From Somniosus microcephalus (lineage: Eukaryota): a stretch of DNA of 64,000 nt. Positions within the stretch are counted from its first letter, which is position 1. Every line of letters begins with the position of its first letter. Below, one piece after another: positions 1-64,000 of the stretch. The translations under genes were made by a program, and so were the position numbers. The stretch covers positions 23,684,001 to 23,748,000 of the forward strand of contig CM126228.1 in assembly GCA_052327205.1 (NCBI GenBank). The letters are read 5' to 3'. The notes beneath the pieces are model-generated. The model had not been told where the DNA came from, did no database searches, and saw only the letters and a list, made by a program, of their open reading frames with translations.

Positions 1-3000
1 ATCACATTGACCCACCTACATATGGGTGCATTGTGATTGTGAAACCCCTGGTGGAATTGATTAATCTCCCATTGATAACCCTATAAATCTAAATAAGAGA
101 TATAATCAGTGACTAGCAGCAGCAAATCTATCTTTACCTTCTCCCTCCACCAAAACTGCAACTAATTAATGTAACACTGACAACCGATCAAACCTAATAT
201 ATATGGTTAGGTACAACCTCATACTGTGTAGATCTCTTGGATTTGCTTCAGAACTTGAGACTTAGCCATCAGGTGTAGAATTCTGTTGACTTATTTGTCT
301 TTCCTAAAAGTAGATTGTCATTACCTGGATGACTTGGTAGGTGTTTGCACCCTTACAAGTGAACAGAGGAAGGTGGATATGATGCCTCTGCAGTTATGTT
401 TCCATATCTACTTGGAAAATGAAAAATCAGAATTACTGCTGTAGTAAGACAACATGTATACATTCTGCTTTCCATAGGCCCAGGGTTGGGTACCTTTGCT
501 GACCAGATAAAAGAAATGGGGCTACAGAGCAGTTGTTTGGTGAAAATCTCATTTAAATAGTCCCTTTTCCCCACCCCCAAAACAATGATCCTAAACTCTC
601 TTCAAAATGATCATTTAATGAAATTACACCAAATGGCTGATTCACCCTCACGGCTGCTATTATCAGCATACTAGCACCATCTAGTGGTTTAATCATTAAG
701 TGGCAAAAGGAACTGAGCATAGTTAAACTCAACACAAAATGGAACCATTTAACATTTCTGCAAAGGTTTTGTAAAATGGAATGCCAATTCTATTAAGACA
801 TTTTAATGTTTACCTTGTATTTTCATGCAACATGTAGAATCCTTTTAAATTGTTCGATTAGTAATTCAGTGGTACAATTCATAGGAACAAGAGGCCATTG
901 AGCTGGTTTCACCATTCAATGCGATCATAACAGATCTGTGACCTATGTACCAACTTTGCCCTATATCCCTTAATACCTTAGGTTAACAAAAAAACGATCA
1001 ATTTCAGATTAAAAGTTGATGTCACATCAACTGTCATTTGCAGAAGAGTTCAAAACTTCTGTCTCCCTTTGCATGTAAAAGTGTTTCCTAACTTCACACC
1101 TGAAAGGCCAGCTGTAATTTTTAGGTTATATCCCTGAGTCCTGGACACCCCAACCATGCTTTTGATGCTTATTGCATATACAGTAAAATGTTTAAGATTA
1201 CTTCCTGATTGGAGATTCACAATTAAAACACGAGGCAGAATCCAATGGTATAGCTGAAATTACAAGTGAAATTATCTCATTGTCTGTCCTACCCCACTCT
1301 CTCGCCCTCAGTAAAGAAAGCAGCAACCAACCCGTGTCCATCTCAACCTTAAATGGCTGCTGAGAATTGTGGAACAGCAGCATCGAAGTGACTTCCTTTA
1401 CATTTGTCCGAGTTTACCAAGCTACCTGGCAGTAATTACTTTCAATTGCAGCACTAGAATGTCTCACTAAGATTCAGTTGAAAATTGATGGTAGATCGGA
1501 GAATCAGTGTATATTGTGCACTATACCTCAAACTACCCACATTCTTTCTGACTTAGATAATTCATATATAGTACCAGACCAAGTGTCTGTTTATATATTT
1601 TTTTTAAAATAGATGCTCTGAAATGAAAAATAGCAAGGGGTCAATTCAGAATTAATTTGAATGCGGTGAAGCAGCTGCAGATTAAACGGTGTTTAATGTT
1701 TAAGGCTCCTGCAGCACAGACTTTTTGAAGTGATAATTGATGTACAATAACAATTAAATTGCTTGTAACATACCACTTAATGAAAATGTCTATTTTAAAG
1801 TGGCATTGGGCTAAATAGCTTTCAGCCAGCACAGAAATGATGGGCTGAATGGCTGCCTCCTTTGCCATAAATTTCTATTATAAAACAGAAAATTAAATGT
1901 ATTAAAGCATATGACCTAAATATCAGTAAGCTGATTTGACAATATAAAACTTGTCTGCAGATCACTCAGGAAGCTTTAGAAATTGCAGAAACAACAAAGG
2001 CCCAGTTGTACCATTTTTGTAAAGACAAGATTTTTTAAAATTTTCTTCTAAACATTTTGGGAGGTGGAGGGCTAACAAATGTATGTCAGGTTTTTATTTC
2101 CATAATCCCATATTTTAAAATTACATTTGACTCCACATGAAAGAGCATGCAAAATGAAAACATTCTATTCTCTTATTACCTGGTCTGTTCCGCATCAAAA
2201 TCCCACGCGTCTGATGCCATCTTCAGATATTTAGAAAATTTTAAGCGTGCTTTCCAAACTTGTATCAGATAGTGTCACAACAATAATCAGTTTATTCCTT
2301 CAGTACCAAAAAGGTACTATTGCAATGAATTGTACTTGGTGACCCATCTCATTGTGATCTGTATTTGTAATCTTAAATGTATGAAAGTGGTCGCACATGG
2401 GGTGGTATTGATGTGCTTTTCCAAAAGAAAACAAAGACAACAATTCAAGACTTAACTGCATATTCTATAAAGAAAACATTTAAAGGGCAGGGATTGAGAC
2501 CAAGTGGCAAGCTTCACAGAACAGACACAGGCTTGATGGGCCTAATGGCTTCCCTCTGCTGTCAAATTCAACTATTTTATGTGATGCAAAGCCTTTTAAC
2601 TGTCGGAACAGCTGTACACTAACCCGTACTATTTTACTGCAACAAGGTCTTTTTTGTAAAATGGTGTAAATATACACCATATAGTATTGACTAGGAAGAG
2701 GCCACATCCTCAGTTTCCCACCCAAATTCAGAGCATCCCTGCATACAGAGGAGACTGGAATGTTGCTGCAAATATTTGTACATGTTACTCTGTTAGTTAT
2801 ATCATAAAAAACATAAAACAAGCATGATGGCAAGCAAATACAGAACTCTACTCCTCACCAACACCATTTCCGAGCCAGGAAAAGGAGCCTGCAGGTCACT
2901 TGCCATCCTATTCCCCCACTCAAGTGAGGAACTACAACCGAGACATTAAAAAACATTAATCAAGATTCTTGAGGCTAATAATTTCTTCTATAAGCTATTT

Positions 3001-3939
3001 ACAATTCCACTTCGACCTGACTTCATCTTTAACACTGGGATTAGAAGCTGCAGAAAGAACATCGGAGAGCATATGATGGGAAGAAGAAAGGGAGCAGAAG
3101 GTGTAGCCAGGAGGAAAATGGTTTTGCGGCTGATACCAGCAAACTCCTCCAGTCTGGAACCTGAGAGGTTAGTTGAGGATTAATCCCTGGAGGTTTCTCA
3201 AGGAAAGGTTGGCAGAGACCGTGTGAACCACAGAACATGATATAACCTAGGGGGGGTGGGGGGGAAGACAGTGAGAAAAGGAAGAGTAATTGATTGGGAA
3301 ATAGGCAAGTATGTCTGGCCAAAACTGTTGCCTCGTGGAGCATAGACTTTTGAGGGGACTGGGTGAGCAGCCAGTGGCTATAGTAAATGTGGGAACTAAG
3401 GACTTTGGTAAGATACAGAAATGGATCTTGTACAAGGAAATTAAGCCAATTAAAAAGCTAACAAAACATGACCTGGGGTATTCTTGAAAACCTACATGTG
3501 CCATGCATTATGTTTGAGGCAATGGAAAATTAAGCAATTGTACATGTGGTTGGAAGAGTGGTGTAGGAGGTCTGGGCTGAGACAGGAGGAGGAAAAACAG
3601 ACAGGATTCCCAGTCATCACTATCCAGTCTCCCCTCCTGTAAAGTATGCACATGTGGATAGGGTCAAGGCTCAACAATGACAATAACTCTACCACCACTC
3701 AATCTAAGTTCATACATGAAGAATGTTGAGGTATTGGAAGGTTGACAGTGGAATTATACTGCAGCAAAAATCAGCACCTTCAGGAAACGAGAGCAGGAAG
3801 CTGAAAAATAAACCCCCCAAAATTAATCTCTCTGCATTTACTTGTTAATTATGTATTTTGCAACAACCCCCGATAATAGCCTCATACCCACGGGCCTCAA
3901 GAACTCTTAAGCCACCACATATGCAACTGTTGTTGAAGG

Positions 3940-4145
3940 CAGCCATGCCTTCAAGGCCCTAAGCTCCGTAATTCCTTCCCTAAATTTCTCCGTCTCTTCA
4001 CCTTTTGCTCCTTTAAAACCTACGTCTTTGACCAAGGTTTTAGTCACCTGCCCCAATGTCGCTTCCTTTGCCTCGATCAATTTATAATTATGTTCATTTG
4101 AAGCGCCTTGGGACGTTTTCCTACATTAAAGGCGGTATGGCAGTT
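3940..4145 (+). mobile_element. L2-like LINE 3' end
   Basis: AATTCCTTCCCTAAA...AAAACCTACGTCTTTGACCAAG...AAGCGCCTTGGGACGTTTT..ATTAAAGGCG. Confidence 0.6.
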
Positions 4146-4169
4146 GTAATTGTTCAAAAAATATTGTTA

Positions 4170-4220
4170 GAATGAAATAATGCCAAACACAAAGGTCATT
4201 GCAAGAAATGTGTTTTTATT
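4170..4220 (-). terminator. Candidate polyadenylation site
   Basis: Minus-strand AATAAA (plus TTTATT, 4215-4220) is followed about 20-45 nt downstream by a GU/U-rich element TTTGTGTTTGGCATTATTT. A more proximal candidate pair (AATAAA 6762-6767, ATTAAA 6754-6759) also exists. Confidence 0.55.
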
Positions 4221-7200
4221 TTAGTTTGGTGTTTTACCAATTTCAACATCATCCTTCTGCAACAACAGAAGTCTTTGCACTAATTGGTACCAAATAAATT
4301 AAAGACAATCACCCAAAGTTGTATGCTCCAATGTAACACGATTCCAGTAATGTTTCACTTGTAAAACTGCAAATAAAGCCACATTTTACTCTTTTTGATG
4401 GTTATCTAGGCACTAATGGGTGTACAGTTCAGCTGGTAAAGCTGATTTGGTCACAGTATACCATTTCCTAAAATTCCTTGCACAAATTTACATAAGAGAC
4501 TATCTGATACCACTCGCTATTTAGCATTTCATGCTCATTCTATGCCAAATACACAGCAAGAAGCTCTGTAATTAGGCATGTTAGCCAATAGATTTACTTG
4601 TCAGTTTTAAGGTGTAAACATCAGTAATTCTGCAAGTATAAAGTGTGGGCAGTGGCTTATAACAATTTTGACTCCCCCGAGTCCACAGCACTGATGTTCC
4701 ATCTCATTTGTACACCTATTTCCATGTCAATTTTCACAAATATTCCCTCATATTTTAAACACTTTGGTTCAGTTTTCTACAGATCATTGATTATTTTTTC
4801 CTGTTTACATCATTTAACTAACATGTGATGCCTTTTTTTTTTCCTATTTTAAGATTTCAAAAACCTAGAAATTCTATTAGCAAAACCTTCCTCACAGTTG
4901 CTACGCCAGGATTGTCAAAAAAAAGAATTTAATGCCATCTTAAATGAACAAAATACATACAAAGCATCAAATCTATCACTGTAGGCTTATTTGCAGACAT
5001 GGAACTTAAGAAAAAATTCTTATGGCACAATATGCTGCTGTCTCCTCCCATTTGTCCCAAACCGCACAACAGAATAACAAGATGCAGACAGTAAAGAATT
5101 GGCTATTTTGTCAAACTTCAGTCATTTAATACCAAAAATATGAACTGAAGAAAGTTACGCCTCTGTTCCATAGAAAGCTTTTCTTTACAAGTACTTCTTA
5201 TAGTGCCATGTGCCAATTAAGATATTTTGTGCCACTTAAGAAAGTAGGACAGGAGATTATCAAAACTCACATGATCCACACTAACAAGTATATAACACAC
5301 ATTAAGGCAGTATGCTACATACATGTTTGGTCACAAATATATAAATGAACTGAATGTTCTGTAATGAGAATCTACCATAAAGCAGAGACTCCCAAAAATG
5401 CAGGACTTGTAACAATATAGGCATACAAAAGCAAGTGTTATAGTAGCTGTAATCCAGAAGACATTTAAAAAGTTAAAGTTACAGAGAGCAGACTTGAAAA
5501 CATATACATCCTGTTTCACAATGTATATAAAAAACCCTTCACAAGTATTTTGGTAAATGATCAGTCTCATAAAATAAAGACTCTGCAACAAACAGAAAGA
5601 TACAACAAAAACTACTGAAAGTAACAAGTTCTACATTTTCCTTTTCCATTGTTAATTGTGGTCAAATACACATGCACTATGGTGCTAACTATATTGTGCA
5701 TCCTATTGCGATAGAGAAAGGACACAAAACCCAATACCCACAGGTGCTGTTAAGAGATTAAATCTTCAAGGTTAGGAGGTCGACATGGTTGAAATGTCTG
5801 GCCAATATTCTATCATATATACTACTTGATGAAATGGCAACATATAGCTTTTCCTTAGCAATGAGATGTTCAGTTCAATGTTGAGCTCTCGCATGCACTG
5901 AAATTCAGAAAAGCATTCAAAAAATAATCTACCACATTTGCTTTGCAGAATAGCTTAATTGTACCCATCCCCTATAAATGGACAAACGTGTGAAACAAAG
6001 TGATAATTAAAGCACATTCGGTCCAGAAGGTGACTTTTAGCATTAGTTTTCAGCTGTCCTTATATCAAGCATTAAAAATATTAAAAACAGTCAAGTGCAT
6101 GTACTGGATTGTTACTCGTCAAGGTACTCTGTAAACCCACGAGCAGTCTTGCACTCGCGCCACAAGACTCACAGGCTCAGCCCCCACAGTAAGACCACTT
6201 CAGTCTCGTTACAGATTTTAACTTTCAACACAACTTCCCAATTTTATAATGGGCTCTGAAGGGGCTGTTATTGGTGGGCAGTTGTACTATTCTGGTAACT
6301 TTCAGTACCAGTCTGGTTTAAATATTTAATATTTGCTATTGAAAATTTACAACAAAAATTGCATAAAAGTGCTAGGACGGGATTGCAAATAATTAGATCT
6401 ATACATATTTGATATCTGGTGCTTTTAATATCAATATATTGTAATGAGCCAAATACAACATTACATTAGAATTTGTGTGACCATTTACCATTTGTCGGAT
6501 TTACTAGAATTATCATGCACTATAAATGTGAGCTAATCCACAACATAGCTGGGCAGTTCAATGCAATTCTCCCGAAACAATCTTGTTCACTATACCTGTT
6601 CTGGGTAGAGAACTTCTTAATAAAAGAAAATTTCTAAGTGCAACATGATTCTTCTAAAAACCAAAAAAAAAACTAATTGTCTGGGATGCCTATCTTGCAA
6701 TAATTTAACAAATGATTTCACAATGAATAAATATTTATGTCTTAGTAAACAGGTTTAATGTTTTATTTTCTTCCCTCTCTGTTACCAGAGGATTGTACAT
6801 CTTCCTCTGGTTACATTTATGTATACCTGCTTCAAGCGCTCCAACTGAGGGTGCCCGAAGAGGTATTGAAATAAATAAACTGGTCAATGTATTAAAATCC
6901 ACAAAACAGCTCCATTATTAGAGTGATAATCATAATCTGAAGCAGACCTACAACAGTATAAAAATGAACCTTCAGACAATTTTCCTTCAGTCTTCAATAT
7001 CAACAGTTTAGTGTCTGCTTACATGTTCCAGCAGCAGTGTCACAGTGAACAATATATTTGGAGCATTTCACTACCGTACCAAAGGAAGGATAAGTTTGAC
7101 ATATACCAAAACCACAAGTGACAGTAGCAAAGTTATGTGTTTCTATTATAACAATGTTTTAAAATTTCCCCATTTCTGAATATTGGTCCCATTTAGAAAA

Positions 7201-8343
7201 ATAACTTAGTTACTGCACACAAGCTTGACTAATATTTGACCAAATAAATTTGAAGGCATTAGAAAAGATACAAGACCATAATGACTAGGTAAATTACTGA
7301 GTGTTAAGTCATTTAGGACTGAAATACAAGTCACTGTAAAGAGTGCTGCTGTTACGCATTTCACTTGCTGGTCGAGCAGAGAGAAAGGTTTTGGCAACAG
7401 GACTTGTACCTTCCACATCTTAGCAACAACTTTATGGTCTCATTGCCACCTTGAAACACTACCTTCTAATTTGCCAAGAAACATATTTAGTCAAAATACA
7501 AAGCTTATTCACTTGTTATTGTGTTTACTAACTTGCCAATTCATTTCAAATGTCTACTTTCACACATTTCCCCAAAAGTGACTTTTGTTGGAACAATTTT
7601 AAAACCATGCAAAACACAGCACATTCGTTCAGTTAACAAAAACTTGAAGCAAGAGATAGCATTATTGTCAAATGTTAACCTGTCTCCTTGCATTCCTTCA
7701 GGTTATTATGGCTCATACAGCAAAACCAGCTCATGAAAAAAACTGACCATCCATATGGACACAAGATTGTCTAGCTCTACATTTGTATCCCACCAAAATA
7801 TGTTAGCACACCTTAAACAACCCATCACGTGAAAGACCATTTTTATATGCTTTGCCTTTGTTTTCTATAATTCACTGGACTAATCAGTTCTAGTAGCAGT
7901 TAATGAAAGCTTAAAAAAATTCTAGCTATTGTCACTTATTGAAAGCAGAGAACTAAAACTAAACAAACCATGAAACTGCCGATCATTGTCCTGTAATAAA
8001 ATTGAGTCAGTATTAGCCAAAATAGCTTATTAGCTGATTGCATTAATTAATGCAAAATAATGAAGAGAGGCATTGTGATTTCACGGTTACATGTAAAGGT
8101 GCTTTTTGTAGGTTTTAAACGATGATTTATGTCAAATGAAATGTAACGGCATCAATCAATACCGTAGAAACTCCATTGTGAATATAGTGCATTGTGCAAC
8201 ATACAACAAAGTTTGGCCGACTGTATCAAATAAGTCATCCTTCCACTTCTCAAAATAAGAACAATTAGGGATCAGGCACAGACGGCATATCACCGGGTTC
8301 TTTTAAGGGTTATGCACTTAGTTTCTGGTAAAATCCAACCCCA
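4195..8343 (-). other. MINDY2: Probable long 3' UTR of MINDY2
   Basis: About 4.1 kb of AT-rich sequence after the stop, with no recognisable transposon, unlike the introns. It ends at a good poly(A) signal. The extent is inferred. Confidence 0.55.
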
Positions 8344-8454
8344 TCACAAGAGAATACACTTGTCCTTTTCTTTTTCTCTTGGTTCCTTGCGCTGTTTCCG
8401 TTCAGTGGCCCCAGGCTGTCTTCCAGCAGCTGCTGCCTGTGATTGTTGCCCTTC
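8344..8454 (-). CDS. MINDY2: MINDY2 last coding exon: EGQQSQAAAAGRQPGATERKQRKEPREKEKDKCILL*
   Basis: Not in the ORF track. Acceptor TTCCAG, phase 0, TGA at 8344-8346. A charged KEPREKEK tract and a CaaX end, as in MINDY2. Confidence 0.93.
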   Translation of the reverse strand, partial: EGQQSQAAAAGRQPGATERKQRKEPREKEKDKCILL

Positions 8455-10726
8455 CTGGAATTTTAGAAGAAAACATACACACAAAATTTAAAGTATTTAA
8501 AATCACGTAATAACTAAATGCTGAAAAGGAAGAGTCATTTTAGCACAACACTAAATCTGAACCTACAGCCCGAATTCAACTCCTATCCTTAACAAGCATT
8601 CAAACTTCCGCCACATGGTTTTGCTAGTTCTTGGGAAATGGGTCTTTGTGGTTAAAGGACCAATCCCGCCCAATCGAAGAATGCTGCTGCTTGGCTGATC
8701 AGATTGCTGTGGATGAGGATTGTGGAGAGCCCAGTGATCAAAATGTCCTTCCAAGAGGAAGAAAAAGTGGAAAAAAGTTCTTAAAATGATTACATTTCTT
8801 CAACATTCAATCTGTTCCCAACCTCAGCTGAAGCTGCTACATAAAGTAGGAGTAACATTAAAATGGATAATCTACACAGGCTTCCTACAAAAATAAATCA
8901 GTTGTCCACACGTCCCTCCTGGAAAATGCCTACAGATTGGGAACGGAAGAGGCCCAGAACAGGTGTAAATACAAAAGACTGGGGCGGGGGTAAAAGAAAT
9001 GAATAATTTTACAGTAATAGTCCTCTGTAAAAGCATTAAATGTAAAGAAAGCTTTTCCGATTCTTGTTTTTAATAATGCACATGCTGAGTCAACTGCAAT
9101 TGAACGATGTGTCCGTTGTAAAGGGTGCTGTGCAAACTTACTCTCGATAGCCCAGCTCTCAGTTCTTCAGCACGTTGCTGTGTATTCCACAATAATTCGA
9201 GGCGTTTCACTAATTGCTGTGCTCCGCTACTTTTATATTTTGATTAAAGCTCTGGGTGTGGGATTATCTACTACTTCATTGGCCTTTTCTTTCACTTTCA
9301 GACTAAAGGTTAGAAGAATGTTTATTCCTCCTAGAATGAAGATTCTGTAGAACAGACCTCAGCAAAAGCAGTTGATGCTTGATTGATTCATTCCTTCAAG
9401 GAAAGAGTTGGGATCAATATTTGGTTGGAAGTAGGATTGGAGGTTATACAAGTATAAACTGGTTGCTCAAATATTCCATCAAGCACAGCGATTCCTGTGA
9501 AGCTTGGGAAAGAATCATCCACGGTGGGCTGCTGGCTAGGGTTAAAATAGGGAGATGTGGAAGTGGATAGATATTCTGGAGTTCACTTGATTAACATGAA
9601 GAGGAAAGGGAGCAATTGTACAGACAGTTCCCTCAGGAGATTAAATGTTGAGTTCACGATGAGGTAGACTGCATATCCGCTGTGGAAGTGGCAGCATTGC
9701 TGGGATGGAAGAGTCCTTTTTCAATCCATGTTTTTTTGTGTTATTCTATTCCCTGATATTTTAGCTTGTGAAAGGAAATAAACCCTAAGCTTTATGCATT
9801 TTAATTCACACTAATCCTGTGAAATTTAAAGCTTTATATATCTAAATAATTTGACTACATTTGCAACACTGGAAAAGTTCATCGATTAGAAAGCAATTTT
9901 CTCGAAAGCTCATGACACACACTATGGTGCACATCAGTGTACTGAATAGTAAATAAAAGGAAGTCAGTACACCCTTGTGATTTCCAATGTGGAATTCCTG
10001 CTATCAACTCAGGAGGCAAGGGAAGCAAGATCACAACAGTCCAGCCAGCCTAGGGTTTTGTTGCACACCATCTAGTGGTAGGTTCAAAAACAGCAAAGGA
10101 AAAAGGCCTGGGAACAAGACTGTTTTTGTTTCACATTGTAGTACAACAGAGACCTCGTGTATTTTCCGTTACTTAGTCAATTACAATGAATCACAGTTGA
10201 TCATTTAAGAATTTTAGGAACACGCTACTGGAGTCAAAGAAGCATGTTCCTTTTTCATACCTCAAACTTGTTGACCTGCATTATATTATCCTCCAATGCC
10301 TTCTTTCTCCAGAAATGCATCCAACTGTCCCTTGATCCTTTTTATACGATCTGATCCAAGGCTTTTCTCTAGTAACTTTTTCACAACTATGATCTTTTGG
10401 GTAAAACATTCTACCCGAGTACCCTTCTTATTCATAACTTACTCATTTTTAACTTTGCTCCCTGTTTTTTGAACCCTTCACCCATATTGGACAATTTGCT
10501 CAGATCAATTGTCTAATTCCCTTCATAATCCTGAAGTTCCAACAAAGTCTCCTTTCACAGAAACAAGCCCAAGTTCCGTAATCTTGTGTCATAATTTGAC
10601 GCCCTGATACCTGGAATCAGCTTTGCTGCTCGTTTCTGGACCCTCTCAAGAGCAACAATGTCCTCCCTCGGGACTGATCAAAGCATTGATTATAAAATTG
10701 TTTTCCACTTGGTGAAAGCTCATTAC

Positions 10727-10903
10727 CTGGCTTTGAGCTGCAGCTGCCTGTTCCTGTTCATGGTAGAACTGGGATGCTCGTCTGTCTTCTTCTTCCTGCA
10801 GTTTTTTTGCTAGCTCCAGATCACTAATTCCTTCAGGAATCTGCTCCCACGATAAGTCCTGGCTTTGCTGCTCCTGCTGTAAGGACAATGCCATCAGATA
10901 GTC
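10727..10903 (-). CDS. MINDY2: MINDY2 coding exon (177 nt) with tandem MIU motifs: DYLMALSLQQEQQSQDLSWEQIPEGISDLELAKKLQEEEDRRASQFYHEQEQAAAAQSQ
   Basis: Acceptor TCTCAG and donor GTAATG. DYLMALSLQQ and SDLELAKKLQEEE are MIU-type ubiquitin-binding helices. Confidence 0.97.
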
Positions 10904-11635
10904 CTGAGAGAAGAAATAATGTCCAATCAGGAAATCCCTGGATAAGGGATCAGTAATTATCCTTAAAGTGCAAATATAGTTCTACTGATATTGGGTCGTG
11001 ATCAATATGATAAACTGAAACATGCTTCAAAAAGTTCCAAGAATTTTCTTTATACACTGGATATTCACCATGATTTCAAAGTCATTCTTTTAATGTTAAA
11101 ATGCAACAAAAAAATTCCAACACACTCTTTCCATCAGGTGTGCATTCTACACTTCCATCAGAATCCTTTATAAGTTTAAATGCTTGGGGCTTTCTTTGAT
11201 CAGGTAGCAGAATGTGCAGAGCGCAGGATCACGATGGACAGAATATTCAGACGGTTACTCATGTATAAAATAATTACAATAACCACATGGCGGTACGCAG
11301 GCTGGAATCTTTGTCACCATGAAATGTGAAAAGTGAAGCTACAGGTGTTGAAACAAGACCTCAAGACGGAACCACAATGTGGAATATGCAATGGCACATA
11401 AGGAAATCTGAATGATGCACCTGCATGACTCCATTAGTCAGAAGCAATAAAGTTACAAGGGAACTGTAATGATTAAATGATTAGTTAAAAATGTCAAATT
11501 TCAGTTTTTATTAAAATGGGATCTTCACTGGTACAACTGTTCTGGTGGTGGAGTGGTACCCGATGCTGGGTGTGATTGATCAGAGCTAGGTTACTACTAT
11601 GCTGGGCTTCAGGACTACAAGCAGTTCTAGGAATG

Positions 11636-11856
11636 ACATAGAATTTACAGCCCAGAAACAGGCCATTCGACCTAAATGGTCCATGCTGGTGTTTATGCTC
11701 CACACGTGCCTCCTCCCACTTTACTTCATCTAAACCTATCAGCATATCCTTCTATTCCTTTCTCCTTCATGTATTTATCTAGCTTCCCTTTAAACGCATC
11801 TGCGCTATTCACCTCAACTACTCCCTGTGGCAGCAAGTTCCACATTCTCACCACTA
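11636..11856 (-). mobile_element. Short CR1 3' end
   Basis: Reverse complement of 49500-49700-like sequence. Older CR1 remnants also occur at about 880-1155, 9290-9735, 10215-10650 and 32655-33060. Confidence 0.75.
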
Positions 11857-13548
11857 GGAATCTGGGCTACTCTCACTGTAGCAGCATTTAAAACAAGTTT
11901 TGTTCTGTGGATATTGCTAAGTTCTATATAAAAAGGAAATAATACACACTTTATTAATAGCAGCCAGATTCAGGATAGGCTTTGTATAAACGCAAAGCTG
12001 TGGAATCTTCAAAAAAAAAACAGAAAACACTATCCCATAAATCTGACCGTAAGCAGATGAAATGACAGTTTTCCAACAAACAAAATCTCAGCTCCTCACC
12101 ACTGTAGTTGCAAGACCAGCAATTGATGAAAATGAGCTCAACAGTGTGAAGGCTTGCATTACAGTTCAAAAGTGTCCAAAAAGTACCCAAAGTCTCATCT
12201 CATCTACTGACACTGCCATTTTGAAATTCCTACCAGTACTATCTTTAATCACACTGTTGGATTGTTTTAAAATACAAGGTAAACTATGAACATAGATAGG
12301 AGACGGTCAAATAACAATGTGGGAAGTTGGAATAGACTGTGCAAGGAAAGCAACAAATGAGCGGTTTTGTTTTTAGAAGTTTCAACATTGCTTTTAACGT
12401 AGCAAAATGTCCCACAGTCCTTTGTGCAAGAAACACGCACCAGATATAACGTGATGTCAGGACACTGCATCTGAAAATATTACAGAAGTTAAGTGGCTGG
12501 GTGAGGAGTGTATGAAATAGAGAAAATGAGTAAGCAAGTGCAGTAAGTATATGGGCATTTTATTTAATAGCATGCATGCTATGTAAATGAAACACATAGG
12601 GAATCCACTGTCGTGGTGACCGTACAACTGTATTGGTGTATATTTCAGTGCTATTACCTAACCACATATGTAATTTCCAGTCTGGTCACAAGATAGGAGA
12701 CTGCCAAACAGCAGCTGGAATCCCTCACATACTTCCTTGGCACACAATGATTTCCACCTCCCCTCTTTTTGCCTCCCTTGCCAAATACAGTAGCCCCTGA
12801 AAGATACAATGCCTACTCAACTCATTAGTGGTTCACATATTCCAAAAGACACATCAGAGTACCCAAGGTCTAAGTGAGGCTAGTGATTCGCGGTCTAAGT
12901 GACGCTAGTGATTAGAAGAAAATCCCTCCACCCCATAGAGCAGCAGATGCAAGCAACAAGCTCCAGTAAAACAGTTAACACAACGTTTAAATATCTCCCC
13001 CAGCCTTACAGCCCTGCATGCACCCCCTACTTCTCTGATAAGCTTCTCCTTGACTTCTGCTCCATCACTGGCCAGTCAGCCACAATGCTCCTGTCCTTTG
13101 GAACTCCCCCTCATTCCCTTTACCATGACGCCTCCTTCCCTGCTTTCAAGACCATTCTTTTCAAACGTGCCCTTGGCTCCAAACCCTAACCATTTTCCCC
13201 TTTTACCTTCTACTTGGTGTCCATTGCCTTTTCCTCCTCAATGTTAAGTGCTTGGAGTCTAAATGCTGCACGAGGATGGCTACGGAAATGCAAGCTGCTG
13301 TTGTGTAAATTAACTCTAATGTAACAGTATGAGGACAGATGCTGACCAAATACATTGAAGACAACAATTCCTGTGCTACAGTGACTGGAAGTTTACCTGT
13401 AAATAAAAACAAATGGGCTGAATAATTATAACTCTAGATATTCCAGGTTTACAGCTGAAAGATAGCCAGTGTGTGCCCAAGTGATGACAAGATCAAAATC
13501 CATAAGCAGCTCCAATGTAGAATTGTAATTAATTCCTGACCTCTGTAA

Positions 13549-14866
13549 TCTATCTATATATCTATATATATAAATCGGTACTTCTGTCATTCTGTCTATC
13601 TGTCTGTCATCGCGTGTGCGTTGCGGGTATGCACTCGAAAGTTACAGGGCGTACCTACGCGCGCGTTACCTCCAAAGAAAGCTTACGCTTCCGAGACGGT
13701 TTTAAGCGTATTTACGTTTCGGCCGGGCTAAAATTGCGCCCGCGGTATCCCAAAAACCTTCAACATTCTGCTCATTAGCATCTCATTATCCGCTCATTAG
13801 CGACAGAGTGACCTCGAGCTCGACCAATCGTACGCCGGGTTGCTGGCGTGTGCCGCCGGGCCAATCGGTGCGCGTGTGGCCGGGCTTTATCGTTCTGAAC
13901 CGAGGTGAGTCGCCGCCATCTTGATTCCAAACTTTTCCTTTCTTTTTCCCGCTTTCTGTGTCTTAAAAAAAAACGTTGCTTTTAAAACACATTGTTTTTT
14001 AAAAAAATGATTTAGAAAGTAATTAACTTATCTAATCTCATTAATTTTCCTACCTTTCCCCGTTTTTCCAGGTAGGCCTAGAAGCCTCGGCGTCTCCTCC
14101 GCACCCACGCCCGAGCTAGGCACCTCCCGGCCCCACTCGAAGGCTGGAGGGCCGAGCCTCAGCCCAGCGCCGCTAGGGTGCGCGCGCAGCAGGAGCGGAG
14201 ACGTCTCTCTCTGCCGGGGCTTGCTGAGCGTCCAGCGTTACCCTGGCAACGGGCGCAATCGGCGGTCTTCACCTCGGGGGGAGCGGCCGCGACCCTCAAG
14301 GGGGGGGGGGGGGGCCGCGCGCGCAGCAGGAGCAGCTGAGACGCGGCGTCTCTCTCTCTGGCTTGGTCAGCGTCACGGTTGCCCTGGCAACCGGGCCCGC
14401 CAGCCAAGAGAGACGCTGCGTCTCAGCTCCTGCTGCGCGCGCGCGCAATCGGCGGTCTTCACCTCCGGGGGGGGGGGGGGGGGCGGCGACCCTCGGGGGG
14501 GGGGGGTGCGCCCGCCGCCCTCCCTCCCCTCCATCCCCCCCTCCCCTCCCCCGCCCTCCCTCCCCGCCCTCCCTCCCCTCCCCTCCCCCCGCCCTCCCTT
14601 CCCCTCCCCTCCCCCCGCCCTCCCTTCCCCTCCCCTCCCTTCCTTCCCCCCTCCCCTCCCTTCCTTCCCCCCTCCCCTCCCTCCCTTCCCCGCCCTCCCC
14701 CCCTCCCTCCCCCTCCTCTCTTCCCCCCAGTCGCTCTCTCTCTTCCCCCCAGTCGCTCTCTCTCTTCCCCCCGTCGCTCTCTCTCTTCCCCCCGTCGCTC
14801 TCTCTCTCTCTTCCAACAACAACATGCCCTCGAAAAAGCCTCGGCACCGCCGGGCACTTCAGCTAG
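13549..14866 (+). mobile_element. Non-autonomous Helitron (1318 bp)
   Basis: Starts 5'-TC (TCTATCTATATATCTATATATATAAAT) after a host A and ends CTAG-3' before a host T. A subterminal GC hairpin GCCTCGGC-ACC-GCCGGGC lies about 8 nt before CTAG. There is no TSD, and a TCTG microsatellite sits near the 5' end. Confidence 0.8.
14505..14813. repeat. C-rich polypyrimidine low-complexity tract plus about 4 copies of a ~21-nt unit (GTCGCTCTCTCTCTTCCCCCC)
   Basis: Seen directly. It produces the spurious Pro-rich and Gly-rich ORFs in the track. Confidence 0.9.
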
Positions 14867-14997
14867 TATCTAATAAAGATGTTCAAGTTATATTTGGTGA
14901 AAGCAGCTGGTAATGGGCATTATGTAATAAGCAACCACCAACAATGGATATCTGAATTAAGCTTGCTCTTCATGGTATAACTGTCTTCATGGTATAC

Positions 14998-15171
14998 CTG
15001 ATCTATTTGATCCTGTTGTCCCTTGTACACAGTTTCTGGGTCAGATGGGGGTCTCAGGTGAAATTCAGAGTCACAGAAATTTCCATCTCCATCCACGTTG
15101 TGTAAACTCTCCCAGACCACCTTCTCTTCTGTAAGAAAGCCCTGGTCTGTCACCAGTAGATACAGCTGGCC
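14998..15171 (-). CDS. MINDY2: MINDY2 coding exon (174 nt): GQLYLLVTDQGFLTEEKVVWESLHNVDGDGNFCDSEFHLRPPSDPETVYKGQQDQIDQ
   Basis: Acceptor TAATAG and donor GTATAC. 58 codons. The RPPSDPETVYKGQQDQIDQ linker matches MINDY2 rather than MINDY1. Confidence 0.97.
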
Positions 15172-16454
15172 CTATTAAATTAAAAAGAAAGAAAATATGG
15201 TTTACATATAGGCAGCACAACTAATTCAACTTGGACTTCATTTCAGTCCGAGTTTTATCTAAAGAAGAAAACAGTGAAAAAACTAATGTGAAAGGTTTAG
15301 TTAGCTCAGCTAATTAACTGCACTCCTGAACAGCAGTTCAGAACTATTCCTATCCTCTATACGCAGTGTGTCCTGGGGCATTTTTGTCACCATTCTGAAT
15401 AAACTTGAAACTGTAGCTCATGTGCCCAAAAAAATCATTGCGAGTAAATGTTACCTCAGACATACATTAACATTGCAGTTTATGCCCAGCAAGCTCAGAT
15501 TTGAGTGATTAATAGAAATATACTATAATGTTCTTTATAAAGTCCCGATTATGTAGCATTGTACGATGCAGTCGGTCAACATTGCCCTTTCAACCTTGAA
15601 ACTGAATCCAGCCCAGACAGAAGAGTCTCCTCACTGCAGCCAAGTGAAACAACTTTGGGCTGCATCAACACGATGTCCACAAAATTCAACATTGAATTGA
15701 AAAGGCCACAAAGATGGTTGGTGCAGAAAATGGAATGTTCACACTGGTACACCAAGCACTCCCGAAAGGTTGGGGCAGAATGCTCTGCTCTGCATTAACC
15801 CATGATTTTCCCAAGTGGGTAGCACTTGATGTGCGTCAAAAAGCAGACAATGATTCCCTGGTAACCATAAATGAAATAAATCAAACAACGCACTATTGAC
15901 TTACTGTGGCCATGTACTTGGTTTACAGCTGAAAGACAGCCATCACCGCAGCTCTCAGACATAAATAGAATTACTACAGTTTAAAAGAAAGTTCTGGCAT
16001 AAAAATAAATGATTATTTCTAAACCAAAAAATTACTTTACACCTCTCAACCGCACTTGTTAACTTTTTACCTATTATCTCCAGTAGACTCCTTTTTATCT
16101 CCATCTCCCAAACAAAAAGCTACTATATTTGCATGAAAGGTATTTGCGAGAAACAGGCTCGTTAATAAAGAGTATGTCTAATGAAAAATATGAATATGCA
16201 CATTAATCACCTAATCACATTTTTCTTCTCCAGTGCAGTATATCTGCAGTGGGCCCAAGAATCTGTATTTGAACTGAAAGAAAAGTGGCATCATTTGGTG
16301 AAGGAAAGGAGATCTCGAACAGGCCACGTAGGGCAACAACAGACTTCATTTGGTTACAGAATGGGAAAGAAGTTCAGTGCAGTTTAACAGAAGTTGTTTT
16401 CCAACCACTGCAAAGCCTTGCATGAGTGAGTGGGTAACTAACTTAATTGGGAAC

Positions 16455-17412
16455 AGTACTCAGGGCAGTGTCCTAGGCACAACCATCTTCAGCTGCTTCA
16501 TCAATGACCTTCCCTCCAACAGGTGGTCAGAAATGGGGATGTTCGCTGATGACTGCACAGTGTTCAGCGCCATTCACAACTCCTCAGATAATGAAGCAGT
16601 CCATGCCCGCATGCAACAAGATCTAGACGATGTTCAGGCTTGGGCTGATCTGTGGCGCGAATGTTACCTGCCACTTAAGTGCCAGGCAATGACTATCTCC
16701 AACAAACGAGAGTCTAACCACTGTACTTGACATTTAACGGCATTACCATCGCCGAATCCCCCACCATCAACATCCTGGGGGTCACCATTGACCAGAAACC
16801 TTAACTGGGCCAGCCACATAAATACTGTGGCAACAAGAGCAGGTCACAGGCTGGGTATTCTGCGGTGTCTCACCTCCTGACTCCCCAAAGCCTTTCCACC
16901 ATCTACAAGGCACAAGGAGTGTGATGGAATACTCTCCACTTGCCTGGATGAATGCAGCTCCAACAACACTCAAGAAGCTCGACACCATCCAGGACAAAGC
17001 AGCCCGCTTGATTGGCACCCCATCCACCACCTTAAACATTCACTCCCTCCGCCACCAATGTACCGTGGCTGCAGTGTGTACCATCTACAAGATGCACTGC
17101 AGCAACTCCCAAACCCATGACTTCTTCCACCTAAAAGGACACGGGCAGCAGGCGCATGGGAACACCACCACCTCCAAGTTCCCCACCAACTCACATACCA
17201 TCCTGACTTAGAAGTATATCGGCAATCCTTAATCATCGCTGGGTCAAAGTCCTAGAACACTCTACCTAACAGCACTGTGAGTACCTTCACCACACGGACT
17301 GCAGCGGTTCAAGGCGGCGGCTCACCACCACCTTCTCAAGTGCAATTAGGGATGGGCAATAAATGCTGGCCTTGCCAGCGACGCCCACATCCCATAAACG
17401 AATAATAAAAAA
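16455..17412 (+). mobile_element. 5'-truncated LINE of the CR1/L2/Crack group (RT C-terminal half plus 3' tail)
   Basis: QGSVLG...FINDLP...FADD RT motifs with frameshifts. The tail is GGATGGGCAATAAATGCTGGCCTTGCCAGCGACGCCCACATCCC followed by an A-rich end. Confidence 0.9.
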
Positions 17413-19784
17413 CTCTTGCAGAATAAAACTAACTGCACATTCAAGGTGCTATTTAATTGACTATTTACCCAGAAATACCATGGATTTCACTTTTGTTTTG
17501 ACGAATGCGTATAGTATTATCTACACACCATCAGATCCATGCGTTGGAAAAAACAAATTTCCAATATAATCTATGCAAGAGGCTTCCGTTTCTCTCTCTA
17601 CCCAGGTGCAGAAGGTGTTGTAGACCAGGCTTAAATTATATACAGGGACAATTATCATTCAAAATTTATAAACAGGCAGCAATGGAAAGAAAGAACTTAC
17701 ATTATGCAGCATCTTGGGATGTTCCAAAGCGATCTACAGCCAATTATTTTCTTTTGAAGTGCAGTCACTGATATTATATAGGCAAATACAGCAGCCAATT
17801 TGTACACAGCATATTTCTACAAGCAGCAAATGAATTAACTAGCCAGATCATCTGTTTTTGGTGTTGTTGCATGAGGGCGGAATATTGGCCAAGACACCAT
17901 AAATAACTCACTGGTCTTCTTTGAATAATGCCCTGGTCGACAGATAGTAAAAGATAGATTTCACCATTTATCGGCCCGGCATAAATTCTGTACCCTAGTC
18001 ACCGACTCCATCCCCCTCTCTGGCAATCTGCTCAAGCTAGATGTGGATTATAAGACTTCTCTACATCCCACACTGAATTTGTAGTTCTCGCTGAAACAGA
18101 GGTTGGTTTCCAATAACCAGCACCTTAGACAGGTGGTCACTTCGATTTATGGAATTTTTATCTGCTATAAAATAAAAAAAGTTTTAAATGCCTTTCTCAT
18201 ATCTGTTATTAGCTTGACATTTATGTGGGATGAAAAGTGCAATCTGACCATCTGCAGTTTCACCTGTTATTAGATTAACACTTTAATATGCAATATACTA
18301 AACTTATATTTAACAATGAAATGTGAAACATTTGATGATGATCTGAATTTTCAGTGTTAATAAATTATAAACTAGTGTTCTGGAAGTTTCAACGACCATA
18401 TTTTTGCGATTCTTAATTCAAAGGGTTCATCTTGAACTTTGAGCTCAATTGAAGTCTATGCTCAGTCTTCCTGCTCTGGATATTCTAATGGGAGAGGTGG
18501 TAGAAGGCACTGAATTCCCTTTTGCACTGCAATCTGTAAATGCTTGCTGGTTGACCCAACAGTATCACTGCCTTTATAGGACGGGCCGCCTGGTGCTCCA
18601 AATCGAAGTAGATGATGTGAACAAGGTGATGGGAAAGGTGAAAACAGAAAAATAAATACATGTATGCATTTCAAAATAAGTATTAACATAATCCACAGAA
18701 ATGGATTGAGCAATGCATGTTCTACTCACATTGAAACAAGGTTGAACTGCAATACTAATAAATTCCTCTAGATGGGGGTACAGAATTAATAAGTCTTTTA
18801 AGCTTAGGAAGTCAGATCTCCATGTTTTGCTGGTTCGAAGGCACACTACCTTTAGAAGTGATTTGGAAATAATTTGTTTAGCATGTGATATTAGAAATAC
18901 ATGTACAATTCCTCATTTTGTCCATTTAAAAGGCTGATACTAAAAGCAATTTAAGCACTAGAAGCTAGGTTTATTGCAAAAACTAAATGACCCTCTCATT
19001 GTAAGCATGCGTTTTTGAGCTATAGAAGGTGTGCCAGTTGAGAACACACGTGTGCCACATTGAGTTGTGAGTACATAACAAATAGAAATACCAACAGATT
19101 AGAATTGTGCTTTGTAAATACAGAAACAAAATGGAAAATTATGGAAAATAAGAACAGAGCTATTGTTTAATATGTTAATAGAGTCTAGGAAAAATGGGAA
19201 GAATATTTTAAAAAACTGGGCAATAAGATGACATCTGGAACAGAGTCTGGGAACTGTTATACCACAGAGTAGTCGCCCAAAAAACTTTGAAGACATGTTC
19301 CAATGAGCTGTATAGACAAAGCTATTGGATTGTAAGGCAAGAGCTAAGCGGCAGCACAACTTCAAGGCTCATAACTTACGTTTAACTTTAAGAACTGGTC
19401 TAAATGCAACAGAAACAAGCCAACTAACGCTTGCGCTACTTGATGTGCACTCTATGCAGAATTTGTATCCAAAGGGAAGAGAGGTTATCTTTCGTTGAAA
19501 AAGAGCAAGTAACTGTTCATGAATGCAGCAAATCATTTTCAATTGGTCCTGATGTGCACCATCAACAATTTCACAAACTACTATGTAGTCATCAGATACT
19601 GGGCAGGTCACGTTAAAACATGCTCTGGGAATAATTAACTGAAAAAGAAACCATTAACAGATGTGATTAAGTCGCTTAACTCCCTGATTAAATAAATAAC
19701 CCTGAACACCTTACAAGAAACTGGTTTCAACTAAGTTATTCTGTTAGAAATAGGTTGAGAATACAAGTGAGAATCAGGCTGAAC

Positions 19785-21870
19785 ATAGAAAGTTCAGAAA
19801 GGAAGTGAAAAAGAAAATAAATGGGGCAAAGAGAGAGTAGGAGAATAGATTGGCAGCTAACATAAAAGGAAATTCAAGTCTTCTATAGGCATATAAATAG
19901 TAAACTGGTGGTAAGAGGAGGGGTGGGGCTGATTAGGGACAAAAACAGAGACCTATGCATGGAGACAGAGGGCATGGCTGAGATACTAAATGAGTACTTT
20001 GCATCTGTCTTCACCAAGGAAGAAGATGCTGCCAAAGTCATAGTGAAAGAGGAGGTTGTGGAGATACTGGATGGGATAAAAATTGATAAAGAGGAGATAC
20101 TAGAAAGGCTGGCTGTACTTAAAGTAGATAAGTCACCAGGACCGGATGGGATGTATCCTTGGATGCTAAGGGAAGTCGGGGTGGAAATCGCAGCGGTTCT
20201 GCCCATAATCTTCCAATCCTCCTTAGATAGCAGTGGTGTCAGAGGACTGGAGAATTGCAAATGTTACATCCTTGTTCAAAAAAGGGTGTAAGGATAAGCC
20301 CAGCAACTACAGGCCAGTCAGTTTAACCTCGGTAGTGGGGAAGCTTTTAGAAACGATAATCAGGGACAAAATTAACAGTCACTTGGACAAGTGCGGATTA
20401 ATTAAGGAAATCCAGCATGGATTTGTTAAAGGCAAATCGTGTTTAACTAAGTTAAACATAGAAACATGGAAGACAGGAGCAGGAGTAGGCCATTCGGCCC
20501 CTCGAGCCTGCTCCGCCATTCATTTAGATCATGGCTGATCATCCAAACTCAGTACCCTGTCCCTGCTTTCTCCCCATATCCCTTGATCCCTTTAGCCTTA
20601 AGAAATATATCTAACTCCTCCTTGAATATACTTGATCAAGTTTTTTGATGAGATAACAGAAAGGGTTGATGAGAGCAATGCAATTGACGTGGTGTGCATG
20701 GACTTCCAAAAGGCGTTTGATAAAGTGCCACATAATAGGCTTGCCAGCAAAGTTGAAGCCCATGGAATAAAAGGGACAGTGGCAGCATGGATACGAAATT
20801 GGCTAAGTGACAGGAAACAGAGAGTAGTGGTGAACGGTTGTTTTTCGAACTGGAGGAAGGTATACAGTGGTATTCCCCAGGGGTCGGTACTAGGACCACT
20901 GCTTTTCTTGATATATATTAATGACTTGGACTTGGGTGTACAGGGCACAATTTCAAAATTTGCAGATGACACAAAACTCGGAAGTATAGTGAACAGTGAG
21001 AAGGATAGTGATAGACTTCAAGAAGACATGGACAGGCTGGTGAAATGGGTGGACACATGGCAGATGAACTTTAACGCAGAAAAGTGCAAAGGGATACATT
21101 TTGGTTGGCAGAATGAGGAGAGGCACCATAAACTAAAGGGTACAATTCTAAAGTGGGTGCATGAACAGAGGTATATGTCCACAAATCATTGAAGGTGGCA
21201 GGGCAGGTTGAGAAAGCGGTTAAAAAAGCATCCGGGATCCTGGGCTTCATAAATAAAGGCATAAGAGTACAAAAGCAAGAAAGTTATGAACCACCTTTAT
21301 AAAACACTGGTTCGGCCTCAACTGCATTATTGTGCCCAATTCTGGGCACTGCACTTTGGGAAGGATGTGAAGGCCTTAGAAAGGGTGCAGAAAAGATTTA
21401 CAAGAATAGTTCCACGGATGAGGGACTTCAGTTATGTGGATCGACTGGAGAAGCTGGGGCTGTTCGCCTTAGAGCAGAGAAGGTTGAGAGGAGATTTGAT
21501 AGAGGTGTTCAAAATCATGAGGGATCTGGACAGAGTCGATAGAGAGAAACTGTTCCCATTGGCAGAAGGGTTGAGAACCAGAGGACACAGATTTAAGGTG
21601 ATTGGCAGAAGAACCAAAGGCAACATGGGGAAAAACTTTTTTATGCAGCGAGTGGTTAGGATCTGGAATGCACTGCCTGAGAGGTGGTGGAGGCAGATTC
21701 AATCTTGACTTTCAAAAGGGAATTGGATAAGTACCTGAAGGAAAAAAAATTGCAGGGCTACGGGGAAAGGGCGGGGGAGTGGGACTAGCTGAAGTGCTCT
21801 TGCAGAGAGCCGGCACGGGCTCGATGGGCCGAATGGCCTCCTTCTGTGCTGTAACCATTCTATGATTCTA
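19785..21870 (+). mobile_element. CR1-type LINE, 5'-truncated, decayed ORF2 (RT)
   Basis: Motifs KSPGPDG, NYRPVSLTSVVGK, QHGF.KGKSCLT, DFQKAFDKV, PQGSVLGP and KFADD. Frameshifts are present, and it ends in an (ATTCTATG)n-type tail. Confidence 0.95.
20451..20630 (-). mobile_element. 180-bp HER1-like CR1 3' end nested antisense inside the LINE above
   Basis: Nearly identical to 26550-26720 and 50360-50535. Removing it restores KSCLTNLIKFFDE. Confidence 0.9.
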
Positions 21871-22929
21871 ACTACTATTGAACTTCATTGAAAGTGGACA
21901 CACTAGCTTCACATTGGTGAATTTACAGTAATGCAGCCCAGGTGCCAGGTAAGTCAATATTGGAAATTAAGAATTAAGTGCAGTTGTATAAATTTTGTAG
22001 TTATTTTCTTAAATGATAGTCAGTATCTCTTAATGCTAAGAAGAATTCTTTTATCATTAACTGCTCCTGAAATCTGTAGGTATGGAGTTATACAGTTCTT
22101 TTAACGTTTTTTTGTTTTTGAGTGCAGCCCTATAAAATGCAGCATGACAAGTATGTAAAAGCCAAATCAAAACATCATATTGTTGGCATCCTGGCACCAT
22201 GCCTAGGGATAATCGTAGGTATTGCAGTTTGCGCTGTTTAAGAAAGCTGACATCAGTTTCTTCTCACCTTTTAACAGCAGGTTACTAATACATTCAGATG
22301 TTTTTACAATGTGACTATAGCTTAATAAGTCCTACGCCTTTAGGCAGTGAAACTTAACATTCAAACGTACACATATTTTTAATTCAGAGAATCAAACATG
22401 GATTTTCAGTCAATTGCGCTGATATATAGAGTAAATTTAGAGAACACACCCCTCCATTGAACATTGCTTCATTCATTGTACTCTTGCAATTAAAATATGA
22501 TTTTTTTTTTGGTATAGAGATGCTACTGTATGACAGAATGCTGGGGTATTTTTAGTATTGTTTTCTTCCTTTCCCTGCTAATTTTCTTCCCATGCCTCTG
22601 TTAGAGTGCACTCAACACCTTTTAGAACAGATACCTCATCGAGTGTCAGTGGCTTCTTCAGTCACAGGCCATCACTCAAAGGCAAGACTGCGAGTCAGCC
22701 CTGCTCTACATCCGGACATGCTCACTGTAGCAGAGACCCCTGGATTGAGATTGGCAGTGGCAACCATGGCTGATTTTCCCCTCTCTAAGCTGGGTCACTG
22801 AGGTTGCTGCAGTGCTCCCGCTGCCATCTTGGCTATGGTTAGCTGGCTCAGCCCAGACTGGTGCTCAAACTTGGCAACTCCCTGGTTTGTATGATTTAGC
22901 TACTCATTGTTTGAACCAATCGAGTCAGT

Positions 22930-23335
22930 GTTATGCTAAACCTTTATGAAACACTGGTTAGGCACCAGCTGGAGTCTTGTGGCCAATTCTGGGCACCAAA
23001 CTTTAGGAACGATGCCAAGGCCTCAGAGAGGGTGCAGAGGAGATTTACTAAAATGGTACCAGGGATGAAGGACTTCAGTTACATGGAGAGACTAGAGAAA
23101 TTGAGGTTGTTCTCCTTAGCACAGAGAAGGTTAAGGGGAGAATTGATAGAGGTGTTCAAAATCGTGAAGGGTTTTGTATTTCCAAAGGGAATTGGATAAA
23201 TACATGAATGGAAAAACAAATTACAGGGCTTTGGGGAAAGAGGAGAGTGGGACTGATTGGATAGCTCTTTCAAAGAGCCAGTACAGGCACAATTGGCCGA
23301 ATGGTCTCCTTCTGCGCTGTATCATTCTATCTATG
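22930..23335 (+). mobile_element. CR1 3' fragment with an internal deletion
   Basis: LYETLVRHQLESCGQFWAP...ERVQRRFTKM. The 3' UTR resembles 21720-21870. Confidence 0.85.
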
Positions 23336-23766
23336 AGGTTGCTTAAGTAGGCCTCAACTGAAGATGGGTTTAACACCTTATGTGAAGTGGTTCTTCATGT
23401 AAAATAATGGAGTCATGTCAAAACAGCGATGGTGGTGACAGAAGACAATGTGGTACATCATTTTTTCCATTAAAAAATTTGAGTACATTGTCACAAATAC
23501 AATTTGCTTCAAGAAATTACACTTTTGCATCATAATTATAAATGTACAAAAATGACGAGCATCCTATCTTTTTGAAATAAAAATGGAATATTCCATAATA
23601 AGATTTTGCTCCTCTATTTGAACCTTCATTTTAGAGTTATTTTTCCACATAAAGACCACATCCTAAAGAATTTTAAAGTTCTTGCTTGGTCTCATGCAAT
23701 TCTCATCAGTATCTGTTCCCATCTCCACCCTAGTTCTGGTGATTAATTGATCTCTTTACACCCTTA

Positions 23767-24485
23767 GGCCTAGAAATTCACTTTGGGCCCGCCAGCTGGC
23801 GTGCGCCCAAAAGTTAGCGCTGAGCGCGGAGCCAGTTGCGACCGTCAGATATTCAGTTTTTGCGTCCCAAGTCGGAACCGGGCGCTATTCCAGGGTGTGC
23901 CCGCCCCCGCTTGGGGCGCTGAAACTGAATTTCAGCGCTCTAGGAGCCGCTGCGCCACCCGCTGCGGAGCGGCAGGCTGCGGTACTGCAGGCCTCCTCCT
24001 TCTCTGAAGGGGGAGGTGCCTGCAACGGGGAGATCGCCACTGGATAGTGCCGGCAAATGAGCCCGGCACCACGGAGAAGTGCCGGGTTCGCGGAAAGCAG
24101 CCGGGGGGGGGGGGGGGGGGGGGGGTGGAGGTGGAGGAGGCCGGGGCAGGAGGTGCGGGCAGGCGGCCGCCGAAAAAGCGGCCGGCCGCACCTCCACCTT
24201 AAAGCGCCCCACTAAGGCTACAGTACGGCCCCGTTTTCTGATCGCTGTTTGCGGCCGCTGTGGAAGAGGCGGCCGCAACTCAATATGGGGGTCGGGCCGG
24301 TAGCGGGGGCGGTAGCGGGGCACTGCGCACACCGATGACGTCATCGGTGCCAGCGCAGCGCTAACGGCTAACGCCGCCATTACCGCTGCGCTGAATATCA
24401 GTGCAAACTCCTCTATTGGCGCAGAAGCCCTCTTTGGGCGGTAACTGGCCGCAAAGCTGGCAGCGCCTTACTGAATTTCTAGGCC
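23767..24485. mobile_element. GC-rich PIF/Harbinger-like MITE, copy 1
   Basis: TIR GGCCTAGAAATTCA / TGAATTTCTAGGCC. The flanks are TTA and TTC, a 3-bp TSD with one mismatch. Confidence 0.82.
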
Positions 24486-24978
24486 TTCGTTTCTGAATAG
24501 TTACTGCTTTCTTCCCTCTTGCAATGTTTTTGCTATTTATCGATGCCTGTTAATGTTTTTCAGCTACAGAAATGCCCACGTTAAACACGTCCAACACCTA
24601 TTCAAGAACTAGTCCTTGAACACCAAGTTCCTTTCCCCCAAACAGGGATGACAGATCTCTCAGTCAGGCAGGCTATGCAAGGAGGGAGATACACAGTGTG
24701 AAACAGCAGATCTGACAGTTGCCAAAACCCACAGATGCCAGTTGTCCTGCCCGGTTATGAAATAGAAGGATGTGTGTATTTCTGCTGACATCCAAGTCAT
24801 ACAAAGTAGACAAAATTTTAAACATCCAAGTTACTAATCCTGCATCAGAAAAATGCAAAAAAAAAACCTTCACTGCCTGTAAATTAAAATGGAAACAATA
24901 TTTTAATCATACTTTTGAGAGTGAATAGCCTGTAAATACTAAATGAAGCTGCCATTTCTAAAACAAATAAATTGAAGA

Positions 24979-25555
24979 CCGCTTTGCGGGACACTTCCGT
25001 TCAGTCCGTAAGGGTGACCCCGAGCTTCCGGTCGCCTGTCACTTTAATTCACCGCCCCATTCTCACTCAGACCTCACTGTACTCGGGCTCTTACATTGTT
25101 CCACGGAAGCTCAGTGTAAACTCGAGGAACAGCACCTCATCTTCCGATTAGGCACTTTACAGCCTTCCGGACTCAACATCGAGTTCAACAATTTCAGATC
25201 ATAACCTCGGCCCCCATTACATTTTTGCTTATATTTTATCCACACTTTTGTTTTGGCCTTTCCCCCCCCCCCCTTTTTTTCCTCTCTCCCACATGGCAGC
25301 TGTCTCTCATTCTGCCAGAACATTTCACACCTAATCTAGAGCCGTCTTTTGTCTCCACTAGTCCTATCACCATCTCGTCTCGTTTTGAATACCTCTTAAT
25401 GTCTCTTCACTTCTTTTGTTCTCTCCCAGCCCTGCCTTTCGATCTATTTCATTTCCTTTCCAGTTTTGAAAAAGGGTTAGACCCGAAACGTCGACTCTAT
25501 TTTCTCTCCACGGATGTTGCCTGGCCTGCTGAGTTTTTCCAGCATTTTCTGTTGT
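24979..25555 (+). mobile_element. Penelope-like retroelement 3' fragment (GIY-YIG endonuclease C-terminus plus pseudo-LTR)
   Basis: Frame 24977-25204 reads DRFAGHFRSVRKGDPELPVACHFNSPPHSHSDLTVLGLLHCSTEAQCKLEEQHLIFRLGTLQPSGLNIEFNNFRS*. An 11-bp TSD TAAATTGAAGA is at 24968-24978 and 25556-25566. Confidence 0.88.
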
Positions 25556-26549
25556 TAAATTGAAGAGCTGGATCCTTTTGTTATTTGCAGTGCCTCAAGG
25601 CCCTCATGTATCCATTTAATTTAGCATCACAGTGCAGTTTACCTCTGGTGAATATTCAAACAAGCCATCCAAGTAGGTTTCTAACACACTTTCTAATCAG
25701 CACAGTACGGAGAAGGAAGTGCCCTCAAATAACATGCTCAAAACATTAAGACCATTCTCCACAGAATGGATGAGTATCTTACCGTCTTTGAAGTTCATTC
25801 TTTTTAAAAGGTGGCTTTGGACACCTAACCCAACACAGTGTTTCTCTTTATAAATGAGTAACAACTAGTGGCTGCGTACCACAATAGTCTCCACCCCCTC
25901 ATTAAATCTTTTACAGGGTGGCGATTAAGGTCATTGAGCTTCCTGAAATGGTAGCGCGAGCTCTCCCAATGGCTCAGGGATAAAGCTTCAATTTCTCAAG
26001 GCATTCTTGCGTTATGGAAGGGGTAGGGAAGAAAAGGGAAACAGAAAAATCAATTTGCTAGGGTTCTCATTGCCTATTGCTATACAGCTATTCCTACTGT
26101 GGATGCCAGGTAAAGCCACAATCAATTTTAGCTCTGACCTTCACAGGCAGACAGTCTGCTAATTATCACACAGCAGGGCTACTCTTGCTTCTATTTCTTA
26201 TGTTATGTTAAATAATGGCTACGTAGATGACATACCAGAGGGTGACTGGTGGCCATGGACCCATACCCCAGTGAAGCTCAATATCTTCAGAAGGGGAGGA
26301 AAGAAAATTGGCACACTACTAACGGAACTTCTGCCCCCTCCTTAGCGACGCATTGCATATTAAATACATCACGGTAAATTGATGATAGTGTGATCCAAAA
26401 TTTGTTCTGCAGTTTAACAGAAGGCTGCTCAGTTAAGTCAACTGGCTCAATGTATTAAGAATCCTCAGAAGCCAGCAAATTTATCGTAAAACTAATTGGG
26501 CTTTATTGTCACCCAAAAGAGTAATGTGCAAAAATATCAGTTAAACATC

Positions 26550-27100
26550 AAACATAGAAGATAGGAGCAGGAGTAGGCCATTCGGCCCCTCGAGCCTGCT
26601 CCACCATTCAATGAGATCATGGCTGATCATCCAAATTCAGTACCCTGTCCCTGCTTTCTCCCCATATCCCTTGATCCCTTTAGCCTTAAGAAATATATCT
26701 AACTCCTTCTTGAATATATTTAATGAACTGGCCTCCACCGCCCTCTGTGGCAGAGAATTCCACAGGTTCACCACTCTCTGGGTGAAGAAATTCCTCCTCA
26801 TTTCAGTCCTAAATGGCTTACCCCTTATCCTTAGACTATGACCCCTGGCTCTGGACTCCCCGGCCATCGGAAACATCCTTCCTGCATCTAGTCTGTCCAG
26901 GCCTGACACAATTTTATAGGTTTCGATGAGATCCCCTCTCAATCTTCTAAACTCCAGTGAATATAAGCCCAATCGACCCAATCTCTCCTCGTACGTCATT
27001 CCCGCCATCTCAGGTATCAGCCTGGTGAATCTTCGCTGAACTCCTTCCATGGCAAGAACGTCCTTCCTCAGATAAGGCGACCAGATCAAGTGCACCATAT
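26550..27100 (-). mobile_element. HER1-like CR1 LINE 3' end
   Basis: ORF 26637-27098 encodes a CR1 ORF2 C-terminus (RRLRGDLIETYK, FFTQRVVNLWNSLP). It has a CTATGTTT-type tail. Confidence 0.92.
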
Positions 27101-29304
27101 CATCTATATTTCTGCCCTAATTTCAAACTATCACACTCCCTCCACTCCCAGAAGACCTTTTCTTTAATATATGAGATCGGCACAAATCAAGAGTATCCAG
27201 CGTCCAACATATTGCATAAAGCTTAACGTACAGTAGCACAACAGCATTGGATTTACTGTTGAGAACAAACAATCTGTCGATATTACAAGATTCTGAACTC
27301 CTGGCATAAGCTTTCATGACCCCAAACCAGAACAGCAGGATGCTGACAGACTTCCATGAGAATCATAACATTAATAATTGTCACTCAAAGAGCAGGAGAA
27401 CTTATCCACACTGGTGTGAAAGGATCTCTAAATGCTGACCTCAGGAATAGTTGCTAATAGGACTTCCTGGCCTGCTACATTGAAAGGAGCGCTATCACCA
27501 TAATTGATCACAGATCTCACCGCGGGACGTTTTACTACATTAAAGGCACTATATAAATGCAAGTTTTTGGTTTATACCTAATGACAACCACTTTGACTTA
27601 CAGGTTCCACTCCTGATGGGACGTCACCTTTTTGATTTTTGCCCTGGGTCACTTAAGGAAATCGGAATTTCTTTTGATATTTCAGTTCGCTAAATTCTAA
27701 TAGAATACAATCATTGGTGGCACCTGCCTGGGTAGGTTTTTTCAGATCTTAGAAGAAACGGTCTTTAATGTAATGATTTTCTTTCAGTTTCTCCTTCATT
27801 CACTCTTCCTTCATCAGTCTCATGTTTCTTTTCTTAATTCTGTTTCTCCAGTACCCCCATCTATCCCAACTCTATGACGATAAAACATGAGAAGGGATGA
27901 AAAAGAAAAAAAGAAATGGTGAGAGTCAACTTGTGGAAGTGCTCTCATACCTTCAAGTGGCAGACTGAAGGGCAGCATTAGCTTAGCCTAGAGTGTAGCT
28001 CAGCTGCAGGCTCGACCAAGCAAAGAGGTGACAAAAATGGGGCAAAGAAACATTAAATATCAGAAAATTATTAAAAGAAACAATTTTTTCTGTATTACCT
28101 ACATCAGGATAATTTTACCAAAACATTTCTTAAAATAAATGCATTTATTTACCAAATTTAAGTTATCTGACACTATAGACATCAGTTGCAGACCGGGAGC
28201 TCAATACCAATTCCTTTCAGGCCTCATTAAAAACAAAGGCTTTAGAAAATTGGATATAATCAGATTTGCAAGCTACAATAACAGTTCTGCTGTGGATGCT
28301 TTGATTGTTCATCGACACACACAGAAAGCAGCACATCAGAGTATTTCTATTAAGTTCAAGAAGTCATTTTTTGGCTGGCCTAAAGTTGTCTGAATCTTTT
28401 TAATCCTGACACTAAGATATTTGGTTGACACCCTCAATAGCTCCTAAACTTATTCAACTTTCTTATTTGTTTTTAATTCCTTCCATCTATATATGGCGCT
28501 ATTCTACAGACTTCCAAACCACTGCACTGAGAAGCTAAAGAACAAGAAAAATGCTTTAAAGGATTAGATCTTAAAAAAACACACCATTCAGGGTTGTTGA
28601 AGTAACAGTAAGTCAGGCTAACTACAGTTACATACATCTGAAGGATTTCAATGAAACCAGACTTACAGCCAGGTTTATTTGCAGCCACATTTGTGAAATC
28701 ATGAAGTTTTGTTCGCTCAATGTCAGAAGAAATTAAGGTGCATTAGCGCTTGCACATGCTCAGTAGTCTGAGAAATTAAAGTCCAAAAAGCCACAGCCAT
28801 TTTATATACAAAAATTAAGAACTTTGCGGTGGACCAGGAAAAGGAAAGAATCCATCAAAGCTTCGCATCCACACCTTTTTTTAAACAACCCCTGCTTTAA
28901 ACTATATGGGCTTAAGTAACATAACAGAAGCTACACCGGTTAACAATACGTGAAATTCCATCATGGTTTGATCGTTTCAGAATGGTTTCCTCTACTGTAT
29001 GATACGGAGGTCCAGCTTGCAGAAAAATTGTTTTTAAAAAAAAAAAAAAAAAATTCACAGGATTTTCATAGCTTATGCAAAATTCATTACATTCCCAGTC
29101 ATCGTTTAGCATTTTAGAAGACTCACCGGCAACATGTACAACTGGTTATTTCACAAAAACTTATTCCTCATGTCTCAAGGGTTCTGTGCAGTATTTTCTA
29201 AAAAGTACATTCATATTGCATATACCGCAGTATGTGAACCTATTTGTGAATAATGATAGTCCCACTGTAAACTTGCAGCAATCTGTGAAATCCTGGCTAT
29301 TTGA

Positions 29305-30410
29305 GGTTTTTTTTTTTTTTATCCGTCCCTGGGATATGGGCATCGCTGGCAAGGCCTTGTCCTTATAGGTAGAGGTTGCGGGTTTGGGAGATGCTGCCGA
29401 AGAAGCCTTGGCACCTTGTAGATTTTTTTTGTAGATGTTCATGGGATGTGGGCAGCGCTGGCAAGGACAACATTTATTGCCCATCCCTAATTGCCCTTGA
29501 GAAGGTGGTGGTGAGCTGCCTTCTTGAACCGCTGCAGTCCGTGTAGTAAAGGTACTCCCACAGTGCTGTTAGGGAGAGTTTTCTAGGATTTTGACCTAGC
29601 GACGATGAAGGATCGGCGATATACATCCAAGTCAGGATGGTGTGTGATTGGAGGGGAACTTGGAGCTGGTGGTGTTCCCATGCGCCTGCTGCCCTTGTCC
29701 TTCTAGGTGGAAGAGGCCGTGGGTTTGGGAGTTGCTGCAGTGCATCTTGTAGATGGTACACGCTGTAGCCACGGTACACCAGTGTTGGAGGAAGTGAATG
29801 TTTAAGGTGGTGGATGGGGTGCCAATCAAGTGGGCTGCTTTGTCCTGGATAGTGTCGAGCTTCTTGGCTGTTACTGGAGCTGCACTCATCCAGGCAAGTG
29901 GAGAGTATGCCATCACACTCCTGACTTGTGCCTTGTAGATGGTGGAAAGGCTTTGGGAAGTCAGGAGGAGAGACACTCGCCGCAGAATACCCAGCCTCTG
30001 ACCCGCTCTTGTTGCCACAGTATTTAGGTGGCTGGTCCAGTTAAGTTTCTGGTCAATGGTGACCCCCCAGGATGGTGATGGTGGGGGATTCGGCGATGGT
30101 AATGTCGTTGAACATCAAGGGGAGGTAGTTAGACTCTCGCTTGTTTGAGATAGTCATTGCCTGGCACCTGTGTGGCGCGAATCTTACCTGCCACTTATCA
30201 GCCCAAGCCTGAATGTTGTCCAGGTCTTGCTGCATGCGGGCATGGACTGCTTCATTTTCTGAGGAGTTGCAAATGGAACTGAACACTGTGCAATCATCAG
30301 CGAACATCCCCAGTTCTGACGTTATGATGGAGGGAAGGTCATTGATGAAGCAGCTGAAGATGGTTGGGCCTAGGACACTGCCCTAAGGAACACCTGCAAC
30401 AATATTCTGG
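29305..30410 (-). mobile_element. Same LINE family as 16455-17412 in reverse orientation, with an extra short tail-bearing piece at 29305-29420
   Basis: ORFs 30053-30307 (MFADDCTVF) and 29632-30018 align with the plus-strand copy. Two poly(T)-headed tails are present. Confidence 0.9.
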
Positions 30411-30488
30411 GGCTTAGAAGATTCACCAACAACCACAACCAACCATTCAAATTCACAAACAGCTGAGCCCAACAGAATTCAACTAGCT

Positions 30489-30699
30489 AATATAAAAACA
30501 GAAAATGCTGGAAATATTCAGCAGGTCAGGCAGCATCTGTGGAGAGAGAAACAGAGTTCATGTTTCAGGTCATTCAGAAAGGTCATCAACCTGAAACATT
30601 AAACCTGTTTCTCTCTCCACAGATGCTGCCTGACCGGCTGAGTATTTCCAGCATTTTCTGTTTTTATTTCAGATTCCCAGCATCCACAGTATTTTGCTT
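30489..30699. mobile_element. Short Penelope-derived insertion made of two inverted pseudo-LTR ends
   Basis: Arms 30492-30570 and 30589-30667 are reverse complements and resemble 25480-25555. A 16-bp TSD CAGAATTCAACTAGCT is at 30473-30488 and 30700-30715. Confidence 0.85.
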
Positions 30700-33243
30700 C
30701 AGAATTCAACTAGCTGATCTTTTTAAAGTTTAAACTATGTTCAAACAAAGATTTCAATATTATCCTGGCCATGAATCTGCAGGATCCGCCCTGAACTTAA
30801 ATATATCGAAGCTGGGCATCAAATGCAAATTCACCTACACTTTACACAGAACACTCATTAACCTGCAACATTCAGGAAAATAAAACTCAAGTATCAGCAG
30901 CTTGAACTACACAGTCCACGGTCATTTGGGAAGGGGCGGGAGCTGTCTGAATTTCAATGAGATTTTCTGAAAATGTTAGAAAATTAATCTTAACATGCAA
31001 CACACAAAAAAGTTTATTTCATGTCACTAACACATCAATATTCATGGTAATAAACTGCTCAAGCTTGATGTCTTGTCAATCCCTCAAAGTGTTAAGACTC
31101 GAAACACGCTCCTGGGCAGGCTCTCCTGCAAGTACTAACAACAGGAGCTATTTTCCTGAATAAAACACAAGCAAAATGTAACAAAAATCCAGATACCCAC
31201 ATAGATAAAAATGCTAGTTTGAAAGCAAAACACACATAGTTTTCATTTTAAAAACTGAGAAAAACCTGTACTATCCTTTAAAAGGCCAAGAACTTGGGTT
31301 AACTAATAATAGTACTCTCAAAAAAAATCTCCTGGATTGAACAGCTGTTTTTTGCACTGATGATTCTAAAATAAAATTTGAATTGATAGCACTTTATAAA
31401 ATAAACCCAAAGTTAAAATGTACAATTTTTAGTGTGATTTGCTTGATCACTCTACCGGTGAAACTATTAATATAGGTCACAGCTGGGCCTCAAACCCACA
31501 TATGAATAAAGCCCATCTGTTTCCTAGACTTTTCTGCATTAATGAGAAACTGCTGTTCACTGATGCAGATAACAATACCCTCACGTCTTCCTTAATGTAC
31601 AAGCAAATGAGTGACGAGAGCAATTTATTACTCTTATCTCTGCTCGGTGGCTATGCACAAAACAGAAATAAAACAGGCTCTACTTATTAAACTCGAATAC
31701 CAGTCAGTGGAGGTAATCTCTGTACTTGAGCCAAGCCTGTGGAAAATGTCAACTTCAAATTTGCTTTTATGATGTGCAGAAGATTACATTGCCATATGGT
31801 GTGGTCTGTCAGACTGCTATTCACAATAAGCAACAGCACTTTAATCCATGGGAGTGAGTGTTATTTGCACCGATCAGACTGGCAAAACATCAGCTGATTG
31901 AGAAATTAAAAACAAGGAGACACTCGTTTTTGCTCAACTTACTCTAAATAAATTGCCAAAGCAAGAAGTCACTATTTAGAAGGAACCTGCAAGGATTATT
32001 TCATTTGGACACAAGGCCAATGTATTTTGATTGGACCCACCACAGGTTCAAAAACCCTTAATGCTCAGATACTTATTCTTCTGTAAAAGCTCAACATATT
32101 TTTCAGAACAGGTGGAATTGAAGAGCTATAGGTTTCTCTTTGATAGGTCTATTGAGGCAATCCTGGTTAAGCTAAAAGCTTAACTGCACTAGAGTTCTAT
32201 TCCTAGCATCAAATGAGGTGTCAAAACAAGGGGAAAAAAACCTACAAATGTTGGAAACCAGAAATAAAAACAAAAGACGTTGGCAAGACAGGAGGAGGTC
32301 AGGTAGCATCTGTAGAGAGAAAAATAGAGATAGTTTTGGACAATGCCCTTCTTCAGAATTCAAGACAAAAAATAAGCATTTTAACAATTCAAAAAAGTGA
32401 GGGTAAAAAGGGAGCTCAAAACAGAAGCAAACAACAGCTATTTCAATCAGAGACGGAAAGTTAATGGGTGAATATCGGCAATTCACCGATTAACTTCCCC
32501 TTTGTGTTTGCAATATCTGTTGTTTCCTTGTGGGCTTTTTTTTCCTCTCTTCCTCTCGTTTTTTCTGTTTCTATTAAGATGCTACTTCATCTTTCAGTTC
32601 TGAAGGACACTGCTGTCTTTCTCTCCATGGATGCTGACCAACCTGCTGTGTGTTATAAGGAGAAACTCAAGACACTTGGACTATTCCCACTGAAGCAAAG
32701 AAGGCTAAAAGGAGGTTTAATAATTATTTTTAAAGTCATGAAGGATTTTGATAGGATGGGAAAGACTATTTGCTCTGGTTGGGAATCACTGTTGAAGCGG
32801 AGGCAATGTCAAACTATCAAGAAGCCTGAGAGGGGTTAGGAGATTTTTTTTTAATGCTGAGTTGTTGAAGCATGAAGTCTCCCTTTGCCACATGGAGTAG
32901 TCGAGACAGACAACTGCATTTTTAAGGAAAGAATAAATAAACATTTGAAGCAGAGAAAGATACAGGGACACGGGGAAAGAACAAGGCAATGTAACTAGCT
33001 TTGGATTGCTCTAGCACAAACACAATGGGCCATAAAGCCTCTTCTGTGTTGTATACATTTAGGGTTCGAAGTGGAACAGGGCTCTTAAAAAGTTTTCACT
33101 TGTAAAGCACTGCTGGAGAATCTTGTGAAACCTGATCAAGAAGTAGATGAGAACAAATGAACAGACATGCAAATGTCACTAGTGCAAAACCTAAAGGACC
33201 AAAATAACACATTGCATATGATGAGCACGCTTGCATTTATATA

Positions 33244-33697
33244 CAGGAAACTCTTTCGTATCCGGCACCGATGGGACCGGGATGGTGCCGGTCGATTAAA
33301 AATTCCGGATAACCAAATTAGTGCTAACCAGTTAGCACCCGGCGTGGGAGTACTGCCCCAGACGCTAAATTGAGCTTACCGCCCCGGCGAGGAAGCGGAG
33401 CGCTATCTCGGGCGGTCCACTTTCTCTCGGGGTGGTGTCTGGAGCGCAAAGCGCTGTAGCGCCGGAGCACTACGCGGCCGCTCCATATAGCACTGACGCG
33501 CTTCATCACCCCTCCCCTTCCGTTAAAGGGGAAGGGTGCTGCGCACTCTGCAGGCCGTTTGACGGCCTCCACTAGCCCCCACTGACTAACTCGGCCACCG
33601 CGGGAGACTCGGACTCGACAACATTTCCGGAGTATGAATTTTGCCGGTTATTAGAGAATTCCGGATATTTAGCTGCCGTTTAAATGAGAGTTTCCTG
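33244..33697. mobile_element. Tc1/pogo (Tigger-like) MITE, copy 1
   Basis: TA|CAGGAAACTCT ... AGAGTTTCCTG|TA, with repeated subterminal TCCGG/CCGGA motifs. Confidence 0.82.
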
Positions 33698-33724
33698 TAC
33701 GGCTTTATTAAGGGCATAGAACAT

Positions 33725-34113
33725 GATGCACTTTACCACCAATGGATTAGTTTTGAAGTGCAGTCACGGTTAACGTGGCAACTAATTTGCACACAGGTTG
33801 CACAAACAGCAAATGAATAAACTCCAGACAATCTGTTTACGGTGCTTTGGCTGAGGGAGGAATGTTAGCCAGGACACCGGAAAACTCCCTGATCAACATT
33901 AAATAATGCCGTGGGATCATTTATGCCCACCTGGGCAGTCAGACAGACAGCTATAATTTAATTTCACATTGAAGATAGCATCTTCAACATGCAGCACTCC
34001 CTTAATACTACACTGAAGAGTCAACTTAGATTATGTCCTCATATCTGTAGTGGGGCTTTAACACAATCTTCTGACTCAGAGCTGAAAGTGCTACCAACAG
34101 AGCCAAGCCGACA
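33725..34113 (-). mobile_element. Diverged DeuSINE-like copy (others at about 17690-17935 minus, 34790-35015 plus, 59313-59410 minus)
   Basis: Collinear similarity to 60101-60553. Confidence 0.7.
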
Positions 34114-34133
34114 CATACAATACCCTATCTTCA

Positions 34134-34475
34134 GGGCAGCACGGTGGCATAGTGGTTAGCACTGTTGCCTCACAGCGCCAGGAACCCGGGTTCAAATCCG
34201 GCCTCGGGTGACTGTGTGGAGTTTGCACATTCTCCCCGTGTTTGCGTGGGTTTTCTCCGGGTGCTCCGGTTTCCTCCCACAGTCCAAAGATGTGCGGGTT
34301 AGGTTGATTGACCATGATAAAAATTGACCCTTAGTGTTAGGGGGGAGTAAATACATGGGGTTACGGGGTTACAGGGATAGGGCTTGGGTGGGATGGCTGT
34401 CGGTGTAGGGACTGGGTGCTAGGGTTTGGATGATCAGCCATGATCTCGTTGAATGGCGGAGCAGGCTCGAAGGCT
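34134..34475 (+). mobile_element. tRNA-derived V-SINE (HE1-like)
   Basis: Pol III A box TGGCATAGTGG (34145-34155) and B box GGTTCAAATCC (34189-34199). Central CTCCGGGTGCTCCGGTTTCCTCCCACAGTCCAAAGA. The 3' part matches the HER1-like LINE 3' UTR in this window. Confidence 0.88.
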
Positions 34476-35039
34476 GGGAAGGTTTGGCTCCGTTCCAAGA
34501 CATTACATCCCAACTCCCCAGCCTGCTCATAAGCAGGTAAATGGCAGCAGTGATCATCAATTCAGTAATAAACAAGTACCATATACAGAAACCAAGAAAA
34601 AAATCAAGCTCTATTACCAATGCAGAAACTCCACTGTAGATCTGATCCTGAAGGATTTTTTTTTTTTTTTTTTTAATAAAAGGGATGGGGGGTGGGGGGA
34701 AAGTAAACAGAATTTCTTAAAAAATAATTCCACTTCATACACCATTCCTCAGGCAAAGGAATGGGGAGGTGATCTGCTCCCAAATGCCAGTTTAATAGCA
34801 CTCGTGCCCCTCAGTTAGAAAGTTGCAGACTCAAACCCCAGTCTAGGACTTGAGTGTATTATCTAGGCTGACACTTCAGTGCAGTCCTGGGAGCGCTTCA
34901 TTGCCAGAGGTACTATCCTTCGGGTGAAACGTTAAACCATAGCACTTTCTGCCCAGCCAGTAGACACTAAAGATCCCACAACTGTATTCAAAGAGTAGCA
35001 GGGAGTCCTCCCTCAGCCATCACCATCAAAAACAGAGTA

Positions 35040-35448
35040 AGGGTTGTTCTCCTTCGAGCAGAGAAGGTTGAGAGGAGATTTGATAGGGGTTCAAAATCAT
35101 GAGGGGTCTAGGCAGAGTAGATAGAGAGAAACTGTTGCCATTGGCTAAAGGGTCGAGAACCAGAGGACACAGATTTAAGGTGATTGCCAAAAGAACCAAA
35201 GGCGACATGAGGAAAAACTCTCTTACGCAGCGAGTGGTTAGGATCTGGAATGCGCTGCCTGAAAGGGTGGTGGAGGCAGACTCAATCGTGGCTTTCAAAA
35301 GGGAATTGGATAAGTACCTGGAGGGAAAAAATTGCAGGGCTACGGGGAAAGGGCGGGGGGAGTGGGACTAGCTGAAGTGCTCTTGCAGAGAGCCGGCACG
35401 GGCTCAACAGGCCGAATGGCCTTCTTCCGTGCTGTAACCACTATGATT
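35040..35448 (+). mobile_element. CR1 3' end, same subfamily as 21460-21870
   Basis: High identity to 21460-21865. It interrupts a DeuSINE-like copy. Confidence 0.9.
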
Positions 35449-36731
35449 AATAACCAGTCGTCAGTCAGTCAGTCATTCATTCATTGATCTCATGGCATTT
35501 CATGGAACCTTGCTGATCACAATACCACTATTGTGTTCAGCAAGGTCCTAAAAAATGCAATGAAACAAATGCCCAATTAATCTATTTTGATAGTTGAGAG
35601 AGAATTACTTGTTCCTCAAAGTTCATTTTACACTGCAGAAAACCCCAGTCATGAACCCATCCAACATTTCCTGGTGTAAAATTCCAATGCCTCAGACAAC
35701 TGTACAACTGCCTGGATTTCAATGCTATTAACCTTTTTCCCCATCTCCATCTTTTTAATTAAATTTAAACTTCCTTTGGATGGTATCAGCTGGGATAAAC
35801 TATTTTAGTCATGGTGCAATGCACACTGAGCAGCAAGTCACAGTATGGAGTTGGGGAAGGAGAGGGCGAGGGCTTCAATCACTCACTCTGGTGAGTTAGT
35901 GAGCTCACCAGTACTGTCGTTAGGAGGCTCCGAGAAGGGCTGTTCCAAGTGCTGATCTGCAGTCATATAAGTGGAGGACTGGGAGCAGGTTGGCTACCCA
36001 TTCTATTAGCCTCATCCATTGGATGGTCTGGGGAGATAAGGCAGGGATTTTTGCACTACAGCTCACACCCCATCTACTATCCCTGCAGAAAGAGTGCCAG
36101 CTGCAAATGTGCCATTATGCCAGAATTTCAAGAGCAGAACATGCTGCTTACTCAGGAATTTGTTGCTTGTGACAGATATGTCATTACATAGTATTGTCCC
36201 TTCAGGAATAGTATGTCAGTCTTAAGCTGGACACTGAAGTATACAAACTGGTAGATTTTCCTTCCGCTCCCCTTGCATTGTTTTTTTTTTTTTTTTTAAA
36301 GAGCGAGGTGAACATCAACCTAGTCACAAATCGAGAATATGACCCATCTGCAAATGCCTTTGAGTAAATATTACCGTGGCAGACATCCTATATATCATTT
36401 ACAATACACACTAAACCAAATTTGATTTTGATCAAAGATGCACTTAGTAAGTTCAGAGTCCACTTGATCCAAATATAACTCAATTTCCTGTGTAAATTAG
36501 CACTTTGACAAAAGAAATATGATGTCCATTATATTAGCTAGAGTTTCATGAGAAATATTTTCTGCAATAAGGATTAACTAACAGTTCACATTGTGTGTTC
36601 TGCTAGTTCCCATAGGTTACTGTATTTGATGGGCAGTCCATTTCGGTATAGTCTTGTCCTACTTCAACAGGCAACAATTTAGAATAGAGTGCTGAGTCTT
36701 AAAAGAAATCTTTGAAAATTTGAAGGAATAC

Positions 36732-36874
36732 CTTGTATTTTGTCATAGTACTAAAATGGTTATTTCTGAAGAACACACACAATTCTCCTTCTTCAACCGT
36801 GGAAATCAGTTCACATAACCCGTGGTATGTCAGCTGGGTTGCTGTGCTGTTCAAAAACTGTTCTGCAACAAAAC
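36732..36874 (-). CDS. MINDY2: MINDY2 coding exon (143 nt): (G)FVAEQFLNSTATQLTYHGLCELISTVEEGELCVFFRNNHFSTMTKYK; contains the catalytic His
   Basis: Acceptor CCTTAG and donor GTATTC. TQLTYHGL and FFRNNHFS are MINDY1/2 hallmark motifs. Confidence 0.97.
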
Positions 36875-37261
36875 CTAAGGACACAAAAAGTCATTCAGGT
36901 TATTACAGCTAAATACAAGTACTGGTCTGAACTCATCACAGGCACATTGCAAGCTAGGAATTCAAGGATCTCAGAGAATGTCAATGGTCTGTGCCTATTC
37001 TTGCCTATTTTAAGAGTGAAGTAGATTTACACCTCAAAATGTGTGATGGCCACACACCTCTTAAATATTTCAATTATTGTTACAACAGTTTCTACTGGAA
37101 TATTGCGGAGAGCTATATAGATGACAGCAAGATTCTCACGTCTGCCACAACGGTCATGCTTGTATTCTGCTTCCTGTAATGTGTTGCTTTTACACAACAG
37201 AAGAAACAAAAGGATTTTTTTTTAAATCATGTTTTCCTCGATGACTCATGAAGGCCATATC

Positions 37262-37597
37262 GAGCAGAAAATCCAACTTTCAATTCCCAGTTTGTGTTGA
37301 GTTCGCTGATGTCAGCCAGGGTGGTAGCAGGGTGCTAAAATTGACCTCATCGCCCGAACTAGGGAGAGGACAACCTGCAGGGGTTCCTGCTCCTAATCTA
37401 TATCCAGTGACTTGCTACTGGAAGCCACATGTGTTTGGGCAGGATCTGATTTGGTTGTGATGCTTTATCAGTTGAATAACCTGCCAGCAGTTATCACCAG
37501 GGCTCATACATGAAGAATGGTTACTTGAGTGAGATACTGGAGGACACTTGTGGGAAAATCCCTAGTATAACTCAGCACCTTTTGGAGAAAAGGGAAA
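37262..37597 (+). mobile_element. Old SINE-like family (further copies at about 3575-3800, 25965-26310 and 46693-47040 plus; 22560-22905 minus)
   Basis: Shared blocks GGGTTCCTGCTCCT..TATCCAGTGAC, CATGTG, CATACATGAAGAATG and TCAGCACCTT. Confidence 0.6.
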
Positions 37598-40357
37598 ATC
37601 TCTTTCTGCTTCCCAAGTGATTCCATTTCACTTAAAAGCAAATAAAATGCTAGGAGTATTGGCACTGCCAAAGAGAGACACAATCTTAGTTAATTAATTA
37701 TGTTCTAATCCAGACACTGCTCACTGCTCTCCTCACCAAAAACATTCTGAACAAAAATAGAAATGTCTGGCAAAATACTTGAAATTATGAAAAACAGCAA
37801 TCACAATTTATAAAGTTTAAAATGGCTTCAGAGTATCTCACAGTAAGTAGAGATTAGAGTGGGATAGCACACAAGACTGATGGCAGTCAACAAGACAATC
37901 ACCATATATTAACCTGAAATAGAATTCTTCCGAATGGTTTTAAAAATAATGCAAAATGCACCAATTTTTGCATAAGTCTCAAATTATTTTCAACCCTAAA
38001 GTAAGGTGATAGGATCAGTGATGGTCTCGTTTTTCCATACTGCTGGATGGACATGGGACACCAGGTGGGCACAGTATTGTTCTAATTTTAAAACAAGAAA
38101 CGCAGGTAACAATGTTTCCATTTATTATGGCTACTTGCGTTTCCATTATCACTGCTGAAGCATTACTACAGTCTAGAAATTCTGCAGGCCAAAATGCTTC
38201 TTTAGTATTCATTTAGCAATATTCATGTAAAATAAGTAGTTAATTAAGTATGCTCAGATACATACCATATTTTGAAAGATACTGTTTTAGGCTTACAAGA
38301 TGAGGATAGTTTAAGACCCTTCAAAGCATGCAGAGTACAGTAGTTTTACTAATGTTTGGATTAGACCACTGATGCAGAGATTGGTACGTAAAATGCTCAG
38401 AACATGGTTGATGGCAAAAGTTAAAATGTAAATCAAACAGATTTCTATAGTAATGACAAGGGACAAGTTTTAACAAAATTATACACCTAATGTGAATAAG
38501 ATCAAGTGGAAAAGGCTAATTATTCATATAAGCGTGTCTGATCCCCTTCTATACAAGGCTGCTCACACACTGGGAGTGCAGCATGCTAAACCCTCAATCC
38601 CCAGTATCACAAGCATTAGTACACAATTCACTGTTACAATCATCCATTCAATAGGTTTCCAATTACAAGATAGGTTATCAAGGGCATGGAAAACAGCATT
38701 TTGATATGGAAAGAGGGGAAAAAAATTCAAAGCAGAGTTAACCCAGATGAGTTGTACACAACCCTGATCTAAACAGACAGGCCTGGGAGTATATCACCTG
38801 CCTATCTTCTCATCAAGTATTATCTGGCCCAGAGACCCAAGAAAAGGGAAAGGAATATCTTAAAATAAATTAGTGGGTCTTGTTAAAATAAATGCACATA
38901 AAGCAAATTTCCTATACAGAAATTAAGGTCTAATATTGACTGTGTCATTTTTCTATTATCAAACCTATATAAAAAAAATCTATAATATATGCGCCACAAC
39001 GGAATGGCAATTTGACAGATACAGATAACCTGTGTTAAAATATAGGTCATTTCATTTACAATAAATTATGTCACTTGTTTCAAAAGTGCAACGCTCTAAT
39101 AGTGCAACGCAATAAATGTGAAGGATCACTCCAGCTACAAACAGAAGTGCAAAGCACAACCAGAACCAAAATTAGTTTTTTATGGGCTTGGTGCCCTTAA
39201 GTCGAAGCTTGGGTACAACTTTAAAGAGGCTCGATAACATCATGCATTCACACCAATAATAAAATGCTACTGAATGTGTGTGAATTAACTTTGAATTTTC
39301 ACCTCGGTCAAGAAAACGAAGATAAACAACAGCGATAAGCCAAACGCAGAGCAAGAAATTAAATAAATTAACAACTTTGTCAGCCTAATCGCCTGTGGTA
39401 CATGTTTATTTTCTTCAATTTATATTCTGCAAACCCTCTTCCTCCCAGCACTTGCACAAATCCATTTCCAAAAGGACAGGTAGATAATTGGCCACTAAGT
39501 AAAAAATGCACCACTTGAAGCAACTCATTGGTAGATTTTCCATTCCCATTGGGAAGCAGCTAGCCTCAGCGTTTGCTCCCTATGACCCAACGGACATCAG
39601 AAACTCGTGGGAAATCACATGCACAATCTTGGGTGCTACTGCTCCAAAGCACAGTTAGCCTACCAGTCTGCAATGCCAAAGGAATGCCTTGTAAATGTCC
39701 ATTTTTAAAATCTGTCAACTCGTAGAATTTGCATCATTTGATGCCGATTTAAGTCCAACACTAAAAGCAGAGTCCATTTTCAGTGAAAAGAAACTACATT
39801 TTTAATTTAGGTCCATTTTGGTCTTATTTGTGCCCAGCTGATACTACGACATGGTTCAGAAACTGCATGCGACTCACCCACTGGTTAATGGTTGAAGCAG
39901 AGATTACTGCCCGTTTCCTGCCCACTTTTAAAATGCTAGAGGGATTACCGAGTGCAGAACCAACAAATCAAAGACTTCTATGTATTTGGTGGAGCTTACA
40001 ACCAGGATTTCTCACATTCATACTAACATCAATTCTGAACAAGGCACACAGGGAATGCTAAAAACACATCATGTATTGGCTGTTTGCTATGCTGCAAGAG
40101 TTATTCAGCAGCACAAAACTAAACTTTATCACAATGGTTAGCAACTGTCAGGCTTATAGATTTGGAGATCTTTTCATTACAGTATTTGCTTTAGTCATCT
40201 TTGCTAACCATTAATCATTGCATTGTTGTAAGTGCATTGAGCTCAAGACTACATTTGAAATCGCTTGACAATACTTCCCTTGATAAGCAATGCAGCAGTT
40301 TCCTTTCTTAGTATCTAATGCTATTGAAGAAAACCAGAAAATGTCATTCTTCCTTAC

Positions 40358-40460
40358 CTTCACTGACTAGTTCACTGTTTTCTGACTGTTTACAGAAGAT
40401 AATCTTCTCCACCAGCTGGTTATAACTGCACATTCCCACTGCCTTCGCTACTTCAGCATT
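40358..40460 (-). CDS. MINDY2: MINDY2 coding exon (103 nt): NAEVAKAVGMCSYNQLVEKIIFCKQSENSELVSE(G)
   Basis: Not in the ORF track; translated by hand. Acceptor CTATAG and donor GTAAGG. Contains SYNQLVEKII. Phase 0 in, phase 1 out, which fits both neighbouring exons. Confidence 0.95.
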
Positions 40461-43202
40461 CTATAGAACAGAATTATCAGCAGAAAATTAAGTTCGAGAC
40501 TCGCAACAAGATTTCTAGCACTACGTATCCCCCATTTTACACAATTTGCAACCTCAGACACATGCCATGAAGTACATTACAGGAAAAGATCTGCAGCATC
40601 ATGGAGGTGAAACTATTGAGGATACAGGGACTACTGTGCATATTGTGAAGACGTATACTTGCTCCATCCCCCACAAAAAACTTGTGTTTGAGTGGTGTAG
40701 ACGGTCATACAATATAATGTAATGTGGAACAGGCGCAAGGGGCTGAATGGCCTACTCCTGTTCCTGTGTCACAAAATTAAAGTAAATCTATCCATCCAAT
40801 ATATGAAATATTTTCTTCTCTGCTTACTGAGATGCATTACAAAAGACTTAACTTCCTCCCCCCCCAAAAAAAACCATGTTGAAGTCCATTGACGTGATCT
40901 TTTATTTCCAATTTAACATCAATATATGACCAAGGCATTTCGTTTGCTGGTCTTCACTGATTAGTTTGAAGATTCACCATAATGCAAAACATATCTTCAA
41001 ACCAGCTCAGGTTTCCCAAGATGTATTGAGCTGTCTGTTGACATATTCAAAATCTTATGATCAGAGAACTGCATCAGGCTTGCATATGGATGGCAGTTTC
41101 TCAGCTTCTGCCCAGAATACATTTTGGTAAGTGAAAGTACTAGCTTTAAATGAATTGTAATGGAGGATTACATAACACTGTTACCTCACACCTTTTACAG
41201 TAAACCTCTCAAACAACACTTACATCATATCGTTATATAACTTGACAGTATAGCGTGTAAAGAAAAAGGAAAATGTAAATGCATGCAGTAGGACAGGAAA
41301 AATGAGAAGGCTCTGGATGGCCATTGAATCAGCCAGCAGTGTTAGCTAATTTTTTTGGAAATCGGATCCCTTTATCTCCCTCCTCTCCCAACACATACAC
41401 CAATGCACCTCTGCTAACAGCCTTGTTCTGGAAAGCAGGCTTCAAACAGACATCCTTGAGGCCATCAGGTTTCTATTTAATGTGGTCACACTGTCTCTGC
41501 ATTCAACATATTTTCCTCTAGTCACTGCTGTACTTGTACATTATTTCTGTATACTGCTCAACATGTATCCTATAGTGATAATGCTGTTTTCCTTTGGGTA
41601 GCGGACACCTTTATTTGGTAGCTAGGACAAAGCTTCCTCAGGCATGTACCAATATTTGCAGGGGTGCCCCAGGAATGTATCTATATTTGCATGAGGCACT
41701 CCCACAGAAAGTTTGAAAATCACTGGATTGGAACAGTTGCTTTGACCTTCAACCCTTGGAGAAAGCCAGAGTGCCCCTCTCAATCAATTAACCAAGAAGT
41801 CAAATTTTACAGATCTAAGGTCAACAACCCATTTCTTTGAGTAATGGCCAGCAGAAATTTTTAGAATATAATTAATTGAGGCCATTGGACCCGCAGAATA
41901 AACTTAGATGCTGCAATCTTTATTTTCTGCCAAAAAAGGGTCGATCTACTATATATATTGTATATTACAATGCAAGACGTGCCACGGGAGCCTCCCATGG
42001 CACGTCTTGCATTGTAATACAAATCTAGGCAGACTCTTGCAAAATGTCTTGGATTAGAATATTTCAAAACTATTAACTTCTGGACCAGTACAGTAACTAA
42101 ATGTCATTCTTTCTAAATCAGTCAAGATAAGGATTCAAACCTGGATATCCTAAATGACAGTCTAGAACACCGACCGGGCTGCTTAAATAATATACTTTAA
42201 AAAGGTATTTAATTCTTTTCAAATATTTAAGTTGCTATTTTTGTGCCTCCAATGTTAACATAAATGTAACATTGGAGGCACAAAAAATTCCCACATCTGT
42301 CCTTTTTAAACAGAATCTCGCATGACACTGATTAAGATCCTCATGCTTATTATCCAACGCAGCAACCTTATTCTGCAATCCACAGCATTTCAAAAACCAA
42401 CAGTAATTTAAAACATTCTTCCATCTTAATCAAATACCACCCAGTTCATCTCTCAAGGTGGCATCACTAAGGTTCCTGTTTTATTGGCAGTTTTAATCTG
42501 AATTAAATTGTCCTGCTCAAGGAACTTAATTCACCAAAACATCAGTGAAAACTTGTTTTTAAAAGTCATAATGTAGTATTTTATATTTTTAAAACTCAGC
42601 GAGCAATTTCTCTGAATTCAGTGTGCAGTTTCTCAACTCCCTCAAATGTAACTTAACTACTGAGCTGGCACTCCAGGGCTCTACGTGAGAGTCTGTCAAA
42701 AACAAAGGGTCTTGAATAAACGTTAAATATTAGCATACATCATGATGTAATAATAATATTGAAAAAGAATGCATGGAGTGCAGTAGAAATGCTCATTAAG
42801 AACAGGCGAATTGACTGCCAACCTGAATGCTGTGGGGGAGTCAAACGTTACCTGACAATTAAACTTACCTGTTTCAGATCAATGTGTTTCACCAAGCTGC
42901 TAAAGCTAGCTACTTTGTTACGGTGGGTGCTAGATTTTAGGGATTCAGGGAGAAGGGGAATGAAGCAAAAGGCTTAACGCGTGTTACATCTTCTCCTTAT
43001 TTCATATCTGTGTACTGGAGATCAACTGTAGAATGCCAGTAGCCCTCGCATTGCCACCTGACTAGCTGAAGGAAGTAGGACCCGTGACGAGGAAAAGGTG
43101 GGCAGTAATACAAGCGCATGACTATAAGCCAAGCTTAAAAGAAAAATTGCAGATTTATATACACTATAAACTTCAACTTACTTTTCTGGAATTTATTCTT
43201 AC

Positions 43203-43361
43203 CTGAGGGTCCACCAACCATCCATGGTAAAGTGCAATATCAAGGAGGTCAAATACGATGCACTCAGGTGTATATTCGAACACTCTCACACCAGTAAACT
43301 TTACATTTACATCCAGTCCCGTCTGCAGCTTGTGTAGTATGGCCATTGCATCGCTCATATT
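43203..43361 (-). CDS. MINDY2: MINDY2 coding exon (159 nt): NMSDAMAILHKLQTGLDVNVKFTGVRVFEYTPECIVFDLLDIALYHGWLVDPQ
   Basis: Acceptor AAACAG and donor GTAAGA. 53 codons, phase 0/0. Contains the MINDY catalytic-domain motifs GLDVNV and YHGWLVDPQ. Confidence 0.97.
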
Positions 43362-44599
43362 CTGTTTCAGAAACAGAAAAGGAAAATTCAAGATTTAAGA
43401 GCGTAAAAAAAAAAAATCAAAGGGTTAAAATAAAAAGGGCCAACTGCATAATACGTGAAACCTTGCTCAATGCAGGGATTTGGAAATTGGTACATTGCCG
43501 AAGTGGCCATTCTTCACAGATGAACTTAGACATTGTCACTGGGCTGTTGAATGGTCACAACTAAGCCCGATTCCACACTCACCCAAAGTCTACTGTTTAA
43601 GGCTCAAGTTATGTATAAAGATGCAATAAGATGTTAATCTCTAACTGGGAAGCACAACAAAAAACGACCAAAGGAATGTCTACACTACACTTGTATGAAT
43701 GCTTGTGCCAATGCCTGCTCTGTCAATTGTCTGCACCTTGGATTTCCTGTTTTGTCATTTTTATCCGTCACTTTGTAATCCTCTTGCCTTTCAGTAGTAG
43801 CAGGGCTGCTGATGGGGTGGATGCTTTTTGAGGCTCTGCACTCTATTGTGACATTCTCCTTCAATTGTCCCAATTACTTCAATTTTCACTTAGAGTTTTC
43901 TTCTCTCACCACCAATGTGGTCCCTTCACAAATCCAAATCTGTTCCCCGTTTTGCATATTTACAATAATGAGCAGAACTCAAAAAGTGGATACAAATAGC
44001 ACAATTCTACTTGTGTCAATGCAAAACCCATTTCTAACCATTTGCACCCATATTGGAAAATCTAGGCTCCTATCTTCACGAGAGTACCATCTTGCAACAG
44101 AAACAAGTATTGAAAACTGCACAGAATTAATGGTGCAAATCTGCATTACTACATGGCACATCATATGAACTGCACCACCCACAAATCCTTGCTTTTCTTT
44201 TCAGTTCTCTTTACAAGTAAACTACAATGATGATTTGGTATATAATATGATTAAAAAATGGTTTAACAAAACATTAGTATTTGTCCCTGACATCATCTGT
44301 GTAATTCACATTCTGAGCTAAATGGCTCTCAGACTTTTTTAGTCCACTGTTAATTGCCCTTAATTTCAGAGTTTCAAAATACTGTATTACCAATAGCAAG
44401 ACTTTCAATTTTCATTTACAAATGCTTTTGAAGTTAGTCGATCCCTAGGTACAGGAAAGAAAAATGTAATTTTATTCATCAAGAAAAGGGGATGAAATGT
44501 CAACAAAAGCAGTGCAATGAGGTAATGTTTTCCAAAGGTTTTCCCTTTGGAAAATTCTGGTGATAATTTGGAGCAGATATCAAGAACACAAATGATAGA

Positions 44600-45425
44600 G
44601 GGGGTGATTTTGCCAATGGGGGCGCGTTGGAGGCGGGACTGCTGCTTGTCAGGTTTTAGTCCCGCCTCCATCGACTTGCGGCCAATCCACGCTCTTTTCC
44701 CTTGATTGACCTGGTTAAGCCCACCAGCAGACTTAGCAGGCCAATTAAGGGAAAGCCGGTGACAGAGAACGTCAGCATATGACGTTTGACAGATGAATTG
44801 TCATCATTTGACAGCTTTGAGAAGCTGTCAAACACTGACATACTCTGTTGTTTGGCGAGTTCTTGTACTCAAGGCTCACTAAACCTATTTCCTGAACAGA
44901 AAGCAGATGGCTGGTGCATCAGCGAATGCAGCAGCCATTCTGTCATCCCTGCTGTGGAGATGTCGGAGCCTCCGGATCCCCAACGATCAAAGCCTGCAGG
45001 AAGAAACAAAGGTAAGTAAACTTTTTATAAGACTTTTCACTTACCTCACATACTCACCTCTCCACACTTGCACCCATCACTCACCTCCACAGCGCACTTT
45101 TGGACCCCTCTCACCCCCGCAGACCCACTGCTCGTCTCACTTTCCCTGGCGGGGTTTCCCGACGTCAGGCAGCCCACACCTCTGCTGGAAAAATGGGGAT
45201 AATCCTCTTAACTGCCTGTTAACTACCAGTTAACAGGCAGGCAAGTGGCTGTAATCCCCTTCCCGCCTCCAGGAGACGGGACCCGGCGCGGGTCAGGTAC
45301 CCGCCTCCTGGGAAGATGGCACGGAGGCGGGTTGGGGCGGGTTGGGCACCCGCCCCCGGATTCTGCCATTTTCCCAGCAGTCCCGCCTCCAAACCCGCCT
45401 CCCCAGGGCTGGCAAAATCGCCCCC
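44600..45425. mobile_element. Non-autonomous TIR element, Harbinger-like (826 bp)
   Basis: 16-bp TIR GGGGGTGATTTTGCCA / TGGCAAAATCGCCCCC (one mismatch), a 3-bp TSD AGA, and repeated subterminal CCCGCC motifs. Confidence 0.8.
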
Positions 45426-47881
45426 AGAGAGTCCAGTTATATTTCCTTAGTTTATATTTTCCTTAATGATGAACGTGCTACAGCATGCACCAAGTACCTA
45501 GTAGAAATGTTAAGTATATTTCAATGGGAAGGTTCCACCCTATGCAGAAGTGTGATTCTGCAGTCATATGATGCAAGTTTTTATGTACACGCTGACATGC
45601 ATCAAGCTATTGCTACACATCAAAGCTCCAGAATTAAAATATTGATGAAAATTTTAGTTAGGCACAGTAAGTTTCTCCAGGACAAAGACCTTACATAATA
45701 ACAATCATAAATGCAAGTCTTTTTCCCTTTAGTAAGGATATATTAAAATGAGAAATTACCATGTGAATAGTGAATTTTTAAAAAATGCTAATATGTTCTT
45801 TCTGCTTTTCCCATAACCAATCAAAACCAATTTATGTTTTCTCCCCCAATGATGCAAAAAATTACCAATTCAAACTGATGTGAAAACCTCTCAGTCAGGA
45901 GTTTTTTTTAATCTAACATTTCTGAAGATTAATGGAAAATAAATTATTGAACTTCTTTGCATTAATGTGAAACACCAGATTTGTTCATCCAACTGTGTAA
46001 TATAGAAGAGAATAAATAGGTTAAACTGTAGAACATATCATTGCAGGGCTACATCATGTGTGGCATGACAGCTACGCTTACTTAGCATTTCTTAAAAAAA
46101 TTTGCCCCTCTTTAGCATCCATGCCTTACAAAGCAAAGAGGAGACAATGACCGGCTGGAAACTACAATTACGAGTAAAATGAGTCTTTAGCGTGAAGTAC
46201 AATTCACAGCTTTTAGCCTCCTTCACTGCCACCTCTTGCTGCACCATAAATTAATTTCAGGACGCAGTGAACCTAACTTTTCATTCTAACTCATGCATTT
46301 ACTGTTCACTCAATCTTTTGTGCTTGATGAGCATCACCCTCCAGGTACACAAGATTTCATTACATTTTGACTCTTTTTTTCTAATCATTCAAAAGGACTG
46401 TTTTTTCTAAAATGATTGATTTACTAATGATAGCTCGACAGTCTTCATGAAATTAAAGTATGTTTATTTCCTTTCCTCATTTCAAAGTCTCTGGTTACAA
46501 CTAATCAATCAGGCAGAAAATAAATTAAAAATGGAAAGCACTGAATGTAAAAAACATTTCCAGTGTCTTAATAGTTTTGTTTAAAAATTAAAAGCTAACC
46601 CACAGTACAGTTAAACCGTAAGAAAATGAAACTACGTTTCACCAATACAAATATGGTTGGAAATGAAACATTGAAATCACAACTAAAAGTTGCCCAATGG
46701 CTCAGCTGGCTAAATTAGTGAGTAAAGGAGCTATATACATCAAGAAAGTCTCCTGTTCGATGCGCAGTCAGTGCTCAAGCTCTTGCTGATTTCAGTCGTG
46801 GTGTTACAACTGGCCTCAGACCACTTTCCACCAACCCCTGCTGGGAGTGTGCATGTGGACGCCAGCTGAGAATAGGAGTCACCTCGGCTAGGATACTGCA
46901 CCCTCTCAGCCAAATATTTTTCTGAAACATGAATAATGAACAAGTGAGCAAAACACCAGTAAGTGACTGATGCCAGTCGAACTGTATCCTAGTGAGGGGT
47001 CAACACTTTAAGAGGAGGGGAAAGAAGAAAATATGGCAAAGAAAACTGAAGAGAGAAAAAGTTTTTGAAAATGCAGATGATTAATGAAGCTAACAAAATT
47101 GATTGTCGTTAAGACTATACAAGTAAGTGACCTTCTTGAACGGTCTATGAATTCAACTACATAACATAAGATAATCCACTGTGTGCATTTGTTAAGCATG
47201 ACAGCAAATCCCAGAAATACATAGAATGCACCTTTCATACATGAACGTTCCCTTGGGGGAAAAGGGCACAAGTTTTTAACAATTTTTCTTTTTTTTTGGT
47301 CAACCAGAAGTCCGATAGCATAAAAATCCACAAAAGAGTCTGTTTGCCTGATATGGAGGGTACAATCTCTTCCCATAGGAACACAGCCCTCTCTTCTAAG
47401 CTCTGGGGATTTAGGAGCACATTGGCGACAGCTAAGGCAATCACCAAAGGTGTGCAAGGGTTCTCTTGTGAATTTACCCAGCTAAAATAACGCAGCTCAT
47501 ACAGCACTAGTAAGCTCCTCAGTGCTTGTGCAGCTAGACCCACCCTACCCAATACAGCAGTGATTTGCAGGATAGACTGGAGCCAAGTGAGAAGAATATA
47601 AGCCAGCAACAAATGTTCAAACCCCTAACTTTGATCAATGAGCCAGACTAGCGGTTCAATCATCAACAGCATACCGCAGCACTGGGGATTTGCCTGGTAC
47701 ACGGATTGGCTTTTAAGCAGCTTGAAATGTGGATACCTTAATGTTCCACTGTACTGCCCTCCTTCGGTAAATGTTACCGTTTTCTGCAAGGTCATGAGGG
47801 GAAACCAATAAAAAGACAGAGCCAGTGAAACACCACAGATGTTGGTAGTTACAAACAAATCAGCATTCCCCAAAATGACAA

Positions 47882-48760
47882 TTGACATTTATATAGCACC
47901 TTCAACATAAAAAGGTGCTTTGCAGAAGGGGGAATGAATAAAACAAGAGTAATATCGGATGAGGCGCTGAGTCAATGTGGGAGAATTAGGAGAGGTGGCT
48001 GAAGTCTTTATCAAAGAAGTGGACTTTAAGAAGTTTTTTTTTTTTTTTAAAAGATGGAGAGAGAACTAGAGGCAGAAATGTTTAGGGAGGGAGTTCCAGA
48101 AAGTAGCAGACTCTGTCACCATTGGAGGAATAGAAGGGATGCATAACAGGCCAGATTCAGACCGCTGAAGGGCATGGAATAGGACACTGCCTAGAGAAGG
48201 TTGCTGAGGTAGAGGTGGGGCGAAGCCCTGTACAGATTTCAAGCAAACAATGAGGTTTAAAAATTCAATGCGCTAATTGTTGAGTAGACAGTGTAGATCA
48301 GCAAGGATGTTGGTAATGGGGGAGTGAAACTTAATAATATGTGATATAGAATGATTGAGTTTTGGAGCGTGGAAAACGAGAGGCTAGGAAGGAGGATGTT
48401 GACAACGCGTCTAGAGGTGACAATAGCATGGGCGAGGGTTTTAACAGTGATGGGGGTGAGGTAGGGGTGCAGGCGGATGATGCTCCAGAGGTGGAAGCAA
48501 GCAGTCTTGGTGATGGATCAGATGTCAGGTGTGAAGCTCAGCTCTGGGTCGAATAAGTCACTAACATTTCGGAAAGTGTGGTTAGAGATTAGGGAGCTTG
48601 TTGAAGACAAATGAGTCAAGAATGGGCTTTTTGAGGAGCGGGCTGGTGATGCTGTTCAGCGAGCATGGGTGCCAGGATGGGTAGTTGAGTGGAGGGGGAA
48701 TCAAGGGAGCAGGATATGCGCCTTATGAAGATGAGCTGAAGAACTTGGTTGGGAAGGGGC
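47882..48760 (-). mobile_element. Old L2-like LINE 3' region
   Basis: Tail (reverse complement) GAAGGTGCTATATAAAATG and subterminal GGAACTCCCTCCCTAAAC. Related plus-strand ends lie at 3940-4145 and about 13040-13300. Confidence 0.6.
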
Positions 48761-48864
48761 TAAACTGAGGTGGGGGGAAAACATGACTATTGGATTTCTG
48801 TTAGATTTAATAGTTTTCAGAAATATGCGCATTTGGAATCATCAGTGTTTCAATATAAGCAGAA

Positions 48865-49720
48865 CCAGAACATTAATAAACTTTCAGAATGGGCATATAA
48901 TTGGCAAATGAATTTCAACACAGATAAATGTGAGGTATTACATTTTGGTAGGAAGAATAGGGAGGTCACTTATCACTTGGAGGGTGCGAGTCTCGGTGGG
49001 GTAGAGGAACAAAGGGATCTCGGAGTACAAATACACAAATCACTAAAAGTAGCGATACAGGTTAACAAGGCCATAAAAAAAGCAACCCAGGCACTAGGGT
49101 TTATTTCTAGAGGGACAGAATTGAAAAGTAGTGAAGTTATGCTAAACTTGTATTGAACCTTGGTTAGACCACACTTGGAGTACTGCGTACAATTCTGGTT
49201 GCCGTATTATAAAAAGGGTTTGGAGGCACTGGAAAGGGTGCAGAGAAGATTTAGAAGGATGATATCAGAAATGCAAGGGTATACCCATCAGGAAAGGATG
49301 AACAGGCTGGGTCTCTTTTCTCTTGAAAAGAGAAGGCTGAGGGGTGACCTAATAGAGGCCTTTAAAATTATGAAAGGTTTTGGTAGAGTGGATACAGAGA
49401 GAATGTTTCCACTTGTGGGGAAGAGCATAACTAGAAGCCATCAATGCAAGATAGCCATCAAGAAATCAAATAGGGAATACAGAAGAAACTTCTTTACCCA
49501 GAGGGTGGCGAGAATGTGGAACTCGCTACCACAGGCAGTAGTTGAGGCAAATAGTATAGATGCATTTAAGGGGAGGCTAGATAAGCATGTGAGGGAGAAG
49601 GAAATAGAGGGTTATGCTGATAGTTAGATGAGGAAAGACAGGAGGAGGCTCGAGTGGAACATGGACTGGTTGGACCGAATGGCCTGTTTCTGTGCCGTAT
49701 ATCCTATGTAATCCTACGTA
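48865..49720 (+). mobile_element. CR1 3' fragment of a distinct subfamily
   Basis: WQMNFNTDKCEVLHFG and VRPHLEYCVQFW, with an ATCCTATGTA-type tail. A matching antisense 3' end lies at about 11636-11856. Confidence 0.9.
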
Positions 49721-50350
49721 AGATTTCACCAAATTTTCTTTCCTCCTCTCGAAGGAGGCAACTCATTGAGGTAATGTTTCAACTGTGATAACAGTCCATC
49801 AGTGCTGTCTGAGTAGTCTTTCTTCACAACTTAGCCTAGACAGAGATTGCTGGCAGACTATTTGGCTTTAATGCTATAATATTTTTATAAGCCTGCACAT
49901 GCAGCGGTAGTTTCAGTGTAAATTGGTTCCAGTTATCCTGGGCCAGGAAGGGTATAAATCAACAAGGCTTCTGACTCCTGATCTTTGTGGGGAGCAACAC
50001 AGACAAAGCCAAACCAAGTTTCACCCATCTACACAGGTGCACTTTCCAGAGGAAACCATTTGATTTATCATCATTAGTCAGCTCTCTCCTCAGATTTATG
50101 TCCTCTGTAGCCCAGGAACACTTTATATTGCTATCACCACTGCATGTACAGGATTAGTTAAGTTTTCAACTTAAATGATAAAGCTTACATCTCTCCAAAG
50201 TTTAATTAGTGAAAGCCACAATGTTGCATAGTTTCCAGCAGTTTAGTCAATGCTCTGGTTCCCAAACAAAGATCTGAAGCAGCCCCACATGAAAGATAAA
50301 CCCCAAGAGCTTACTGTTCTAATTAAAAATATTTCTTTGGAAACAAATTG

Positions 50351-51920
50351 AAACATACAAACATAGAAACATAGAAGGTAGGAGCAGGAGTAGGCCATTC
50401 GGCCCCTCGAGCCTGCTCCGCCATTTAATGAGATCATGGCTGATCATCCAAATTCAGTACCCTGTCCCTGCTTTCTCCCCATATCCCTTGATCCCTTTAG
50501 CCTTAAGAAATATATCTAACTCCTTCTTGAATATATTTAATGAATTGGCCTCAACTGCCTTTTGTGGTAGAGAATTCCACAGGTTCACCACTCTCTGGGT
50601 GAAGAAATTCCTCCTCATCTCTGTCCTAAATGGCTTACCCCTTATCCTTAGACTGTGACCCCTGGTTCTGGACTCCACCGCCATCGGGAACATCCTTCCT
50701 GCATCTAGTCTGTCTAGTCCTGTTAGAATTTTATAAGTTTCAATGAGATCCCCTCTCATTCTTCTAAACTCCAGCGAGTATAAGCCCAATCGACCCAATC
50801 TCTCCTCCTACATCATTCCTGCCATCCCAGGGATCAGTCTGGTGAATCTTCGCTGCACTCTCTCCATGGCAAGAACATCCTTCCTTAGATAAGGCGACCA
50901 AAACTGCACACAATACTCAAGGTGTGGTCTCACCAAGGCCCTGTACAACTGCAGCAAGGCATCCTTGCTCCTGTACTCGAATCCTCTCGCAACGAAGGCC
51001 AACATACCATTTGCCTTCTTAACCGCCTGCTGCACCTGCATGCTTACCTTCAGCGACTGGTGCACAAGGACACCCAGGTCTCATTGCACTTCCCCTTCTC
51101 CCAATCTATTGCCATTCAGTTAATAATCTGTCTTCCTGTTTTTGCCACCAAAGTGGATAACCTCGCATTTATCCACATTATACTGCATCTGCCGTGCATC
51201 TGCCCAATCACCCAACCTGTCCAAATCATACTGGAGTTTCTCGACATGCTCCTCACAGCACACACGTCCACCCAGCTTTGTGTCGTCTGCAAACTTGGAG
51301 ATATTACATGTAATTCCCTCGTCTAGATCAATATATATTGTGAACAGCTGGGGTCCTAGCATCGATCCCTGCGGTACCCCACTAGTCACTGCCTGCCACT
51401 CGGAAAAAGACCCGTTTATTCCAACTCTTTGCTTCCTGTCTGCCAACCAGTTCTCTATCCAAGTCAGTACCTTACCCCCAATCCCATATGCTTTAACTTT
51501 ACACGTTAATCTCTTATGCGGGACCTTATCGAAAGCCTTCTGAAAGTCCAAATACACCACATCCACTGGTTCTCCCTTATCTATTCTACCAGTTACATCC
51601 TCAAAAAATTCAAGTAGATTAGTCAAGCACGATTTACCTTTTGTAAATCCATGTTGACTTTGTCCGATCCGGTCACTGTTTTCCAAGCGCTCTGCTATTA
51701 CATCTTTTATAATGGACTCTAGCATTTTCCCCACTACCGATGTCAGGCTTACCGGTCTATAATTCCCCGTTTTCTCTCTACCACCTTTTTTGTATAGTGG
51801 GGTTACATTAGCTACTATCCAATCCATGGGAACTGTTCCAGAGTCTATAGAATTTTGGAAGATGACCAGCAATGCATCTACTATTTCTAGGGCCACTTCC
51901 TTAAGTACCCTAGGATGTAG
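50351..51920 (-). mobile_element. HER1-like CR1 LINE, 1.57-kb 3' portion with RT domain
   Basis: ORF 51120-51896 has the RT motifs NYRPVSLTS, DFQKAFDKV, PQGSMLGP and KFADD. It has a (CTATGTTT)n tail and is close to 26550-27100. Confidence 0.95.
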
Positions 51921-52619
51921 AAAGAACAGTGTATGTCAAAAAAAAAGGAACATTAATAACCTTTTTGTTCCTAATTTACAGTTAAGTTTAAATAAATATA
52001 TTATGTGGACTAAATGCACTGTATAAGCTATTCTGACAGTTAACATTTGACAAAATGACAATCTGCTGGAGTATTCATCCCAGCAGACTGCTCCAGGCCC
52101 ATTTTACTTTCATTGCAGTTTACCTTGGCGTCACTATGTGGAACTAGAAAATAGATTAGCCACGCATGAAAGAAACCTGGGAAAGCGACAAGATAGCTAT
52201 GTCTGTGGGGCGATTAGTCTATGTACGTGCAGAATAGAAAAAGTACATTTCAGAAATAAATGAGGAACTTCTAATTCTTTGGCATGGGGCCTGGCGGTAA
52301 AGTGCATTAAAACATCCCGATAACCTTGACAGGTCTGACAGTTCCACAAATGTGCCTGCAGATATTTAATATTTTTAGATCCAAAACATTCATATCAAAA
52401 CTATTCTAACACTTCACTACAAAATAGTAAAATTTTAACAAGCTTCTCTTGGTTGAAAAATTCTGTGAGCATAAGCTCTACGATTCCATATGTTCCGCCA
52501 GTTACATTTTGCAACATGTATCAGAAATTCTTACAGTATCGGCTCTGTGAATTACTTACTGTCCCTTTCCTTTTGGGAAGACTCCAGCTACTACAGGCAT
52601 ATAACCAACAAATTAGTAC

Positions 52620-52684
52620 CTGCTCATAGTTTAATCTCTGAGCATCTGTGATTTCTTTTGGCTTTGCATCGAGAATATAGTCAC
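52620..52684 (-). CDS. MINDY2: MINDY2 internal coding exon (65 nt): (G)DYILDAKPKEITDAQRLNYEQ
   Basis: Acceptor TCACAG and donor GTACTA. The peptide closely matches vertebrate MINDY2 as I recall it (GDYMLDAKPKEISEIQRLNYEQ). Phase 1 in, phase 0 out. Confidence 0.95.
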
Positions 52685-52991
52685 CTGTGAAGAGAGAAAT
52701 TAAAATTACAAATACCATCAAAATATCACACTCTCAAGATTAACTTCAATGCTCACTGAAAACTACTTTTATACATTAGGTAAATTAGGTTCCATCCACC
52801 GTAGCACTTCCACTAATCACCACTTTCACCTCTGTCCCTTTGACATCAACTTTCTCCAGCATCAGTAACAAATAAGCTGTAGATTCCCTAATTTTGTGGA
52901 ATCAATGGTGTTATGAAGCACAAAAGACAGGAGACACACATGAAATTGTCACGTTGTCCCCCAACATCACCTCAACAGTTTAATAGTCTAA

Positions 52992-53679
52992 GGCCTAGAA
53001 ATTCAGTGGGCTACACCACCAGTTAACGCCCAAAGAGGGCACTTAGTGGGTTTAGCGCCACTGGCCACGCCTCCCGCGAAATTTAGCGGGGCGCTAATGG
53101 CGGCGTTAGCAGGTGGCGCTGCGCCGCCACCGATGACGTCATCGGTGTGCGTAGCGCTTCACTACCGCCCCGATCGCCAAATTTGGTAGCGCCCCCCCCC
53201 CCCCCGCTGTAACGCCGGTCGCAATTTGCGACCGGTTCTGGGGGGGCCTACCTGCGGCGGTAGAGGCACGGACATTTTTTTTTGCTGGCCGCCTGCCAGC
53301 ACCTCTTCGCGCAGCCGTCCCCGGCCTCCTGAGCGCCCCGCCCCCCACCCCCGCGTTGTGCCGGCTGCCTCCCAAGAGCCCGGCACTTCTCCTCGGTGCC
53401 GGGCTCTTTTGCCGGCATTCGCGATCTCAGACCGCGCTGCAGCAGGCCCCTCCCCTTTAAGAAATGGAGGAAGGCCTGCAGTACCGCAGCACGCCGTGCC
53501 GCAGTGTGTGGCGCTGCGGCACGTTGCGCTGCGATTTTCAGTTGCAGCGCCCCAAGACGGATGCGGGGCGCCTCGAGTAGCGCCGCGCTTCCGTTTGGGG
53601 CGCTCAAACTGAATTTCCGGCAGGCGCTCGTGACTCCTTCCGGGGCGGTACTTCTGGTGCCCTGCCGAATTTCTAGGCC
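52992..53679. mobile_element. GC-rich PIF/Harbinger-like MITE, copy 2 (opposite orientation)
   Basis: TIR GGCCTAGAAATTC / GAATTTCTAGGCC with a perfect TAA TSD. The interior is homologous to the reverse complement of copy 1. Confidence 0.88.
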
Positions 53680-54096
53680 TAAATATCAACTGTCAAGGCT
53701 CAAAAACATCATACAGTCTAAGAAGAAACGTTATGTAAATTGGCTGCATCATTCTGCAAGTTCATTTTAATACTTTAGCTTGATAGAATAACAAAATGCA
53801 AAGGTTGCTTTACTATGCTGCAGCTCAACAAGCTGGTAGCTAACAAATAGAATCTGAACATCTACAATAATGGTAAACAAATTTATACTGCACAAATGAC
53901 CAAAATGCAGAACCGGTGAGTGACAAAGTAAGCTGTTTGGGGATACAAGTAACATGAAAATAATTTTCCACTGTCATTTTCTATTTTTTCCAGTTTAAGC
54001 AAATGTTTAAATTCAAAACTTTTTAAAATGCATACTTTTACTGAGCTTTTTGTTAGATGGCACCCAGTGATTTTCTAGGATATACCCCAGCATGTA

Positions 54097-54409
54097 CAGG
54101 AAACTTTCGATTAACCGGCACCTAAATAACCGGAAATGACGGTTAACCAGCAAAATTCAGGAGTAGGTTCAGGTAACTTTTATTACTTGCCTTCCTTCAT
54201 GTGTTGCTGTGTAAGGGTGTGGCTGCAGCTGTTGCTAAGCTACAGAGACGCTGGCAACTTGTGGCCATTGTTTTGAAGCTGTTGCAGCAACAGGGTTTGT
54301 TGCTTTATACGGAGCTCTCAGCTCCGTATCTTTTACTATAGCGTTCGGTTATCCGGAATTTTTGATGAACCGGCACCACGTCGGTCCCGGATAAAAAAAA
54401 AGTTTCCTG
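54097..54409. mobile_element. Tc1/pogo (Tigger-like) MITE, copy 2 (opposite orientation)
   Basis: TA|CAGGAAACTTT ... AAAGTTTCCTG|TA. The subterminal block matches the reverse complement of 33260-33315. Confidence 0.8.
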
Positions 54410-55764
54410 TAACATTAATTGGGGATCATCTTGATGAGCAGCACCAAGCCACTGTATGAAAACCTCTATTTTGAGGAATCTGGAACAAAGCTACAGCTGA
54501 GCGAGATATGAACTGCAAGAGCATTTGGCTGATGATAAAACAGCTTTTAAATGCTGCCTCTGTACTTCTGCAAACATATATTTTGTTATAATTACAAGTT
54601 GCCATTTGTCATGCAGCTGTAGGGCAGAAAGTGTTAAGTTTTGGAAAACTCCATTAGATGCAAATGGACTCAAATATCCATTCACTAAAAATCAGAAAGT
54701 GTAAATATACAATTTACCAAAGATCTTGTTCCATTCACTAAACAGCAACCGCCACAAAAAAGAAATCAAATCCCTGAACATTTATTCCAAGTTCTTTGAG
54801 CATAAAATTGGTTCCCCACCCACTCCAAAAATAACATTAAAAATTTAAAAACTGGGGGGGGGGGGGGGGGGGGGGGGCGGGGGGAATGCACAAACTGTAA
54901 TAAACTCACCCTTCCCATCTTCCAATACCTCCACCAACCTCTCCGAGAGGCCTCAGACATGCCTTCTGCTCCATTCTCAGCCCTCGTCCCTCAGCTGATT
55001 CAGACCTCTGTGCATGCATGAACTCAATACCAACCCTTGTGCTCGTTCTACCTTGTAAAAAAAAATCCTGAACCTTGAATTGCAAGCTCGAGTTGCAGAT
55101 CAGTCTGAACACACTGTTGAATTGTTTGCAAATCATCAAAAAGCACTCCTGCTATTCCATAATTAATAGAACAAATACAATATTTTAATTTAGCATCGAC
55201 AAAGCACCATCTCTGCAATGCCTACAATGACAAGCCATACAACATAATGGATTATATAGCTTCAAAAAGCATCTAAACCACATAGTCAGGCAATTAACAA
55301 TGCAACACGAATATGCTGTTTACCAATATTGACTGTTGAGTTTAGAGGTAAAAGCTGTTCAGCAGAATTTATTCAATTCACTAAATATGGCATATAGTTA
55401 TTAATAGTTGATGATAAAGTAACAGACCACCACTGGAAAGATTTTCAACTAGTTATGGTGCGCTGAGGAAGCAATCCACAAGAATGACTTATCCTTCAAA
55501 GATCATGCTCAATCTAAGTGGATTTATCAAAGTTGCCATGTTTGTCTCGGGACCTTTTAAGAATGTGTGACACTTAAAGCCTCTATCGTATAACAAACAA
55601 AAATAAAAATATACCAATTTAATTTGATGTTATTTCCTTTACAAGACTAAGATTTTGTATAGCAATTTTCCAGATCCTCAGCAAAATTATGAATTGCTGA
55701 TTGGCTCATTTAGATATGAAATACATGATATCATGCTTGGTTTTAATCAATTTCCTGCAAAGGG

Positions 55765-55863
55765 TCCTGACGAAGGGTTTCGACCTGAAACGTTGATTCT
55801 GTTTCTCTCTCCACGGATGTTGCCTGGCCTGCCGAGTTTTTCCAGCATTTTCTGTTGTTATTT
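55765..55863 (+). ncRNA. Minimal type-I hammerhead ribozyme core in a solo Penelope pseudo-LTR fragment
   Basis: CTGACGA (55767-55773), stem II AGG...CCT, GAAA (55787-55790), then CGTT. The same downstream sequence as at 25490-25555 follows. Confidence 0.6.
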
Positions 55864-56381
55864 CTCCTTCTGCACTACCTCAACAAAGTGCCTCAGCCCT
55901 TACGACATTAGAGCAACGTAGTTCCATTTCTCACTAATCATCCTGGGGCATGAGTTAAGTTGTCAATTTACTGTCCATTAGTGCAAAATTTGGGGCAGTT
56001 TAGTCTGTGGCTATTACACCGAGTTGAGACTGCCCAAACCCATTTCACGTACGACTCTTACAACCAACAGACGTCCCAACTAAATGGGCTTAAATCTGAG
56101 AAGATGACTCGTGTCAAACCACCTGCACTATTGTGCCCGTTTTAATCAAGTTTCCTATAGAAATAGCCTTTGGTAAACAGGCTTTTTGCTTATGGTTCCC
56201 AGAGGGAATCATTGCTAAAGGCAATTTGTTTTAAAGTCAATATCTGGCCAAGCTTTTAGCATCCATGGAGTTGGCTTACATAAAAAAGAACTTAGCTTTT
56301 AGTGAATCAACACAATCTAAACAAAATTCAATGGACACAGGACTCCTCATTTAAACAGCCAGCGCTCAAATGCCAGATTTG

Positions 56382-56825
56382 ATTTTTTTTTTTAATTCAT
56401 TCTCAGGATGTGGGCAAGGCTGGCATTTATTGACCACCTTTAATTGTCCTGACAAGCTGATGGTGTGCCTTCATCTTGAAAGCAGTTTTGAAATAACTAA
56501 AATGGCTTGCTAGGCCACTTCAGGGGGCAGTTGAAAGTAAACCATGTTAGGGTGGGACTGGAATCACATATCGGCCAGGTCGGGTGAGGATGGCAGGTTG
56601 TCATCCCGAAGACACGAGTAAAACCAGTTGGGTTATTACGACAATCCAACAGCTTAAATGGTCACTTTTACTGAGACCAGATTTTTGTTTTTGTAAATTT
56701 CCAGATCATTTTTTATAAACTGAATTCAAATTCTCAAACTCCCATGGTAGGATTTGATTTCATAGTCTCAGGCCACGAATCCAGGCCCATGGATTACTAA
56801 TCCAGTAACTTAACAACTAAATTAC
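56382..56825 (-). mobile_element. tRNA-derived SINE whose 3' tail is shared with the Crack/L2-like LINE
   Basis: The tail (reverse complement) AATAAATGCCAGCCTTGCCCACATCCTGAGAATGAATTAAAAAA matches 17355-17410, but the body differs. A degenerate Pol III head lies near 56740-56825. Confidence 0.65.
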
Positions 56826-57775
56826 TGCTCCCTTGCTCTTGACTGACATTCAAATTCTTAGCTTGCTGCTTCATGCCAGTGCAGCACTCAATCGCAATAA
56901 GGGAGAGAGGACAAAGGGGAGGAAAAGATCAGTTCAGTTCTCACGTAAACTCACGGCAAAGACTTCATTCTCCCATCAGCAGCGCGCACGAGCAAAAATA
57001 ACCCGCACACCATAATCCTACAGCAGCAGAGACACACTTTCTCATGGATTTTGGGAACTACTGCCAGATTCACCTGTTAAAACCCTGCATGGTGCCAGAT
57101 GGGAGGATTGTATTAAGTGGCATAGTAAATGGAGGAAGAGCGATGGAATGAGGCCAATACAGCACTGTGCTACCACAACTGGTATAGCAAAATCAAAGTT
57201 ACAGTTCCTGTCAAACAATCACAAAGTGGCACTGGTGGTTACAACCGAGAAATCTGCAGCCCAATATACCCAAGTTACTCTGCCTTTCTGCCTGCTCACC
57301 AGGGACAAACACGACAGAGTCTCTGGCAACATAAAACTCTTGATCCAAATTCTCTGGAGTTTATACTATTGATAGAAAGTATATGGGCTTAGCTGAAGTA
57401 ATCATTTATAGCGGTGATTCAGTTAACGAAATATAATGCTAAAACTGGCACTGAAGCCCTGATAAAGAATTTTAAGTTACAAGTCTTTTCACAAAGCTAC
57501 ATTTGGAAAGTCAAAAATAAATCCACTTCCAATGGCTATAATATTTCACAAAGGCAACCATAAAAGTCAAAAATGCCTTTTCTTCCAGATTTGGTCCAAG
57601 GGTCACCATAGAAAATACTCATGGTTTAATGGGGAAAGGGCATCATCGTAGCTCACTTACTACTGCTCCTTAATGTTCGGAACTGCAGAAATCTTACAAG
57701 AACCCACACTTAAGGTTTCTAGATTCCTCAGAACATGAAAAGACTAAATGTTAACATAAAAGGCCTATGACATTA

Positions 57776-58443
57776 TGGCCCGTATTTTCCGATGCCGACA
57801 GGTGTGTACGGGCTATCTACACACCTGTAGGGACATCAGAAATGCCAGTTTCAGGCATGCACAGTGTCCGCTTGACAGATCGGACGCCTGCCCTGGAGAA
57901 GGGCCTCTGCAGGGAGAGAGTTCCGCTTTCTGCAGAACCTCCGCCCGCTGAAAACCCTTAGAAATCTTACACCTGGTAAAAGTAGGCGTAAGAGTGTAAA
58001 AAAGTTTTTTTTTTTTTTTTAATTTCACTCATTTTTAATTTAAAAATACTTGTAAAAAAGTTTATTTTTAGCCCTGTAAAAACTATTTTTTTAATTAAAT
58101 TTGTTTAAAATATTTAACTTAATGTAATTTTAACTCATTAAAAAAAATGTATGTAATATTTTGATGTGTTTTTGGGGTGATCTCCATTCATATATTTGAC
58201 AGTTCTGTCAAAAGTATGACGGGAGATTCCCTTCTCCTATTGGCTGGCCTGGCCCAAGTGATCCCAGGGACGCTTGCGAACCGCCTGCGCCCCTGGGATA
58301 CGTGGGCCCTGCACATTTCAACAGTGGAGGGGCCCAGGAGCGGAAGTGTTCGGACCTCGGGAGCCCTCAGGTAAGTTCGTAGATTTTTTTCCAGATATGA
58401 GGCATCCGCACACAGGAAGCCTCCTATCGGAAATTACGGGCCG
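57776..58443. mobile_element. Non-autonomous TIR element (668 bp), TA-flanked
   Basis: TIR GGCCCGTATTTTCCGAT (57777-57793) / ATCGGAAATTACGGGCC (58426-58442), with TA one base outside each end. The superfamily is uncertain. Confidence 0.75.
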
Positions 58444-59969
58444 TAGTCTTGTTAAAAGTCTTCAAGATTTCAATGCAGGTTTGCTGTATCTCAAAAAGGG
58501 AGAAGCGAGTTGTATTTCAGTTCTCAAATGTTTAGAAAATCTTTGGCAGAACTAAAGGATATGTATTATAAAATAAACAAGATTCCAATAAGCGGCACAG
58601 ATGATAGGTTCTACGGAACCTGTGCTTTGAACCATGGAAATATTGGAACGTTTTGGTTCCTGTGCTCAGGACCATGGAAATATTTATTTATATATGCACT
58701 GGTGAGGATTCAATAATGTTAAAATGATCCGCAGTTCATCACTTAATTGCTTATATTAAGGGGTACAAACTTTGCCTTCTTGAAAATTACCACACGTAAT
58801 TAAATTATTTCAGGTAACTAAATAAATAGGGTTCAGTCCGTGATGTGGCAAATTGAAAGTTCTGGTCTGAACCATTCTCACCAGGATGGCTTTTGGCATG
58901 TCCAATTCAGTGATGAGCTGGCAGCCTGTGTCACACACTTCTGAAACTCTGCTCTTCAACACTGGTTAATCATGTCACTCACTGCCTTGCATATTTTCAA
59001 AGCCACCGACAGGATCTGGCACCTTGTACTTCCAAATAATTTACGAGCACATGGCTTTCTACCAAAACCAAGTTCCTGACTATCTAATTTCCTGTTAAAT
59101 CATTCTGTGTTGTAGTTGATAGCTCACAATTAAACCCAAGCTCAGAAGTTGCATCCTCTTGCATCTTATCAATGATCGTTTGCATTTATCAACCAAGCCT
59201 ACTCTTTGTTTTGCTGGTGATTCCACTCTACATTATTCAGCTTCCTGCAGATCACATACCCAATGATCATAAACTCCACTCATTACAATGCAACGACAAA
59301 AAGAAAAAAAATACATTTGCATAGCGCCTTTCACGACCTCAGGATTTCCCAAAGCGCTTTACAAACAATGAAGTACTTTTTGGAAGTGTAGTCACTGTTG
59401 TAATGTAGAAAACAACCGTTGCCTTTCTCTAACTTATCGACACTGCTGTCAATCTCCCTCCCAACTTTCCTTTTCTGTTCTTTTTAAGCTCCAAATACAT
59501 TGTCCTACATGCTCTTCCACCTTCCTACTGTGTTAAAATCAAGACTCACTGCAGTCTTCTACTCCAACTCACTTTTCCCAAGACCTTAAAGCTGGAACTG
59601 GGCGCAAGGACACCAATAGGAATGTGTTAAAAGCTATTGAATGTATTTTTTTTATTTTATTAATACAGCTTAAAAATGGGTTATCACAAAAAATAAGCAT
59701 TTTTTAAATCAGTGTCAATCCACTACCTGTGAGTAACCAGATTTTAAATGACAAAGACAAAAATACAGAACAATTTCCTAGTTATATTGGAGTACAGTAG
59801 TAAGTTTTAGTAATTAAAAAAAAATTACATTCAAAAGCTTTTAAAACATTCCTATTTGTCCTTGCACCCAAAAGAACCAGCTTAATTTTCAGAGCCTCCT
59901 CAAAGGCCTGCAAACGAGCGCAAGGAGCAGAAACTCCCAATGGTAACTAATTCATCCTGGGGGTGTCGC

Positions 59970-60100
59970 NNNNNNNNNNNNNNNNNNNNNNNNNNNNNNN
60001 NNNNNNNNNNNNNNNNNNNNNNNNNNNNNNNNNNNNNNNNNNNNNNNNNNNNNNNNNNNNNNNNNNNNNNNNNNNNNNNNNNNNNNNNNNNNNNNNNNNN
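59970..60100. other. Assembly gap (131 N)
   Basis: Run of N. Confidence 1.
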
Positions 60101-60553
60101 CATTTATATAGCGTCTTTCACGACCACTGCACATCCCAAAGCGCTTTACAGCCAATGAAGTACTTTTTGAAGTGTAGTCACTGTTGTAATATAGGAAACG
60201 CGGCAGCCAATTTGCGCACAGCAAGTTCCCACAAACAGCAATGTGATAATGACCAGATAATCTTTTTTAGTTATGTTGATTGAGGGATAAATATTGGCCA
60301 GGACACCGGGGATAACTCCCCTGCTCTTCTTCAAATTAGTGCCATGGGATCTTTTACGTCCACCCGAGAGTGAAGACGGGGCCCTTGGTTTAACGTCTCA
60401 TCCGAGAGACGGCACCTCCGACAGTGCAGCACTCCCTCAGCACTGCACTGAAGTGTCAGCTAGATCTTTGTGCTCAAGTCTCTGGAGTGGGACTTGAAAC
60501 CACAACCTTCTGTCTCAGAGGCGAGAGTGCTACCAACAGAGCCACAGCTGACA
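60101..60553 (-). mobile_element. tRNA-derived DeuSINE (SacSINE1-like), near full length
   Basis: tRNA-like head TGGCTCTGTTGG...GGTTTCAAGTCCC, central GGATGAGACGTTAAACC...TAAAAGATCCCATGGCAC, and tail AAAGCGCTTTGGGATG...GCTATATAAATG. Confidence 0.8.
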
Positions 60554-60890
60554 CTACTGCGGAGAGTTTAGGCAAAAGGTTTTCCACACAGATTTGTCAC
60601 TGTTATAACTATGGGAATTTCATATCAATTAACTGTTTTATTTAAATCATTCTTCGGGATGTTGCATTTGTTGTCAAGGCCAGTATTTGTTACCCATCCC
60701 TAGTTGCCCTTGAGAAAGTGGTGGTGGGCCTTCATCTTGGGCCGCTACAGTCTATGTGGTGAAGGTACTCCCAGAGTGCTGTTTAGGTAGGGAGTTCCAG
60801 GACTTTGACCCAGCGATGATGAAGGAATAGTGAGTGATACAGGTTCAAGTCAGGATGATGTGTGACTTGGAGGGAAACCTGGAAGTGATG

Positions 60891-61353
60891 GGCCTCTTTT
60901 TGTTGAGCTAAATTAACTGAAAATTAACAGAACTTCAAATAAAACTGATCAAATTAAATTATAATTACATTACCCGGGGTGACGATGCACTCCAGTCCCC
61001 GTGGCGCCCACCAGTCTCGGAAGGCCTCAAGTGTGCCAGCGGACACCGCGTGCTCCATCTCCAGGGCCACCCGGGCACCAACATAGCCGCGGAAGAGAGG
61101 CAGGCAATCGGGCCGGACGACCCCCTCGACCGCCCACTGCCTGGACCTGTTAATGACCACTTTGGCCAGGCCCAGGAGCAGTCCTACGAGGAGGTCCTCT
61201 GACCTGCCCACTCCCCTCCACACCGGGTGACCGAAGGTCAGGAGCGTGGGACTGAAGTGCAACCAAAAATCAAGGAGCAGCCCCTTCAAATAACGGAACA
61301 GGGGCTGCAACCACACACATTCTATATATACATGGAACACGGACTCCTCTAGG
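60891..61353 (-). mobile_element. Tx1/L1-clade LINE 3' fragment
   Basis: The peptide EESVFHVYIEC..LQPLF...LLLGLAKVVINRSR resembles the C-terminal Cys/His region of Tx1-type ORF2. The 3' end is A-rich. It is flanked by 12-bp direct repeats CTGGAAGTGATG (60879-60890) and CTGGGAGTGATG (61354-61365). Confidence 0.75.
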
Positions 61354-61435
61354 CTGGGAGTGATGCTGCTGCCATGCACCTGCTGCCCTTGTCCTGCCAG
61401 GTGGTGAAAGTCACACGTTTAAGAGTTGCTGCAGT

Positions 61436-62070
61436 AGATCATAGAATTGTATAGCACAGGAGGCAGCCATGTGGTCCATTGTGCCGGTGCCGGCTCTTTG
61501 AATGAGCTATTAAATTAGTCCCACTCCCCTGCTCTTTTCCCACAGCTGTGCAAATTTTTCCTTTTCAAGTATACATCTAATTCCCTTTGTAATCTGCTTC
61601 CATCACCCTTTCAGGCAGTGCATTGCAGATCATCAGAACTCATTGCATTAAAAGATTTCTCATCTGCCCTCTGGTTCTTTTGCCAATTATCTTAAATCTG
61701 TCTCCTTTGGTTATCTGCCAGTGGGAACAGCTTCTCCTGACTTACTCTGTCAAATATCCCATGAACCTTCTCTGCTCTAAGGAGAACAATCCCAGCTTCT
61801 CTCGTCTCTCCACGTAACTAAAGTTCCTTATCCCTCGTATCATTCTACTAAATCACCGTAGCACCCTCTCCAAGGCCTTGACATCCTTCCTAAAGTATGG
61901 AGCCCAGAATTGGTCACAATACTCTAGCTGAGGCCTAACCAGTGATTTATAAATGTTTAGCATAATTTCTTGCTTTCGCAGTCTATGCCTCTATTTATAA
62001 AGCTAAAGGATGCTTTTTTTAAACTGCTTTATCAACTTGTCCTACCACCATCAAAGATTTGTATATGTGA
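61436..62070 (-). mobile_element. CR1 3' fragment nested in the Crack/L2-like LINE
   Basis: Reverse complement of 21170-21870-type sequence. Confidence 0.85.
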
Positions 62071-62655
62071 ATCCTGTAGGTAATACACACTGTAGCTGTA
62101 GTACACCAGTGGTGGAGGGAGTGTAAGTTTAAGCTAGTGGATGGGATGTCAATCACGCAGACTGCTTTGTACTAGATAGTGTCAGGCTTCTTGAGTGTTG
62201 TTACAGAAGTACCCATCCAGGCAAGTGGAGAGTATTCCATCACATCCCCTGACTTGTGCATTGTAAGCGGTAGAGAGGTGTTGAGGAGTTAGGTAAGCCA
62301 CTCACTGCTGAATACCGACCCTTTGACCTGCTCTGGTAGCCATGGTATTTTTGTGATTGTTGCAGTTGGATTTCTGGTCAATGGTGACCCCCAGGATGTT
62401 GATGGTGGAGGCCTTGGCAATGGTAATGTCACACAAATGTCAAGGGGAGATGGTCAGGCTCTCTTGTTGGAGATGCTCATTGCCTAGCCCTTGTGTGGCA
62501 CGATTGCTACATGTCACTTATGTGCTCAAGCCTGGATGTTGTCCAGGTCTTGCTGCATGCGGGCATGGACTGCTTCATTATTTGAGGAATAGCCAATAGA
62601 GTTGAACACTGTGCAATCATTGACCAGCTCCACTTCTGACCCCATGATGGAGGAA

Positions 62656-63438
62656 ATAAGAATATAAGAAATAGGAGCTGGAGTAGGCCATACTGCCCCT
62701 CGAGGCTACTCTGCCATTCAATAAGATCATGGCTGATCATCGACCTCAACTCCACTTTCCCGCCCGATCTCCATATCCCTTGATTCCCCTAGAGCCCAAA
62801 TATCTATCTTATCTCAGCCTTGAATATACTCAAAGACTCCGCATTCACAGCCCTCTGGGGCAGAGAATTCCAAAGGTTCACAACCCTCCGAGTGAAGAAA
62901 TTCCTCCTCATCTCGGTCTTAAATGGCCTACCCTTATCCTGAGACTATGCCCCCTAGTTCTAGACACTCCAGCCAGGGGGAAACAACCTCTCAGCATCTA
63001 CCCTGTCAGTCCCCTTCAGAATCTTGTATGTTTCAATGAGATCACCTCTCATTCTTCTAAACACAAGAGTATAGGCCCATTCTACACAATCTCTCATCAT
63101 AGGACAGCCCTCTCATCCTAGGAATCAATCTAGTGAACCTGCATTGCACCGCCTCCAAGGCAAGTATATCCTTCCTTAGATAAGGAGACCAAAACTGTAC
63201 ACAGTACTCCAGGTGTGGTCTCACCAAGGCCCTGTACAATTGTAGCAAGACTTCCTTACTCTTATACTCCAACCCCCTTGCAATAAAGGCCAACATGCCA
63301 TTTGCCTTCCTTATTGCTTGCTGTACCTGCACGCTAGCTTTCTGTGTTTCTTGCACAAGGACACCCAAATCTCTCTGAACACCAACATTTGAAAGTTTCT
63401 CACCATTTAAAAACATTCTGTTTTTCTATTCTTCCTAC
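62656..63438 (-). mobile_element. CR1 3' fragment with a (TTCTTAT)n-like tail
   Basis: ORF 63057-63416 contains QRDLGV...LVRPHLEYCVQFWSP. Confidence 0.9.
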
Positions 63439-64000
63439 TAGGATTGCAAAGGGGTGGAAAGTTTCCGGTAAATTTCCGGAAATTTTCCACGGGAAGTTTA
63501 GCTTGGGAATTTTGCCCAAAAAAGCACATGCTAGCATAATATTGTTGTTTTTGTATTTCGCTCTTTTTTTTCCCCCCCACAGGTCCTCTCTTAAAATTAC
63601 TAACAGAGATAGAATCTTAATTATTAAGGAATTTCTTAATCAATATATGTTTATCTTCTTACTTGGCTTGTTTTAATAATTACAAGTTTTGTGTGTGACT
63701 GTGAACAAATGTGTCCTGATTGGTTGGATGAGTGGATGAGCGATTAGCTCCCTCTATTTGTAATATTTGCATATCGAATTGTGATTGGCCTGCAGGCATC
63801 TGTAAGACTGCTATAGTTTTTTTTTTAAGATTCAGGTTAGGGGTCCTGAGGGAAGTCATTTTGTTTTCTGCTGATGTTGTGATGATGCAGTAAGTAAATC
63901 AGACTTTATACCAAATAAACCAGTTACTTGTTGAACGCTGTTGTCCTTCAATTTAAAATATACAAAATAATACACTATTGGTGATGTAGTGTCGTGTGTG
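63439..64000. mobile_element. Probable left end of a hAT-like DNA transposon; right end outside the window
   Basis: The CR1 sequence breaks abruptly at TAGGATTGCAAAGGGGTGGAAAGTTTCCGGTAAATTTCCGGAAA. This is a TAGG terminus with repeated GGAAA/TTTCC subterminal motifs. The extent is uncertain. Confidence 0.55.

Follow-up and report, generated by a model that had tools for sequence, protein, structure and literature searches.

The DNA analysed here, referred to as the window, is a stretch of 64,000 nucleotides from Somniosus microcephalus (the genome size for its assembly is 6.45 Gb), which holds part of the MINDY2 gene on the minus strand and, in an intron of this gene, a gene-less Helitron on the plus strand (Table 1). 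The product of the MINDY2 exon at 14998-15171 is identical to PDB 6z7v at 48/48 aligned residues, confirming what a preliminary description of the locus had proposed, namely that a MINDY2 exon lies on the minus strand, 131 bp from the 3' end of the element, and that the element is antisense to it. Given that the next MINDY2 exon begins near 10906 and the first coding exon is located ~53 kb away, outside the window, the element occupies a late intron and is oriented opposite to the gene. Elsewhere in the assembly, a second MINDY_DUB family gene, presumably MINDY1, was found at C41:11476681-11486798; its introns are much shorter than those of MINDY2 in the window.

Table 1. Features of the Helitron copy and its surroundings, in window coordinates.
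Feature	Position	Strand	Remarks
Non-autonomous Helitron1 (HLE1) copy	13549-14866	+	1,318 bp; A/T insertion site in a MINDY2 intron; orientation opposite to that of MINDY2
5' terminus, TC(TA)n	13549-13578	+	compared with 29 other copies
Two CCAAT boxes in NF-Y context	13824-13865	+	boxes at 13824 and 13861, 37 bp apart
GC-box position of RepHel elements	13876-13886	+	from alignment; GGCCGG here versus GGGCGG
Splice donor GAG/GTGAGT, then YY1-type site	13902-13923	+	GT at 13905; predicted end of non-coding exon 1
Predicted short 5'-UTR intron	13905-14075	+	167 nt to AG at 14071, or 171 nt to AG at 14075
GC-rich, internally duplicated predicted exon-2 region	14076-14514	+	two RFX-type X-box palindromes; second donor position
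CT-rich low-complexity tract	14518-14807	+	resembles the tract that fills the last intron of coding elements, ahead of their RepHel ATG
Likely RepHel-start relic	14818-14837	+	ATG at 14824; fused to terminal hairpin; presumed homology
3' terminus	14838-14866	+	hairpin 14838-14855 and CTAG; last 28 nt common to RepHel-coding elements
AATAAA in host flank	14872-14877	+	6 bases beyond the 3' end; could serve plus-strand read-through as a poly(A) signal
MINDY2 coding exon	14998-15171	-	58 codons, end of catalytic domain; donor GT 14997-14996

Termini, copy number and age of the element

Both termini of the element are intact, as had been claimed: A at 13548 is followed by TC at 13549, and CTAG ends at 14866 with T directly behind it. 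We took the definition of Helitron1 (HLE1) from the available parts of PMC11417382. The element has TC at its 5' end (13549, with the family start at 13561), a short hairpin and CTRR at its 3' end (hairpin at 14838-14855, 11 nt before the end, and CTAG), an A/T insertion site without terminal inverted repeats (self-comparison yielded internal inverted segments only), and ends in common with an autonomous RepHel element, all of which it shares with the non-autonomous HLE1 Helitrons described there. Short terminal inverted repeats and a T/T insertion, which mark Helitron2/Helentron (HLE2), were not found in the element. Taken alone, the terminal hairpin is weak (-6.7 kcal/mol, z -1.58), and 12/200 shuffles fold equally well. 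Comparison with 29 other copies places the family-typical 5' start at 13561, leaving 12 extra bases of TCTA/TA repeat at 13549-13560. DNA contigs of two organism labels (runs X1 and X2) stop 42 and 31 letters beyond 13544, which would point to a filled site in either case; an empty allele was not seen among the contigs of the two runs.

Other copies with the same termini had been anticipated, and at least 2,334 exist in the genome as judged by the exact 40-nt 3' end, while the 31-nt intron acceptor region has 2,472 exact copies (the reversed control gave 0 in each case). A search with the 5' 556 nt returned 3,213 candidates, and the best 40 of these 3,213 to be scored are 97-100% identical. 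Summed contig depth was rejected as a measure of copy number. CTAG is followed by T at 61/62 3' ends, and A precedes TC at 39/49 5' ends; in a count of distinct non-tandem flanks, T follows in 41/41. At 10 of 30 3' ends, the next copy follows directly. Head-to-tail arrays with CTAG/TC joints were observed at L003, L026, L031, L034, L045, L047, L055 and other loci. Behind CTAG, the flanking DNA is rich in A and T and in many cases looks like the 5' end of the element itself, so that self-insertion may be favoured.

The preliminary description had also pointed to CpG-dense DNA in a CpG-poor intron. This is correct, with a CpG o/e of 1.13 in 13561-14514 versus 0.22 and 0.25 in the 1-kb flanks, but the density is not special to this element, as two other, unrelated inverted-repeat elements in the window reach ~0.9. 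The positions 23766-24486 and 52991-53680 each hold a CpG-rich element of ~700 bp; the two are related and end in 14-bp terminal inverted repeats. Ten bases of this 14-bp repeat match 14074-14083 of the Helitron, possibly by chance. The element at 52991-53680 is flanked by TAA on both sides, a mark of PIF/Harbinger-type MITEs, which suggests that it is one. Among 30 close copies of the Helitron, 66 transitions fall on 2,966 CpG positions versus 40 on 5,281 other C/G positions, a ~3-fold enrichment, and the two substitutions that only the window copy has are changes from CpG to TpG; this pattern would fit germ-line methylation. The high CpG content reflects youth. More than 2,000 such gene-less Helitron1 copies exist, and the one in the window is young and mostly ordinary.

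A promoter-like cassette and a candidate intron

The two CCAAT boxes, the donor, the YY1-type site (GCCGCCATCTTG at 13912-13923), the branch-like site (CTAAT at 14032) and the acceptor were all found where the preliminary description had placed them. TTTCCAG ends at 14071, so that an intron of 13905-14071 has 167 nt. The position given for the acceptor, 14070-14071, stands only in part: an AG is present there, but the AG that aligns with the acceptor of a divergent variant is the one at 14074-75. This short intron occurs in two variants that are ~71% alike and both keep the donor, the branch-like site, the pyrimidine tract and AG/GCCT; the divergent variant was located in three RepHel elements.

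In 3,000 dinucleotide shuffles of 13561-14260, neither two extended NF-Y sites nor the chain of CCAAT, donor and YY1 site appeared even once, while the YY1 site was found in 6/3,000 and the donor in 32/3,000, for motifs that had been picked after being seen. Further downstream, RFX-type palindromes, as judged by the X-box consensus, are located at 14237-14250 and 14378-14391. The 64-kb window holds no others, and one RepHel element contains four. At the second donor position, CAG/GTGAGA stands at 11 places and CAG/CTGAGA at 36 in the fetched loci, and the window reads CAG/CT. Close to the 3' end, 14818-14831 match the acceptor-ATG junction of coding elements at 13/14 bases, with AA in place of the acceptor AG, and five codons after the relic ATG the sequence enters the terminal hairpin. 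Elements of the window type would have arisen by internal deletion.

The cassette in RepHel-coding elements

A Pfam search gave 407 RepHel candidates, of which 150 were scored and 30 fetched, mostly for their long open frames; these represent 29 distinct loci, each with 4-9 kb of upstream sequence. A 5' module homologous to 13561-13930 (67-94%) is present in 17/29 loci, the donor together with the YY1-like site in 14/29, and a pyrimidine tract with the CATAACAG acceptor, set off from the RepHel ATG by one base, in 21/29; module, donor and acceptor occur together in 12/29. The pattern of acceptor and ATG has 185 exact occurrences in the genome and 0 in the control. In the other 12/29 loci, the 5' module was not found within the 4-9 kb fetched; truncation, insertions or membership in other families may account for them.

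The coding elements share a common order, which comprises a TC(TA)n end, CCAAT boxes, a GC box, GAG/GTGAGT, a YY1-type site and one or two introns, with a CT-rich tract in the intron that leads to the TTTTCATAACAG acceptor, one further base and the RepHel ATG. Most RepHel elements carry 2-5 CCAAT boxes, of which the final pair is spaced by 32-33 bp, and have their GC box 25 bp ahead of the donor; the optimum for CCAAT spacing is 31-33 bp. A spacing of 37 bp and no GC box were seen in the window, in most close copies and in one coding element. Because GGCCGG stands where RepHel elements have GGGCGG, the GC box has been lost in the window subfamily, which also lacks the 32-bp spacing, the second donor and the final acceptor. 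At the 5' part of the window element, the match to two coding elements is 92-94%. Across 10 aligned modules the 5' parts are 69-94% like that of the window element; AGGTGAGT and GCCAT are invariant in 10/10, and right after the YY1 site the sequences diverge and differ between subfamilies. Coding elements of three RepHel subfamilies contain the module, which adjoins the 5' terminus without a break.

In three partners, the RepHel frame is open throughout (1,488-1,580 aa) and includes HUH and tyrosine motifs; one of these frames failed the last helicase motif. One partner, of 1,488 aa, contains Helitron_like_N and PIF1 domains and has its last 28 nt in common with the window element; its best structure match is Helraiser (7lcc, E 3.5e-244). 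The stop-free frames (1,488, 1,580 and 1,495 aa) lie at C5:124110646-124118552 (L111), in the C2:27029430 region (L097-L098) and in the C10:102409646 region (L101-L102); all start with MP(S/P)..KR, behind which an N-terminal segment is repeated in tandem, and they are candidates for recently active partners.

Other RepHel elements have been rearranged. L091 (C1:229884543-229893525), L095-L096 and L105-L106 end in the CT-tract and ATG-relic 3' end of the non-autonomous copies rather than in the plain 28-nt end, which suggests that they gained a new end by read-through into an adjoining short copy. In L096, about 4.1 kb inside the Helitron leader and between the module and RepHel, there is a probable LTR element, an insertion flanked by two direct repeats of ~300 bp that begin with TG.

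The preliminary description had proposed a Helitron with a mobile module of promoter, non-coding exon and intron, and this is borne out, with the module moving in thousands of copies. It had left the source of the module as either captured or the element's own. The latter is favoured and the former is not, given that RepHel elements have the module at their front and, beyond it, an acceptor one base ahead of the ATG. Since the module is common to RepHel-coding elements, together with an aligned acceptor before the ATG, it is best read as a transposase promoter and leader. We consider it highly probable that the module of CCAAT boxes, donor, YY1 site and intron is the transposase's own promoter and 5'-UTR, which was kept after a likely internal deletion and is likely silent here.

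Two other explanations have to be weighed at this point. The first is that the module was a host promoter and first exon captured by a Helitron, in the manner of HelibatN3; if so, it would be an old capture that was later used for RepHel. Its motif set resembles the 5' end of a housekeeping gene and lies far beyond the shuffle expectation, and capture of promoters by Helitrons has been documented in bats, as the available parts of PMC4778049 report. In addition, pieces have been shuffled: the 15-nt YY1 stretch recurs in a different context in one divergent RepHel element, and the GC-rich 5' interiors of two RepHel elements are unlike that of the window element. Set against this are the continuity of the module with the 5' terminus and its presence in the coding elements of three RepHel subfamilies. 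The best 40 of 3,213 matches are moreover all 97-100% identical, the 30 that were fetched were examined as family copies, and reading of the module revealed no recognisable host-gene coding fragment. We regard such a capture as improbable and, going by the sequences compared here, the cassette is very probably not a capture. An ancient capture of the donor and YY1 piece, dating from before the subfamilies separated, is conceivable, as family copies dominated the genome search, in which the best 40 of 3,213 candidates were scored.

The second explanation, that the motifs are accidents of GC-rich transposon DNA and have no role in transcription, would agree with a donor whose use was not seen in RNA, and near-identical copies are not independent evidence of function. 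It is nevertheless scarcely credible given a motif chain that appeared in none of the 3,000 shuffles, motifs that are kept across divergent subfamilies while the sequence around them changes, and a matching acceptor separated from the ATG by one base in 21/29 coding loci.

Family RNA and the MINDY2 exon

Two RNA runs, chosen by species label (organism B, possibly a relative of the window species) and read to 24% and 31%, gave 1,698 and 3,214 reads on 13400-14460; these are family-wide and map to both strands, the strandedness of the libraries being uncalibrated on the host gene. That this copy is spliced, as had been supposed, was not borne out: neither the 13904/14072 nor the 13904/14076 joint is among the 12 joints listed for the two partial runs, in whose 101-nt reads a first exon of less than ~30 nt is hard to see. 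No capped-type start at 13870-13900 was listed in the two runs either. Hundreds of family reads include sequence upstream of the last CCAAT box and thus did not start at the predicted promoter, which fits passive read-through of many copies. A rise in RNA depth at 13868-13939 was considered as a transcription start and rejected, since loose ends trace it to other subfamilies that have this segment in common and extend upstream. We infer promoter function from anatomy, because neither a transcription start nor a spliced read from the donor was seen. A search for an intron-less (processed) copy in the genome returned 0 matches, a weak negative.

In L116, a coding element whose leader is short, the joint from exon 1 to the RepHel acceptor is not among the six joints listed, and loose ends at the acceptor are not among the best six per run. 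In run X7, however, minus-mate depth at L116:5629-5680 climbs from 5 to 55 reads over the six bases that follow the RepHel acceptor base, mostly on one strand, versus only 4 to 10 reads in run X8 and no rise in DNA contigs. Arithmetic puts the X7 step within ~2 bases of the acceptor, which is suggestive of a used RepHel acceptor; the step may also come from few molecules, or from a host exon spliced in.

The preliminary description had further envisaged antisense transcription into the MINDY2 exon. This proposal is unsupported rather than refuted: RNA reads covered 13400-14460, the unique left flank (13400-13543) had 0 RNA depth in the two partial runs of organism B, CpG decay has set in, and AATAAA stands at 14872. 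AT-rich signals of this kind are common after insertions of this family, with AATAAA in 6/41 flanks and TATAAA in 12/41.

An active promoter in the window copy, producing spliced plus-strand RNA that extends antisense into the MINDY2 exon and acts on the gene, would have the right orientation and the right distance (131 bp), and it could draw on intact CCAAT boxes, donor, YY1 site and acceptor, on a CpG o/e that is still 1.13 and on an insertion that the contigs suggest for two organism labels. We nevertheless hold it to be very improbable. The short-intron joint is missing among the 12 listed from 1,698 and 3,214 reads, no intron-less genomic copy was found, and the element has neither the GC box nor the 32-bp spacing, and neither the second donor nor the last acceptor. 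CpG decay argues in the same direction, as do the AATAAA before the exon and the distance of ~53 kb to the first coding exon of MINDY2. Moreover, ~5 copies are expected in this arrangement by chance (from ~2,400 copies, an assumed ~200,000 exons and 6.45 Gb) and, by this estimate, the nearness to the MINDY2 exon would be expected by chance for a family of this size.

Discussion

The meaning of the locus itself is small, as the window holds one copy among thousands. The family, in contrast, gives a motif-level picture of how a Helitron transposase is likely to be expressed, with a CCAAT array, a GC box, a short non-coding exon and an intron that ends one base before the ATG. NF-Y, Sp1 and YY1 would start the transcript just ahead of the donor, and splicing would join the short non-coding leader to the RepHel ATG. 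To judge from the relic at 14818-14837, the non-autonomous family may have arisen when the open reading frame was lost a few codons past the ATG. Given that both ends are intact, the gene-less copies could be made in trans by RepHel, an established mechanism that presumably operates here as well, and the cassette would ride along because it adjoins the 5' terminus. One such copy would have landed at an AT-rich site in the MINDY2 intron.

A more far-reaching and doubtful view is that this Helitron1 family was recently, and is perhaps still, active, with a native spliced NF-Y/Sp1/YY1 (and RFX) promoter tuned to dividing or germ-line cells and uninterrupted transposase frames of 1,488-1,580 aa. 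It would have seeded thousands of promoter and donor modules through the 6.45-Gb genome, some of which would now serve as alternative or antisense promoters of host genes. Uninterrupted RepHel frames beside copies that are 98-99% identical would offer a natural vertebrate Helitron to test; Helraiser, the worked example, is a reconstruction. More generally, a non-autonomous Helitron may have a promoter-like cassette that was never captured, and coding relatives should be checked first.

Among the papers listed on Helitrons and sharks, none describes such a family in its title or abstract opening, and no direct description of a Helitron's own promoter, or of a layout of CCAAT boxes and intron, was found among the papers listed on that subject. 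Likewise, the passages of PMC11417382 at hand describe no promoter or introns belonging to the elements themselves, and the word 'intron' has 0 occurrences in that text; from the HLE1 Helitrons of these passages, the window element shows no group-defining difference.

Several known systems resemble the family in part. The NF-Y-regulated promoters of cyclin B2, cdc25C and thymidine kinase, which are tied to the cell cycle, contain precisely spaced arrays of multiple CCAAT boxes (PMC1802594, available parts). The RepHel elements have similarly spaced arrays, mostly at 32-33 bp, and the window subfamily at 37 bp, the NF-Y sites being predictions here. Heli1Xen1 of Xenopus laevis has a presumed 5' promoter of its own, an annotated 5' UTR and ChIP signal including that of rfx2, myb and foxn4, according to the available parts of PMC12001565. 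By description rather than by sequence, the present family is alike, both being young vertebrate Helitron1 elements with an uninterrupted RepHel frame, a 5' UTR and a presumed 5' promoter. Heli1Xen1, however, comprises three autonomous insertions (PMC12001565), compared with hundreds of RepHel-bearing places here, and the same parts of that paper give no description of its promoter at the level of motifs or introns. The layout reported here goes beyond the 'presumed promoter' of the literature, in as far as these parts represent it.

HelibatN3 of Myotis is, like the window element, a non-autonomous vertebrate Helitron that spreads a promoter and a splice donor (PMC4778049, available parts), and Helraiser (PDB 7lcc) is a relative of the partner transposase of the window family. 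In HelibatN3, promoter and donor were captured from NUBPL, and the element traps exons in sense orientation, as the same parts of PMC4778049 describe. An element of the HelibatN3 type would carry a module that is absent from its autonomous partner; the window element does not belong to this type because its coding partners have the module, which stands ahead of RepHel in 17/29 coding loci. Thus, the HelibatN3 promoter stems from a host gene and works by exon trapping in sense, on the account in those parts of PMC4778049, whereas the module in the window traces to a transposase gene, is antisense to MINDY2 and belongs to a copy in which activity was not seen.
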